53,571 bases of DNA from Thermostichus sp. DRC_bins_24 (GTDB taxonomy: Bacteria; Cyanobacteriota; Cyanobacteriia; Thermostichales; Thermostichaceae): NCBI GenBank assembly GCA_039794845.1, contig JAUQVK010000072.1:1-53571 (forward strand). Reading direction: 5' to 3'. The notes under the pieces are model-generated. The model saw only the letters and a program-made list of their open reading frames with translations. It had not been told where the DNA came from and made no database searches. This document shows, one piece after another, positions 1-53,571 of this stretch. The number at the start of each line of letters is the position of its first letter. Within the stretch, counting starts at the first letter, position 1. Both the position numbers and the translations under genes were made by a program.

Positions 1-579
1 CGCCTTGCAGCTCCTTACCCGCAGGGGCAAACGGGATCCCAATCCATCTGGCCTTTGCAATTGATCCACTACGACATCGCCTGGTATCTGGCCTACGAGC
101 GGTGTGATACCCAACACTTGGCCATCGCTCGACTGGATCGCTTTGACGATCAGTGTCAGATTCTTGCTCATCCCCCCCGCAGCCGCTCGCACCAACGGCA
201 ACGGCTGCAACAGGTTCATCAACTGCTGGAAAACGGCTGGGGACTGTTCCTGGGGGATCCGGAAGACCAACGTCAGGAGCTACGGGGCCAACTGCCTTTC
301 ACCGAGATCACAGTTCGTTTTTACGGCAGCACTATTCCCTTCATCCGTGAGGGGGGCTACCGCCATCCCAGCCAAAAGATTGTGACATCCTCTGAAAATC
401 AGTACCTGGACTACCAGGTCAAACTTCCCCCCCGCTCCCACCAGGAATTCTTGCGCTGGGTGAACCGGTTCCTGGGCAATGTCCAAATCCTGATGCCCGC
501 AAGCTTGGCGGAGCAGCACGCCCACTGGGCTAAGCAACAGTTGCAGAGGTATGGCACTGGCCAACAAAAGGTTACCTAG
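1..579 (+). CDS. WYL-domain transcriptional regulator, 5'-truncated by the window edge
   Basis: Frame is open from base 1 (RLAAPYPQGQTGSQSIWPLQLIHYDIAWYLAYE...ARLDRF). PLQL..HxIAWYL and RLDR match the WYL domain; C-terminal 'EFLRWVNRFLGNVQILMPASL' resembles the WCX domain. Confidence 0.8.
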   Translation, partial: RLAAPYPQGQTGSQSIWPLQLIHYDIAWYLAYERCDTQHLAIARLDRFDDQCQILAHPPRSRSHQRQRLQQVHQLLENGWGLFLGDPEDQRQELRGQLPFTEITVRFYGSTIPFIREGGYRHPSQKIVTSSENQYLDYQVKLPPRSHQEFLRWVNRFLGNVQILMPASLAEQHAHWAKQQLQRYGTGQQKVT

Positions 580-794
580 GGTGCCCCAGTCCGCAACCTT
601 GCCAGCAGCAGGGCAGGCGGCGCACAAGGATCCCAATGCTTCCTGTGATATGCCCAAAGGCAGGGGATTCTTAGTACTCTTCGAGAAGGCTTCGCCCATA
701 GCGAGGCGACTTGTCTGTCCCAGTTGCCTGATTCAGATGATCCAGTTATCGAGGATCAGATCTATCTGTCTATTAGAGAGAACAATAGACCTCA

Positions 795-1907
795 CTAGCC
801 TGATAGCCTTGAAAGTAGATAGATCACAGTAACAACTCCAACAATTAGGCTGGCGATAGAGGTAAACAAATTGTTTTGAATGTTGTTTTGATGCTCCTTT
901 AATAGTTCCTCGTTAGATTTAGGAGAGATTACAAATCGGCTTTCATCAACAGGCTTCCTGATCACAGCTTCTCCTGCTTCAAAGCTCAACTTTCCCATTA
1001 CAAAAACTGCCGTATCTACCGGTATTATATGCTCTTCATAGACAAAAAATTTCGTTCTTCGATTTCTACCTTCAAGTCGACCGGTTATGTCAGTACTGAA
1101 ACCTCCGTACTGAAGAACTCCCCTATGGGAGGATGGTGCAGAAACATGATCGTCTACAGCGACAGTGGCTTCTATTTCTGCACCATTGGGATCAATTTTC
1201 ACCCGACCAGTCTCATCCTCAAGGAAAAAAGAAATTTGCCGGGTTACAGAATGAATAACTTCGCTTCTGGAATTCGATTCTTCTTGAATAAAATATTCAC
1301 ATCCATTTTCAACGTATGTAGGTCGGGATCCCATCTTGTTAACGAGAGAGGAGCCGAGTTTTTGCTTGAGCTGCGCGTTAACAGAACCCATTTTTTTCTC
1401 AAGACTGGGATTGGTAGCTCCTAACTTTCGTGGAGGTGAGGGTGAGGGATTAATGGGGCCAACCTTCTTCTCCCAGATAAGACTGGTGGATCCGTACCCT
1501 CCACGATTGGGTTGATGGTAGTAACTATCCGGGAATTCACTGATATAGGTTTCACGAATGACGTTGCCTTGGCCATCAAGATCTTTGCGAAGGTACTTTA
1601 TCTCTTCATATTCCCATGTAACTTTTGACTTGTAATAAACACAGGGTTGTTGGGAAAACTCAGCGGTGAGGGGATTCTGGGTAACAATTCTGCCGTAAAC
1701 CTGAACAAGATCCGTTCCTTTGCTCTCTCGCCCTTTCAGATTTTGATTGCTTTGCCTCAGCGATCTTAACTGAGCAGCTTTCAACAACTTGGATCCGGAG
1801 AGTTGTTTTACCAATTCTTGGGAGCGCCGATAATCCATAAAGGCAGTGATGGACAGAGGGAAACAAGCTAGCCCTATGAAGACCAACAGAAAGGTTAGCC
1901 AGTTCAT
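795..1907 (-). CDS. GIDE-domain (MUL1/MAPL-like) membrane protein
   Basis: N- and C-terminal TM helices; motifs 'PLTAEFSQQPCVYY', 'FFLEDETGRVKIDP', 'EEHIIPVDTAVFVMG'. AT-richer than its flanks. Confidence 0.75.
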   Translation of the reverse strand: MNWLTFLLVFIGLACFPLSITAFMDYRRSQELVKQLSGSKLLKAAQLRSLRQSNQNLKGRESKGTDLVQVYGRIVTQNPLTAEFSQQPCVYYKSKVTWEYEEIKYLRKDLDGQGNVIRETYISEFPDSYYHQPNRGGYGSTSLIWEKKVGPINPSPSPPRKLGATNPSLEKKMGSVNAQLKQKLGSSLVNKMGSRPTYVENGCEYFIQEESNSRSEVIHSVTRQISFFLEDETGRVKIDPNGAEIEATVAVDDHVSAPSSHRGVLQYGGFSTDITGRLEGRNRRTKFFVYEEHIIPVDTAVFVMGKLSFEAGEAVIRKPVDESRFVISPKSNEELLKEHQNNIQNNLFTSIASLIVGVVTVIYLLSRLSG

Positions 1908-1967
1908 AGCTGGTTTTCCTTAGGTGAGGGTGAAACTGCCCCATAGTAACAGTTGCCAATCTGACAG

Positions 1968-1986
1968 GGGTTAAGGCAGGTTTAAC
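1968..1986 (-). promoter_or_regulatory. Pho-box-like pair of direct repeats upstream of the GIDE gene
   Basis: Minus strand GTTAAACC-tgc-CTTAACCC (11-bp period), followed 19 bp later by TACTAT (preceded by TGn) at 1943-1948. Confidence 0.35.
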
Positions 1987-2593
1987 TCAGCCCCCCCTCA
2001 GAATTCCATCCAGCCCTTTCCGGTGATATGCCTAGGATGGCCCGTAGAGAAACGCTTAGCGGAACGGAGTCCTTTACCTACCACTTTTCCTAGGGTTTCC
2101 CCAAGTCCCAAAATCCTTGTTGGTCCATTCCGAGACTCAATGCCCAAACCTTCTCATGTTCTCATTCCCATGTTCTGCTGAGAGGGTGACAATCACAGAT
2201 ACAGCCATTGTGCGGGTTTGACAGAGCTTGTGTTTCCTGCTCCCGCTTTCGCGGGGCCCGGAGGGCTAGCCCTCCAGAGGGTAGATCTCAACTTCCATAG
2301 TTGTTACCTGTGACCGGCGGTGCCCTATGGTGGGCGAACGCACTGGCGTGCCCTGGGCGTAAATCGAAATACTCTCAAATACTCTCAATTCTTTACAAAC
2401 TCCGGCTCGGCAGCCGGGATCCCTTGCTCTGGGACATCTCCGAGACAGAGGGCTCCCGTATCTAGCCGGCTTCGTTGAAGAAAAACAAACAGATCCAGCC
2501 TATCGGGAGCGGTTCCTCGAAGATGAGAGAAGGGATCCTTAATCCCCTTTGGCCCGATCCGTTTGCATTGCCGTTCTGACGGAGTTTGGCGAG

Positions 2594-3376
2594 ATGCCAA
2601 CCCAGCACCCCCTACGCAAGAACTCCGTCCCGCTGACGCGAGCAGCCACCTCCCCGACCTCCACCCCAGCAGCCCCAGTTCTCTTTTGCGGGCGCGGGAT
2701 CCACAAAACCTACCCGATGGGGGAGATCACCGTTCAGGCCCTTCAGGATGTGGATCTCGACATCTATGAAGGGGAGTTTGTGGTCATTCTCGGGGCCTCC
2801 GGTAGCGGCAAATCCACCCTGCTCAATATCTTGGGGGGTCTGGATCTGCCCAGCCAGGGGGAGGTGTGGTTTCGGGACTGGGATCTCAGCCATGCCGATG
2901 ATGCCACCCTGACCCGCTTTCGCCGCTACCACATTGGCTTTGTCTTTCAGTTTTACAACCTCATCCCCAGCCTCACCGCCCAAGAGAATATTGCCCTGGT
3001 AACGGAATTGGCACCGGATCCCATGCCCCCCCGCGAGGCGTTGGAACGGGTGGGGCTGGGGGATCGCTGCGATCACTTTCCGGCCCAGCTTTCGGGGGGA
3101 GAGCAGCAGCGGGTGGCGATTGCACGGGCGATTGCCAAGCGACCGGAGGTATTGCTCTGTGATGAGCCGACGGGGGCCCTGGATTTTGCCACCGGCAAAC
3201 GGGTGCTGGAGGTGCTGGAGAGCGTCAACCGCGAGTTTGGCACCACCGTTGCCGTGATCACCCACAATGCCGGGATCGCCGCCATGGCGGATCGGGTAAT
3301 CACCATGCGCAGCGGCCAGATCACCCATATTGAGCGCAATACCCACAAGGCCCGCCCCGGCGAGTTGGAGTGGTAA
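2594..3376 (+). CDS. ABC transporter ATP-binding protein (LolD/MacB-like)
   Basis: Walker [37 protein letters not shown]. Start placed at ATG 2594. Confidence 0.95.
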
Positions 3377-3378
3377 CG

Positions 3379-5772
3379 ATGCTGCATCCTCTCGATCGCA
3401 AGCTACTGCGGGATCTGCGCCAACTGTGGGGGCAGGTGACGGCCATCGCCTTGGTGGTGGGTTGCGGCATCGCCTGTTTTGTCTTGGCCCTGAGTGCCTA
3501 TCAATCGCTGGCCCTGACCCAGCAGACCTATTACGACCGCTACCAGTTTGCCCATATCTTTGCGGAGTTGAAACGGGCCCCCCAACGCTTGGAGGCCCAG
3601 ATTGCCGGGATCCCGGGGGTGCAACAGGTGCAAACGCGGGTGGTGGCGGATGTGACGCTGGATGTGCCGGGGTTGGCGGAACCGGCCACAGGGCGGCTGA
3701 TCTCAATTCCCCCAGTTCGCGCCAGCGGGACGGAGTCCTTGGATCAGCCCATGCTCAATCGCGTGTTTTTGCGGCAGGGGCGCTACCCGGATCCGCAGCG
3801 GGACCATGAGATTCTGGCCAGTGAAGCCTTTGCCGAGGCCAATCACCTGAAGTTGGGGGATCGGATCGGGGCGATTATCAACGGTCGCCGGCAATCGCTG
3901 CAAATTGTGGGCTTGGCCCTTTCCCCGGAGTACATCTACGAGATTCGCGGGGCGGGGGATCTCTATCCTGACAATCGCCGCTTTGGGGTGCTGTGGATGG
4001 GGGAAGCAGCCCTCAGCACCGCCTTTAACCTGCAGGGGGCTTTTAACAGTGTCGCCCTGACGGTGATCCCCGGTGCCCATGAGCAGGCGATCATCACCCA
4101 ACTGGATCGGCTGACGGATCCCTATGGGGGGCGGGGGGCTTACAGCCGCGAGAACCAGGTCTCCCACCGTATCCTCAGCGACGAGATCCAAAGCCTCGAG
4201 GTGACGGCGACGATCTTGCCGACGATGTTTCTGGGCATTGCCGCCTTTTTACTGCACGTGGTGCTCTCCCGCCTGATCAGTACCCAACGGGAGCAGATCG
4301 CCGTTCTCAAGGCGTTTGGCTACAGCAACTGGGGCATCGGCGTTCATTACTTGAAACTGGTGCTGGGGGTGGTGGCGGCGGGATCCGTGCTGGGCCTGGG
4401 GTTGGGCATGTGGTTGGGGCGGGGGCTGACCGGCCTCTATGCCGATTTTTTTCGCTTTCCGATCCTTACCTATCGGGCCAGCCCGCAGGTGTTGATCCTG
4501 GCTTTGTTGGTGAGTGGGGGGGCGGCACTGGTGGGGGGGCTGTTGGCGGTGCAACGGGCGATCCGCTTGCCCCCGGCTGAGGCCATGCGTCCGGAGCCTC
4601 CGGCGAGTTTTCGGCCCACCTTGGTGGAGCGGCTGGGCTGGCAGCGACTGTTTTCCCCGACGGGGCGGATCATTCTGCGCAACTTGGAGCGACGACCGAT
4701 TCGGGCGGGCCTATCCATCATTGGGATCAGCTTTGCCGCCTCGTTACTGTTGGTGGGGCTGTTTTTCCGAGATGCTGTCACTTACCTGATGTCGGTGCAG
4801 TTCTTTCAGGTGCAGCGGGAGGATGTCACGGTCATTTTCAACGAGCCGCGTCCGGCCCGCACCCGCTTTGAGCTGACCCAACTGCCGGGGGTGTTGCAGG
4901 TGGAGGGGTTCCGCATGGTGCCCGCCCAGTTGCGCCATGGACAGTATCACCAGCGGCTGGCCTTGACGGGACTGCCCCAGGGGGGCCAGTTGCGGCAACT
5001 GTTGGATCGCAACCTGCGCCCTCAGACGCTGCCCCTGGAGGGGGTGCTGCTCACCGACCAACTGGCCGAGATGCTGCACATCCAACCCGGCGAATGGCTC
5101 CAGGTGGAGGTTTTGGAGGGATCCCGGCCCCGGCGAGCGGTGCAGGTGATGGGGGTGGTGGATGAATTTCTGGGCTTATCGGCCTACATGGAGCTGGGAT
5201 CCCTGAATCGCCTCATGCGGGAGGGGGAAACCCTGTCGGGGGCCTATCTTTCCATTGATGCGGCCCAATCGCAGGCCCTTTACGATCGGCTCAAGGCCAT
5301 TCCTGCCGTGGCGGGGGTATCCTTTCGAGAAACCCTGCTGGAGAGCTTTCGGGATATCAGCGCCCGCAACCTTCTGGTCATGACCGGGATCCTGTCGCTG
5401 TTTGCGGCCATCATCACCTTTAGTGTGGTCTACAATTCCGCCCGCATTGCCCTTTCGGAACGCAGCCGTGAGCTGGCCAGCCTGCGCATCATCGGCTTTA
5501 GCCGCCACGAGATCAGCGTCATTTTGTTGGGGGAACAGAGCCTGTTGGTCTTGGTGGGGATCCCGCTGGGTTGGTTGCTGGGGTTTGGCTTGAGTGCTTC
5601 CTTGGCCAAGGCGTACGTCTCAGAGTTGTATCGGATCCCGTTGGTGATCCATCGGGTCACCTACGCCACGGTGGGGTTGGTGGTTTTGCTGGCCGCCGTG
5701 GTGTCCGGGATCTTGATCCGTCGTCAACTGAATCACCTGGATCTAATTGCGGTGTTGAAAAACCGAGAATAG
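3379..5772 (+). CDS. ABC transporter permease (MacB/FtsX-type, duplicated domain)
   Basis: ~800 aa; '[14 protein letters not shown]' and '[15 protein letters not shown]' FtsX motifs; directly follows the ATPase. Confidence 0.92.
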
Positions 5773-6000
5773 TGCTTACATCCTGGAACCAACAACGACC
5801 TCATCTTGCCTGATTCTGTCTCTGCCACCGAGCCCCTCAACGTGGAGCAGTAACGATGGGCCGAACGCCTGAAAGGCACCCACTATCGATCTGCTGTTTG
5901 TTGCGAATATATATCAATTTTCAACTTTTTCTTAACAAGTCACTTCGTTTCTTGAGGACTCGTTTTACTTTGTTACCTGTAGAGTGCTTCCAACACAATT

Positions 6001-6474
6001 ATGAGTCTTGTCGCTCAAGTGATCGCCCAGTCGGATGCAGCAGATCGCTTTCTCAGCACTGCTGAGTTAAACAAACTGCAAGATTTCTTTAGCAAAGGCC
6101 AACTCCGGGTCAGCGTGGCTCAAAAGCTGGCGGCAAATGAGCAAAAAATCGTAGATGAGGGCAGCAAGCGTTTTTGGGCAAAGTGTCCGAATACTCCCAG
6201 CAATAGTGGCAGCCCTCAAAAAACGGCTCTTTGTCAACGGGATCAGGGTTGGTATATACGCCTGGTTAGCTATTGTGTTCTGGCTGGTAACGATAAACCC
6301 CTAGAAGACATTGGTCTGAATGGCATGAGGGATATGTACATTTCCTTGGGTGTGCCACTGCCCAACTTACGTGTGGCAATGGGTTGCCTCAAAGACGTAG
6401 CAGCGGAGTTGATGTCTGCTGAAGAAATGGCTCTAGCGGCTCCTTATTTTGACCGCTTGATCCGTGCTTTTTAG
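6001..6474 (+). CDS. apcD4: Far-red-absorbing allophycocyanin alpha-type subunit (ApcD4-like)
   Basis: Phycobiliprotein motifs 'ADRFLSTAEL' and bilin Cys in 'ALCQRDQGWYIRLVSYC'; divergent ApcD-like sequence; gene order apcD-apcB-isi. Confidence 0.85.
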   Translation: MSLVAQVIAQSDAADRFLSTAELNKLQDFFSKGQLRVSVAQKLAANEQKIVDEGSKRFWAKCPNTPSNSGSPQKTALCQRDQGWYIRLVSYCVLAGNDKPLEDIGLNGMRDMYISLGVPLPNLRVAMGCLKDVAAELMSAEEMALAAPYFDRLIRAF

Positions 6475-6637
6475 TCCATGAAGCTTAGATTTATGAATCT
6501 TTAGACCCTATTTGTAGAGTTTCATTTGCAGATGGATCAGTCCTTGTTCTGTGGTTGTAGGTGATTGAGAAGAAAAGAATATCGGAATATCGCAAAAGAT
6601 CATTGCACCTCGCACACTTAGCAACAAAGGAAAACCC

Positions 6638-7123
6638 ATGCAAGATACCATCACATCGATCATCAATCCAGCTGATGAAAAAGGCGCTTACCTAGATGCT
6701 GCTGAATTGGAGAAACTGAATCGCTATTTTCAAAGTGGTAGCCTGCGTGTGAAAGCTGCAACAACCATCAGTTCTAGTGCCAGCAGCATTATCAGTAAAA
6801 CCGTTGCCAAGAGTTTGCTTTATGGGGATATTACCCTTCCCGGGGGCAATATGTACCCCACTCGGCGCTATGCTGCGTGCCTACGGGATCTGACCTATTT
6901 CTTACGTTATGCCACCTACGCCATGTTGGCTGCGGATGTCTCCATTTTGGATGAGCGAGTTCTCAATGGTCTCAAGGAAACGTATGCAACGTTGGGTGTG
7001 CCTGTCGATCGAGTGATCGAAGCTCTCAATGCCATGAAAGATGTGGTAACAGAAAGCGTCGGTACAGAAGCAGGACAAGAGATGGGCTTCTACTTGGATC
7101 ACATCATCTCCGGCTTGAGCTGA
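6638..7123 (+). CDS. apcB3: Allophycocyanin beta subunit paralog (ApcB3-like)
   Basis: '[20 protein letters not shown]', '[17 protein letters not shown]', '[13 protein letters not shown]'. Paralog name assigned from context. Confidence 0.88.
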
Positions 7124-7147
7124 GCTCGTTTTGCGCAATCTTGGGAT

Positions 7148-7172
7148 CCTCCTTCCATATTCTGGGAGGAGG
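7148..7172 (+). other. Intercistronic stem-loop between apcB3 and isiX
   Basis: CCTCCTTCCA-TATTC-TGGGAGGAGG, no poly-T tail. Confidence 0.5.
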
Positions 7173-7207
7173 TCAATTTTCACCATTGATGGAGGGCAGA
7201 GTGAATA

Positions 7208-8586
7208 ATGAACGCTAAATCAGCAAAACCTTCAACTTATCCTTGGTGGGCAGGCAACGCTCGGTTTATTAACTTATCCAATACCTTTATTGTCGCACAT
7301 GTTGCCCAGGCAGCCTTAATGATGCTTTGGGCCGGGGTATTTACTCTATTTGAGTTGGCTAAGTTCAACCCAGACTTGCCCATGTATGAACAGGGATTAA
7401 TCCTGTTGCCTCATCTGGCAACTTTGGGCTGGGGAATCGGTGAAAATGGACAGATTGTGGATACTTTCCCATACTTTGCTATCGGCTGTATTCACATGGT
7501 CGCAGCAGGTGTCTTAGCCGGAGGAGCTTATTTTCACCAGACCAAGCTCTCTCCCAACTTGGATATGGAATTTGGAAAGGCATCGAAGTTCCATTTTACC
7601 TGGGATGATGCAAAAACTTTGGGTATCATTTTGGGACATCACCTCCTGATATTGGGCTTTGGAGCTCTCCTGTTGGTTGCCAAAGCTATGTTTTTCGGGG
7701 GACTGTACGATGCTGCAACAGAACAGGTGCGGTTGGTAACTACGCCTACCTTAGACTTTGCCACCATCTTTGGTTATCGAACGCATCTTTTCGATGTCAA
7801 TAATCTAGAAGATCTAGTGGGTGGACATATCTATGTTGCCGGCCTTCTGATTTTAGGGGGTATGTGGCACATTCTCGTTGCACCCTTTGAGTGGGTAAAA
7901 GCTCGTTTTCTCTTCTCAGCAGACGGGATCCTCTCCTATTCTCTGTTCGGTATTGCCCTAGCCGGATTTGCGGGTTTAATTCGCTGGCTTATCCGGTGGA
8001 GTTTTATGGGCCAACTCTGGAGCTGAAATCTGCCTTTGCTCCATACTATTTTGATCCAACCCAAACGGGAGCTTGGAGCCATTCTTCTCGAGTTTGGTTG
8101 GCCAATGCCCACTTCTATTTGGCCTTCTTTTTCCTACAGGGATCCCTGTGGCATTTTCAGCGGGCTATGGGCTTTGATGTCAGCCAGATGGTTCGGTCTT
8201 GGCAACAAGGTTGGCAGGAGGTGACCTCCCAAGCTGTGTACCAAAACCAGTTTCAATGTCGGCCCCAACCCAACCTGGATATCTTCTATGAACCTTCTCG
8301 AGTGAATCCTGAACCTTTGTCTATATCTTCGATGAACAGCTACTTGTATCAGCTTTCGCAGGGATTACAGTCAAGATCTCTATCAGCAGTTAACGGTATT
8401 CAAAAAATCCTTTATGAGACAGGCTATACGTTCAGAAGAACAATCTTTTATGAGCCCGCTAAAAAAGGAAATTCCTTTCATTCCTCTGAACTGAAGTTTG
8501 ACTATGCCCCATGTAAACGAGACTTTACCTTTTCAAAATCTCGTCCTGCTATGCCCCAAGTTATTTATGAATCAAGCCAAACCTAA
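7208..8586 (+). pseudogene. isiX: IsiA/CP43-family chlorophyll-binding protein IsiX, frameshifted near 7970
   Basis: ORF 7208-8026 has '[10 protein letters not shown]', 'AHVAQAAL', 'LLPHLATLG', 'LGHHL', 'EDLVGGH'. Homology continues in another frame as '[15 protein letters not shown]...[22 protein letters not shown]' to the stop at 8586. Confidence 0.85.
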
Positions 8587-8629
8587 ATTGATCTGATTGA
8601 TGGGATTACAACTTTGAGTTGGTTTATCC

Positions 8630-8663
8630 CTCAGGTGAGGTAATTGCCTCTCCTGAGCTTTTT
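8630..8663 (+). terminator. Rho-independent terminator of the apcD4-apcB3-isiX cassette
   Basis: CTCAGGTGAGG-TAATTG-CCTCTCCTGAG hairpin followed by CTTTTT. Confidence 0.7.
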
Positions 8664-8993
8664 GTTGTGCCCTTGCCAGAGAAAGATTCTGTAGAAATAT
8701 TTAAAAGATTGCGATTTTACCAAGACTACGGAAATGTCCCTTTTAACCCCTGAGCCTTTGAGCCATGATTGGTTGGGTAGTGATAAAAGCATTGCAACGT
8801 CAACCCTTGGGCACTTCGATTAATTGCCTTGTTGCAAATCAGATAAGGCTAGAAAACCTATTCTATCGTTGCTATTCTCAATAAGGCTTGGATTTTTCGA
8901 TGTACCCTATTGATCTTCTTTACCATCTTCTGTAACCACTTTGGGCTTAAGTTTTGAAAACGAGAAAAACACAGTGATCGAGGGATAGTCATC

Positions 8994-10436
8994 ATGCCAA
9001 AACCCGAAGCTCGCCACCCGACGACAGAAGAGGGGGGCGCTGTTCAAGCAGAGACTCCGCGCAAGGCACCCAACCATTCCCAACCTACTTCTGCCCTGCC
9101 CCATTTGGGTTGCAAACGAACCTGGAACCCCTTTTTCTACACCTTGGGTGGAGCGGGTCTTGTGGCTCTGGTGGGCTGGGCCTTTTGGCCGTCGCCGGTT
9201 CCGGTGGATATGGCGGTGGTGGAACGGGGGTTGTTGCAGGTTACGGTTGAAGCTGAGGGCAGAACTCGTTTGCGTGAACGTTTCGAGATCGCCGCCCCGG
9301 TGGATGGCCGCTTAGAACGGATTCCGGTGCGGGTGGGGGATCCTGTTTCCTCAGGCGACATCGTTGCTCGTATCGATCCCTTACCCTTGGCTTCTCAGGT
9401 ACAGTCGATCCAGGCCCAGATCCAGCAGTTGGAGGCGGAAAAACGGGGGGTAGATACCCAACGCCCCAAAGCGGCCTTACTGGTGCAGGCAGAGGCGTCT
9501 ATCGCGGCTGCTCAAGCTCGCTACCGGCAGACCCTCGCCCAACAAGCCGCAGCTCAGGCCATTTGGGAGCAAGCCCAACGGGAACATCAACGACTTGAGA
9601 ACCTTTTTCAGCAAGGGGCCATTCCCAGACAAGCTCTGGAAGAGGCGGAACTGGCGGAAACCAGCCGTCGTCAGGCCTTAACCGCCCATCAGCAGGAAGT
9701 GGAGCAGGCCCAAGCTGCTATCTTTTCTGCTCAACAGGAATTGCAACTGCTGCAGGCCCAGCAGCGGGATCCCGACTATCTGCTCCAGGTGTACGATGCT
9801 CAAATTCGTTCCTTGCAAGCCGAGTTGGCCAGCCTGGCCGATTCAGCCCAGCGCACCACCATGACGGCTCCGGCGGCAGGGCAGGTGCTGCGGGTGCATC
9901 AAGAGAGCGCCCGTTTTGTCCCGGCGGGTACGCTGCTGGTGGAGATCGGGGATCCCGGCCAGCTGGAGCTGGAGATTGATGTTCTTTCCAGCGATGCGGT
10001 CAGGATTCAACCCGGGGATCCCGTTCAGGTTCGGCAGTGGGGGGGATCCCAGGCGTTACGGGGCAGTGTGCGTACCGTCGAGCCAGCCGCCTTTACCAAA
10101 GTGTCGGCCTTGGGGGTAGAAGAGCAACGGGTCAACATCATCGCCAGTATTGAGTATCCTCCTGTCCGTTTGGGAGATGGCTACCGCATTGAGGCCGAGG
10201 TGATCATCTGGCAGAACGAGGAGGCCTTGAAACTCCCCCTCAGCGCTCTGTTTCGTTGCCAAGATCAGTGGTGTGTTTACGTGGCGGAAGAAGCACGTGC
10301 CCAACAACGGCAGGTGGCTTTGGGCCAGCGCAGCACCACCATGGCAGAGGTTTTGCAGGGCCTGGAAGCCGGCGAAACGGTGATCCTCTACCCCTCCGAT
10401 CACGTTCAGCCTGGGCGACGGATCCAACCTCGCTGA
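8994..10436 (+). CDS. Efflux membrane-fusion (periplasmic adaptor, HlyD/MacA family) protein
   Basis: N-terminal TM, lipoyl half-motifs 'APVDGRL...VGDPV' and 'APAAGQV', coiled-coil hairpin, 'KVSALGVEEQRV'. Confidence 0.92.
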   Translation: MPKPEARHPTTEEGGAVQAETPRKAPNHSQPTSALPHLGCKRTWNPFFYTLGGAGLVALVGWAFWPSPVPVDMAVVERGLLQVTVEAEGRTRLRERFEIAAPVDGRLERIPVRVGDPVSSGDIVARIDPLPLASQVQSIQAQIQQLEAEKRGVDTQRPKAALLVQAEASIAAAQARYRQTLAQQAAAQAIWEQAQREHQRLENLFQQGAIPRQALEEAELAETSRRQALTAHQQEVEQAQAAIFSAQQELQLLQAQQRDPDYLLQVYDAQIRSLQAELASLADSAQRTTMTAPAAGQVLRVHQESARFVPAGTLLVEIGDPGQLELEIDVLSSDAVRIQPGDPVQVRQWGGSQALRGSVRTVEPAAFTKVSALGVEEQRVNIIASIEYPPVRLGDGYRIEAEVIIWQNEEALKLPLSALFRCQDQWCVYVAEEARAQQRQVALGQRSTTMAEVLQGLEAGETVILYPSDHVQPGRRIQPR

Positions 10437-10561
10437 AGAAGAGCTAGGACGTGTGGACCTTGTGAGGAATGAGTCGATGGGTTGCAGAGAAGGCCGGCAT
10501 GAGGAGGGGAATCGGGAATTGTCAATACCCCTCGGCCCTCACCGTTGAGCCCTCAAACCCG

Positions 10562-10801
10562 TTACTCGTCCCCGATAATCTCGGGCGCGGTTAACTCATC
10601 CGACATTTCGATCACCGCACGGCGGATCGGCTTCATCCAGCCATCGTCTATATCGTCGGGATTCTCGTAGCGGCGTTGCTTGGCGCGGTTGGCCACCTGT
10701 ACGGTAATGCGATAGCGATTTTTGGAAGCATTAATCAAATCTTCCACCCGACGCATCAGCTCGTCGTTGTCGATGCCAAGGTGACGGTTGCGCAGGGCCA
10801 T
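10562..10801 (-). CDS. rpoZ: RNA polymerase omega subunit
   Basis: '[19 protein letters not shown]...[13 protein letters not shown]' (cyanobacterial RpoZ); 79 aa from ATG 10801. Confidence 0.93.
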
Positions 10802-10881
10802 GGGCAGACTCTCATCCGAAAAGGGATCCCGATTGTAGCAAAGACCCCTCGAGTTCTGACACAGGTATCTGTGTGGGGGAA

Positions 10882-11793
10882 TCAGCGTCCTGTCGATTTG
10901 CGCACCGCGATCAAACTGCTGGTGGTGCCCAGCGAAACCCCCATCCCCAACAGTGCTAATGGCAAGAACCAGAACTCTGACCGGTTCGGATCCGCTTGCA
11001 TCACCTTCAAAAACGGGAAAGCAATCAACTTCTCCAACAGCTCCTGCAACAGTTGCTGGGATCCCAATACCAATCCCCAGGCCCCCACCGCGCTGATCAC
11101 CCCAAACAGACATCCCTGCAAAATAAAGGGCAGATAGATCCAGGCTGCCGTCGCCCCCACCAGCTGCATCACCTCGATTTCGCGGCGACGGGCCATGACA
11201 ATTAAACGAATCGTCGTGGTAATCACCGCCACCGCTGTCAGGGCCAACACCCCCGTGATTCCCAGGGATCCCAGGCGCAGCATGTCCTGGATTTGCGCCA
11301 GTTGTTCGACCACACGGTCACCGTAGTACACCTCATCAACCCCCTCCAGTTGGCGAATTTGGGCCGCCACCTCCCCAAGCACCTCGGCAGAATCCGCCTT
11401 AACCCGCAGCGCATCCACCAGAGGGTTATCCCCCAATTGTGTTTCGATAGCGGCCTCGTCCTGAATGCCCATATCCAGGAGCAGAGAGCGCCAGGCCTGA
11501 TCTTTGGTGATCACCTTCACTTCTGCCACATGGGGCAGTTGGGTGACCTGAGGCTGCAAATCCACCCCTTGCCGTTCCGGCTCCAAATAGGCGGAGATTT
11601 CCAGTTGCCCCCCAAGGGACTGCACCGTGGCATCAACCCCCCAAGACAGCTCAATGCTGATCCCCACCAAAAACAGCAACACCAACAAAGTGCTCACGGC
11701 AGCCCAATTCAACCAGCCCCCGCGCCGCAACCCCAAAAAGGTCTCCTGAAGCAGGTAACGGGTTTTGTTGAGAAATCGAGAGAGAGATTGCAT
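10882..11793 (-). CDS. ftsX: Cell division permease FtsX
   Basis: '[23 protein letters not shown]', four TM helices, downstream of ftsE. Confidence 0.9.
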
Positions 11794-11893
11794 CCGAATT
11801 CACCGCCCCAATGCCGGCACCCAAAATCAGATTCGCTCTTACCGCCCAAGGTGCAAAGCACCACCAGATCAACCAGATCAAGTATGGGATCCC

Positions 11894-12730
11894 TCAGCGC
11901 ATATCATACAAATGTCCTCCCTCCACCCGCACCACCCGGTGCCCGGCCCGTTCCACCAAGTAGGGGTCGTGGCTGGTCATCATAATCGTCACTCCAAAGG
12001 AATTGAGCCGTTCCAGGATTTGCAGCACCAACAGGGAGTTTTCCGGATCCAAATTCCCCGTGGGTTCATCCGCCAGCAACAAAACCGGCATATTGACAAT
12101 AGCCCGGGCCAAGCTAAGGCGCTGCTGTTCTCCCCCGGAAAGCTCATGGGGGAAGCGATCCCGCTTTTCCGTCAGACCCACCATTTTGAGGGTAGGCCCG
12201 ATACGACGGCGAATCTCGGCGGGAGACAGCCCCTGGGCTCGCAGCACAAAGGCGACATTTTCCCCCAGAGTGCGGTTGGCCAGAAGGCGGTAGTCTTGAA
12301 ACACCACCCCTAAGCGCCGCCGCAACATCGCCAAAGGCCGCGGTGGGATACGATAGGGACGACGCCCTTCCGTGGAAAACAGGCATACCTGATCCACCGT
12401 GACGGTGCCTTGGGTGGCCTGTTCGGCCCCGTAGAGCAACCGCAGCAGGGTGGACTTGCCTGCGCCCGATACCCCTGTTACAAAGACAAACTCGCCGGGG
12501 CGTACCTCCAAATTCACATCCCGCAATACCAAGTTGCCATTCGGGAACACCTTGCTTACCCCCCGCAGCGACACCATGCTGCTCGCCGCTTGGGGAGCCC
12601 CAAGTTGAGGGCTGCTGTAGAAGCCGAAAGTGGCTTCTGGATCCGCTTGGGTGGAAAAAGTGGGGGTGGGAACTCTACCGGCCCAGGAACTGCGGGAACG
12701 AGGACGATAGCCGACGTGCTGACCAATCAT
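11894..12730 (-). CDS. ftsE: Cell division ATP-binding protein FtsE (start uncertain)
   Basis: GVSGAGKS, 'LRRRLGVVFQDYRLL', [17 protein letters not shown]. Confidence 0.9.
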   Translation of the reverse strand: MIGQHVGYRPRSRSSWAGRVPTPTFSTQADPEATFGFYSSPQLGAPQAASSMVSLRGVSKVFPNGNLVLRDVNLEVRPGEFVFVTGVSGAGKSTLLRLLYGAEQATQGTVTVDQVCLFSTEGRRPYRIPPRPLAMLRRRLGVVFQDYRLLANRTLGENVAFVLRAQGLSPAEIRRRIGPTLKMVGLTEKRDRFPHELSGGEQQRLSLARAIVNMPVLLLADEPTGNLDPENSLLVLQILERLNSFGVTIMMTSHDPYLVERAGHRVVRVEGGHLYDMR

Positions 12731-12774
12731 GGTGAGAGAGCCTAGAGAGAGGAGGACTCGGTGCCGCTGACAGC

Positions 12775-13527
12775 CTAAGAGACCGTCCGGGAAGCGGGAT
12801 CCCACAGCACCCGCCAGGCAAACCTGGGCAAAGCCAACATCCGTCGCCAGCGCCAGGGTTCCTGATAGAGACGATACAACCATTCCAGGTGATGGTCACG
12901 CCACCAGCGGGGAGCCCGTTCTTTTTCTCCGGCCCAAATATCCAAACTGCCCCCCACCCCAATCCAGATCGCTTGGGGCAAAAGACCCCGCCGGGCTCGA
13001 ATCCAAAGCTCCTGACGCGGGGATCCCAGACCCACCAACACCACCTGCGGCTGAAACTCCTGCAGGGCTTGTAAAATCTCTGCCTCTTGTTGCACCGAGA
13101 AGTAGCCGTGGTAACCCCAGAGGGACAACCGGGGGAACTGCGCCTGCCAGTGTTGACACGCCGCTTGATTGACGGCGGGCTTCCCTCCCACCAAGGCCAA
13201 GCGCCACCCTCGCTGGGCCGATAGCTGAATCAAAGACTCTGCCAATTCAATGCCGGGCACCCGTCGCACCGGGATCCGGTGTCGCCGCAAAGCCCACACC
13301 ACCCCCGCACCATCCGGGATCACCAATTCCGCCGTTTGCAGCACTTGGGCAAATTGTTCATTCTGATGGGCCAGCATGACCATTTCCGGATTGCAGGTGA
13401 CCACCTGTACCCCCTGCCCTGCGGTGAGGCGCTCCTCAAGCCAAGCGGTGTACCTTTCCAGGCTGGCCTCCGGCAGGGCAATGTGCAGGTTCACTCCCAA
13501 AATCGAATAGGTCGTTAACGACACCAC
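12775..13527 (-). CDS. WecB/TagA/CpsF family glycosyltransferase
   Basis: 'TCNPEMV', 'IPDGAGVVWA', 'GLGSPRQE', 'GVGGSLD', 'LEWLYRLYQEPWRWRR'. Confidence 0.92.
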   Translation of the reverse strand: MVSLTTYSILGVNLHIALPEASLERYTAWLEERLTAGQGVQVVTCNPEMVMLAHQNEQFAQVLQTAELVIPDGAGVVWALRRHRIPVRRVPGIELAESLIQLSAQRGWRLALVGGKPAVNQAACQHWQAQFPRLSLWGYHGYFSVQQEAEILQALQEFQPQVVLVGLGSPRQELWIRARRGLLPQAIWIGVGGSLDIWAGEKERAPRWWRDHHLEWLYRLYQEPWRWRRMLALPRFAWRVLWDPASRTVS

Positions 13528-13754
13528 TACCCACTGAACGGTTAACGAGCTGTTTGAGCACAGCTTTCATGAACACAGCTTTCAAAATAGCGCAGCGGCA
13601 GCGGTGAGTTGAGGACAACAAACAGAATGAAAAATGACTCCCCCCAGGCATCCGAAGCAGCAAGAACGGCGTATCCCCATCAGACCGGCTCAGGGGAGAG
13701 TCCAGATGTCCCCACGGTTGTTCCGATGCCATTCTTCAGGACAGGAGACTTTCG

Positions 13755-14555
13755 ATGAAGACTTCAAAGACCCCATTGGCTCTGTCACGCCTTGTTGCCG
13801 ATCGCGTCAGCGGGACGGAGTCCGATCGCGTCAGCGGGACGGAGTCCAATCGCGTCAGCGGGACGGAGTCCGATCGCGTCAGCGGGATGGAGTCCAATCG
13901 CGTCAGCGGGATGGAGTCCGATCGCGTCAGCGGGACGGAGTCCTCATGGGATCCCAGCACCTCCCGCCGCAACCTCTTGCTGACGGGTTTGCTAGCGGGC
14001 GTGGGGGGAGCGATCGGGTTGCGGAGCCTGCCCAGTGCTGCCCAATCCAATGCCGATATTGCCATTCTTAACGCTGCCATTGACCTGGAACAACAGGCCA
14101 TCTGGGCCTACAAAACCGCTGCTGGCAAGTTGAGCAGCACCGAGGTCGGTAAAATGGTGTTGGATGTCGCCACCAAGAGCCTTAAGGATCACGAGCAGCA
14201 CCGCGATCTGTTGGTGGGAGCTGTGCGGCAGTTGGGGGGAACACCTTCCCCGGCCCGCGACAGTTACGACCTTTCCACCTACATCGACGACAAAGAAGGC
14301 AATCTCGATTCTGATGCCAACATTGCCAAGCTGGCCCTTGCCCTAGAATTTGATGCAGCCCTGGCCTACAACGATGCCTTCATCCAACTCTCCAACAAAG
14401 ACTTGGTGGCCGCTGCCAGCACCATTGGCCCCAACGAAATTGCCCATGCTACGGCAATCCGAGCCGTGTTCAATAGCCTCGACTCCAGCATTTTGGTGGT
14501 GCCCTCCCCCTTCGTCAGTGCCGATACTCGGGAACGCTGGATTTTGAAGGTGTAG
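13755..14555 (+). CDS. Ferritin-like domain protein with a Tat-type signal and N-terminal octapeptide repeats
   Basis: 'SRRNLLLTGLLAGVGGAIG...SAA' twin-arginine signal; putative metal ligands LEQQA, HEQH, LEFDA, NEIAH. Confidence 0.8.
   Translation: MKTSKTPLALSRLVADRVSGTESDRVSGTESNRVSGTESDRVSGMESNRVSGMESDRVSGTESSWDPSTSRRNLLLTGLLAGVGGAIGLRSLPSAAQSNADIAILNAAIDLEQQAIWAYKTAAGKLSSTEVGKMVLDVATKSLKDHEQHRDLLVGAVRQLGGTPSPARDSYDLSTYIDDKEGNLDSDANIAKLALALEFDAALAYNDAFIQLSNKDLVAAASTIGPNEIAHATAIRAVFNSLDSSILVVPSPFVSADTRERWILKV
13800..13943 (+). repeat. Six tandem 24-bp units RATCGCGTCAGCGGGAYGGAGTCC
   Basis: Read directly; no spacers; encodes (D/N)RVSG(T/M)ES six times. Confidence 0.98.
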
Positions 14556-14620
14556 GGGTATCCTCGGCGATGGTCTTTCGCAGGGATCCTCCACGAGGCT
14601 CATCGCCGTTCAACCGGGTT

Positions 14621-14710
14621 TTACAGCCCTTGCGCGGGTTTTCTACGGTAGGGCCTGTGCTTCCTGTTCTCGCTCCGCGAGGTGCGTAGCACCCTCCCGC
14701 AGGGCTGTAA
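14621..14710. mobile_element. Putative ~90-bp MITE-like element
   Basis: Terminal inverted repeats TTACAGCCCTTGCG ... CGCAGGGCTGTAA; intergenic; no coding capacity. Confidence 0.5.
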
Positions 14711-14752
14711 TGTTCTTGCTTACTGGGTTCTTGCTTACTGGGAGAAAACCCT

Positions 14753-15148
14753 ATGCCTATGACGCGGCGGCTGATGGTGGTGACCGGACTGGGATCCCTG
14801 ATCAATGTGGGGGCGATTTTGGCGCTGGATCGCTGGCGACAGGGCAGCAGCCTTTCTCTGGGGGAGGGGGCAGAATCCAGTTTGGCGGTGGCCGAAGCCG
14901 AAGTGATCATTCGGGGCTTTCAGTACCTACCGGCGGAGGTCACCCTTAAACGGGGGGGCAAGATCACCTTCACCAACGAAGACTCCACCCCCCACACCGC
15001 CACTCCTCTGGAGGGGGCACAATTTGAGGGCACCGGGCGGCTGCGGCGGGGCGAAAGCAAGGGGGTTGCCTTTGAACAGGCTGGGATCCAGGAATACTTC
15101 TGTGATATTCACCCCAGCATGATGGGCCGAGTTATTGTCGTCGAATAA
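14753..15148 (+). CDS. Amicyanin/plastocyanin-like type-1 copper protein
   Basis: 'NEDSTPHTA' His and 'YFCDIHPSM' Cys-His-Met ligand loop; N-terminal 'TRRLM' plus hydrophobic segment. Confidence 0.88.
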   Translation: MPMTRRLMVVTGLGSLINVGAILALDRWRQGSSLSLGEGAESSLAVAEAEVIIRGFQYLPAEVTLKRGGKITFTNEDSTPHTATPLEGAQFEGTGRLRRGESKGVAFEQAGIQEYFCDIHPSMMGRVIVVE

Positions 15149-15158
15149 GGTGCAAGCC

Positions 15159-15686
15159 ATGCAAACGGAAACGCTGGGATCCCCTGCCCCCTTTTGGAAC
15201 ATCTGTCGGCGGGTCTATCTGGTTTGGGCCATTCTCTTGGGGATCGGGTTTGCCGCCACCCAGTTTCATCAGGAGGCCAACATCAATTGGCTGTGGCTGG
15301 TGATTTCGCTGATCGGGTTGGGCTACATGGTGCGGCAGACCAGTTTGCCGGAGTTTCGATCCGCCGGATTGGCCCATCTCTACTTTGTCGGCTTGGTGTG
15401 GACGTTGGTGATCGCCCTGGGCCTGATCTTCTCGGTGCTGCCCTTTATCGGTCGTACCCCTTTGACGGCATTGAGCCAATATCTGGGGGTATTTTGGCTG
15501 TTTCAAATGGGGCTGGGACACTGGTTGAATGGCACCGTGGATCCACCCCGCCGCCCCTACTGGATTACGGGCGGGATCCAGATTTTGGCCGGAATCGTTT
15601 GTCTGGTGTGGGGGTTGGAGCTGCAATTTTTGGTAGCGGGGGGAATCGGGGCTTTGGCCATGCTCCTGCTGATCCCTCTGCATTGA
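15159..15686 (+). CDS. Polytopic membrane protein of unknown function
   Basis: About six hydrophobic segments; closely follows the cupredoxin gene. Confidence 0.7.
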   Translation: MQTETLGSPAPFWNICRRVYLVWAILLGIGFAATQFHQEANINWLWLVISLIGLGYMVRQTSLPEFRSAGLAHLYFVGLVWTLVIALGLIFSVLPFIGRTPLTALSQYLGVFWLFQMGLGHWLNGTVDPPRRPYWITGGIQILAGIVCLVWGLELQFLVAGGIGALAMLLLIPLH

Positions 15687-15720
15687 TCCCGTTACACGCC
15701 GGATCTACGTAGGCCAGAGT

Positions 15721-15999
15721 CTAGCCCTCCTCCTCCCAGCGCACCTGCAACACCTGCCCCAGCACCACCACTTCATCTCCAGAGCGCAACTTGCGCCCCC
15801 GCCGAGTTTCAACTTCCCCATTCACCCGTACTTGCCCCGCCAGGATCAACGGTTTCGCTTGCCCACCCGTAGCCACCACCCCCGCCAACTTGAGAAATTG
15901 ATCCAGCTTGATAAAGGGTGCGCCGGGCTCGGGTGTACCGGGATCCACCGCTTGCGGTTGCTCCACACTCGACCGGGTCTGAGGAGGGTTCGTCATCAT
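15721..15999 (-). CDS. S4-domain RNA-binding protein (YaaA/YbcJ-like)
   Basis: 'IKLDQFLKLAGVVATGGQAK...VNGEVETRRGRKL'. Confidence 0.92.
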   Translation of the reverse strand: MMTNPPQTRSSVEQPQAVDPGTPEPGAPFIKLDQFLKLAGVVATGGQAKPLILAGQVRVNGEVETRRGRKLRSGDEVVVLGQVLQVRWEEEG

Positions 16000-17357
16000 T
16001 TCACCCAGAGGGTTTTGACATTCACAAATTCCAGGATCCCTTCTCGGCTCAGTTCTCGCCCATAGCCGGAGCGCTTAATGCCCCCAAAGGGCAGCCGGGG
16101 ATCCGACTTGACCAAACCGTTGATGAACACCGAGCCAGCCTCCAGTTCTTCCAGCAGTTGTTCCTGCTCGGCAAGATCCGTGGTCCAAGCACTGGCACCT
16201 AAGCCAAAGGGGGTGCTGTTGGCCAAGCGAATCGCAGCCTCCACATCCGGTACCTGAAACACCAAGGCCACCGGCCCAAACACCTCCTGCTGAGCCACCG
16301 GATGCTCGGGGGGAATGTCACTCAAAACGGTGGGCTGATAAAAATTGCCCCCCATCGGGGATCCACCAACTCGTACCTTCGCCCCCGCCTGCACTAGTGC
16401 TTGCACCTGCCCATCCACCTCCCGCACAATGCTGGTGGTGGCCAATGGCCCCACCTCGGTTTGCGGATCGAGGGGATCCCCGACCTTGAGCTGGCGAAAC
16501 CGCTCGGTCATGGCGGCGGTGAACGGTTCGGCAATCGCAGCATGTAGGATAAAGCGCTTGGCGGCGATGCAGGATTGTCCATTGCTGATCAGACGAGCGG
16601 CTACGGCGGTGGATACCGCAGCCTCCAGATCAGCACTGGGCAGAACAATGAAGGGATCGCTGCCCCCCAATTCCAGCACGGTTTTTTTCAGATGCTGACC
16701 GGCCAACCGGGCCAAACTGGAGCCAGCGGCTTCGCTCCCCGTGAGGGCGGCCCCCCGCACCCGTTCATCAGCCACCACTTCCGCCACCTGAGCCGCCCCG
16801 ATCAACAGGGTTTGAAAGGTGCCCGCCGGAAAGCCCGCCTCCAGGAAGATCCTCTCTAGCCTCAAGGCCGATTGGGGCACATTGGAAGCATGCTTGAGCA
16901 GCAGAGTATTGCCCGCCATCAGCGCCGGCGCCGCACAGCGAAACACCTGCCAGAAGGGAAAGTTCCAGGGCATCACCGCCAAAATCACCCCCAGCGGCTG
17001 GTAGCGGATGCCGCTGCGGCTGGCATCACTGGCCATGGGGCGATCTGCCAGAAACCCTTCCGCTGCCTCGGCGTAGTAACGGCAGACCCAGGCGGATTTT
17101 TCCACCTCGGCAATGGCAGAGGCCAGGGTTTTGCCCATCTCTAGGGTAATCAGGCGGCCAAACTCGGCTTTGTGCTCCAGCAAAATCTCTGCCACTCGCT
17201 CCATCCAAGCGGCCCGCTGGGCAAAGGGGATGCGGCGATAGCGTTGAAACTGCTGGTGAGCTTGGGCAATACAGGTCTGAATCTGCTGGGCATCGAACGC
17301 TGGGTAGCGTGCCAATTCTTCCCCCGTGGCGGGGTTAATGCTGACCAGTTGTCCCAT
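15996..17357 (-). CDS. gabD: NAD(P)-dependent succinate-semialdehyde dehydrogenase
   Basis: 'VMPWNFPFWQ', 'LKHAS', 'LELGGSDPF', 'NGQSCIAAKR', 'PFGGIKRSGYGRE'. Confidence 0.88.
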   Translation of the reverse strand: MGQLVSINPATGEELARYPAFDAQQIQTCIAQAHQQFQRYRRIPFAQRAAWMERVAEILLEHKAEFGRLITLEMGKTLASAIAEVEKSAWVCRYYAEAAEGFLADRPMASDASRSGIRYQPLGVILAVMPWNFPFWQVFRCAAPALMAGNTLLLKHASNVPQSALRLERIFLEAGFPAGTFQTLLIGAAQVAEVVADERVRGAALTGSEAAGSSLARLAGQHLKKTVLELGGSDPFIVLPSADLEAAVSTAVAARLISNGQSCIAAKRFILHAAIAEPFTAAMTERFRQLKVGDPLDPQTEVGPLATTSIVREVDGQVQALVQAGAKVRVGGSPMGGNFYQPTVLSDIPPEHPVAQQEVFGPVALVFQVPDVEAAIRLANSTPFGLGASAWTTDLAEQEQLLEELEAGSVFINGLVKSDPRLPFGGIKRSGYGRELSREGILEFVNVKTLWVK

Positions 17358-17432
17358 TTTTAGTGCTCCCTCAACGCCCGTTTCTCCACTCTGGCACTTG
17401 CACTCCGTCTGGAATGGAAAGATTTGTGGAGT

Positions 17433-18695
17433 TCAGGGCCGGGGGCTGTCGTTCGCGCCAACGTGCTCTTGACCCAGAGCGGCGGACATTGGCGGATCCC
17501 CGGCCCAGTACTCGTAGGCGGCCTGCGACAGGCTGGCAATCAGGTCTTCCGCCCTGGGGTCGTTGGGGGTTTCTCGTTTCACCCACACCGCGGCCAAGTA
17601 GCGCCGCCCATTGGGCAAATCCAGGATCCCGGCATCTCCCACCACAGAGCGCAGTGTCCCCGTCTTGTGGGCAATCCGCACCTCTGGGCCCAGGTTGGGT
17701 CGAAAGTAGGACGGCCGTTGGGTGCGCCAGAGAATATCCAAAAAGCGGTCGCGGTTGCGGCGGTTCAGCATTCGCCCCTGTTCCACCTGGCTGAGCAACC
17801 AGACGATATCGCGGGGACTGCTGGTGTTGGTGCCCTCCAGATCCGGCAACCACCAGGAAATTTGGGTGTGTTGCAGCCCCCACTGTCGGAACTTCTGGTT
17901 CAGGGCATCTTGTCCGCCGAGGCGATCGATGATCAGGTTGGTGGCGAAGTTGTCGCTGAGGGTGCTCATCAGGGTGGCCGCTTCCAGGGCCGAAACCTGG
18001 GATCCAAGGGCACGGGTTTGCAACACCCCGGCCCCCCCTCCCTTCAGGTCTTCCCGCAGGGTGAGCATTTCATCCAACTGCACCTGGCCCGTTTCTACCG
18101 CTTGGAAAAAGGCCAAGAGAATCGGGATTTTGATCACGCTGGCGGCAGGAAAAGCCTGATCTGACCGTACCCCGGCAAAGTTGCCGGTTTCCACCTCCCA
18201 AAATAAGGCCCCTGCCGTCAACCCCGGCTGGTCGGCCAAGGTCGCTAAGCGTTCCTGCAAAGCCGGGATCCCTTCTCCCGTAGAAATATCCGTTGGCAAA
18301 GCCGATAGGGGAGATTCCCCAGATTCAGCGAGGCTGGCGGGGGTGAGAGTGCGTTCCGGCAGGGCAGGGGCGGTGGATTGCAGCAGTTGCGATAGCCCCG
18401 CCATGGTCAGCCCCAGAACAACGCTCAGGCTGAGTCCCCGCAGCAACACGCCCCCAAGAGATTGGGAACGACTCAGTCGGCGGGGTTGGGCGGCCCGTTT
18501 GCGCAGACGGGTGATCGCGTTTTGGCGAGAAAGGCGCAGGGGTTGAGGGCGAGAAGCCGGCAGGGGATCTATCGCGGGAGTCGAGTGGGACGCGCTCGCG
18601 GAGAACCCGGAAACGGCCCGACGCTGACGACGCAAGGGATCCCGAGACGACCCTTTGATGGGGCTGCCGCCCTTCCCCTCCCTTGTCCTGGTCAT
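17433..18695 (-). CDS. Class A beta-lactamase-like serine hydrolase (PBP-A-like); start uncertain
   Basis: SxxK (ASVIK), SDN and KTG motifs; TM anchor after a basic N-terminus. Confidence 0.85.
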   Translation of the reverse strand: MTRTREGKGGSPIKGSSRDPLRRQRRAVSGFSASASHSTPAIDPLPASRPQPLRLSRQNAITRLRKRAAQPRRLSRSQSLGGVLLRGLSLSVVLGLTMAGLSQLLQSTAPALPERTLTPASLAESGESPLSALPTDISTGEGIPALQERLATLADQPGLTAGALFWEVETGNFAGVRSDQAFPAASVIKIPILLAFFQAVETGQVQLDEMLTLREDLKGGGAGVLQTRALGSQVSALEAATLMSTLSDNFATNLIIDRLGGQDALNQKFRQWGLQHTQISWWLPDLEGTNTSSPRDIVWLLSQVEQGRMLNRRNRDRFLDILWRTQRPSYFRPNLGPEVRIAHKTGTLRSVVGDAGILDLPNGRRYLAAVWVKRETPNDPRAEDLIASLSQAAYEYWAGDPPMSAALGQEHVGANDSPRP

Positions 18696-18861
18696 GAAAG
18701 TAACCACCTCAACGCAACCTTGCTGAAGCAGCTCCGGCGAGCCTGGTTTAATTAAACACACAGATTCAGGAACGGGGCCTGGCTCAGGAGTGTTCCCTAG
18801 TCTAGACCTTGGCCATCCCCTGTTGACCCTTCGGTTTGTGGGACGGGCAATCAAGATTCTG

Positions 18862-19662
18862 TCAAGATCTGTCTTCAAGGGGATCCCCATGCTCCCCTTG
18901 AGAAACCTCTGTGTTGTATTGCTCCCGACTCCACCGCAATTGCCGCAGGATCCCGCGCAACAAGGCTACTTCGGCCACCGTCAGGCCGGCCCGCTGAAAC
19001 AGGGCCCGGAACTTAAGCATTTTGCGGCGAGCCGTGTGGGGTTGTAGGTAGCCAATGTGCAGCAAAAGGTCTTCCAGATGGCGGAAAAACCCCTCTAGCA
19101 TCTCAAAGGGGGCTAAGGGGGGTGAAGGGGGACTCAAGGCCGGACGCTGATGGCTGAGGGTATACAGCTCATAGCAACAAATGCCCACCGCCTGGGCCAA
19201 ATTCAGGGAAGGATAAACCGCATCGGTAGGGATTTGGATCTGGCGATGGCAAAGGGCCAGTTCTTCATTGCTCAAACCGCGATCTTCGGGGCCGAATACC
19301 AAAGCAGCAGGGCCGGCCGCAAGCAGCGCCGGAAAGGCCTGACGAGGGCACTGAATTTCCCATTCGGGGGGGTAGGGTTCGATGCGCCCTGTTGTCCCGA
19401 AGACCTGCACACACCCCTGCAAGGCTTCTGGCAACGTTTGTACCCTCTGGACTTGGTGGAGCAGATCCGCCCCATGCACTGCCATGGCGAGGGCTTCCGC
19501 ATCGAGCGGATCACACCGGGGATCCACCAGCACCCAACGATTCAGGCCCATATTTTTCATAACGCGGGCAATGGCGCCGAGATTGCGTGGCCCGGCCGGT
19601 TGCACCAACACGAGCCGCACCTGCGCCAGCTGCTCACGGCCAGAGTCGGAAACTACCTGCAC
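18862..19662 (-). CDS. trmJ: SPOUT RNA methyltransferase (TrmJ/LasT)
   Basis: 'PRNLGAIARVMKNMG', 'VFGPEDRGLSNEEL', 'YPSLNLAQAV'. Confidence 0.9.
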   Translation of the reverse strand: MQVVSDSGREQLAQVRLVLVQPAGPRNLGAIARVMKNMGLNRWVLVDPRCDPLDAEALAMAVHGADLLHQVQRVQTLPEALQGCVQVFGTTGRIEPYPPEWEIQCPRQAFPALLAAGPAALVFGPEDRGLSNEELALCHRQIQIPTDAVYPSLNLAQAVGICCYELYTLSHQRPALSPPSPPLAPFEMLEGFFRHLEDLLLHIGYLQPHTARRKMLKFRALFQRAGLTVAEVALLRGILRQLRWSREQYNTEVSQGEHGDPLEDRS

Positions 19663-19692
19663 CGCGGTTGGGATCCCCTAGAGTAGAGAGGT

Positions 19693-20274
19693 TTGATTCT
19701 GTCACAGATTGCGCCTATGGGATCCGCTTGCCGTTGGTTGGGCTTGATTTGTCTTGTGCTGCTGGGGTGTTGTTGGGGATCCCCGGTGATGGCCACACAA
19801 TCCACTTCTCCTCTGCCGGAAACAGGGGTTCAGATCACAGCGCCCGATCCCCTGGCAGAGGCGCAACAGCGCCTGGAAACCATCGGCGAGGCAATGCGCT
19901 CGATCCGCCTGTGCAACCGACCCAACTGCCGCTATCGAGATATTTCGGTGGAAGTGCAACCTGTGGACTCATCGACGGGCGCGGAGTCCGGCCCTGAGTA
20001 CGAGGGCACCATCAACGCCATCATCGATCGCCCTTCCGGTAGCCTTGACAGAGCCCACTATCGGCTGCGATTTCACCAGGGGCGCTGGCAGTTGCTGGGA
20101 GGCGAAGAGGTCTCGGATGTCTCTTCCTTTTTCTTTGAGGGAGATACCTATGAGGTGTTCAGCACCTACAGCACCCGCAGCCGCAAAGAAAAATTGGCGG
20201 ATGCCCGCAGCAGCCTGCGGGTGGGCTATCGGGAGCTGTACTATCGTGTTTTCGACCAGGGCCAAGAGCGATGA
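19693..20274 (+). CDS. Hypothetical exported protein
   Basis: Signal-like hydrophobic N-terminus, CNRPNC motif; stop overlaps the lpxC start (ATGA). Confidence 0.65.
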   Translation: MILSQIAPMGSACRWLGLICLVLLGCCWGSPVMATQSTSPLPETGVQITAPDPLAEAQQRLETIGEAMRSIRLCNRPNCRYRDISVEVQPVDSSTGAESGPEYEGTINAIIDRPSGSLDRAHYRLRFHQGRWQLLGGEEVSDVSSFFFEGDTYEVFSTYSTRSRKEKLADARSSLRVGYRELYYRVFDQGQER

Positions 20275-21134
20275 GGGGCCTGCAACATACCCTGGCCAGC
20301 TCTATTTCCCTCGAGGGCATTGGCTTGCACACGGGTTTACCGATCCGCTGCACTCTGCATCCTGCCCCTGCGAATAGCGGTCGTGTCTTTGTCCGGGTGG
20401 ATCAGCCGGGCTCCCCCACCATTCCCGCCCACCTGGGATCCCTGGCCCCCGCCCACCTCTCCACCCTTCTGCAGCAACCCGGTTCCCCCTCGCCGGGATC
20501 CCAGGTGCAAACGGTAGAACATTTGCTGGCCGCTCTCTACACTTTGGGCATTGACAACTGCTGCATCGAGGTGGATGGGCCAGAGCTGCCGATCTTGGAT
20601 GGATCCGCCCTGCCCTTTGTGGAGGCGATCGCCCAAGCCGGGATGCTGGCCCAAGAGCAACCGGCCCTGCTGGGGGTGATCAAAGAACCCGTCACTGTCT
20701 GGGCAGGAGAGGCTTTTGTCAGTGCCCTTCCTCACCCCACCGCCCGCTTCACCTATGGCATCGACTTTGCCAACTCGCCGATTGGGGAACAATGGCTGAG
20801 CTGGAGGGCGAGTGGGCCGGATTTTGTGCAATCCATCGCCCCTGCCCGCACCTTTGCCCGCCGGCAGGATGTGGAACTGGCTCGGGAACGGGGACTGATC
20901 CAAGGAGGCAGCCTAGAAAATGCCATCGTCTGCACCGAGACGGAGTGGTTGGGGCCGTTGCGTTACTCCGATGAGCCCGTGCGCCATAAGCTGATAGATT
21001 TACTAGGAGATCTCAGTCTGCTGGGCTACCGATTGCAGGGGCATATTGTGGCCTACAAGGCAGGTCATGCGCTGCACCATCGTCTGTCCGAGCAGCTTCT
21101 CAAGAGTGGATCCCTACTCACCCAGGCCGAGTAA
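20271..21134 (+). CDS. lpxC: UDP-3-O-acyl-N-acetylglucosamine deacetylase
   Basis: 'GIGLHTG', 'TVEHLLAAL', 'PILDGSA', 'HKLIDLLGD', 'GHALH'. Confidence 0.97.
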   Translation: MRGLQHTLASSISLEGIGLHTGLPIRCTLHPAPANSGRVFVRVDQPGSPTIPAHLGSLAPAHLSTLLQQPGSPSPGSQVQTVEHLLAALYTLGIDNCCIEVDGPELPILDGSALPFVEAIAQAGMLAQEQPALLGVIKEPVTVWAGEAFVSALPHPTARFTYGIDFANSPIGEQWLSWRASGPDFVQSIAPARTFARRQDVELARERGLIQGGSLENAIVCTETEWLGPLRYSDEPVRHKLIDLLGDLSLLGYRLQGHIVAYKAGHALHHRLSEQLLKSGSLLTQAE

Positions 21135-21243
21135 AAGGTTGCCCGGGATCCCCGGCTCAAAGGCCAACGTGGGCATCGCCGCATCTTGAAGGGTCTCCCA
21201 CACCTCCAGATTTGCAGTTTGTTTCTGTTCTCCTCAGCTTGCC

Positions 21244-21744
21244 ATGCCCACCGACGCCACCCCGACGCCACCCCTCACGGCCGAAGCGGCAGCCCAATTG
21301 GCGACAGCCCCAGCCATCTTTAGCGCCGATCAGATTTTGGAGATCCTGCCCCATCGCTATCCTTTTCTGCTGGTGGATCGGGTGGTGGACTATCAGCCGG
21401 GGCAACGGGCGGTGGGGTTGAAAAACGTCACCTTCAATGAGCCCTTCTTTCAGGGACACTTTCCCCGTCGCCCGATCATGCCCGGCGTCTTGATCGTCGA
21501 GGCGATGGCCCAGGTGGGGGGGATTGTGCTGACCAAGTTGCCCGACGTGGCGGGGCGCTTGGCCTTGTTTGCCGGCATCGATAGCGTTCGCTTTCGTCGT
21601 CCGGTGGTGCCAGGGGATCAACTGCTGCTTTCTGCCGATTTGCTCACCATTCGCCAGAAACGCATCGGCAAGATGTTTTGCCGAGCCCAAGTGGGGGGAC
21701 AGTTGGTGACCGAGGGGGAGCTGATGTTTTCCTTGGTGGATTGA
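21244..21744 (+). CDS. fabZ: 3-hydroxyacyl-ACP dehydratase
   Basis: '[13 protein letters not shown]', '[20 protein letters not shown]'. Confidence 0.97.
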
Positions 21745-21991
21745 TGGCGAAGGGGCAGCGATCTTGCTACACAAGGTGCGGAGCACCGTCCTATCCAACC
21801 GCCCGTTGCCCCATAGCTCCCCTCTGGGGTACTGAAGGTTCACGAATGCAGCGGCGGCAACTTGTCGCCGAAAGACCCTGCTAAAGTGTTGGGATAGGGG
21901 CACCCGGTTAGCTCTGGTGCTGAGCGGAACCAAGCCTTAACCATCATTCGCAGGGTTGGGAGCGTAACCACATTTGCTAGCTGGGTTAGAG

Positions 21992-22930
21992 ATGAGTTCG
22001 TTGGCTTCAGCGGGATCCACTCCCAACTCCTCCGCTCGGATCCATCCCACGGCGGTGATCCATCCGAAAGCTGAGTTACATGAGACGGTGCGGGTTGGCC
22101 CACATGCAGTGATCGGCGAGCATGTCCGCATCGCCGCCCACACGGTGGTGGGGGCCAACGTTGTGATCGATGGCTGGACGGAAATTGGCGAGGGCAACCA
22201 AATTTTTCCGGGGGCAGTCTTGGGTACTGAGCCTCAGGATCTCAAGTACAACGGCGCACCCTCCCAGGTGCTGATCGGCAGGGGCAATCGCATCCGCGAG
22301 TTCGTCACCATCAACCGCGCCACCAACGAGGGGGAAGCGACCCTGATCGGCGACAACAACCTGCTGATGGCCTACGCCCATGTCGCCCACAATTGCGTCA
22401 TCGAAAACCAGGTGGTGATCACCAACGCCGTCGCCTTGGCCGGTCACATCCACATTGAATCCCAGGCCCGCATCGGGGGTATGGTCGGGATCCACCAGTT
22501 CACCCGTGTTGGACGGCTGGCGATGGTGGGGGCGATGAGCCGCGTTGATCGCGATGTGCCCCCCTACATGTTGGTGGAAGGCCACCCCGCCCGTATCCGC
22601 GGCTTGAACCTGGTGGGGTTGCGACGGGCCAAAGGGATGGAGGGATCCCTGCCCTTGCTGCGGGAGGCCTACCGGCTGCTGTACCGCTCCGGTTTGCCTC
22701 TGGAAAAGGCCCTACAAATGTTGCGCAACAGCGTTTGCACCGGTGGCCCCTCGGGGTGCAGCATTCGCACGCTCAAGGGCAAAGAACTGGTGGACGAAGC
22801 GGGATCCCTGCAACATCTGCTGCACTTTTTGGAGGATTCCCTCTCCCAACCCCAACGGCGTGGCCCTCTCCCGGTCTTGCGCAGGGGAAGCCAAGAGCCT
22901 TTAGAGATGGATGACAAGGACCCCGAGTGA
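21992..22930 (+). CDS. lpxA: UDP-N-acetylglucosamine acyltransferase
   Basis: Hexapeptide repeats, 'PQDLKY', 'IREFVTINRAT', 'HVAHNC', 'HQF', 'DVPPY'. Confidence 0.97.
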   Translation: MSSLASAGSTPNSSARIHPTAVIHPKAELHETVRVGPHAVIGEHVRIAAHTVVGANVVIDGWTEIGEGNQIFPGAVLGTEPQDLKYNGAPSQVLIGRGNRIREFVTINRATNEGEATLIGDNNLLMAYAHVAHNCVIENQVVITNAVALAGHIHIESQARIGGMVGIHQFTRVGRLAMVGAMSRVDRDVPPYMLVEGHPARIRGLNLVGLRRAKGMEGSLPLLREAYRLLYRSGLPLEKALQMLRNSVCTGGPSGCSIRTLKGKELVDEAGSLQHLLHFLEDSLSQPQRRGPLPVLRRGSQEPLEMDDKDPE

Positions 22931-24165
22931 GCCACCTGTTCATCTGCACGGGCGAGGTCTCAGGGGATCTGCAGGCCAGCCATCTCATCCGCGAACTGCT
23001 CCAGCAACGTCCCCAATTGCGCATTACGGCTGTGGGGGGAGAGCGTATGGCGGCAGCCGGAGCACACCTGTTGCACCGCACCACTGAGATCAGCTCGATC
23101 GGGGTTCTGGAAGCCCTACCTTTTATCGGCCCTGCCCTCTGGGCTGAGTGGAAGATTCGCCGTTTTTTGGCCCAAGATCCACCGGATGTGGCCGTGTTGG
23201 TGGACTATATCGGCGTCAATAGCCGCATTGCCCGCCTATTGCAGCGGCGGCAGATCCCTGGGATCTATTACATCGCCCCGCAGGAGTGGGTGTGGTCGCA
23301 AGATACGCGCATCACCTACCAGCTGGCGCAACAGATGCAGCTGATGCTGGCGATTTTTCCCCAAGAGGCCCGTTACTACGAGGCGGCAGGGGCGAAAGTC
23401 CAGTACGTCGGCCATCCTCTGTTGGATATTCTGGCCTCTGTGCCCGGTCGTGCCGAAGCCAGGGCCCATTTGGGGATCCCTGCGGATGAAACGGTGGTGG
23501 TGTTGGTGCCGGCCTCCCGCCGCCAGGAAATTCGCTCGATATTGCCCATCCTGCTAAGATCTGCCCGTCTGCTCCAGGAGCGCCTCCCTCAGGTGCGGTT
23601 TTGGGTGCCCTTGGCCTCCCCTCGTTTCGCGGCCCCAATCGCTCGGGCTGCCCGCAAACTCGGGGTGGATCTCACCCTTCTGGATCCTCAAGCCCTGCCT
23701 TGTGACCCAGGCTCTGGGTCACCTTTGCCCTCTCCCCACCAAGCCCATCACCTGGCGCTGGCCTCTGCCGATCTGGTTTTGGCCAAATCCGGTACCGTCA
23801 ATCTGGAAACTGCGATTTTGGGGATCCCACAGGTGGTGATCTACCGCCTTAACCCGATCACCTTCTGGATTGCCCGCCATTGGCTGAAGGTGTCGGTGCC
23901 CTTCATGTCTCCCCCCAACCTGGTGCAGATGCGCCCGATTGTGCCGGAACTGTTGCAAGATCAAGCGCAGCCAGAGACGGTGCTGGAACTGGCCCTGGCC
24001 TTGCTCACCGACCCAGGGCGGCAAGCCCAACTCCAAGCAGACTACGCCAGCATGCGAGCGGCCCTTGGAGAACCGGGGGTGCTGCGTCGGGCGGCCAGAG
24101 CCATTCTGGAGGTGTTGGATGGCCAGACGCGCTCAACGTGGGATCCCCAATCGAGCCCACCCTAA
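22927..24165 (+). CDS. lpxB: Lipid-A-disaccharide synthase
   Basis: 'GEVSGD', 'YYIAPQEWVW', 'YVGHPL', 'SGTVNLE'. Confidence 0.96.
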   Translation: MSHLFICTGEVSGDLQASHLIRELLQQRPQLRITAVGGERMAAAGAHLLHRTTEISSIGVLEALPFIGPALWAEWKIRRFLAQDPPDVAVLVDYIGVNSRIARLLQRRQIPGIYYIAPQEWVWSQDTRITYQLAQQMQLMLAIFPQEARYYEAAGAKVQYVGHPLLDILASVPGRAEARAHLGIPADETVVVLVPASRRQEIRSILPILLRSARLLQERLPQVRFWVPLASPRFAAPIARAARKLGVDLTLLDPQALPCDPGSGSPLPSPHQAHHLALASADLVLAKSGTVNLETAILGIPQVVIYRLNPITFWIARHWLKVSVPFMSPPNLVQMRPIVPELLQDQAQPETVLELALALLTDPGRQAQLQADYASMRAALGEPGVLRRAARAILEVLDGQTRSTWDPQSSPP

Positions 24166-24166
24166 C

Positions 24167-25693
24167 CTAGCCGGATTGATCGATCACCCGGGGCACCGCC
24201 CGTCCCCCCGCCAGCGCTGTGGTGGGATCCCCTTCTTCCAAATATTCCGCATCCTGGTTGACCCGCCACAGATCGTAGCGCCGTTCCCCCGCCAGAATAT
24301 TGCGAGCGGCCAATAGGCCCGTCATCATGGCGTGATCCTGGTTGTTGTAGCGGTGCATACCGTTGCGGCCCGCCAACTGCAAATTGGGCAAGACCTCCTC
24401 CAAAAAAGCACGAATGGTCTGGATATGGGTTTGATAGCCGTGGTCGTAAACCGGATAGGCTTTCGGGGCGCGAATCACGGTACCATCCAAAACTTTCGCA
24501 CGACCCAAGAGGCCCAACTGCCGCAATTCGGCTTCCGCCAAGGTCAGTAGCTCTGTAGAGGTTTGTCCCCAAAGGGGATCCGCCACCGAGCAAAAATACT
24601 CCAGGCCCAAGCAGGTCAATTGGGGATTGGGCACCATATCGGCACTCCAATTCTTGAAATTTTGAATGCGCCCCACCCGCACCGCTGGGTCATGGATGTA
24701 GATCCAATTGTCCGGGAACAAATCAGGCACATCCACCACCAAAACTACGGTCAAAAAATCTCGATAACGCAGGTGTTCGGCGGCTTCCCGTACCGGATCT
24801 GGAGCAGCTGGCACCAACCCGCGCACCAGAGAGCGCAAGGGCATGGTGGAAATAAAATGCTCTCCAGCCACCCAAAAGCGCTCCCCCTGTTGTGAGCATG
24901 CTTGCAGAGCCTGGATCCCCGCCTTACCCCAATGAATTTCCGTCACTTTGCGATCCAGTTGTACCGGTTGACCAGACTCTGCCAGCAACGTTTGCATCCG
25001 CTCCCACATCTGCCCCGGCCCCAAACGCGGGTAACGGAAGCGGTCAATCAGGGTTTTGATCACCCCTTCCCCCTTGGGAAATAAGGTTTTGCGGATCAAA
25101 GAGGCCATCGACAATCCCTTAATCCGTTGGGCTGCCCAGTCGGCGCTAATCTGGCTACAGGGGATCCCCCAAACCTTCTCGGTATAGGTCTTAAAAAAAG
25201 TGCGATAAAGGCGTTCGCCAAATTGATTGATTACCCAATCTTCAAAAGAAACTACTTTAGACCTGGGAAACAGTCGCGCCTTCAGGTAGCTGAATAAACA
25301 AAGGGTGGTAAACACCGGCCCCAACTTGCTAAAAACATCGAAAGGCCGAATCGGATAATCGAACAAAAGACCCTGATAAAGAACACGGGAAAGTCGCCGA
25401 CAAACCCGCATTTCCGAATCAAGAACCTCAGTCCACAGCGCCTCAATTTCCGCCGATTTGGAAAAAAAACGGTGCCCACCAATATCAAACCGATACCCCT
25501 GGTAGATGGCTGTACGGGATAACCCCCCCACCTGCACCGGATCCGCTTCCAAAACCGTCACCGAGCAACCCCGTCTATTCAGTTCGTAGGCCGCACTCAA
25601 TCCGGCTGGCCCCGCTCCGATCACTACGGTCTTCCCAGAGACCGGCTCCGAGCTCCTGTGCCGCGACGAGACAACATCTTCAAAAGCAGCCAT
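24167..25693 (-). CDS. NAD(P)/FAD-dependent oxidoreductase (UDP-galactopyranose mutase/amine oxidase-like)
   Basis: GAGPAG Rossmann motif, 'DIGGHRFFS', 'TYTEKVWG', 'GRNGMHRYNNQDH'. Confidence 0.85.
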   Translation of the reverse strand: MAAFEDVVSSRHRSSEPVSGKTVVIGAGPAGLSAAYELNRRGCSVTVLEADPVQVGGLSRTAIYQGYRFDIGGHRFFSKSAEIEALWTEVLDSEMRVCRRLSRVLYQGLLFDYPIRPFDVFSKLGPVFTTLCLFSYLKARLFPRSKVVSFEDWVINQFGERLYRTFFKTYTEKVWGIPCSQISADWAAQRIKGLSMASLIRKTLFPKGEGVIKTLIDRFRYPRLGPGQMWERMQTLLAESGQPVQLDRKVTEIHWGKAGIQALQACSQQGERFWVAGEHFISTMPLRSLVRGLVPAAPDPVREAAEHLRYRDFLTVVLVVDVPDLFPDNWIYIHDPAVRVGRIQNFKNWSADMVPNPQLTCLGLEYFCSVADPLWGQTSTELLTLAEAELRQLGLLGRAKVLDGTVIRAPKAYPVYDHGYQTHIQTIRAFLEEVLPNLQLAGRNGMHRYNNQDHAMMTGLLAARNILAGERRYDLWRVNQDAEYLEEGDPTTALAGGRAVPRVIDQSG

Positions 25694-25831
25694 GGCAATT
25701 CCTCACACCGTTATGGATCCTAACGGAAACAGAACCCAGCTCGGGTTTACCGAAAACGTCCGATTAAAGGGATTCCTCCTGGAAGCGGCGTAAGATCTCC
25801 TCATAACAATCTGAGTTTTGGCCGATACCCG

Positions 25832-27712
25832 ATGCCTCAAAGGTCTTCTAAGCTAAAAAATAGGCGCAGCTCCATCACAGGTTGCTTGCAAGAGCAGTCT
25901 TTGCCCAACCCTGTGGAGTCAACTCCGGTGCAGCTTCTTTCTCCCTCTGAACATCCGTTGCCAAGCGTCTCCCCGACGGTGCTGTTGGTGGATGACGACC
26001 CGTCGACACGGGTGTATTTGGCGCGTCTGTTGGTTCATGAAGGCTATCGAGTGGTGGAAGCCGAAGGCGGCGACCAAGCATTGCAGTTGTTCGGCCAAAC
26101 TCAACCCCAAATTGTGCTGTTGGATGCCCTGATGCCGGGGATGGACGGATTCGAATGTTGTCAGAAGTTACGGACATTGGATGCGGATCTGCCCTGTTTG
26201 ATGATCACCTCCCTTGACGATCAAGCCTCTGTAGACAAAGCTTTTGCCGCCGGGGCAAGCGACTACATCACCAAGCCCATCCACTGGCCGGTGATGCGCC
26301 AACGAATGCATCACCTGCTCAAGGCACGCCAGAATTTGTTGAACCTGCGCCAACAGGCAACCCGTGAACAGGCCCTCAACCGTGTTGTTCGAGCCATACG
26401 CACCTCCTTAGAGTTGGAACAGGTGTTTTCCGTGGCCACCCGCGAGATTTGTCATCTGCTGGAGGCGGATCGGGTCAGCATTAGCCGCTATCAACCGCAG
26501 CGACAGGATTGGCGGATCATCTCCGAATACCAAACCCAAGCGGATGGCTACTTGGGCTGCTTCATTCCCGATCCCCACAACCCCATGGCGGAGCGCCTGA
26601 GGCAGGGAAAGGTGGTGGCCATTGAAGCGGCCAGCCGAACCCAAGACTGGATCAGCATTCCTTCTATGGCCAAAGCCTATCCTGGCAGTTGGCTATTGGT
26701 GCCGCTCTATGGCGGCGGCGAAAGCCCCGAATCCACTCCTCCTACCCTTTGGGGCAGCCTCTGTCTGCAACTGAAAACCGCCCGCCCCGGATGGTTGACC
26801 ACCAGTCATGACTTGATCTTGGCCCTAGCGGATCACCTTTCCATTGCCATTCAGCAGGCGGAGCTGTTCCAGCAAATTCAGGAGCTGAACCACACCCTGG
26901 AAGAAAAGGTACGGGCACGAACCGCCCAGCTGGATCGCCAGGTGCAGGAATTGCAACGGCTGGATCTTCTGAAAAACGACTTTCTCAGCACCGTTTCTCA
27001 TGAGTTGCGCACCCCCCTCTCCAGCATCAAAATGGGGCTTCATCTGCTCAGTTCTGCTCTGTTGCCCAGCAACGGGGTGGCCAGACCCCTCGATCTGGAA
27101 AAAGTGTCTCGGTATCTGGATGTACTGAACAAAGAATGTGAGCGGGAAATCAAACTGGTGGAGGATTTGTTGGAGTTACAGCGCCTGGAGGTGTTGATCG
27201 GCTCGCAGCAGCCCCACTGGCTGGAATTGAAAGAGTGGTTGCCACCCATAACGGATCCCTTTGCGCAAGCAGCCCGCAGCCACAACCAGATTTTTAGCCT
27301 GGAGATCCCCCCGGACTTGCCTGCCATCTGCACTTTGCCGGAGGTACTGCGCTCGGTCTTGGGGGAATTGCTACAAAATGCCCACAAATTTACCCCCGCC
27401 GAGCAGTTGATCAGCCTGCGGCTGGCCAACCATCCCGATCACCTTGAAATCGAGGTCCTCAACACCGGCGTGACCATTCCTCCCCAAGAGCAGGAGCGGG
27501 TTTTCGAAAAGTTTTATCGCGTCCCCAATCCGGATCCCTGGCGCCAGGGAGGAACAGGGTTGGGCTTGGCTCTTGTGCAGCAGCGTATGATCCTGCTGCA
27601 GGGAACCATCCGCCTCAGCAGTGAAGCCAATTACACCTGCTTCACGTTGCGGTTGCCCTGGGTTCTCTCGGCCTCTTCCGGCAAAGGCAGGCCGGCTCAG
27701 CTCAGGGGGTAG
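25832..27712 (+). CDS. Hybrid sensor histidine kinase (REC-GAF-HisKA-HATPase)
   Basis: REC 'LLVDDD...LLDALMP...DYITKP'; GAF 'ADRVSI...LLVPL'; 'SHELRTPL'; 'GGTGLGL'. Confidence 0.93.
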   Translation: MPQRSSKLKNRRSSITGCLQEQSLPNPVESTPVQLLSPSEHPLPSVSPTVLLVDDDPSTRVYLARLLVHEGYRVVEAEGGDQALQLFGQTQPQIVLLDALMPGMDGFECCQKLRTLDADLPCLMITSLDDQASVDKAFAAGASDYITKPIHWPVMRQRMHHLLKARQNLLNLRQQATREQALNRVVRAIRTSLELEQVFSVATREICHLLEADRVSISRYQPQRQDWRIISEYQTQADGYLGCFIPDPHNPMAERLRQGKVVAIEAASRTQDWISIPSMAKAYPGSWLLVPLYGGGESPESTPPTLWGSLCLQLKTARPGWLTTSHDLILALADHLSIAIQQAELFQQIQELNHTLEEKVRARTAQLDRQVQELQRLDLLKNDFLSTVSHELRTPLSSIKMGLHLLSSALLPSNGVARPLDLEKVSRYLDVLNKECEREIKLVEDLLELQRLEVLIGSQQPHWLELKEWLPPITDPFAQAARSHNQIFSLEIPPDLPAICTLPEVLRSVLGELLQNAHKFTPAEQLISLRLANHPDHLEIEVLNTGVTIPPQEQERVFEKFYRVPNPDPWRQGGTGLGLALVQQRMILLQGTIRLSSEANYTCFTLRLPWVLSASSGKGRPAQLRG

Positions 27713-28214
27713 GGGTGGGAGTCGCAGGTTCTGGTGAATCGGAAGAGGTCGCTTCTTCCATCACCTCTTGTAAGCGGACACGGATCCTCTGATTCAGGAC
27801 GGGGTTTTCGTTGGCCAGGGTCATCAGGTCTCGGTATTGCGCTACGCTTAGTCCTTCTGCCTCGACGATGCGGGTGGCTTGGGCTTCGGTGCGCTGCATG
27901 ATTTGCTCATATTCGTCTTCATCTTGTGTCTCTCGCAGTTGGGCGCTGGCCTCCCGAATTAAGGGATCCAGTTCCAGCAAAATGTTCACCAGCTGTTCCA
28001 CCTGAGCGTCGGTGACCTGTTCGGCTGTCAAGTTCGGCGAGGGAGAACCTTGGCGCGGTTGAGCTGGGTTGGGAGTAGCAGGAGAGAGCGGAGCCCCCCC
28101 CGAAGCGGGAGAAGCAGGTGCAGCCGGGCTGGGGAGCGTGGGCGACTCCTGTGCCCAAACCGGCAGGGATCCCAGACTGAGCGTCAGACCCACCAGCAAC
28201 GCAAATTTCATCAT
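27702..28214 (-). CDS. DUF4168-like exported protein
   Basis: Signal peptide, Pro-rich linker, 'IVEAEGLSVAQY...NPVLNQRI'. Confidence 0.7.
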   Translation of the reverse strand: MMKFALLVGLTLSLGSLPVWAQESPTLPSPAAPASPASGGAPLSPATPNPAQPRQGSPSPNLTAEQVTDAQVEQLVNILLELDPLIREASAQLRETQDEDEYEQIMQRTEAQATRIVEAEGLSVAQYRDLMTLANENPVLNQRIRVRLQEVMEEATSSDSPEPATPTPTP

Positions 28215-28895
28215 GCCCAAAACTCCCGATCCAAACGCCACGGCTGACCTGAACCCGTAGGGCCAAAGCCAAGCCTGAAGCCAGACTAGCAAGATGTCTG
28301 CCCCCCGTCTAATCTGTTCAGCGCAGTGCTGGCAACGTATTGTAGAAATCGGGAGTTGGTTGTAAAGTCATGATGCTCTGCCGGATCGCTGTGCGACAGC
28401 CGGGTGCCCCTACCTTTCATCGGTTGAGCAACTCAAATTTGCGCTATCTGCCATTCACTTGACGGAATTCAGCCTGGCAGCAGCCCATTTAGGGCTGAGT
28501 TTAGGTATATGTTCTGTTGAGTATCGATTTTGTTAATGTTAGCTTAGAAACTGGGTTTGAAGAGGGTCTCCTGCACGAGCAGGTGACTTTCTTCGGAAGG
28601 CATTAGAGCCACTGCCTCTCCCCCGGCTGTCTTTACCTGATTTCGGCAGAACTCTTTGTCGTCGGCGCTCCTTTTAGGTGAGGGCCGAAGCTTTGTTGTT
28701 CGTCTGACGAAAGGTTTTCCAACGCATTCCGTAGGGGCATCAGAGGTCAATTTCCACATCCCTTCACTCAGCCTAGAGAAATTTGTTGTTTTGTAAAAAG
28801 TAGTAACAAGAAGGGGATGGAAGTTATTGATTTTCTTAAGCAATGCTGATATATTTCTTGCGGTTGTTTAGTAATCCCTCTACAGGAGGCTTACA

Positions 28896-29237
28896 TTGGT
28901 TAGGAGAAGAAAGCGTAAGAGTCGCCGTCGTTTGGAAGGGCGCAAAATATTAGATCATATTCCTCAATTTAATTTGGATAGTGGTGAGGAGAAGTCTGTA
29001 ACCGCTGCCCGAAAGTATATTCAGGATCAGTCTATTCAACCACCTGCGCTCATCTTGGTTCGGCGGAACGAGCATACTATTGATCGGTTTTTTTGGGCGG
29101 AAAAGGGACTGTTTGGTGCGCAATACGTCGAAGAAAATCACTTCCTTTTTCCCAGCTTACGGGCTTTATTAGCAGAGGTTGCAGCTGAGAAGCCAGAGAG
29201 AAAATCCTCGAAGGCACTGGCGACTGCCGCTCGATAG
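28896..29237 (+). CDS. Conserved cyanobacterial protein (DUF3155-like)
   Basis: 'RRRKRKSRRRLEGRKIL...TAARKYI...FWAEKGLFGAQYVEENHFLFPSL'. Confidence 0.85.
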   Translation: MVRRRKRKSRRRLEGRKILDHIPQFNLDSGEEKSVTAARKYIQDQSIQPPALILVRRNEHTIDRFFWAEKGLFGAQYVEENHFLFPSLRALLAEVAAEKPERKSSKALATAAR

Positions 29238-29286
29238 TTGCAGCTTGGCATTCCCGACAGCTCGGCACAAGGAATTGATGAAACGG

Positions 29287-29310
29287 CCCCCCTACTCTGG
29301 GGGGTTTGTT
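29287..29310 (+). terminator. Probable intrinsic terminator
   Basis: CCCCCC-TACTCT-GGGGGG followed by TTTGTT. Confidence 0.5.
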
Positions 29311-29445
29311 GCTAGCATCCTCAAAAGAAATGGGTCTCCTCCACCTGCCCAGTCGGGTCACCCTTCCCTTCCCGATGTCCGGCTTCGTAACTGCGAAAGG
29401 TAGGTCAACCCCTGTTCTTTAGAGGATCCCACCGGGAGATTCTGG

Positions 29446-29703
29446 ATGAGCCGCTTACCCCAAACCACCGCCCATGTGCAGATAACCCGCTACTCTTGGC
29501 AGGAGGGTGCCATTGAGGGGGAGGTCAACGCCAATGGTTGGGTTTGGCGGTTTTGCTGGTGTTTCCGGGCCGGGGAGCTCAAGGTCGAGCCTTCTGTGGG
29601 CCGGGCTCTGATTCGAGAACCTTTGAGCCGCTTTCTGGAAAAATCCGATTACCTGTTGGAAGCCGGCAGCAACTACTCGTTTGTGATTCGCAGCAGCCTG
29701 TGA
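29446..29703 (+). CDS. Conserved cyanobacterial protein (DUF3146-like)
   Basis: 'LPQTTAHVQITRYSW...VEPSVGRALIREPLSRFLEKSDYLLE'. Confidence 0.85.
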   Translation: MSRLPQTTAHVQITRYSWQEGAIEGEVNANGWVWRFCWCFRAGELKVEPSVGRALIREPLSRFLEKSDYLLEAGSNYSFVIRSSL

Positions 29704-29850
29704 TTGTCCCTTGGGGGATCCACAAGGGTTAGATTCGGGCTAACCATGGGATGCAGCGGCCGGTGAGGGGAAGGAACCTGTTAAAGTGACTGGCAATGTT
29801 GGGATCCGCGGGATCCCCTGGAGTGAATGCGGTTGTGGGGAGGCGTGAAA

Positions 29851-31221
29851 ATGACGGGGGCTGAGACGAAGGGCCTAAGGCGGGCACTGGGGATATACGG
29901 TAGCCCCAAAATGGGCATGCTGCTGCTGCTGGGCTTTTCTTCGGGGTTGCCGCTGCTGCTGATCAATACCACCCTGAATGCTTGGCTCACCCAAGCGGGC
30001 TTGACCACCATCACCATTGGCTTGTTTAACCTGCTCAATTTGCCCTATTCCTTCAAGTTTCTGTGGTCGCCTTTTTTGGATCGGTTTTTGTTGCCTGCGC
30101 CGGGATCCCTGCGGGGCAGTCGCCGACGCGGTTGGATGGCCCTTACGCAAGTGTTGTTGCTCCTCAGCTTGGGTTTGTTGGGTTTTCAAGATCCAACCCA
30201 AACTTGGCTGGAAGGATTGGGGTTAGAGGAGCTGGCGCAAACCTGGCCCGGTATAACCGTGCTCACCCGTCCGATCTTTGTGGTGGGATTGCTGGTGGCC
30301 TTTTTCGGGGCTTCTCAGGATATCGCCGTGGATGCCTACCGTACCGATGTGTTGGAAGAGCGGGAGATGGGAGCTGGGGTGGCCATTTTTGTGTTTGGCT
30401 ACCGCATGGCGCTGCTGGTCAGCAGTGGGGTGGGGCTGATCCTGGCGGACTATTTGCCCTGGTGGCAGGTGTACGGCATTATGGCGCTGCTGATGTCGAT
30501 CGGGGTGGTCACCTCTTTTTTGGCTCCAGAGCCGGAGAATAGCGCTCTGAAACCCACCTCTTTACGAGCTGCCATCCTCGAGCCGTTTCAATCCTTCTGG
30601 CAACACCGCCTTGCTCTGGTAATTCTGCTGTTTGTGGTTTGCTTTAAGCTGCCGGATAGCCTGGCGGGACAAATGACCCCGACTTTTCTGCTGCAAACGG
30701 GGTTTAGCACCAGCGACCTGGGCATTATTCGCAGCTGGGTGGGCTTGTTTGCTACCTTGGCGGGGGCCTTTGTGGGGGGAGAGTGGGTAAGCCGCCTCGG
30801 CACCTATCGCTGCCTGTTTATCTTCGCGATTCTGCAAGGGATCGGCAATTTGGGCCTGGGGGCGATCGGGCTGGTGGGGCAAAATTACCCGCTGCTGGTG
30901 GGGGCAACGATTTTTGACAACATGGCCGGGGGCATGGGCACCGCTGCTTTTTTGGCCTTCTTGATGAGCCTGTGTGATCGACAGTTCAGTGCTACTCAGT
31001 ATGCCTTGCTCACCAGCGTGTTCGCTGTCGGGGGAACTCTGGCGGGAGCCGGCTCTGGCTATTTGGCCGCTGCGGTGAGTTGGCCGATGTTTTACTTGAT
31101 CACTGCGTTTACGGCCCTTCCGGCCCTAGTGTTGTTGCTCTGGATTGGGCCCTCCACCGGGATCCCTTCTCCTGAACCCGTTACAGTAACTGAGGGAGGG
31201 GATCCCCCTGTGCGGGAGTGA
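29851..31221 (+). CDS. ampG: AmpG-family muropeptide MFS transporter
   Basis: 'LGFSSGLP', 'KFLWSPFLD', 'ASQDIAVDAYR', 'FSATQYALL'. Confidence 0.92.
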   Translation: MTGAETKGLRRALGIYGSPKMGMLLLLGFSSGLPLLLINTTLNAWLTQAGLTTITIGLFNLLNLPYSFKFLWSPFLDRFLLPAPGSLRGSRRRGWMALTQVLLLLSLGLLGFQDPTQTWLEGLGLEELAQTWPGITVLTRPIFVVGLLVAFFGASQDIAVDAYRTDVLEEREMGAGVAIFVFGYRMALLVSSGVGLILADYLPWWQVYGIMALLMSIGVVTSFLAPEPENSALKPTSLRAAILEPFQSFWQHRLALVILLFVVCFKLPDSLAGQMTPTFLLQTGFSTSDLGIIRSWVGLFATLAGAFVGGEWVSRLGTYRCLFIFAILQGIGNLGLGAIGLVGQNYPLLVGATIFDNMAGGMGTAAFLAFLMSLCDRQFSATQYALLTSVFAVGGTLAGAGSGYLAAAVSWPMFYLITAFTALPALVLLLWIGPSTGIPSPEPVTVTEGGDPPVRE

Positions 31222-31323
31222 ATTGGCATGGAAATATCGCCCCAATAGGCATAAAAAAGGATCCCTACTACCACAGGGATCCCATCCTTCATTCAAGAAT
31301 TCAAGATTTCAAGATTTCGCGGT

Positions 31324-33378
31324 CTACAGCACCGTATCCTGACGAACCGAGAGGTTCTGAATGCGGGTATCTTCCGCAGCCGGGGTATCGAGCTCCGTAA
31401 ACACGCCAATTTGCTGCAGGTAGAGAGCCAGGGCATTTTGTTCGCTGCCGGGGGTATCGAAGGTATTGCCAGAGCTGGGAGCCAGATCCACCTGAGCAAT
31501 ATTGGAGAAGCTCCGGAAAGGATAGTCATCCCCACCATTGGCCAAGAAGCCCAGCGTCACCAGGCGGAAGGTACGGTTGGGATCCCCTTGAAGCTGGCCG
31601 TTTTGCACCACAATATCCGGCCCGGTCGGGGTATCGACCCGCAGCGAGAGCACACGGGATCCCGGCGGGCGGGCAGGATCAAAGCTGAAGGCAAAACCGC
31701 CAATTTGCGGGAAGCGCCCGGGAGTCGCACCCGGCTGAGTTTGGGCTACCCCATGTTCGGCCACCCGTTTCAGCTCATCGGCGGTCACGGTGAGCAAGGA
31801 GAGGCCGTTGTTGAAGGCCAGGGAGCTTTCGATATCCAACTGGGAGATCTCTCCCGCTTGTTTGCCCGCATCCGGGTTCGCCAGGGGAGGGATCCGTCGC
31901 ACAGGCTCACCACCGCCGCCGCCGGTGGTCGCCCCGATCGGAGCGCGAATACCACCGCCATTTTTTAGGGAGATGACGGTGCTGGGATCAATCGCTTGCG
32001 CGTAGGCCAGGTTGGCATCGGCAGTCAAGTTACCCAGGTTGGTTTCTTCGGTGCGCACTTCAGCCCGCAATCCATTTAAGTAATGGGTGGTGGAGCCAAA
32101 GGTGCGGCCATCCTTAGTGCGGATGATGTTGCCAATGTCGGCGGCAATACGGGCCACCTCCGGATTGGGGGTGCCTCCCACGGCCGCTACTCCCTGATCA
32201 TCGGCGGCATAGGCCCCGCTGAGGGGATCCACAGCGCTGATCACCCCATTGGCATCGAAGCTGACGATCAGACGACCCACGTAGCGATAGTTGGAATCGG
32301 TATTGACCACCGCCACCGGCTGACCGCTGAGGGAGGTGCGCAAAATCGGGTAGTCTCCTGTGCGGCGATCGGGCAAATCGGTACGCAAGCGGTCTTCGGG
32401 CTTAGCCAGCACACGATGGGATCCACCCGCGATGATCACATCCACATCCCGCAACTGGCTGGCCAAGTTCACTTCGTTTTGGAGTTGTTGCAGGTGGGCC
32501 AGCAGGAAGATCTTGTTGATCCCCTGAGCTGTGAGCTCATCCACAAAAGGTTGCAATACAAAGGCATTCACCTGGTCGGTGTCGTCAAAGCTCCCTTCCA
32601 CCGTCACCCGTGGTCCGGGGCTAGAAATCCCTGCCAAACGGGTGGTGGTGGCGCCGACCAAGCCAATGCGCTCACCCCCAACGGTGATTACAGCGGTACG
32701 GGCAATTTTGTTGCGAATACTGCTGGCTTCCTGCCCATCGGCTGCAATGTCCGAAGCCGTGATCTGGTCGCTATCAGGGGTAAAGCTGAGGTTAGCGCTC
32801 AGATAAGGGAAGCGGGCGCCAGCATAGCCACGACCACTGTCGGGACGGATCAAATCACGGATTTGGCGAGGTCCTTGATCAAATTCGTGGTTACCGAAGG
32901 CGGCAGCCTCAAACCCAATGGCATTGATGATTTCGATATCCGCTTGGCCCGGAGTGCGGTTGTATCGACCGGCAAGGGAGGGATCCGCGCTGGCGTTGTA
33001 GAAGGGGCTGGGAATGTAGTTATCGCCGCTGGAAAGCACCACCGTATTGGGAAATTGGGGTCGCAGGGCGTTCACCACTGCCGAAAAACGGGGGGCATCC
33101 TGTACGGCAGCCAAAGAGGCCTCCAGGTCACTGGCGTGCAGCACTTGCAGGGTAAACGCGGGGGGTTGAGTTGAGAGCACAACACCGGGATCGGTGCCGA
33201 TGAAGCCCGCACCCCCACCGGTGGAAACAGAGCTGCTGCCGCTACCGCCACAGGCGCTGGCCCAGCTGAGCACGACCCACAAAAGACCAATCCCTAGGGA
33301 TCTGGCCAAGGTGTTCAAACAGCCCCAGACCCACCCCTTTTCAGAAGGGGATCGGGGCGCAAGACGAGAGGCTTTCAT
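31324..33378 (-). CDS. Secreted/lipoprotein bifunctional metallophosphatase/5'-nucleotidase
   Basis: 'LHASDLE', 'SSGDNY', 'FGNHEFD', 'ETNLGNLTADA', 'NGGGIR', 'GRFPQIGG'; lipobox-like 'ASAC-GG'. Confidence 0.9.
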   Translation of the reverse strand: MKASRLAPRSPSEKGWVWGCLNTLARSLGIGLLWVVLSWASACGGSGSSSVSTGGGAGFIGTDPGVVLSTQPPAFTLQVLHASDLEASLAAVQDAPRFSAVVNALRPQFPNTVVLSSGDNYIPSPFYNASADPSLAGRYNRTPGQADIEIINAIGFEAAAFGNHEFDQGPRQIRDLIRPDSGRGYAGARFPYLSANLSFTPDSDQITASDIAADGQEASSIRNKIARTAVITVGGERIGLVGATTTRLAGISSPGPRVTVEGSFDDTDQVNAFVLQPFVDELTAQGINKIFLLAHLQQLQNEVNLASQLRDVDVIIAGGSHRVLAKPEDRLRTDLPDRRTGDYPILRTSLSGQPVAVVNTDSNYRYVGRLIVSFDANGVISAVDPLSGAYAADDQGVAAVGGTPNPEVARIAADIGNIIRTKDGRTFGSTTHYLNGLRAEVRTEETNLGNLTADANLAYAQAIDPSTVISLKNGGGIRAPIGATTGGGGGEPVRRIPPLANPDAGKQAGEISQLDIESSLAFNNGLSLLTVTADELKRVAEHGVAQTQPGATPGRFPQIGGFAFSFDPARPPGSRVLSLRVDTPTGPDIVVQNGQLQGDPNRTFRLVTLGFLANGGDDYPFRSFSNIAQVDLAPSSGNTFDTPGSEQNALALYLQQIGVFTELDTPAAEDTRIQNLSVRQDTVL

Positions 33379-33459
33379 AGCGATTAATTGACTCCATCCA
33401 CGAGACAGGCACGTCCGCGTTCACGTTACCAGGCCGGGGATAGAGGTTTCGCTATGGCA

Positions 33460-33489
33460 AGTTTAAGCTTGGATCAAGCTGAGGTTAAG
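33460..33489 (-). promoter_or_regulatory. Pho box (SphR/PhoB binding site), three repeats
   Basis: Minus strand CTTAACCT-cag-CTTGATCC-aag-CTTAAACT, 11-bp period, about 80 bp upstream of the phosphatase start. Confidence 0.8.
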
Positions 33490-33871
33490 CTTGCCGTTCA
33501 TGGGCCTCGGGATCCCAGCCGAACTGCTGCAAATCCACCCGCCCTTCGGAGTCAAAGAGGATCCCTTCGGCTTCCAAAAGAACTTTTTGCAAGTCATCTT
33601 GGCCCATGCGAAACGGCGAGTAAGAAATGCGCCCTTGAGCATTGATCACCCGTTGCCAGGGAATATCCGTTTCTTGACCCTGTAGCCGAAACAGGGCGTA
33701 GCCCACCTGCCGTGCATAACCGGGATAGCCTGCGGCGCGGGCTACTTGCCCATAGGTCGCCACCCGCCCCACCGGGATCCGCCGTACCACGTCGTAGAAG
33801 CGCTGATAGAGGTTGGTTGAAGGCTGCTTTGAGTTCACGCTGAGATTGTCAACCTTCGGATCCCCAGGCAA
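33485..33871 (-). CDS. Alkyltransferase-like (ATL/YbaZ) protein
   Basis: 'IPVGRVATYGQVA', 'ARQVG'; PWQRV replaces the catalytic PCHRV. Confidence 0.9.
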   Translation of the reverse strand: MPGDPKVDNLSVNSKQPSTNLYQRFYDVVRRIPVGRVATYGQVARAAGYPGYARQVGYALFRLQGQETDIPWQRVINAQGRISYSPFRMGQDDLQKVLLEAEGILFDSEGRVDLQQFGWDPEAHERQA

Positions 33872-33931
33872 ACCATGAAGTTCCTCCCTGACCCGGCTCT
33901 TCTGCGAGGGTCATCCGTGGCCTAGCCCTCG

Positions 33932-34591
33932 CTATTGCGGCAACGAGGGAGGGGATCCCCCCTGTAACCAACGGGCTTCGTCGGGGCCATCCTTCAAAAT
34001 CACCATGTATCCCTGGGCTCCCCGCTCGATCAAGATCACCTCCTGACCTCTTTTGGGGACAGTAGTGGCCCATTCTGGCAGCAGAGCGCTGACCGTAACG
34101 CGATTGTGCTGGGCATCCAACACATCCACCTGGCCGATGCGTCCCCCCAATGGGATCTCCTGGGAGCTAACGGTGCCCACCCGCCCGATCAACCGCTCTT
34201 CGCTGGCATCTTCGCCAAATCCTGCCAAGGCCAGCCCGATCGGACGGGCCATCCAACGACCCAAGGCCACAGCAACCGCCAGCGAGCCGAGCAACACGCC
34301 GAATTGCCCTGCACTCGCCAGGGATCCCAGCCAACCCAGCAACACCACCTGCGCCATCCAGCCCAGCAACCCCCATAGGGAGAAATCCAGGGCCAGCAAC
34401 ACCACCAGCGGTGCCTCCCCAACCCCTAACCAGCTCCACAGGGATCCCCCGGCTCCATCCAAATCCGCATCCAGATCAGACGCCAGCTCCAGATCCTCAT
34501 CCCCTCCCCCAGCCAGGATCACCAGCAAAAACAAGCCCACCCCAATCCCCAAGAGGATCCAATAGGGCAAGTTCAGCAGGCTAAAGAGCAT
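33932..34591 (-). CDS. YqiJ/NfeD-like OB-fold membrane protein
   Basis: TM, acidic 'DEDLELASDLDADLD' linker, 'WLGVGEAPL', two more TMs, OB fold 'LIGRVGTV...GQVDVLD'. Confidence 0.8.
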   Translation of the reverse strand: MLFSLLNLPYWILLGIGVGLFLLVILAGGGDEDLELASDLDADLDGAGGSLWSWLGVGEAPLVVLLALDFSLWGLLGWMAQVVLLGWLGSLASAGQFGVLLGSLAVAVALGRWMARPIGLALAGFGEDASEERLIGRVGTVSSQEIPLGGRIGQVDVLDAQHNRVTVSALLPEWATTVPKRGQEVILIERGAQGYMVILKDGPDEARWLQGGSPPSLPQ

Positions 34592-34750
34592 GGCGGGCCT
34601 CAAGCAAACTCTGCACAGTGAGTGATCTCGACAAGACTCTCCTGCTCTTACCCTACCGCCTTGGCTGGAACCCAGGCACCCCTCAATGCCAATCCTTTCT
34701 GCGTTAACGCTATCTTTCTGGCAGGTGATTCTGTAGGGAGAACAACACCG

Positions 34751-35761
34751 ATGATGCGCATTTCCATTCAGCCGGAGAGCGGGATCCCTGGATCCATCCA
34801 GTTGTTTAATTTGCTTTGTTTTGCCATCGCCTGTGGGCAATTTCCCCCCGGTCGCCGCCTGCCCAGCACCCGCCAATTGGCCATGCAAACGGGCCTGCAT
34901 CGCAACACCATTAACAAGGTTTATCACCAACTGGAAGCCATGGGCTTGGTGGAAACTCGGGCTGCATCCGGCATTTATGTAAGTGGCACTGCCCGACAAC
35001 TGGCCAACTCCTCTCAGGCCCTCAGCCAAGACCTGGACAAATCCAAACAAGCCCTACACCTGGTGCGCCAAGGTATTGACCAACTCCAACAACAGGGCTT
35101 TTCCCTAGAGCAAGTGCGGGATCTTTTGCTGGCAGAGATTGATTGGCGGCTGCGCTGCAGTGCTCAGGTGTTGGTGTGTGTGCCCAGTCGAGATTTGGGC
35201 ACCGGGGAACTGATGGCTCAGCAAATTCAACAGGCTTTGGGCATCCGGGTGCAGTTGGTGCCCTTGGAAGATCTGGCCACCGTTTTGGATCAGATCCATT
35301 CCGGCACCATCGTAACGATTCGCTATTTTTTAAGCGCCATCGAAGCCATTGCCCAACCCCGCGGCGCCCGTGTACTGACGGTGGAAGTGTCTGACTATGC
35401 TCAAGAAATTGCCTTGATCCGCCAATTGCCCCCCCACACCTGCCTGGGACTGGTGAGCATCAGCACCGCTTTGCTGGAGGTTGCCGAGGTGATCGTCCAC
35501 AGCTTGCGCGGGGAGGATCTGCTGGTGCTGACGGCGGTTATTTCTGATACGGAACGAGTGGCCTCTGTGATCCGCCGCGCCCATACCCTGATTTGCGACG
35601 AGGCCAGTCATGCCACCCTCCGCGCCCTATTGCGTCAAGCCCGAGCCGACCTAATCCGTATGCCCACCCTGGTCTGTGCCAGGCCTCATATTGGGGAAGC
35701 CGCGCTGGCGGAACTGCGGCGAGAGTTGGGAGGGATCCCGGTGCAGGAGAGGGGAGCTTAA
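34751..35761 (+). CDS. plmA: GntR-family regulator, PlmA type
   Basis: 'RLPSTRQLAMQTGLHRNTINKVY', 'EIDWRLRCSA', 'HSLRG'. Confidence 0.85.
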   Translation: MMRISIQPESGIPGSIQLFNLLCFAIACGQFPPGRRLPSTRQLAMQTGLHRNTINKVYHQLEAMGLVETRAASGIYVSGTARQLANSSQALSQDLDKSKQALHLVRQGIDQLQQQGFSLEQVRDLLLAEIDWRLRCSAQVLVCVPSRDLGTGELMAQQIQQALGIRVQLVPLEDLATVLDQIHSGTIVTIRYFLSAIEAIAQPRGARVLTVEVSDYAQEIALIRQLPPHTCLGLVSISTALLEVAEVIVHSLRGEDLLVLTAVISDTERVASVIRRAHTLICDEASHATLRALLRQARADLIRMPTLVCARPHIGEAALAELRRELGGIPVQERGA

Positions 35762-35927
35762 CGGGAAAGGGCAAGGCCGGGATGTGGCCGGAACCCGCGG
35801 GAGATGAGGTTAAGCCTTGTTACAGTCAAGCCATCTTGCGGATGACCAACCATGGAAGATCATGCTTAAGTGTAATTACGGTAAGAGTCTACCTTTTTTG
35901 ATTCACCCTCTCTCAGTCTTTCCACTT

Positions 35928-36350
35928 ATGGTGATCCTCGACTACGCCTCCACTGACCACGACCATGTGGCAGTCACAACGGATGGTTTTTTGGAGTCCA
36001 TTCGCTTCCAAAATCATTTTTACGCCTTTAATCGCAGCTTTCGTACCCTCAAAGAGGCCGTTGACAGCTGCCGCCACGATATGGACTACGGATCCCTGGT
36101 CAGTATTGTGGTGGTGCGTTCTGATCGCTGTGAGGTTTGGTCACAGCTGGGATCTGAAATTCCTGTTGTACCCAAGTGCCTGCTGAGCACCACCCTCTCT
36201 CAACCCGCGGCTCCGGCCAAGCCCAGGTGGCTCTTTCGCAACTGGGGTCGGTCCATTCCTGCCAATGCTTATTTTGTGGATGGCGAACCTTCTCCACGCC
36301 GGCCTCTGTTTTACCGTGGCGCTCGCCCCTACAATGCGCTGCAAGCCTGA
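35928..36350 (+). CDS. Hypothetical protein
   Basis: Uninterrupted ORF filling the intergenic gap; start uncertain; no family recognised. Confidence 0.5.
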   Translation: MVILDYASTDHDHVAVTTDGFLESIRFQNHFYAFNRSFRTLKEAVDSCRHDMDYGSLVSIVVVRSDRCEVWSQLGSEIPVVPKCLLSTTLSQPAAPAKPRWLFRNWGRSIPANAYFVDGEPSPRRPLFYRGARPYNALQA

Positions 36351-36366
36351 GGGGTTGGATCAAGGC

Positions 36367-38076
36367 TCATGGGGTGGCTCTTTCTGAGGGGGCTCCAGAG
36401 GGCGGAACTAGAGAATAGATTACCTGTTCTTTCCAGGCAACTTCTGGAGATCGGCCCTCGGGGGGCAGCGGATAAGGGATCCCGTTCAGATCCTGGGGCT
36501 CAGAAGGGATGGGTTCAGATCCTGGGGTGAAGATCCACTTCACCTGCTCCAGCTCTGGCGACTGGGCCAACCGACGCAAGAACCCAACCAGCGCTGACAG
36601 AGAAGTCTGGGCAGCAGACCGGCGATCCGAGTCTTGCCCCACACCCACTTTGGCCACCACCGCCTGCGGCCCAAACCAGGCCATCACCCCAGGATGACGT
36701 TCGGCCTGCACCAGCAACTCTTCAGCAGCAGCGATGCGGCGTAGGTTTTCCAGCCAGAGGGCACGGCGCAGTTCCTGTTGGCTGTCGGGTGGATCGGGGG
36801 CCTGGACAGCCGCCAACGAGCGGGGATAAATGGCAACCGTGAGCAACGGATGACTTAAGGTTGGGCGGGTTTTGTTCCGTTGGACGGCCATGAAGCGCAA
36901 ATTCACCTCTTGCTCTTCCACCAGCAGAGGCACTCGTTCGGCCACTTCCAGGCCAAATCCTTTCAAGCCGCTGATGTGACGGGGGGTATTGGTGATCAGA
37001 CGCATTTTTCGCACCCCCACCTCTCGCAGGATCTGCGCCCCAATGCCGTAATCGCGCAAATCCATCGCACTTGGGCCGCTGGCTTCCGACAACCCCAGAT
37101 CCTGCAGGGCATAGGTTTTGATCTGCTGGATGGGAGTGCCCCCCTGCACTTGCTGGCGCAGGTACACCACCACCCCCTTGCCTTGGTAGTCGATCATCTT
37201 CAGGGCAGCTGTCAATTGGCGACGACAATCGCAGCGCAGGGATCCCAGGGCATCCCCCAGTGGGCATTCCACATGCACCCGCACCAGTACGGCTTCCTCG
37301 GCAAATTGGGCCGGATCCCCTTTCACCAACGCCAAGTGCTCCACCTGGTTGAGGCTATCGCGGTAGCCATACACCTGAAAGGAGCCGAACTCTGTGGGCA
37401 GGGTCGCCGTTGCCTCTCGATGAACCAGTTGCTCGGTGTGCAGACGATATTCGATCAAATGGGCGATGGTGATGATTTTCAGATCGTGGTGACGGGCGTA
37501 GTCGATCAACTGGGGCAGGCGCGCCATTGAGCCATCCGGGTTTTGGATCTCACAAATAACCCCTGCCGGGTACAGCCCTGCCAACATCGCCAAATCCACC
37601 GCCGCTTCTGTATGGCCCGCCCGTTTCAATACGCCTCCTTCCCGTGCTCGCAACGGAAACACATGGCCCGGTCGGCGCAGATCTTCCGGTCGGGTGTTGG
37701 GGTGAATTGCCGCTTGGATGGTACGGGAGCGGTCAGCAGCAGAAATGCCGGTGGACACTCCGGCCTCTGGCCCAGCATCGATGCTGACGGTAAAGGCGGT
37801 TTGGTTGCTGTCGGTGTTTTGCCCCACCATCAACGGGATATTCAGTTCGTCCAGACGGGATCCCTGCATGGCGAGACAAATCAAGCCGCGCCCATGGGTA
37901 GCCATAAAGTTGATCGCCTGTGGGGTGGCGAACTGGGCCGCACAGATCAGATCCCCTTCGTTTTCCCGGCTTTCGTCATCGACCACGATGATCATGCGAC
38001 CACACTTGAGGTCTTCGAGAGCATCGGCGATGGAGTGGAAAACTGGCTCTGTTTCTGCGGACGGGATGGCACTCAT
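36367..38076 (-). CDS. ribBA: Fused DHBP synthase / GTP cyclohydrolase II-like protein (GCHII domain degenerate)
   Basis: RibB motifs 'DDESRENEGD', 'RPGHVFPL', 'RAGHTEA'; RibA-like 'C..GD...S.RCDC'. Confidence 0.9.
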   Translation of the reverse strand: MSAIPSAETEPVFHSIADALEDLKCGRMIIVVDDESRENEGDLICAAQFATPQAINFMATHGRGLICLAMQGSRLDELNIPLMVGQNTDSNQTAFTVSIDAGPEAGVSTGISAADRSRTIQAAIHPNTRPEDLRRPGHVFPLRAREGGVLKRAGHTEAAVDLAMLAGLYPAGVICEIQNPDGSMARLPQLIDYARHHDLKIITIAHLIEYRLHTEQLVHREATATLPTEFGSFQVYGYRDSLNQVEHLALVKGDPAQFAEEAVLVRVHVECPLGDALGSLRCDCRRQLTAALKMIDYQGKGVVVYLRQQVQGGTPIQQIKTYALQDLGLSEASGPSAMDLRDYGIGAQILREVGVRKMRLITNTPRHISGLKGFGLEVAERVPLLVEEQEVNLRFMAVQRNKTRPTLSHPLLTVAIYPRSLAAVQAPDPPDSQQELRRALWLENLRRIAAAEELLVQAERHPGVMAWFGPQAVVAKVGVGQDSDRRSAAQTSLSALVGFLRRLAQSPELEQVKWIFTPGSEPIPSEPQDLNGIPYPLPPEGRSPEVAWKEQVIYSLVPPSGAPSERATP

Positions 38077-38236
38077 GCAAAAAGTGGCGAATCAGGCTCA
38101 ATCGGCCTCTGACAACGGATCCATGCTAGAGCAAACTAGGCGACAAGGTTTCTCGGCACCAACCTCTGTAGACACATCCTCGGGATCCTTCTCTTGATCT
38201 GGCTCTTGATCTGGACCGATGGCTTAGGGAGGAACC

Positions 38237-39412
38237 TTAGTATTTGGGAATGGAGGGATCATAAGCCTCCGCCCAAGCGAGAATGCCCCCCTTTAGGTTT
38301 TTCCCCTGGATCCCGGCCGCTTGCAAAATCGCCAAGGCTTTGGCAGAGCGCACCCCACTCTTGCAGTGGACAATCAGCTCGGAGCCATTCACCAGTTGTC
38401 GCACCTGAGCCACCCCATCGCCGTTTTCAATTTGCGGCAACGGGATCAGCTTAGCGCCGGGAATGCGACCAATTTCCCACTCATTCGGGTTGCGCACATC
38501 AATCAGAACAAAATCCTTCTGGGCGTCGATGCGGGCCTTTAAGTCCGCTGCCGTGATCTCAGGGATCTCCGCTTGACTGGCCTGTTCTGTGGCTTGGGCT
38601 TGCGGGATCCCGCAGAACTGTTCGTAGTCGATTAGCTCCGTAATGGGAGGCGTGGCGGGGTTTTTGCGCAATTTCAGCTCCCGGAAAGTCATTTTTAGGG
38701 CATCGTAGAGCAGCAAGCGCCCACTCAAGGTGTTGCCGATGCCCAGCAGGATCTTTACGGTCTCGGTGGCTTGAATGACCCCGATGATGCCGGGAAGGAT
38801 CCCCAAGACTCCCCCTTCCGCACAGGAGGGCACCAGCCCCGGTGGCGGTGGCTCGGGGTAAAGATCCCGGTAATTGGGGCCATCTTCGTAGTTGAAGACC
38901 GTTGCTTGTCCCTCAAAGCGGAAGATCGAGCCGTAGACATTCGGCTTGCCCGTTAACACACAGGCATCATTGACCAGATAGCGCGTCGGGAAGTTATCGG
39001 TGCCATCCACAATCACGTCGTAGTCGGCAAACAGCTCTAGGGCATTGTGAGACTTGAGGGCAGTCTCGTACACATCCACTTGGCAGTAGGGGTTGATCTC
39101 CAAGATGCGGTTTTTGGCGGATTCCACCTTGGGTTTGCCCACCCAAGAGGTGCCGTGGATCACCTGTCGCTGCAGGTTGGATACATCCACCACATCAAAA
39201 TCGACGATGCCAATCCGCCCGATCCCGGCCGCTGCCAGATACAGCAACAGCGGGGATCCCAATCCACCTGTGCCAATGCAGAGCACTTTGCCCGCCTTAA
39301 GCCTCTTTTGCCCCTCCAGCCCCACCTCCGGCAGGATCAAGTGCCGAGAGAAGCGCTCCATCTCATCGCGGGAGAGGCTGACTTGGCTGGTGTCTAGGTT
39401 CAACATGCTCAA
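38237..39412 (-). CDS. moeB: MoeB/MoeZ adenylyltransferase-rhodanese fusion
   Basis: 'RFSRHLILPEVG', GTGGLG, 'SNLQRQ', 'PSCAEGGVLG'; rhodanese 'HCKSGVRS'. Confidence 0.93.
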   Translation of the reverse strand: MSMLNLDTSQVSLSRDEMERFSRHLILPEVGLEGQKRLKAGKVLCIGTGGLGSPLLLYLAAAGIGRIGIVDFDVVDVSNLQRQVIHGTSWVGKPKVESAKNRILEINPYCQVDVYETALKSHNALELFADYDVIVDGTDNFPTRYLVNDACVLTGKPNVYGSIFRFEGQATVFNYEDGPNYRDLYPEPPPPGLVPSCAEGGVLGILPGIIGVIQATETVKILLGIGNTLSGRLLLYDALKMTFRELKLRKNPATPPITELIDYEQFCGIPQAQATEQASQAEIPEITAADLKARIDAQKDFVLIDVRNPNEWEIGRIPGAKLIPLPQIENGDGVAQVRQLVNGSELIVHCKSGVRSAKALAILQAAGIQGKNLKGGILAWAEAYDPSIPKY

Positions 39413-39690
39413 AACCCTCCGGCGATAGCGGGAACAATGCTGATGGTGGCTTTTTCTCCGACGGGGGTGCTGTCCCCTTGTGCCAGATCCCGCACATCTT
39501 CATCATCCAAGTAAACATTAACGAAATTGCGCAGCTTACCGTCTTCCGTGTAGAGGTGGCGCTTCAGATCGGCGTAACGAGCGATCAGGTTGCTCATCAC
39601 CTCGCCGACGTTGCTGCCATCAACTTCGACGGCTTCCAGATTGTCGGTGTAGGGGCGTAGGGGAGAAGGGATCAGGATTTTGGTTGCCAT
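39409..39690 (-). CDS. MoaD/ThiS/CysO-family sulfur carrier
   Basis: Beta-grasp 'LRNFVNVYLDDEDVR'; C-terminus IAGGF. Confidence 0.92.
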   Translation of the reverse strand: MATKILIPSPLRPYTDNLEAVEVDGSNVGEVMSNLIARYADLKRHLYTEDGKLRNFVNVYLDDEDVRDLAQGDSTPVGEKATISIVPAIAGGF

Positions 39691-39804
39691 AGGAGTTGGG
39701 AAAGGGAGTTGACGTTGGTAATTTCGTTGATCTTGCAGTAATCTTGCAGTTGACTCACCGGTTCAGATCAAGAGTCAATCTGAGCCTGAAAGAGCCCATG
39801 GGCT

Positions 39805-40293
39805 CTACCCAGCAAGAGCGGGAATCGGGGGAAGCTGAACCTTTTCGACAATCTGCATCGGCTCCCGTTGGGGTTGATCCTGTTCATCCAAGACCCAGCT
39901 GACCACCTCTTCTGCTTTGCCGTTTTTCACACTGACGATCACACAGGAAAAGCCCCAGGGAAAAGCATGCTGCCGGTCAAACTCGGAGGGAATGGCCGCA
40001 TGGTTGGGGTGGGAATGGTAGGTGCCGAGGATCCCTAGGCCTTTGCGCACGGCATGGTCGTTGGCTCGTTTGAAATCCGCCGGATCGATCAAAAAGCGAC
40101 GATGGCTGGATTCCCCATCTGCCAAGGGGTTTTCTGCTCGATCCCAGGTGTTGGTCACCGACCACAGTTCATGGATGAGCTTGTCACCTGCCTTGATCTC
40201 GCCGATCAAAATGCCACAGCCCTCGTAGGGAAAGGCCTGTTCGCCATGCTGACAAATGGTGCGGAGGTGTTCTGCCAAGAGGTGAAGGGCCAT
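39805..40293 (-). CDS. JAB/MPN+ (M67, Mec-like) metalloprotease
   Basis: 'PYEGCGIL' and 'YHSHPNHAAIPSEFD' JAMM motif. Confidence 0.92.
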   Translation of the reverse strand: MALHLLAEHLRTICQHGEQAFPYEGCGILIGEIKAGDKLIHELWSVTNTWDRAENPLADGESSHRRFLIDPADFKRANDHAVRKGLGILGTYHSHPNHAAIPSEFDRQHAFPWGFSCVIVSVKNGKAEEVVSWVLDEQDQPQREPMQIVEKVQLPPIPALAG

Positions 40294-40411
40294 TAATCTC
40301 GCCTTTGCCGATGGAATTACCGTTCTTTTATTCTGGCACAGATTGGCCAAGGATCCCCCATTCCGGTGTTCCCCATTCCCTGGTTCAGGGGAATCACTTC
40401 AGACAGATTTT

Positions 40412-40717
40412 CTAACTCGGACGTGGGGACTTATCGGGTTCTGCAACAGGAGAGTAGTGGATACAGCCTTGGCAAGGCCCTTGGGGATTGACCGCACAGC
40501 GCAACCAAACCGATTGGGCACTGTAGGTACAGGAGGGATCCCCCAAAGGCGGGCCAAACTCTCCCGCCCGTTGCCGGCGTAGCAACACCACCTGACGGCG
40601 CCAGTCTTGTAAAAATCGGCTGTAGGCTCGTTCCCGCCAGCGACGCTTGGCAGCATTTTCCAGCACATGGGCGGTGAGGTTCTCCAACATGAGGCAGTCA
40701 CCCGGTGAAAAGGCCAA
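40412..40717 (-). CDS. Small Cys-rich protein (DUF6464-like)
   Basis: 'LGDPSCTYSAQSVWLRCAVNPQGPCQGCIHY'. Confidence 0.75.
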   Translation of the reverse strand: MAFSPGDCLMLENLTAHVLENAAKRRWRERAYSRFLQDWRRQVVLLRRQRAGEFGPPLGDPSCTYSAQSVWLRCAVNPQGPCQGCIHYSPVAEPDKSPRPS

Positions 40718-40813
40718 CTCGATAGAAGGTTGGGGGTTGCGTTGGATCAGCCCAGATCCTCAGGATGGCATACTCTCAGGGGGAGAACAGAAGGATTGGA
40801 GGCTCTTTGAAGT

Positions 40814-42235
40814 TTAGTTTTGTCCCCTTTCTCCCGACGGTTCTGGAGGCTTGTGGCGAGCCTGGGCCTGTTGCAAAGCCTCCTGCACCACGGCAAAGCC
40901 GGTTCCGCCTGCACTGAGCCGGGCCGCCACCACCTGTTGGGGATCAATGGCCGCAAAAATATCCGGTTCAAACGCTGGATGAAAGGTTTTCCACCGCTCC
41001 AGGCTCAAATCCCGCAGCACGATCCCCTCCGCCAAACAGATGCGCACGATTTGCCCCACCAGATCGTGAGCCGACCGAAAGGGGATCCCTTTGCGCACCA
41101 AGTAATCGGCGACATCGGTGGCATTCGAGAAATCTTCCCCGACGGCCTCTGCCATCCGCTGCGGCTGAAATTGGATCCCTTCCTGTAACAGGATCGTCAT
41201 CGCCTCCAGACAGGATCCCAGGGTATCGACCGTGTCGAACAGGCCCTCTTTGTCTTCTTGCAGGTCCTTGTTGTAGGCCAGCGGCAGCCCCTTCAGGGTG
41301 ACCAACAATGCCTGTAAATGGCCAAACACCCGCCCTGCCTTGCCGCGCACCAATTCCGGCACATCGGGGTTCTTTTTCTGGGGCATCAAGCTGGATCCCG
41401 TTGCACAGGCATCCGTAAGGGCCACAAAGCGAAACTCCTGCGAGGCCCACAGCACCATCTCTTCTGAAAGGCGACTGAGGTGAACCAAAATCAAGCTGGC
41501 CGCTGCGTGAAACTCCACCACATAGTCGCGGTCGCTGACGGCATCCAAGCTGTTGGCGGTGATTCGTTCAAACCCGAGCAAATGAGCCGTGAGCTGCCGA
41601 TCAATGGGCAAGGGCGTACCCGCCAGCGCGCCAGATCCGAGGGGACAAACATTCACCTGCTCTCGTACCCGACCCAGGCGTTGCCAGTCTCGCCAGAGCA
41701 TTTCTTCGTAGGCCAAGAGGTGATGGGCCAAACTGACCGGCTGCGCCCGTTGCAGGTGGGTATATCCGGGTAGGAGGGTTCTCAAGTGTTGACTGGCCAA
41801 ATTCAACAACACGCCCCGCAACTGCCACACCTGCTGCCGCAGGTGATCAATTTGGTCTCGCAGGTAGAGGCGCAGATCGGTGGCCACTTGGTCATTGCGG
41901 GAGCGTCCCGTGTGCAGTTTTTTCCCCACCTCTCCCACCAAGGCCACCAAGCGATGCTCGACGGCGTAGTGCACATCTTCGGCATCCGCATCCGGTTGGA
42001 AGGTTCCGCTAGCTGCTTCCTGTTGGATCTGCTCCAATCCCTGCCGAATCTGTTCTGCTTCTTGCGGGGTGAGAATGCCACAGGCCCCCAACATCTGCAC
42101 GTGCGCCAGGGAGCCCGCCAAATCGTAGGGGAGCAGGCGGATATCAAAACCGATGCTGGCATTGAAACGGGCAATGGCAGGGTGGAGGGATCCCTCAAAG
42201 CGCTGACTCCACGGGCGGGGGGTAGAGCTGGCCAT
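40814..42235 (-). CDS. argH: Argininosuccinate lyase
   Basis: '[11 protein letters not shown]', '[11 protein letters not shown]', '[13 protein letters not shown]'. Confidence 0.97.
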
Positions 42236-42422
42236 CGACTCAGGCACGGAGGGATGGGAAGAAGAATCGACCACCTGGAAACGACCCCACTGCGAATATT
42301 GCGAATATGGAGACCTATTCGGCAAAAACAAGCCGGGCATGATGGTACCATACCCGCCCCTTTGCTCCCAGGGGAAGTCCAACAGGCCGGCTCAGCCTGC
42401 CGAGCCGGATCTCGCCAGTGCT

Positions 42423-42641
42423 TCAGTGGGAGCTGGTGATGCTCTTGAGGAAGTAGCCCACGACAATCCCCACCAAGGCCGCCCAAATCTGGCCAGACTC
42501 GACAAAGTTGTTCCAACCTTTGCTGATGTCTCCAAGCACATCCTGCCGGAACACCTGTCCGACAATCATTTCCGTTTGGAGCGCCGCAGGGGCAGGCAAG
42601 TAAACCGAAGCCGATTCAGACAAGGGAGAAGAGGAGTTCAT
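42423..42641 (-). CDS. Small conserved membrane protein
   Basis: 'WNNFVESGQIWAALVGIVVGY', single TM. Confidence 0.65.
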   Translation of the reverse strand: MNSSSPLSESASVYLPAPAALQTEMIVGQVFRQDVLGDISKGWNNFVESGQIWAALVGIVVGYFLKSITSSH

Positions 42642-42742
42642 GGTGGTGCCTCAAATGCAGAACAGCAGAACAATCGTCAAGCAGTGCAGCCGGCTGTATG
42701 GCTCCACTAGCTAGAGCGTACCCGCAGTTGGAAAATTCGTAG

Positions 42743-44497
42743 CTAGGTTGGGTCAGATTCCGGTAGCAACTTCAACACCACCAGCGTGGTGTCGTCCACA
42801 GGCTCAGGCCGTACGTAGATCTCATCCTGAAACAGCAACTCCGGATCCGCCGGTGGCAGTAGGGCCAAGTCAGAGCTCTGTCGGCCTCGGAAGGCGTCCA
42901 TCTGCTCGAAGAGGCTGTCTAGGATGTCTTGGGGAGAGTCGTAGCGACGGGCGGCGTGCTGGATCGCGTCCATCAGCCCAGAGGTTTCCAGCCGTTCACC
43001 GCGGATATTGGCGGTTTCGGTATAGCCATCGGTGTAGTACACCACCACATCCCCTGGCTGCAGTTGCACGCAGCTTTCCGAGTAATGGCTGTGCCCTTCT
43101 AGGCCGATCAGGGCGCCATCCGTATCCAGTGCTTGGATTTCTTGGGTACGGGCACGCCACCAGAGGGTGGGGTTGTGGGCGGCGTTGCTGAAGCAGAGGC
43201 GGTGGGAGCGGGGATCGTACTCCGAGTAAAACAGACTGATGAAGCGGTTGGAGTTTTCGAGATCGCTGTACATCGCTCGGTTCAGGCGTTGCAGAACGCG
43301 CGCCGGCGAATGTCGGTTCAGAGCCTCGGCTCGCACCATGGCTCGGGTCATGCTCATCAACATGCCGGCGGGCACGCCTTTGCCCATGACATCCCCAATC
43401 ACAATGCCCAGGCGAAAGGCTTCAGCGTCTGCGGGAGAGTCGGTTGAGGGGTCTGCTTCCGTCGGGGATCCCTCCAGAGGAATCTTGATGAAATCGTAGT
43501 AATCACCCCCCACTTTGCTGGCCACACGGCAGCGGGCTGCCAATTGAATGCCCCGCACCTGAGGGTACTCCCGGGGTAACAATTGGGTCTGGATGTAGGA
43601 GCCGATCTCCATTTCCTTTTCCAGAGCCACTTTGCGGCGCAGGGCCGCCGTCAATTCATCGTTTTCAATGGCGACCGCTGCCTGATCTGCCACCACCCGC
43701 AGCATCTGTTGGCGACGCTCATTCCAGCGGTAATCCGGCTGGCGGCTGAACACGTACAACCGCCCCCGCACCGAATTCCGGATCAACAAAGGGGTGCCAA
43801 ACAACTGCACATCCGGCCCCAGCTTTTGACGCAACCGCTCATCCAGCAGGTGTTCGAGGGCAGAAATGTTCATCGATAGGGATCCCTCGGTGGGCGTGGA
43901 GCGTTCTTGGGTGGAAAGATTTTGGGTAATCCGCTCCATTTCAGCTCGGATTTGGTCGCGGCGATTGAGATCAGAACAGTGCAGCTGTTCTAGCTGAATC
44001 GTGCCATTTGGATTGAACAAAACCAGCGCTCCGCCTTCCGTGTCGGTGAGGTGGCTGGCCACGAAGGCCGTCAGCTCCAGAATCTGATTCAGATTGTTGA
44101 AGGAGCGGATGGCAAAAGCCAACCCCCCAAACAGATCCCGCATCAGACTTTGCTCTCGCCCCAGTTCCGCCAGCCGAGCCTGCATTACAGGGACGGGCAC
44201 AATTGCTGGGTTAACCTCCGGCAGCTCAACGGCGTCGGGGGAGATTCCCGGTGGACAGGTGGGATCCTCCTCCGGACTGACCTGAGCCGAGCGCAGTTCC
44301 TCGAGGTCGTCTGCGGGGGGCGGGCTAAAGTCTCGGGTGGGCAAGGATTCTGACCACGGGGATCCCGACAGCCCGGCGGGGGGTTGTGCTGGAACGGCCT
44401 TTTGGAAGCTGTGATCGTCCATCGGTGGGAGGGCCGCGTCGGAAAGAAGCTGCACTAAAACAGACTGAGGGCGGGAATCCTGCAGGGCCGAAGCCAA
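42743..44497 (-). CDS. GAF + PP2C/SpoIIE (RsbU-like) serine phosphatase
   Basis: 'VGGDYYDF', 'IGDVMGKG', 'SNAAHNP', 'YTDG', 'DDTT'. Start uncertain. Confidence 0.92.
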   Translation of the reverse strand: MASALQDSRPQSVLVQLLSDAALPPMDDHSFQKAVPAQPPAGLSGSPWSESLPTRDFSPPPADDLEELRSAQVSPEEDPTCPPGISPDAVELPEVNPAIVPVPVMQARLAELGREQSLMRDLFGGLAFAIRSFNNLNQILELTAFVASHLTDTEGGALVLFNPNGTIQLEQLHCSDLNRRDQIRAEMERITQNLSTQERSTPTEGSLSMNISALEHLLDERLRQKLGPDVQLFGTPLLIRNSVRGRLYVFSRQPDYRWNERRQQMLRVVADQAAVAIENDELTAALRRKVALEKEMEIGSYIQTQLLPREYPQVRGIQLAARCRVASKVGGDYYDFIKIPLEGSPTEADPSTDSPADAEAFRLGIVIGDVMGKGVPAGMLMSMTRAMVRAEALNRHSPARVLQRLNRAMYSDLENSNRFISLFYSEYDPRSHRLCFSNAAHNPTLWWRARTQEIQALDTDGALIGLEGHSHYSESCVQLQPGDVVVYYTDGYTETANIRGERLETSGLMDAIQHAARRYDSPQDILDSLFEQMDAFRGRQSSDLALLPPADPELLFQDEIYVRPEPVDDTTLVVLKLLPESDPT

Positions 44498-44638
44498 CCC
44501 CTCGGAAACATAACGAAGCAGTCTAGCAAAGATATCATAAGCTTTATCGCCAAAGATCTCAGCCGCAGAGAATCGAAGCGATCGAAACTGCCGTCCTACC
44601 CAGCGGGGCCAATCGCCGTTGCGTTCAACTCAAGTCCA

Positions 44639-45829
44639 TTACGCCTGACTTCGCTGACGGGATCCCTGGCAAAGCTGCCGATAAAGCTCCTCCACTTGGC
44701 TGATGTTGTGGCTGAGGGTATAGCGCTCCAGCACCCGTTGGCGAGCCTTCATCCCGAGTAGCTGGGTAAATTCCCGTTGATCCCGCAGCAAGGGCAGTAG
44801 GGTTTGCAGCTCCGCCGTCACTCGCGCCGGATCGAGCAGGATCCCGGCTCCGTTCGCCAACACTTCCCCATCCGCACCCACCTCGGTCGCCACAGGAGCC
44901 AGCCCACAGGCCATCGCCTCCAGCAAGGATAAAGATAGCCCCTCAATTAAGGACGGTAAAATAAAAACATCCGCCCCCCGCAAAATCTCGATACGCTGCC
45001 GCTCGTCGGCTACATAGCCCAGCCAGTGGATTCCGTGCTGAAGGGTATAGAAGGGTTTGAGGCTGTTGACCAACGGCCCATCCCCCAGGATCAGCAGACC
45101 ACATTTTTCCCCCATCTGGGCGTGTTTCCAGGCCTTGAGCAGTGCCTCTAGGTTTTTCTCCGGCGAGACCCGCCCTTGGTAGACGAAGATCCGTTCCAGC
45201 CCCAGCCGCTGTTTCAGGGTGGAGGGGCCGGGGGCGTACTTATCCACATCGACGCCGTTGGGGATCACCGCCACCTGTTCAGGGCTCACCCCCAGCTTGA
45301 CCAAAATCTCCCGTTGGGTTTCCGAAAAAACAATGGTGCGGTCGTAGTTGGCCAGGGAAGGAGCGTAGAGCTGATAGGCCAGATGTTGGGTGCGGGAGGC
45401 GATGTTGCGCCGCCGCCGGTCGAAAGCAGGGTGGAAGGTGGCCACCAGCGGTTGATTCAGCTCAGTACAGATCTCCGGCAGCACAAAATCGATGGGGGAA
45501 ATCGTCAAAGACGCATGCACCAGATCGGGCTGCAGTTCCCTCAGGGCTTGGGTGAGCACCCGTGTGGCGTTGGGAGCCGGGATCGTGTAAATCTGCGATT
45601 TGTACAAACAGGGCAGGGAAACATCTCGACAATCCAAGGTCGCTTTCCAGTCGGTCCCAGGACGGGATCCACTGCTGTCGGCGGGATCCAAATCGGGCGG
45701 TTGGCTGTCGTTGGTGAAGTGAAAAAAACTGACTTGGTGCCCACGATCCAGAAGGCCATTGGTCACCTCGCGGCTATAGGTGACGTTACCACAGAAAGGT
45801 GTTTTTTTGCCTATCCAGGCGATGTGCAT
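44639..45829 (-). CDS. GT4 glycosyltransferase, probable digalactosyldiacylglycerol synthase (DgdA-like)
   Basis: 'MHIAWIGKKTPFCGNVTY', 'IPNGVD', 'EGLSLSLLEAMACG'. The DgdA assignment is from recall of the N-terminus and is less certain than the GT4 call. Confidence 0.8.
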   Translation of the reverse strand: MHIAWIGKKTPFCGNVTYSREVTNGLLDRGHQVSFFHFTNDSQPPDLDPADSSGSRPGTDWKATLDCRDVSLPCLYKSQIYTIPAPNATRVLTQALRELQPDLVHASLTISPIDFVLPEICTELNQPLVATFHPAFDRRRRNIASRTQHLAYQLYAPSLANYDRTIVFSETQREILVKLGVSPEQVAVIPNGVDVDKYAPGPSTLKQRLGLERIFVYQGRVSPEKNLEALLKAWKHAQMGEKCGLLILGDGPLVNSLKPFYTLQHGIHWLGYVADERQRIEILRGADVFILPSLIEGLSLSLLEAMACGLAPVATEVGADGEVLANGAGILLDPARVTAELQTLLPLLRDQREFTQLLGMKARQRVLERYTLSHNISQVEELYRQLCQGSRQRSQA

Positions 45830-45966
45830 GGGTCGATCCCTACTGAGCTGAGAAGCCGAGCGGCAAGGAGAGGCTCCATCCTGAAGCCTTCCTTAAGGCT
45901 AGCAGAGTCGGATCCCACCCCAGCCGCTTCTCGGCAAAAAGAACTCGCCAACGCCACGGGAGAGTT

Positions 45967-47535
45967 TCACTTGAGAGGAAGTTGCCCTTTCTCCTCCCGG
46001 CCCAGCAGGCTCCAGGTGTACAGCCCCGCCACCCCCGCCATGATCGCCAACCCCAGAAACACCCGGGAAAGGCCAAAGTAGGTTTCCGCGATTCCCGCTA
46101 ACACCAGGGGCAAACTGAGGGCAATGTTGGCCACATTGTTTTGTAGCCCGAAGACTTTTCCCCGCAGGTGTTCGGGGGTTTCCTCTTGAATCAGGGTTTG
46201 CATCGGCACGGCCACCAGGGCTCCGGCACAGCCCAACAGGGCAATCCATCCCAAGCTGGGAAACAGCCAATCCGTCGTCCAAGCCAGGCACCCCAAAGCC
46301 ACACAGAGCAACAGGGATCCCAGCCCACTCCAGGCGCGGCGACTCACCTGTCGGCCCGTATGCCCCACCCAAAAGGCGCCAATCCCCATGCCCAAGCCGG
46401 CGGCAGCCAACAACACCCCGAACTGATCCGGCTCCAACTCCACCATGACCTCGGCCATGCGCACCGCCAAAACCGCCAGCGCCGCAAACAGCGAGTAGAG
46501 CACCACCACCTGCAATAGGGCCGCCTTAATGGCGGGCATCTGGGCAATGTACTGAAGGCCCAGCTTTAGATCCTCCCAAAAATGGGGTGCATCCCGACGG
46601 TGGGGTTCCAACTTCTCATGGGGTTGCAGCAGCAGCAGCAGGGATCCCGCCAAGAGGTAGGCGGCTCCCACCAATAGCTCAGGGCCGACCTCTAAGCCGG
46701 GTAGCCAAGTGCGTACCCCATGATCCGCCAGGGTCAACAACGGCTCACCGATGGCAAAACCGACGATCACCGAGGCCATCATCGTGGTGGTGTAGAGGGA
46801 GTTGGCTGCCAACAGATCCCGTTTCGGTAGGATTAGCGGCAAAGTTGCCTGTTCCGCAGGGGCGAAAAATTGCGTCAGGGTGGAGACGGCAAAGCTGATC
46901 AGCAACAGCCCCGCAAATCCCAACGGGATCCCCGGCCACAGGTCGTGCTGGGCGGTGAACCAGAGCATCGGCGGCAACAACAGCACCAAGCTCCCCCGCA
47001 CCAGGTTGGAAGCAACCAGCACGCCCTTCTTCAGCCAGCGATCAACAAACACCCCCGCCACGCTGCCGAACAACATTGCCGGTAGCGTAAAGGCCAGCAT
47101 AATCGCCGACACCCAGCCGCTGATAGAAGCCCCTTCCGGCTGAAACTGGCTGGAGATGAGTCCGATCAGCAGCACCAACAGCACCTTGTCTGCCAATTGG
47201 GAACACACCTGCCCCATCCACAGCAGCAGGAAGTTGCGCCGACGCAACACGGCCACGAAATTCTCCAGACCCGGCCTGGAGAAGCTTGCTTCCTTGTTTT
47301 CGCCTTCGGTTTCGGAGTCTTCGTCGGGAGGCGGCGTGGGATGCCCGGAGCCCGATTCAACCGAGTTGGCAAGGGGCGAGTTGGCGGCGGCGCTCGTCGC
47401 CGGTTCTGGGGGAAGATCCTTCGACAGGAGAACCCAGCCTGGAGTTGACGGGTGGGTGAGCTCCTCCGGATGGGGATGTAAGTGGTGGCAATTCTCCTCC
47501 CCCTTCGGCCAGTCCCATCGTTGCTCCAAGGTCAT
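45967..47535 (-). CDS. MFS transporter (start uncertain)
   Basis: 'NFLLLWMGQVCSQLAD', 'GVFVDRW', 'QFFAPAE', 'LRGKVFG'. Confidence 0.9.
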   Translation of the reverse strand: MTLEQRWDWPKGEENCHHLHPHPEELTHPSTPGWVLLSKDLPPEPATSAAANSPLANSVESGSGHPTPPPDEDSETEGENKEASFSRPGLENFVAVLRRRNFLLLWMGQVCSQLADKVLLVLLIGLISSQFQPEGASISGWVSAIMLAFTLPAMLFGSVAGVFVDRWLKKGVLVASNLVRGSLVLLLPPMLWFTAQHDLWPGIPLGFAGLLLISFAVSTLTQFFAPAEQATLPLILPKRDLLAANSLYTTTMMASVIVGFAIGEPLLTLADHGVRTWLPGLEVGPELLVGAAYLLAGSLLLLLQPHEKLEPHRRDAPHFWEDLKLGLQYIAQMPAIKAALLQVVVLYSLFAALAVLAVRMAEVMVELEPDQFGVLLAAAGLGMGIGAFWVGHTGRQVSRRAWSGLGSLLLCVALGCLAWTTDWLFPSLGWIALLGCAGALVAVPMQTLIQEETPEHLRGKVFGLQNNVANIALSLPLVLAGIAETYFGLSRVFLGLAIMAGVAGLYTWSLLGREEKGQLPLK

Positions 47536-47671
47536 AGTGCTCCACCGCGACATACCCATTCTCCCGGCGCTCACCCTGCGATGAAGGCCGATCGCCGCTG
47601 GCGAACCGGAGATGAAGTGCCCCGATCTTATCTTGACCTGTCCCGCAATCAAAGTATAAAAACCGGGGGGT

Positions 47672-48016
47672 TCAAGGTTCTGCGGGGGCCAGCGAGCCCA
47701 AGGGATCCGGAATCGACTCGCTCGGGGCCACAAAACTGCCCCTCTCCACAAAGGTAAGGCGCACGCTTAACCAGCGAATGAAATCGGCATCGGTGGACAC
47801 CACTGCCCCCAGGGTACCGCTCAGTTTGTCTCGCAGCGGTTTCAGAGGAGCTGTTTCCATAAAGGCAGGCTCGGGCACCCAAAAGAAATCGATGGGGCGC
47901 TGGTGTTCCGCGTAGTGCCGGCGGCGCTCCTCCAGCACCTCCTCCAGGGGTTCAGAACGCAAGAAAGACAGGCTGGCAACGACAAAATGGTAGGTGACAG
48001 GTGCGGCAGCGGACAT
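47672..48016 (-). CDS. ycf54: Ycf54, Mg-protoporphyrin monomethyl ester cyclase auxiliary protein
   Basis: 'YHFVVAS..FL..EPLEEVLEERRRHY....IDFFWV.EPAF'. Confidence 0.9.
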   Translation of the reverse strand: MSAAAPVTYHFVVASLSFLRSEPLEEVLEERRRHYAEHQRPIDFFWVPEPAFMETAPLKPLRDKLSGTLGAVVSTDADFIRWLSVRLTFVERGSFVAPSESIPDPLGSLAPAEP

Positions 48017-48089
48017 ACTTCCTGTGGCGGTAAAGGGCGTAGCCAGGCGTTTAGGACCAAGGCGCATCATACCCCGAATACCCTGCCCC

Positions 48090-48551
48090 TCAGAAGTTGG
48101 CAGATTTAAGCAAATGCAGGGCGGGATCCCGAGAGCTACAGAGGGCCTGACAGTCCTCTAGCTGTTGCAGGACGGGCAACCGGGTCATCAACTCCTCTGG
48201 AGGCATGTAGTGTTCCGAAGCCTGCTTGAGGGTGGGTAGGGCCTGTGCCGCCCATTCCTTGGCCCAGAGGGCAGCTTCGGCAACTCCCGTTTGCTCCAGC
48301 AACTCCTGGCAAAGGGCAGTTGAGCGCTCCAGATCTCCACTGCGCTGGTAGGCCATCACTAGGGCAACTTGGGCCAACAGACATTCGGAGGGATCCGCTC
48401 GAGAGCCATTGCGCTCCCTCAGGTGGCGAGGGGTGCTCTCTTGAATGGAACAGCAGTAACAAAAGGATTCAAGAAGGTTGATCGCCTCCAGGTAGCGCTC
48501 CTGCTTGAGGGCAGTGATGCCAGCACGAAGGGATCCGGTTGAGTGGGACAT
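48090..48551 (-). CDS. Hypothetical TPR-like protein
   Basis: 'AGITALKQERYLEAINLLE' and 'AQVALVMAYQRSGD' helical-repeat pattern. Confidence 0.6.
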   Translation of the reverse strand: MSHSTGSLRAGITALKQERYLEAINLLESFCYCCSIQESTPRHLRERNGSRADPSECLLAQVALVMAYQRSGDLERSTALCQELLEQTGVAEAALWAKEWAAQALPTLKQASEHYMPPEELMTRLPVLQQLEDCQALCSSRDPALHLLKSANF

Positions 48552-48736
48552 AAGCCTAAGCACAAGAAAAGGTTCCGATGACCTTGCACCCAAGGGTTGT
48601 CTAGTTGATCTGATTGATCTGAGTCAAGCAGTGACTGACCCGGCTTTCTATCCAAGTTTTGTGTCTAACATTACTATACATCTACATCCTCTGGACAAGG
48701 AGTTGCGGATCCCTTCCTTCGCAGTTTTCGCGGCCT

Positions 48737-49864
48737 TCAGCCTTTACGGGCCAAGGTGTAGGTGCTGACATAGTGGGTTTCTCGGCGCAGTACCTCACAG
48801 CCGGCCTGTTGCAGGCGCACCCCCAAGTCGTCGTGGATATAGTCGCGGTAGTAGGGTTCGTGGAAGGTCGCCATGAAGGCTTCCATCGTCTCCTCCAACT
48901 CCGGTGAGTCCAGCAACTGCACCGAGTCGCAAATGACCACCACACCCCCCGGTTTCACCACCCGACTCATCTCGTTGATAACATTCTGCCGGGCCAAGCC
49001 GGGCAGTTCGTGGAAGAGGAAAACGCTGATGACCGCATCGAAGGTGGCATCAGCATAGGGCATCGCCTCCCCATTGGCCCGCAGCAACTGGGGCAATTCC
49101 CCCGGCAACTCCTGCAGCAGTTGGTTGGCTTTGCGCAGATAGGCAGGTGAGAGATCCAACCCGTACAGAGCGGCTTTCGGCAGGGATCCCCGTACCATAC
49201 GCAGCGTCCGCCCTGTGCCACAGGCTACATCAAGGATATGAGGGCCGGCCAAAGCGGGATCCAGCGCATTCTTGAGCAAGGGAATCACCCGACGGCGCAT
49301 CGCATCGGCTGTGCCCCCAAACAGCAATTCCACCTGCAAATCGTAGAGCTCAGCCGAATCCTCACTTAGGTAGCCGTTGGTTTGGTAGTGGAAATTTTGT
49401 AGATAGTATTTGGGATATCCTTCCGTGGAAATATCTTGGGAGAACTCTTGGTAGCGCCTGCTGTGTACCCGTCGGGCAATTTTCGGCAAATCCAACCACA
49501 CTTCCGGGTAATGGCGAGCGAAGTCTAACCAGGGATTGTCGAACAACAGAGCGTGGGGGTAGTAACCGGCCTCAGCATCTTGCCAATCGCTCCGCAAAAG
49601 TTGCTCGTAACGGGCCCGCAGCAACTGCAACGTGTTGGCGCTCACCCCCACCCGAGCCCGCGGCGGCAAAGTTTTTCCTGAAGAGAGGGCTTGCAGATCG
49701 TTGAGCAGCGAGAGCATCAGGTCAGAAGCCTGGGTCGAGAGAGCCTTATGAGCAAAGCCGAAGAGGTTTTTGCTCCACTGAAAAGCGCGGTAAGCAGCCT
49801 CCCCAAGGGGAGAAGGAATCGGCAAGGATAGCTCAGGGCTCAGTTGCATGCTCATATTCTGCAA
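48737..49864 (-). CDS. Class I SAM-dependent methyltransferase
   Basis: 'YYLQNFHYQTNGYLS', 'ILDVACGTG', 'VFLFHELP', 'VKPGG'. Confidence 0.9.
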   Translation of the reverse strand: MQNMSMQLSPELSLPIPSPLGEAAYRAFQWSKNLFGFAHKALSTQASDLMLSLLNDLQALSSGKTLPPRARVGVSANTLQLLRARYEQLLRSDWQDAEAGYYPHALLFDNPWLDFARHYPEVWLDLPKIARRVHSRRYQEFSQDISTEGYPKYYLQNFHYQTNGYLSEDSAELYDLQVELLFGGTADAMRRRVIPLLKNALDPALAGPHILDVACGTGRTLRMVRGSLPKAALYGLDLSPAYLRKANQLLQELPGELPQLLRANGEAMPYADATFDAVISVFLFHELPGLARQNVINEMSRVVKPGGVVVICDSVQLLDSPELEETMEAFMATFHEPYYRDYIHDDLGVRLQQAGCEVLRRETHYVSTYTLARKG

Positions 49865-50073
49865 AGTGCGAATACTTAACGTTTGTTCACATCGATTATA
49901 GCGAGGGAGCAGCGGGGAACTGGCAACCGTTGGATCTTGGGAAATCGGGCGGAGGTGGATCCCTGGCGATGCCCCATCTGCCCGAGTACCCTGATAATCG
50001 TCCTAGATTGGCTTCGTTCATCGGTGAACCGGCTGAGCAAGTTCAGAAACTGGGAGGATGGAGCATCCCTGGC

Positions 50074-50724
50074 ATGACAACCAAAACCGTGTTGGTGATT
50101 GACGATAGCATCATGATCCGCAAGATGGTGGCCAGCATTTTGGCCGATCAGTTCCAGGTGCTAGAGGCGAAAGACGGCATGATTGGCTTGGAAACCGCCA
50201 AACAGCATCATCCTGACCTGATTTTGTTGGATTTTGTCATGCCGAAGATGGATGGCTACGACACGTTGCAAGCGATTCGCCGCGAAGACAGCCTGAAAAA
50301 CACCCCCGTGATCATGATGTCGGGGCTGAAAGAACAGGTCACTTCCCGTGTTCCCGAACCCTTTGTCGGCTTTGATTTCATTGAGAAACCTTTTGAGGCG
50401 GATGTCCTGCTTTCGCAAATTCGTAGGGCCCTGCAGGTCACTCCCGTCGCTGCGTCAGAGCCGGGATCCGAAACCAATACACAACTGGTCTTGAACAAGC
50501 TAACGGCGATTGAAACCCTGCTTATCCAGGGCACTGAGAACCTCATTCAACGGGAGGTGGTCAGCCGGCTTTCCAGTCTCAACCAACACCTGGTTCGGCA
50601 GGAGGCCCGCAACGCTACTCTGGAGGCGCGAATCGACAAGCTCACCACCGAGGTGAAACGGCACACCCAAGGGTTGGCCCTGATCATCAATGAGCTGCGG
50701 CAAATTCGCAAATTGTTGGGGTGA
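50074..50724 (+). CDS. Response regulator receiver with a C-terminal coiled coil
   Basis: 'LVIDDS', 'LLDFVMP', 'IEKPF'. Confidence 0.88.
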   Translation: MTTKTVLVIDDSIMIRKMVASILADQFQVLEAKDGMIGLETAKQHHPDLILLDFVMPKMDGYDTLQAIRREDSLKNTPVIMMSGLKEQVTSRVPEPFVGFDFIEKPFEADVLLSQIRRALQVTPVAASEPGSETNTQLVLNKLTAIETLLIQGTENLIQREVVSRLSSLNQHLVRQEARNATLEARIDKLTTEVKRHTQGLALIINELRQIRKLLG

Positions 50725-50755
50725 TCTTGCGGTGATTTGGAGGACTGACCAAGGA

Positions 50756-51436
50756 ATGACCGAGCGCGCCTATCGCCATCTGGATGCGGTGACCGCCCTA
50801 TTTGTGGCGGTGTTGCTCATTTCCAATGTGGCCTCGAGCAAAATCTTGCTCTTGGGTCCCTTTACGTTTGATGGCGGTACCATTCTATTCCCCCTCAGCT
50901 ACATTTTCGGCGACATCCTGACGGAGGTATACGGCTACGCCCGCTCGCGACGGGTGATCTGGCTGGGTTTTATCGCGGCGGCCCTGATGTCGGTTACGTT
51001 TATGCTCGTCGGAGCCTTGCCTCCCGCTCCCGATTGGCCCTACCAGGCGGCCTACGACCAAATTTTGGGCCTTACCCCCCGGATTGTGCTGGCCAGCCTG
51101 ATCGCCTATTGGGCGGGAAGTTTTGCCAATGCTTATGTGCTGGCGCGCATGAAGGTGTGGACGCAGGGGCGCTGGCTGTGGACGCGCACGATCGGCTCCA
51201 CCTTGATTGGGCAGGCGGTGGATACGGGATTGTTCGTGGTCATTGCTTTTTGGGGGGTGTTTCCTGGGTTGGGGGGCTTGATCCTCTCCAACTACCTGTT
51301 CAAGTGTGGGGTTGAGGCCCTCTGTACCCCCCTGACCTACGCGGTGACCGACTGGCTGAAGCGCCAAGAGGGAGAGGACTGTTTCGATGTGGCAACCGAT
51401 TTCAATCCCTTCCGGCTCGAGTCGGCTGTCAAATAG
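50756..51436 (+). CDS. yhhQ: Queuosine precursor transporter (YhhQ family)
   Basis: 'LISNVASSK', 'FPLSYIFGDILTEVYG', 'RTIGSTLIGQAVDT'. Confidence 0.9.
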   Translation: MTERAYRHLDAVTALFVAVLLISNVASSKILLLGPFTFDGGTILFPLSYIFGDILTEVYGYARSRRVIWLGFIAAALMSVTFMLVGALPPAPDWPYQAAYDQILGLTPRIVLASLIAYWAGSFANAYVLARMKVWTQGRWLWTRTIGSTLIGQAVDTGLFVVIAFWGVFPGLGGLILSNYLFKCGVEALCTPLTYAVTDWLKRQEGEDCFDVATDFNPFRLESAVK

Positions 51437-51589
51437 AATCTCTGCGAGGGATCCCGATTTTGGTATAGTCAGAGCGTTATCACATCCTGCTGCTGGCGCA
51501 CATCGAGCCTGGTCAAACCCAGCACGAACCACTAGGGGTCGCCAGAAGTTTTCATCCAAGACTGAACATGGCATGGGGGGATCCGAATT

Positions 51590-51775
51590 ATGATGCTTAT
51601 TTTCCAAATTGCTCTGCTGGTGCTGGTGCTCTACAGCTTGCTGCTGGTGGTGGCGGTGCCCGTGCTCTACAGTTCTTCTAGCGACTGGAGCCGCGGTAAG
51701 AACGTGATTTTGGTGGGATCCCTGCTGTGGGTGTTGATGGTGATCGGGGTGGGACTGCTGAACTTCCTCAAGTAG
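51590..51775 (+). CDS. psbZ: Photosystem II protein Z
   Basis: 61 aa, two TMs, 'FQIAL...[12 protein letters not shown]...K'; adjacent to ribH. Confidence 0.9.
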
Positions 51776-51893
51776 GCGGGGACGGGATCCAACAGAAGGC
51801 TGAATAAGGCTGAATTAGGATGGGGAAGGCGCGGTCTTGCCGTGGCCTGGAACCCACTGATGGGTCTCTTACAGTCCGTCCGGAGCAGTGTAA

Positions 51894-52469
51894 ATGGCCG
51901 TTTACGAAGGAAATTTTGTTCAGACAGGGGAGCTGCGTCTGGCCATTGTCATCGGTCGGTTTAACGACTTGATCACCGGCAAATTGTTGGAGGGGTGCCA
52001 AGACGCACTGAAGCGGCACGGTGTGGATGTGGGCCCTGAAAGCGAGCAGGTGGACTACTACTGGGTGCCCGGTAGCTTTGAGGTGCCTTTACTGGCCCAT
52101 CAGCTGGCCCAATCCCACCGTTACGATGCGGTCATCTGCTTGGGAGCAGTGATTCGTGGCCAAACCCCCCACTTTGACTATGTGTCGGCGGAGGTTGCCA
52201 AGGGGATCGCCGCTGCCGGTTTCCGCACCGGGGTGCCGGTGATTTTTGGCATTCTCACTGCCGATACCCTGCAGCAGGCCCTGGAGCGAGCGGGGGTGAA
52301 GAGCAACAAGGGCTGGGAATACGCCATGAGTGCCCTGGAAATGGCCACCCTGATGCGCCAAGTTGCCCTCGTAACTCACAGCAACAAGGGCTCGGGATCC
52401 CGCCCACCTCTGCCGGCTGGAGCCGAGACTCTAAAATCGGGGGTTGCCTTAGATAGCTCCGCCTACTGA
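51894..52469 (+). CDS. ribH: 6,7-dimethyl-8-ribityllumazine synthase
   Basis: 'RFNDLIT', 'VPGSFEVP', '[14 protein letters not shown]', 'QALERAG'. Confidence 0.97.
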
Positions 52470-52760
52470 GCGAGTGACCCACTCCCGACGCTACGCCCCC
52501 ACCCAGCCAAGGCTCGCGGCGGAGGGAGGGAAGATTTGCGTCCTATTGGGGATCTATGGTCACTCCAAACAAGGACGATACACTTCCTGACTCCCCTCTC
52601 CCACTCTGGGAGAGAGGCTACCGCTAGTGCCACGCTGCACGAAAGGGGCGAGGGAGCTGTTTCAGCACTCCTCGACCCGCTGCTTCCGTTTGAGGAATCC
52701 GGGAAGATGCCCCAGAATGGGGGAGGTTATCCCAGTTATCAAATCTTGTCGCACCCCACC

Positions 52761-53571
52761 ATGAGCGAGAGTACCCCTCAAAATCCATCCTTACCGGAAA
52801 TGCCAGCTGAAATGACCTTAGCTGCAGATTCCCCCGTGGATCCCAGTTTGGAGGTGGAAGGTTCAGGATCTGCCCCGGAAGAACCCACTCAGGCCAAGGC
52901 CAGCAAGGGAGCCAAACGTGCCCGTCAGCTGCTGGGTATGAAGGGGGCGGAGGTAGACTCTCGCTCCATCTGGCAACTGCACTTGCAATTGATGAAACCC
53001 GTGACCTGGATTCCGTTGGTGTGGGGGTTGATCCCGGGGGCAGCTTCTTCCGGCCATTTCACCTGGACTTGGGAAAATGTTGGTTTGATCTTGGTGGGCA
53101 TGATCCTGGCCGGCCCCCTGATGACGGGTTACACCCAGACACTGAACGAATACTACGACCGCGAGATCGACGCCATCAACGAACCCTACCGACCGATCCC
53201 CTCCGGGGCGATCTCCTTGGGGCGGGTGGTTGCGCAAATTTGGGTGTTGCTGATCTTGGGGGTGGGGTTGGCCTACGGCCTTGACTGGTATACGGGCCAT
53301 GACTTTCCGGTGATCACCTGCATTGCGCTAGGGGGGGCTCTGGTGGCCTACATCTACTCCGCTCCACCCCTGAAGCTGAAACGCAACGGCTGGTTGGGCA
53401 ACTATGCCCTCGGGGCCAGCTACATCGCACTGCCCTGGTGGACGGGCCACGCCCTGTTTGGAGAATTGAACTGGACGGTATGCCTTCTTACCCTGATCTA
53501 CAGCTTGGCCGGCTTAGGGATTGCGGTGGTCAACGACTTCAAAAGCATCGAAGGGGATCAACAATTCGGCT
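52761..53571 (+). CDS. chlG: Chlorophyll synthase, 3'-truncated by the window edge (not in the ORF track)
   Basis: Manual translation from ATG 52761: 'ARQLLGMKGA...QLMKPVTWIPLVWG...DREIDAINEPYRPIPSG...YSAPPLKLK...NDFKSIEGD'. Confidence 0.96.
   Translation, partial: MSESTPQNPSLPEMPAEMTLAADSPVDPSLEVEGSGSAPEEPTQAKASKGAKRARQLLGMKGAEVDSRSIWQLHLQLMKPVTWIPLVWGLIPGAASSGHFTWTWENVGLILVGMILAGPLMTGYTQTLNEYYDREIDAINEPYRPIPSGAISLGRVVAQIWVLLILGVGLAYGLDWYTGHDFPVITCIALGGALVAYIYSAPPLKLKRNGWLGNYALGASYIALPWWTGHALFGELNWTVCLLTLIYSLAGLGIAVVNDFKSIEGDQQFG

What the first reader, a model, noticed from the sequence alone, without database searches (positions are those of the whole stretch)
7955..7990. isiX frameshift explained by a 16-bp deletion between TTTGCGG microhomologies
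Seen: frame A reads ...GIALAGFA| and frame B reads |[15 protein letters not shown]; the two meet on a single TTTGCGG (7967-7973). Established: IsiA-family proteins read [27 protein letters not shown] here, so about five residues are missing. Inference: an ancestral GGA TTT GCG GCN NNN TAY TTT TGC GGG contains TTTGCGG twice, 16 bp apart, and deleting between the copies gives exactly the observed sequence. Adding 16 nt back restores one 464-aa ORF (1379+16=1395 nt). The current 272-aa product would lack helix 6 and the whole C-terminal tail while apcD4 and apcB3 stay intact, i.e. a natural or culture-selected knockout.
Basis: partly seen in the sequence, partly recalled or inferred. Interest (0 to 1): 0.8.

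Follow-up and report, generated by a model that had tools for sequence, protein, structure and literature searches.

The report
Private 16-base gap in isiX
The light-harvesting gene isiX really is broken by a 16-base gap in this assembled contig, but the same gene is whole in another assembly of what may be the same sample, so this is a rare variant or an assembly error and not a strain that has lost the gene.

Summary
isiX starts at 7208 in one frame and continues to 8586 in the -1 frame, and the two frames meet at 7967-7973. All relatives examined carry ten codons at this site where the window has 14 bases, so exactly 16 bases are missing: 9 of 9 genomes, 19 of 19 metagenome loci and 33 of 33 species genomes.

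The knockout reading does not hold. An independent contig from the run flagged as the possible source of this DNA spans 7000-8800 and carries the 16 bases. A 464-aa protein held by NCBI and Logan is identical to the two halves, 255/255 and 205/205, with ASYY between them. The broken products occur only on this contig.

The repeat that flanks the deletion is TGCGG, 5 bases. It is not TTTGCGG, because the right-hand copy follows TAC and not TTT.

Most likely this is a non-fixed deletion allele made by slippage. An assembly artefact is the main rival, and only raw reads can decide between them. The gene cluster is the published apcD4-apcB3-isiX low-light cluster. Interest is low.

The parts
6001..6474 (+). 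apcD4-like allophycocyanin alpha-type subunit, 157 aa, whole
   Evidence: PF00502 positions 1-154 of 155, E 1.6e-51. The best solved chain is 8ddy_A, E 6.9e-91. 8DDY is the helical ApcD4/ApcB3 structure (PMC10038336, passage seen).
6638..7123 (+). apcB3-like allophycocyanin beta-type subunit, 161 aa, whole
   Evidence: PF00502 positions 2-155 of 155, E 4.6e-53. The best solved chain is 8ddy_B, E 2e-88, aligned 1-161 to 1-161.
7208..8026 (+). isiX, upstream frame: 255 homologous residues, then 17 out-of-frame residues and a stop (272 aa)
   Evidence: Residues 10-254 align to IsiA chains 6k33, 6kif and 6nwa at E 1e-99 to 1e-103. Identity to P0005 is 255/255.
7969..8586 (+). isiX, downstream part in the -1 frame: end of helix V, helix VI and the C-terminal extension (205 residues plus stop)
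   Evidence: Identity to P0005 residues 260-464 is 205/205. It aligns over its whole length with 9 orthologues.
7969..7973 (+). Deletion junction: the one remaining copy of the TGCGG direct repeat. The 16 bases can be placed anywhere between 7968 and 7973.
   Evidence: table 4: 16 letters 'put in behind 7968' in one contig of X1 (depth 16.6) and one contig of X2 (depth 5.24). The inserted string begins with TGCGG and the window continues with TGCGG.
7972..7978 (+). G GGT TTA read in frame A. It has the shape of a -1 slippery heptamer and leads into frame B. It is listed only because it was tested; no support was found.
   Evidence: Sequence. No unusual downstream fold (z -0.25, 78 of 200 shuffles fold as well). 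No relative needs a shift.
5600..9000 (.). Low-GC island that holds apcD4-apcB3-isiX
   Evidence: GC is 0.39-0.50 inside and 0.57-0.64 in the flanks.

Best explanation
The contig carries a private 16-base deletion allele of isiX. In the intact allele a 5-base direct repeat, TGCGG, occurs twice with starts 16 bases apart. The contig keeps one copy and has lost everything between the two, which is the signature of polymerase slippage or microhomology-mediated deletion.

The deletion removes ASYY from the fifth transmembrane helix and shifts the frame. This allele would therefore make a 272-aa protein without helix VI and without the roughly 120-residue tail that sets IsiX apart from IsiA.

The allele is not fixed. 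Intact isiX with no amino-acid difference on either side is found in an independent assembly of the possible source run and in another public record. I read the gap as a recent deletion haplotype that the assembler happened to follow. I do not read it as a strain-defining or selected knockout.

Shown: the gap, its size, the repeat, the intact allele in the sample, and the identity of both halves. Inferred: that molecules with the gap exist, the slippage mechanism, and the loss of function.
For: Sixteen bases are missing relative to 9 of 9 orthologues, 19 of 19 metagenome loci and 33 of 33 species-genome loci. These three sets overlap in part.

a 6519-base Logan contig of X1 (depth 16.6) spans 7000-8800 with 3 other letters and the 16 letters put in behind 7968. 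A 740-base contig of X2, a strain differing in 42 letters over 7759-8323, has the same 16 letters.

the 464-aa protein P0005 (NCBI and Logan, longest contig 68,283) equals frame A at 255/255 and frame B at 205/205, with ASYY between them. The 272-aa and 196-aa products are recorded on one contig only, the window's own.

A 5-base repeat at both ends of a randomly placed deletion is expected about once in 4^5 = 1024 cases. The present gene has 0 such repeats at spacing 16 in 1358 positions.

Frame B is open for all 205 codons to the orthologous stop, so the event is recent.

The X1 contig also differs from the window at 7045, 7085 and 7086, a hint of more than one haplotype. Short-read graph assemblers do not normally create junctions that are absent from reads (general knowledge).

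The assembly as a whole is not riddled with frameshifts. Greedily chosen ORFs cover 90.2% of it with a mean of 308 aa, and no other split gene shows among 57 window ORFs.
Against: No read or contig other than the window itself shows the gap. The gap is in none of the Logan contigs laid at this site, and the broken proteins occur on no second contig. A scan of metagenome contigs for either allele found nothing.

Only contigs could be laid, not raw reads, so the existence and frequency of the deleted molecules are untested. If the MAG was built from X1, two assemblers chose different alleles, which is also what an artefact would look like.

The three other differing letters lie 46-87 bases from the end of the Logan contig and may reflect a path from another strain.
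Confidence: 0.55

Rival explanations
1. The gap is an assembly, consensus or polishing artefact. No DNA molecule in the sample lacks the 16 bases, and the organism simply has an intact 464-aa isiX.
For: The contig of the run flagged as the possible source has the 16 bases at depth 16.6, and none of the contigs laid at this site shows the gap. The broken products occur only on the window's own contig, whereas the intact protein is held by NCBI and Logan. Both halves are 100% identical to the intact protein, and frame B has no further damage.
Against: A clean 16-base loss exactly between two copies of a 5-base repeat is the mark of a polymerase, not of a k-mer graph, in which 5 bases are far below word size (inference). 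The rest of the genome looks clean: mean ORF 308 aa and 90.2% covered, and 1 split gene among 57 window ORFs. Contigs drop rare variants, so absence of the gap from Logan contigs does not show its absence from the reads (note in the output).
Confidence: 0.35
2. One reading: a fixed natural (or culture-selected) knockout. The lineage behind this genome has lost IsiX while keeping ApcD4/ApcB3, possibly under selection.
For: The deposited contig does carry the gap, and apcD4 and apcB3 are whole.
Against: The holders are hot-spring metagenome runs, not a culture. The intact allele, identical in protein, is in the possible source run and in another public record. There are no secondary mutations in 205 downstream codons. 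No second intact or broken copy exists elsewhere in the genome. Nothing shows selection.
Confidence: 0.07
3. The gap is real and is partly compensated. Ribosomes slip back one base on G GGU UUA (7972-7978) and make a near-full-length IsiX that is five residues shorter in helix V.
For: In frame A the junction reads G GGT TTA, the X XXY YYZ pattern, and a -1 slip there enters frame B.
Against: The heptamer is the native in-frame GGG TTT AAY (G-F-N) of the orthologues, seen from the shifted frame, so its presence is a by-product of the deletion. There is no unusual downstream structure (z -0.25, 78 of 200 shuffles fold as well), and I saw no Shine-Dalgarno-like stretch upstream (by eye). None of the 9, 19 and 33 relatives needs a shift. 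A helix shortened by five residues is unlikely to fold as before (inference).
Confidence: 0.02

Closest known systems
IsiX of the low-light photoacclimation (LoLiP) cluster apcD4-apcB3-isiX in hot-spring Synechococcus (putative ecotypes A4/A14; strain A1463). Sources: PMC4477158 and PMC10038336, passages read.
   Same: Same gene order apcD4, apcB3, isiX. The N-terminal part belongs to the PsbC/IsiA family. The C-terminal extension brings the protein to 464 aa, against 342-358 aa for solved IsiA chains. The two phycobiliprotein genes match the solved ApcD4/ApcB3 nanotube 8DDY best. The cluster sits in a low-GC island, in line with the 'xenologous' origin stated in PMC4477158.
   Different: This contig has a 16-base gap in helix V. 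No PAS/GAF/kinase photoreceptor gene lies next to the cluster. The nearest named relatives are only 64% identical over the tail (Synechococcus sp. H65.1 and H55.6) or 79% (a Thermostichus MAG protein, P0006).
IsiA, the iron-stress chlorophyll-binding antenna of photosystem I (solved in 6K33, 6KIF, 6NWA)
   Same: Residues 10-254 align without gaps to IsiA at E 1e-99 to 1e-103. The downstream frame holds the helix-VI motif with two histidines.
   Different: IsiA ends soon after helix VI. IsiX has about 120 further residues, which PMC10038336 proposes (not shown) to thread the far-red allophycocyanin nanotube. According to the papers, IsiX is regulated by light and not by iron.
Slipped-strand or microhomology-mediated short deletions between direct repeats (general knowledge, not from a call)
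   Same: The intact allele has TGCGG twice, starts 16 bases apart. The contig keeps one copy and has lost the interval.
   Different: Whether the event happened in a cell could not be tested.
dnaX-type programmed -1 ribosomal frameshift (recalled; named also in notes returned)
   Same: An X XXY YYZ heptamer sits at the frame junction.
   Different: No conservation, no stimulatory structure, and an intact allele exists.

Membership tests
IsiX (LoLiP IsiA-like antenna protein) | PsbC/IsiA-family chlorophyll-binding core (PF00421) | tested here: met
   Frame A matches PF00421 at E 9.6e-49, profile positions 2-250. Frame B matches profile positions 443-479 at 23.9 bits, cut-off 25. IsiA chains are the best solved matches.
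IsiX (LoLiP IsiA-like antenna protein) | C-terminal extension of about 100-127 residues beyond IsiA (PMC4477158, PMC10038336) | tested here: met
   Frame B runs to a total of 464 aa, against 342-358 aa for IsiA chains. The tail aligns with 9 orthologues.
IsiX (LoLiP IsiA-like antenna protein) | Encoded directly downstream of apcD4 and apcB3 | tested here: met
   6001-6474 and 6638-7123 match 8ddy_A and 8ddy_B best. isiX starts at 7208.
IsiX (LoLiP IsiA-like antenna protein) | One uninterrupted reading frame | tested here: not met
   The frame is broken at 7969-7973 in the window. It is uninterrupted in the X1 contig and in P0005.
LoLiP operon as described in PMC10038336 and PMC4477158 | A photoreceptor gene (PAS/GAF/histidine kinase, cyanobacteriochrome) in the cluster | tested here: not met
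   The neighbours are an ABC ATPase, an FtsX-type permease (3370-5772) and a HlyD-family protein (8994-10436). The nearest GAF-kinase is at 25832-27712.
Microhomology-mediated (slippage) deletion | Direct repeat at both ends of the lost segment in the intact allele, one copy kept | tested here: met
   The 16 inserted letters begin with TGCGG and the window continues with TGCGG. The base before differs (T versus C), so the repeat is 5 bases.
Microhomology-mediated (slippage) deletion | The deleted form exists in DNA molecules (reads) | not testable with these tools
Programmed -1 ribosomal frameshift | Slippery heptamer in the upstream frame | tested here: met
   G GGT TTA at 7972-7978 in frame A.
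Programmed -1 ribosomal frameshift | The frame break and signal are conserved in relatives | tested here: not met
   0 of 9, 0 of 19 and 0 of 33 relatives have a break.
Programmed -1 ribosomal frameshift | Stimulatory RNA structure downstream | tested here: not met
   7979-8078 folds at -25.9 kcal/mol against a shuffle mean of -25.08, z -0.25.

The most novel reading that the evidence does not exclude
The deleted haplotype is real and reaches appreciable frequency in some layer or sample of the hot-spring mat. That would be a natural isiX-null line which still makes the far-red allophycocyanin ApcD4/ApcB3. It would be a ready-made test of the published proposal that the IsiX tail anchors and measures the allophycocyanin nanotube on photosystem I.
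Probability: 0.1. Interest if true: 0.4.

Novelty: new member of a known kind. Interest (0 to 1): 0.1.

Why it matters
It matters mainly as a caution. A gene that looks lost in one metagenome-assembled genome is whole in another assembly of what may be the same sample, so this contig should not be used to infer loss of the low-light antenna. The record's two open frames (272 aa and 196 aa) are pieces of one 464-aa gene. If raw reads show that the deleted form is real and common somewhere, it would be a natural mutant for testing what the IsiX tail does. On present evidence that is unlikely.

Tried and rejected
1. Metagenome scan for either allele, using the window's flanks and a variable gap of 1-17 bases: 0 matches. 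The flanks had to match exactly, so this says little.

2. RNA: no RNA holder was listed, and the one metatranscriptome run of the same study (X4) laid nothing. This gives no information on expression.

3. X3 (another study) covers only 7238-7275, 7520-7676 and 8017-8322, not the junction.

4. Programmed -1 frameshift: rejected.

5. The idea that the island was inserted into an ABC-transporter/HlyD operon. In the 3 congeners that have the HlyD orthologue (G004, G008, G010), no match to the permease lies in the loci, which extend about 1.5 kb on each side of the match and less where a contig ends. The idea is not supported.

6. A genome-wide census of split genes. 107 overlapping same-strand ORF pairs were listed but not scanned against Pfam, because they lie outside the window and would have had to be typed. 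Only the coarse figures are used.

7. A second isiX copy in the genome: none. The other tblastn matches are 27-60% identical.

8. Earlier notes of this scan: nothing for this genome. The sequence and word look-ups returned unrelated IsiA clusters and frameshift cases. None was used.

9. Papers holding both 'isiX' and 'frameshift': 7 of 7 concern isiXhosa, not the gene. The broader five-term search listed no isiX paper among the 10 shown. So I found no printed report of a broken isiX in the held library.

10. The DNA of the record that encodes P0005 could not be fetched.

Full report
**What is in the sequence.** The window is one whole contig (C72) of a 115-contig, 3.5-Mb genome. Its DNA is held by a hot-spring metagenome run.

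Three genes lie head to tail on the + strand.
- 6001-6474 is a 157-aa phycobiliprotein.
- 6638-7123 is a 161-aa phycobiliprotein.
- A PsbC/IsiA-family gene starts at 7208.

The two phycobiliproteins match chains A and B of entry 8DDY best (E 6.9e-91 and 2e-88). 8DDY is the helical ApcD4/ApcB3 far-red allophycocyanin (PMC10038336, passage seen). So this is the published apcD4-apcB3-isiX low-light cluster (PMC4477158 and PMC10038336, passages seen).

The third gene is split. Frame A runs 7208-8026 (272 aa) and is homologous up to ...GIALAGFA (residue 255). Frame B is the -1 frame and is homologous from CGFNSLAYP... at 7969 to the stop at 8586.

**Size of the gap.** I took isiX orthologues from nine other species of the same genus and family (67-77% DNA identity). 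All nine read G-F-A/T-A-S-Y-Y/F-C-G-F in ten codons where the window has 14 bases, so exactly 16 bases are missing. The same ten codons stand in 19 of 19 metagenome loci (12 found, 7) and in 33 of 33 species-genome loci. The three sets overlap in part and are not independent. The missing residues are ASYY; the other four bases are the frame offset.

**The decisive result.**
- In run X1, which the tool flags as the possible source of this DNA, one 6519-base contig at depth 16.6 spans all of 7000-8800. It has three other letters (7045, 7085, 7086) and 16 letters put in behind 7968.
- A 740-base contig of a second run of the same study (X2) comes from a strain that differs in 42 letters over 7759-8323. 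It carries the same 16 letters.
- In the protein collection, the exact 272-aa product and a 196-aa downstream product are each recorded on one contig, the window's own.
- Their 90% cluster also holds a 464-aa protein from NCBI and Logan, on a contig of up to 68,283 bases.
- That protein is identical to frame A over 255/255 residues and to frame B over 205/205, with ASYY between them.

So the intact gene, with no amino-acid difference on either side, exists in at least two assemblies other than this contig. The broken form exists only here. The genome holds no second isiX copy.

**The repeat.** The 16 inserted letters begin with TGCGG and end with TAC, and the window continues with TGCGG. The left copy is preceded by T and the right copy by C, so the direct repeat is 5 bases, not 7. 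TTT at that codon occurs in 0 of 9, 0 of 19 and 0 of 33 relatives; TTC occurs in 1 of 9 and 2 of 33.

A 5-base repeat at the ends of a randomly placed deletion is expected about once in 1024. The present gene has no 5-base repeat at spacing 16 in 1358 positions. The idea of a deletion between microhomologies therefore stands, with a shorter repeat.

**Consequence for the protein.** Hydropathy of the intact protein gives five clear hydrophobic segments. The fifth covers about residues 240-262, and ASYY (256-259) lies in it. The helix-VI motif with histidines 307 and 321, and the tail up to residue 464, lie downstream.

The 272-aa product would thus have an altered end of helix V, no helix VI and no tail. 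PMC10038336 proposes, without showing it, that this tail threads the ApcD4/ApcB3 nanotube.

**Real allele or artefact.**
For a real allele:
- The clean loss between two repeat copies is what a polymerase does, not what a k-mer graph does.
- The X1 contig differs from the window at three more places, which hints at more than one haplotype. These places lie 46-87 bases from the contig end, so the hint is weak.
- The assembly is otherwise clean: 90.2% is covered by ORFs with a mean of 308 aa, and no other split gene shows among 57 window ORFs.

For an artefact:
- Nothing but this contig shows the gap.
- The downstream frame has no secondary damage.

I put a real, non-fixed allele at 0.55, an artefact at 0.35 and a fixed or selected knockout at 0.07. 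Only raw reads can settle it.

**A programmed frameshift?** In frame A the junction reads G GGT TTA, a slippery-heptamer shape that leads into frame B. This is simply the native G-F-N codons seen from the shifted frame. The RNA downstream folds no better than shuffles (z -0.25), and no relative needs a shift. I reject it, at 0.02.

**Comparison with what is known, and verdict.** The cluster is a further member of the published LoLiP cluster. Its nearest named relatives are hot-spring Synechococcus/Thermostichus genomes. It sits in a low-GC island and has no adjacent photoreceptor gene.

I found no printed report of a broken isiX in the held library. Supplementary files were not consulted.

The finding is a correct reading of the contig, but the biological claim built on it does not hold. 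Interest is low.

Noticed in passing
window 5600-9000; also 800-2200: Two low-GC islands (GC 0.39-0.50 and 0.41-0.47) in a contig of about 0.57-0.64 GC. The first holds apcD4-apcB3-isiX. The second holds a 370-aa ORF (795-1907, - strand) with a GIDE domain.
   Followed up: partly
window 2549-5772 and 8994-10436: The isiX island lies between an ABC ATPase plus an 800-aa FtsX-type permease and a HlyD-family protein. In G004 the HlyD orthologue (C1 about 0.556 Mb) and isiX (C1 about 1.50 Mb) are far apart. No permease match lies in the loci around HlyD in G004, G008 or G010, so the cluster sits at different places in different species.
   Followed up: partly
L076/L077 (G010:C36:726-2008): The HlyD-family orthologue of genome G010 matches in two overlapping pieces (query residues 18-298 and 292-448). 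It may be a frame break in that 350-contig genome.
   Followed up: no
window 7045, 7085, 7086 (in apcB3): The X1 Logan contig reads A where the window has G at all three places. Positions 7085 and 7086 are adjacent in one codon. All three lie 46-87 bases from the end of that contig, so they may reflect a second strain's path.
   Followed up: no
G000 contigs C13 (25184-26164), C78 (2605-3582 and 4465-5427), C108 (324-1142): Four further PsbC/IsiA-family genes are in the same genome, 45-60% identical to IsiX. The C13 copy (60%) is the closest, and the two on C78 are in tandem.
   Followed up: no
window 25832-27712: A response-regulator/GAF/HisKA/HATPase hybrid kinase lies 17 kb from the cluster. 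It is the nearest GAF-domain sensor, but there is no evidence that it is the LoLiP photoreceptor.
   Followed up: no

Follow-up and report, generated by a model that had tools for sequence, protein, structure and literature searches.

What fastens a helical nanotube of far-red allophycocyanin to the membrane, and what limits its length, are questions raised by the locus described here, in which the genes of the subunits ApcD4 and ApcB3 are followed by that of an IsiA-like protein, IsiX, with a long C-terminal tail. According to the literature, ApcD4-ApcB3 forms nanotubes and co-purifies with IsiX; in strain A1463, low light induces IsiX, which is purified along with FRL-AP. A recombinant nanotube assembles without IsiX and absorbs at 709 nm, so the tail is not required for assembly as such. 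The idea of a tether or ruler is already in print: in the accessible text of Gisriel 2023 (PMC10038336), a 127-residue extension of IsiX is proposed to act as a molecular ruler by threading through the nanotube or wrapping it. This idea is still termed a hypothesis in papers up to August 2026, and membrane attachment and length limit of the nanotube have the same status in that literature.

We analysed the IsiX tail encoded in a stretch of 53,571 nucleotides from Thermostichus sp. DRC_bins_24 (hereafter the window), together with its relatives in other genomes. On the evidence presented below, we consider it fairly probable that this tail is a multivalent built-in linker for ApcD4-ApcB3 nanotubes.

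The apcD4-apcB3-isiX cassette

The order of the genes (Table 1) is that of the low-light photoacclimation (LoLiP) cassette, and IsiX is the IsiA-like chlorophyll protein of this cassette. The closest solved structure to ApcD4 is 8ddy_A (E 6.9e-91), in which this subunit is part of the helical nanotube, and the product of apcB3 shares 71-88% identity with that of the neighbour gene of every other tail-bearing isiX. The body of IsiX falls within the PsbC/IsiA family (PF00421), as indicated by the score of its 5' ORF and by the identity to P0001, an intact homolog of 464 aa: the 5' part is 93% identical to residues 1-256 of this protein and the 3' ORF is 78% identical to residues 254-463. The 3' ORF scores 23.9 bits against PF00421, just below the 25-bit cut-off, because only the end of helix VI is present in it. 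As the earlier note on this DNA had claimed, the cassette is devoid of a linker-protein gene within the scope of the Pfam comparison, in which PF00502 and PF00421 are the only families matched by the island's four real ORFs.

Table 1. Positions of the cassette genes and of the tail elements in the window.
Feature	Position	Strand	Evidence or remark
apcD4, far-red allophycocyanin alpha subunit, 157 aa	6001..6474	+	PF00502, E 1.6e-51
apcB3, far-red allophycocyanin beta subunit, 161 aa	6638..7123	+	PF00502, E 4.6e-53
isiX 5' part: membrane helices I-V and start of helix VI	7208..7968	+	PF00421, E 9.6e-49
Break point	7968..7969	+	16 nt of intact copies absent, frame shifted
isiX 3' part, second frame: remaining helix VI region to LQGSLWHFQ	7969..8160	+	ORF 7891-8586
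IsiX C-terminal tail, 141 aa and stop	8161..8586	+	after LWHFQ; coding 8161-8583
Motif 1, AVYQN (Y27)	8233..8247	+	Y27 invariant in 18/18 tails; Q28 in at least 90%
Motif 2, IFYEP (Y43)	8281..8295	+	invariant; exactly 16 residues past Y27 in 18/18 tails
Motif 3, YLYQL (Y63)	8341..8355	+	invariant; 19-24 residues past Y43, 31 in one tail
Core block, motifs 4 and 5 (Y85, Y97) and Y89	8407..8457	+	L84, Y85, Y89, Y97 invariant; T83 in at least 90%
Motif 6, FDYAP (Y115)	8497..8511	+	invariant
Motif 7, VIYES (Y136)	8560..8574	+	Tyr in 17/18 tails; 18-22 residues past Y115

No photoreceptor gene adjoins isiX in the window copy, and a promoter and terminator scan of 5700-9000 yielded sites not above those of shuffled sequence. 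When a genome of the same genus (G272) was searched at the DNA level with 4300-10300, only weak allophycocyanin-like matches were returned, and for this reason the borders of the island are not mappable from it. One metatranscriptome run of the same study contains no contig over the stretch, which has no bearing on expression.

As assembled, isiX consists of two ORFs in different frames, 7208-8026 (272 aa) and 7891-8586 (231 aa), because 16 nt that follow 7968 in intact homologs, and also in a contig of sequencing run X1 (the probable source run), are absent. The absent letters are flanked by two TGCGG direct repeats and are part of the coding for GFAASYYCGFN; the homologs show AASYYC at the break point. 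The X1 contig (6519 nt, depth 16.6) has 16 extra letters behind 7968 and no other difference from the window over 7500-8600, and the contig of a relative in X3 likewise carries 16 extra letters there. The possibility that isiX is a dead gene through frameshift was rejected as the main reading because the contig of the probable source run itself is intact. The gene is intact in the sole X1 contig spanning the site and split in the window and its genome, and contigs cannot tell the share of cells with each form. In the window as assembled, the 16-nt gap separates the tail frame from the start codon.

An array of tyrosine motifs in the IsiX tail

Canonical IsiA had been said to have no such tail, and this is borne out by the IsiA-like protein that the genome itself encodes (345 aa, locus L002), which stops 26 residues past LWHA; the available portion of Gisriel 2023 agrees. 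The window's tail aligns end to end with the tails of P0001-P0005. Seven motifs had been described in it, and all of them (AVYQN, IFYEP, YLYQL, ILYET, IFYEP, FDYAP and VIYES) are found in the translation of 8161-8583, with their tyrosines at tail residues 27, 43, 63, 85, 97, 115 and 136; the measured distances of 16, 20, 22, 12, 18 and 21 residues agree with the irregular 12-25 aa spacing that had been claimed. Their description as hydrophobic-Y-[E/Q] fits six of the seven but not FDYAP, and an eighth tyrosine, Y89 in GYTF, had been overlooked. The six fitting motifs compare with a mean of 0.52 in shuffled tails, and none of 100,000 shuffles reaches six. Moreover, the tail frame is the only one to have six motifs per 141-aa span among the 12,346 stop-to-stop frames of at least 100 aa in the window's genome, where two frames have four and none has five.

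The earlier note had named a lack of conservation of these motifs among IsiX orthologs as evidence against its proposal, and the tails clearly show the opposite. In 18 tails with 22-71% identity to that of the window, the invariant columns are W14, Y27, Y43, Y63, L84, Y85, Y89, Y97 and Y115, seven of these nine being tyrosines of the motif array; Y136 is kept in at least 90%, and the other columns have drifted. Mean column identity is 34% in the tail versus 84% in ApcD4 and ApcB3, the much better conserved presumed partners. By this pattern, selection acts on the tyrosines rather than on the rest of the tail, whose best-conserved part is the core block. Most spacers also keep their length: Y27-Y43 is 16 in all tails, Y63-Y85 is 22 in 17/18, Y85-Y89 is 4 in 18/18 and Y89-Y97 is 8-9. 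Only the Y97-Y115 spacer tolerates insertions (13-44 residues), and one tail has a duplicated motif unit. All tails probably descend from a single ancestor, and the 18 are therefore not independent. In a tree, the IsiX bodies split from the genome's own IsiA paralogs with a support of 88/99, which is not strong; one row of this tree (own_L006, branch length 5.6) is probably in the wrong frame and was disregarded.

Enrichment in the motif is found in 18 of 19 tails (shuffle P <= 0.0056), with 4-7 motifs observed against 0.4-0.8 in composition-preserving shuffles. Of the 195 tyrosines in these tails, 104 are directly preceded by F, L or V, 112 are directly followed by Q or E, and 55 have P at +2. 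E/Q at +1 and P at +2 are preferences and not rules, about 43% of the tyrosines having another residue at +1. The composition of the tail is rich in P, Q, S and Y. Net charge was considered as a linker-like trait and dropped as too mixed: it is positive in 13/18 tails, ApcB3 is acidic in 12/12 and ApcD4 is mostly neutral to basic.

AlphaFold2, run on the tail alone, predicts a helix at residues 7-27 only (mean pLDDT 57, pTM 0.18), and in the full-length model the tail has a pLDDT of 26-36, these single-chain predictions resting on a shallow alignment of 14-18 sequences. Past the predicted junction helix come about 115 residues for which the models give no structure, and they make the tail a disordered strip. 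Neither the tail nor its stand-alone form (mini-IsiX, see below) matches any Pfam family at E <= 10, the linker domains PF00427 and PF01383 included; the tail matches no PDB chain at E <= 10, and no solved structure includes it. The ESM Atlas gave no usable match, and all matches of an hmmsearch with the tail profile were IsiX tails, apart from a single repeat protein that is spurious.

Genomic association with apcD4-apcB3 and possible roles of the tail

The tail is present in 8 of 401 sampled cyanobacterial genomes, and these are the same eight in which ApcD4 is found at 69% identity or more. Two more genomes lack the tail, and their ApcD4 matches, of 52-53%, belong to far-red (FaRLiP) clusters. 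At all 11 other tail loci apcD4-apcB3 adjoin the tail gene, and no genes but apcD4 and apcB3 accompany the tail in every one of the 12 genomes examined (related loci were searched with A1, an alignment of six tails, as seed). Co-occurrence and adjacency are also expected if the tail binds some third component for which the cell has a use only during production of FRL-AP.

In one clade all six membrane helices have been lost in frame and the tail is kept as a protein of 173-193 aa after apcB3, which we call mini-IsiX. In genome G101, where no full-length IsiX was found, a 173-aa ORF directly after apcB3 joins IsiX residues 1-28 to the tail with the frame preserved; comparison of this tail with that of the full IsiX of a sister genome gives a dN/dS of 0.18 at a dS of 0.82. 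The junction is identical in 11 mini-IsiX proteins, whose invariant columns amount to 93/129 in the tail versus 15/28 in the N-terminal remnant, the tyrosine columns of the tail being invariant in 12/13.

These data bear on the earlier proposal that the motifs are a multivalent docking strip tethering the antenna to IsiX. The proposal is supported in part, by the conservation of the motifs and by the tie to ApcD4 and ApcB3, namely the shared eight genomes, the adjacency at the other loci and the stand-alone tail after apcB3, while the physical contact, with the tyrosine motifs as contact points and allophycocyanin as partner, is what we infer from them. The strip is the cytoplasmic C-terminal extension of IsiX, with its eight tyrosines in motifs of the type [I/L/V/T]-[F/L/V]-Y-[E/Q]-(P) joined by spacers that drift in sequence and keep their length. 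Most probably, the tyrosine of each motif, together with the hydrophobic residue before it, would enter a pocket recurring on successive ApcD4-ApcB3 protomers of the helical nanotube, and one tail may hold about 6-7 sites simultaneously. The assignment of one motif to each protomer, also part of the earlier proposal, is only geometrically possible; it is more likely that Y85, Y89 and Y97, which are 4 and 8 residues apart, form one composite site, and this block would then enter the pocket as a single unit. In this way the tail might do the job of a linker polypeptide, nucleating or limiting assembly, and could hold the nanotube over the IsiX chlorophylls, at the cytoplasmic face, so that energy would pass to photosystem I.

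A bolder version, which we put forward tentatively and rate as rather doubtful, sees in the [F/L/V]-Y-[E/Q]-P array a linear motif of a novel kind, docking phycobiliproteins in place of a folded linker domain. Its 6-7 sites would take one ApcD4-ApcB3 protomer each, the tail would template one helical repeat and thereby set the length of the antenna, and mini-IsiX would work as a stand-alone linker; the in-frame deletion that cut mini-IsiX free would therefore make the strip an autonomous module. The helical repeat of the nanotube in the literature comprises seven protomers in two turns (72.6 Å); the rise per protomer is 10.4 Å.

The partner of the strip might instead be the PSI stromal ridge (PsaC/D/E) or another membrane complex, so that the tyrosines would position IsiX and the nanotube would attach elsewhere on it. 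Co-occurrence is in fact silent on which protein is touched, the nanotube assembles without IsiX, and the accessible part of Gisriel 2023 (PMC10038336) contains a model with IsiX at the PSI periphery. A tail that positions IsiX at PSI would however be purposeless once the chlorophyll body is gone, and mini-IsiX, which lost the membrane body, kept the tail and still lies right after apcB3 in a genome with no full-length IsiX; as only apcD4 and apcB3 go with the tail throughout the 12 genomes, we regard a different partner as unlikely. The mini-IsiX proteins, with no membrane body to hold together, also speak against a tail that folds only where several IsiX copies meet, for instance as an inter-subunit beta structure with a tyrosine core, and that holds rings or rows of IsiX with no direct contact to allophycocyanin. 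Set spacer lengths and invariant aromatic residues would fit a fold missed by single-chain prediction from so shallow an alignment, but no strand or helix is predicted past residue 27, the composition is P/Q/S-rich, and a spacer of 13-44 residues and a duplicated motif unit would be ill tolerated by a compact fold, all of which gives such a structure a slim chance.

Aromatic residues close to bilins shift bilin spectra, and the role of the tyrosines might be mainly photophysical: placed next to the exposed beta-phycocyanobilins of the lumen, they would tune or quench these chromophores in the manner of phycobilisome linker residues, and the tail would also bind, under a different selected function. 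In toroidal allophycocyanin a linker would indeed be seated at the beta chromophore, on its solvent-exposed side, according to the available text of PMC11614940; the recombinant nanotube nevertheless absorbs at 709 nm already without IsiX, and we hold a mainly photophysical function to be quite improbable. That biased composition alone produced the motifs, in an extension that evolves fast and has no function, would suit a P/Q/S/Y-rich tail with poor overall conservation, yet it is scarcely credible in view of the motif counts relative to composition-keeping shuffles, of eight tyrosine columns with little or no change among drifting neighbours, and of the dN/dS value.

For the tail as a built-in linker, which is the reading we prefer, eight conserved tyrosines at set distances translate the hypothesis of attachment and length control into a limited set of point mutations and peptides, and the natural stand-alone tail protein is a soluble reagent for such tests. 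If the motif is the contact, a disordered multivalent strip, and not folded linker domains, would organise a phycobiliprotein assembly.

Comparison with known antenna and linker proteins

The closest system is the LoLiP IsiX of Synechococcus (Thermostichus) sp. A1463, which, in the accessible texts of Olsen 2015 (PMC4477158) and Gisriel 2023 (PMC10038336), has the same gene order, an IsiA-like body and an extension of about 127 residues. Its tail, as given in fig. S14 in the available material of Gisriel 2023, contains an identical motif set and is close to that of P0002, which is 52% identical to the tail of the window. The published idea that the extension holds the nanotube coincides with that of the earlier note. 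The extension is treated there as an unstructured 'ruler' with no motif named in the accessible text, and the supplement nowhere contains the word 'tyrosine' (0 occurrences). We did not find the tyrosine motif in print; Soulier et al. 2022 and Soulier's thesis may describe the tail more fully. The window copy differs from A1463 in the sequence of the tail, in having no adjoining photoreceptor gene and in the 16-nt gap as assembled. IsiA (CP43') shares with IsiX a membrane body of family PF00421, at about 56% identity in the accessible part of Gisriel 2023, and ends about 26 residues past helix VI with no tyrosine strip.

Phycobiliprotein assemblies are scaffolded by the core-membrane linker ApcE and by the rod linkers (PF00427, PF01383), which determine assembly size and fill the central cavities. 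These linkers are folded repeat domains, whereas the tail and mini-IsiX have no such domain (Pfam, E <= 10). CpcL, the rod-membrane linker of PSI-attached phycobilisome rods, consists of a folded linker domain and a single helix. As proposed for IsiX, it combines in one polypeptide a membrane anchor and a cavity-seated part tying a phycobiliprotein stack to PSI; unlike CpcL, IsiX has a tail with no Pfam family or predicted fold, and its anchor is a six-helix chlorophyll protein. The analogy with CpcL is also drawn in the available portions of Gisriel 2023 and PMC13037873.

As far as the accessible text on them goes (bioRxiv 10.1101/2024.09.09.612062), ApcG and ApcI are the nearest precedent for the proposed contact chemistry. 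These small, largely disordered binders of the phycobilisome core attach to allophycocyanin by a short motif, FxxM, whose conserved aromatic residue interdigitates with ApcA. FxxM is absent from the window's tail, where none of the nine phenylalanines has M at +3, and no sequence relationship of the tail to ApcG/ApcI emerged from the tail-profile hmmsearch or from Pfam at E <= 10. In that same text ApcG and ApcI have one motif per protein, located in a helix, whereas the IsiX tail presents eight tyrosines in a row.

Cassette and reading frame of isiX

In the window, apcD4, apcB3 and isiX form the low-light photoacclimation (LoLiP) cassette of Olsen et al. 2015 (PMC4477158) and Gisriel et al. 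2023 (PMC10038336), and the closest structure to ApcD4 is 8DDY chain A, a published helical far-red allophycocyanin (E 6.9e-91). The cassette lies in an island (5501-9000) with a GC content of 0.40-0.51 vs about 0.60 on both sides, and in the same-genus genome G272 neither the IsiX tail nor ApcD4 was found; both observations fit horizontal acquisition, as already suggested by Olsen 2015 (PMC4477158). A putative ABC-transporter permease gene and a putative membrane-fusion-type gene, both named from their translations, flank the island, and a second low-GC stretch (0.44-0.48) at 501-2000 contains a minus-strand ORF. No photoreceptor gene adjoins the cassette (5772-6001 and 8586-8994); the photoreceptor LcyA belongs to the published cluster of strain A1463. 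Between apcB3 and isiX there is a stem-loop, and the count of terminator-like sites around it is not above that in shuffles; if it terminated part of the transcripts, allophycocyanin would exceed IsiX, as a model of one tail to many protomers would need.

As assembled, isiX consists of two overlapping ORFs in different frames, and this split copy is the only one in the genome, which comprises 3.5 Mb in 115 contigs and is 99.93% complete. Where intact homologs have a run of 19 residues, the window skips from AGFA to CGFN. A contig (6519 nt, depth 16.6) of the hot-spring metagenome run X1, the probable source, has 16 extra nucleotides behind 7968 and is otherwise without differences from the window over 7500-8600; it is the only contig of that run spanning 7968/7969. 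The identical 16 letters stand behind 7968 in a related contig of run X3, and with them restored the gene measures 761 + 16 + 615 = 1392 nt (464 codons) and so equals P0001, the closest intact IsiX, in length. The missing letters are flanked by two TGCGG repeats. From the intact contigs and the repeats we conclude that the break either arose in assembly or marks a deletion variant present in the population. The tail lies wholly 3' of it and is intact in the window.

Features of the window and related loci, and spacers between tail tyrosines (residues numbered from the tail start)
Feature	Position	Strand	Content
apcD4	6001-6474	+	PF00502
apcB3	6638-7123	+	PF00502
Stem-loop	7148-7172		10 pairs, then T-rich run
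isiX (IsiA-like gene)	start 7208	+	PF00421
isiX, first ORF	7208-8026	+	272 aa
isiX, second ORF	7891-8586	+	231 aa
Tail	8161-8583	+	141 residues
Putative ABC-transporter permease gene	3370-5772		
Putative membrane-fusion-type gene	8994-10436		
ORF in second low-GC stretch	795-1907	-	370 aa, hydrophobic ends
Mini-IsiX members	L022 6122-6643 (G101); P0013, P0018, P0020-P0029		named, if at all, 'hypothetical protein'
Putative sensor-kinase-like ORF	L022 7140-9224		694 aa
IsiA-like gene	G000, contig C78 2650-3591 (L005)		open frame 526-542 aa
Spacer Y27-Y43			16 residues in 18/18 tails
Spacer Y43-Y63			19-24 residues; 31 in one tail
Spacer Y63-Y85			22 residues in 17/18 tails
Spacer Y85-Y89			4 residues in 18/18 tails
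Spacer Y89-Y97			8-9 residues
Spacer Y97-Y115			13-44 residues
Spacer Y115-Y136			18-22 residues

Tyrosine motifs of the tail

The motif array of IsiX is genuine: it far exceeds chance and is conserved. All seven spaced motifs that the earlier note had listed are present in the translated tail, with their tyrosines at residues 27, 43, 63, 85, 97, 115 and 136, and a further tyrosine, Y89, is found in GYTF. Six of the seven fit the pattern hydrophobic-Y-[E/Q]; 100,000 shuffles of the tail gave a mean of 0.52 such motifs and never reached six. Of the 12,346 stop-to-stop frames in the genome that are 100 aa or longer, the tail frame alone has six motifs per 141-residue span, and two frames have four. 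The same enrichment was found in the tails of homologs, with P <= 0.0056 in 18 of 19 and 0.069 in the 19th, these tests not being independent because the tails are related.

Conservation among IsiX tails, on which the earlier note had staked its reading, is borne out by the tyrosines of an 18-tail alignment. These tails are 22-71% identical to that of the window, and their column identity averages 34%, compared with 84% in ApcD4 and ApcB3. Nine columns are invariant (W14, Y27, Y43, Y63, L84, Y85, Y89, Y97 and Y115), seven of them tyrosines; the remaining conserved tyrosine, Y136, occurs in 17 of 18 tails and is, with A2, Q28, P35, Q36 and T83, among the columns conserved in at least 90%. Over the full length (14 sequences), 150/323 columns are invariant in the membrane body vs 10/141 in the tail. 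The motif flanks are preferences and the tyrosine is the fixed element: among 195 tyrosines of 19 tails, 104 are preceded by F, L or V, 112 are followed by Q or E, and proline stands at +2 in 55 and at +3 in 47. In the tail of P0007 (497 aa) a core unit N(T/I)LYQ..YH....(F/L)YE is doubled, with the second copy inside the variable spacer, so duplication inside the one insertion-tolerant spacer can raise the number of motifs.

AlphaFold2, run on the 18-tail alignment, predicts a single helix (residues 7-27, adjoining helix VI) and otherwise coil (mean pLDDT 57, pTM 0.18). The full-length model of P0001, poor overall (mean pLDDT 48, 14 sequences), has six long helices, a junction helix and then coil at pLDDT 26-36. 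Since coil is predicted and the tail has no match among Pfam families or PDB chains at E <= 10, we read it as behaving like a disordered region with short linear motifs. A fold that forms only with a partner is a possible alternative.

Distribution of the tail and its occurrence without a membrane body

The tail family is small and scattered. A word-based search against longer proteins returned five proteins of 452-466 aa, all PF00421 with a homologous tail, and a six-tail profile matched only 12 of 1.84 billion representatives at E <= 0.001, of which 11 are complete or partial IsiX tails. P0016 (1321 aa) was rejected as a spurious repeat protein. The tail was found at four loci when each species was represented by a single genome, and in 8 of 401 sampled cyanobacterial genomes, including that of the window, its distribution covering five taxonomic families besides the window's own. 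The IsiA paralog at L005 has a hydrophobic C-terminal extension, which is of a different kind from that of IsiX.

ApcD4 at an identity of at least 69% occurs in exactly the eight tail-bearing genomes; two more of the 401 lack the tail and have 52-53% matches, which belong to far-red (FaRLiP) clusters that also hold apcE2-like and photosystem paralogs. At all 11 other tail loci the tail gene adjoins apcD4 (69-87% identical) and apcB3 (71-88%), co-directionally in nine and with isiX convergent in two (L023, L025).

In genome G101 the ORF after apcB3 encodes 173 aa, namely the first 28 residues of IsiX joined in frame to the tail, with all six membrane helices missing. No full-length IsiX was found in this genome, only psbC-/psbB-like matches and one broken IsiA-like piece; the sister genome of the same genus, G288, has a full IsiX of 472 aa. 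A sensor-kinase-like ORF, its H-box spotted by eye, follows this mini-IsiX. Ten more proteins (173-193 aa) share the identical junction; they come from several sources, the longest of their contigs measuring 6.09 Mb. Among 11 mini-IsiX, 93/129 columns are invariant in the tail vs 15/28 in the N-terminal remnant, and the tyrosine columns of the tail are invariant at 12 of 13 positions. Between G101 and G288 the tails give a dN/dS of 0.18 at dS 0.82, compared with 0.07 for apcD4 and 0.08 for apcB3. This conservation and dN/dS argue that selection keeps the strip independently of the chlorophyll protein, always next to apcB3, and mini-IsiX is the strongest argument for allophycocyanin as its putative partner.

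Docking geometry and comparison with known systems

The earlier note had read the motifs as a multivalent docking strip for ApcD4/ApcB3 in place of a linker protein, a reading that gains partial support: conservation, fixed spacing, the absence of a predicted fold, the strict co-occurrence with ApcD4 and the existence of mini-IsiX point to a putative multivalent allophycocyanin-binding strip. In the published nanotube (inner diameter 43 Å, outer 112 Å) seven protomers make 720° over 72.6 Å, from which we computed that each protomer rises by 10.4 Å and turns by 103°, with a pitch of 36 Å and with 21-33 Å between equivalent points on successive protomers at a radius of 12-20 Å. Spacers of 16-22 residues easily cover this distance, an 8-residue gap barely does and a 4-residue gap cannot; Y85 and Y89, perhaps with Y97, are therefore probably one putative site. 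The geometry would permit each protomer to take up one site, and six to seven sites would then amount to one helical repeat; one site per turn would be equally possible.

Olsen 2015 (PMC4477158) described an IsiX extension of nearly 100 residues, and Gisriel 2023 (PMC10038336) proposed that a 127-residue extension acts as a molecular ruler threaded through the nanotube, or is wound around it; papers of 2025-2026 still give the nanotube-holding extension as a hypothesis. The Gisriel supplement shows the sequence of the tail, with no occurrence of the word 'tyrosine'. As far as we found, the accessible literature on IsiX does not describe the tyrosine motif; Soulier et al. 2022 and the thesis by Soulier may say more. 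The concept of an extension holding the nanotube is thus already published, and the motif, its spacing and mini-IsiX are new. The nearest precedent for the proposed chemistry is the FxxM motif of ApcG/ApcI, whose phenylalanine interdigitates with ApcA (bioRxiv 10.1101/2024.09.09.612062).
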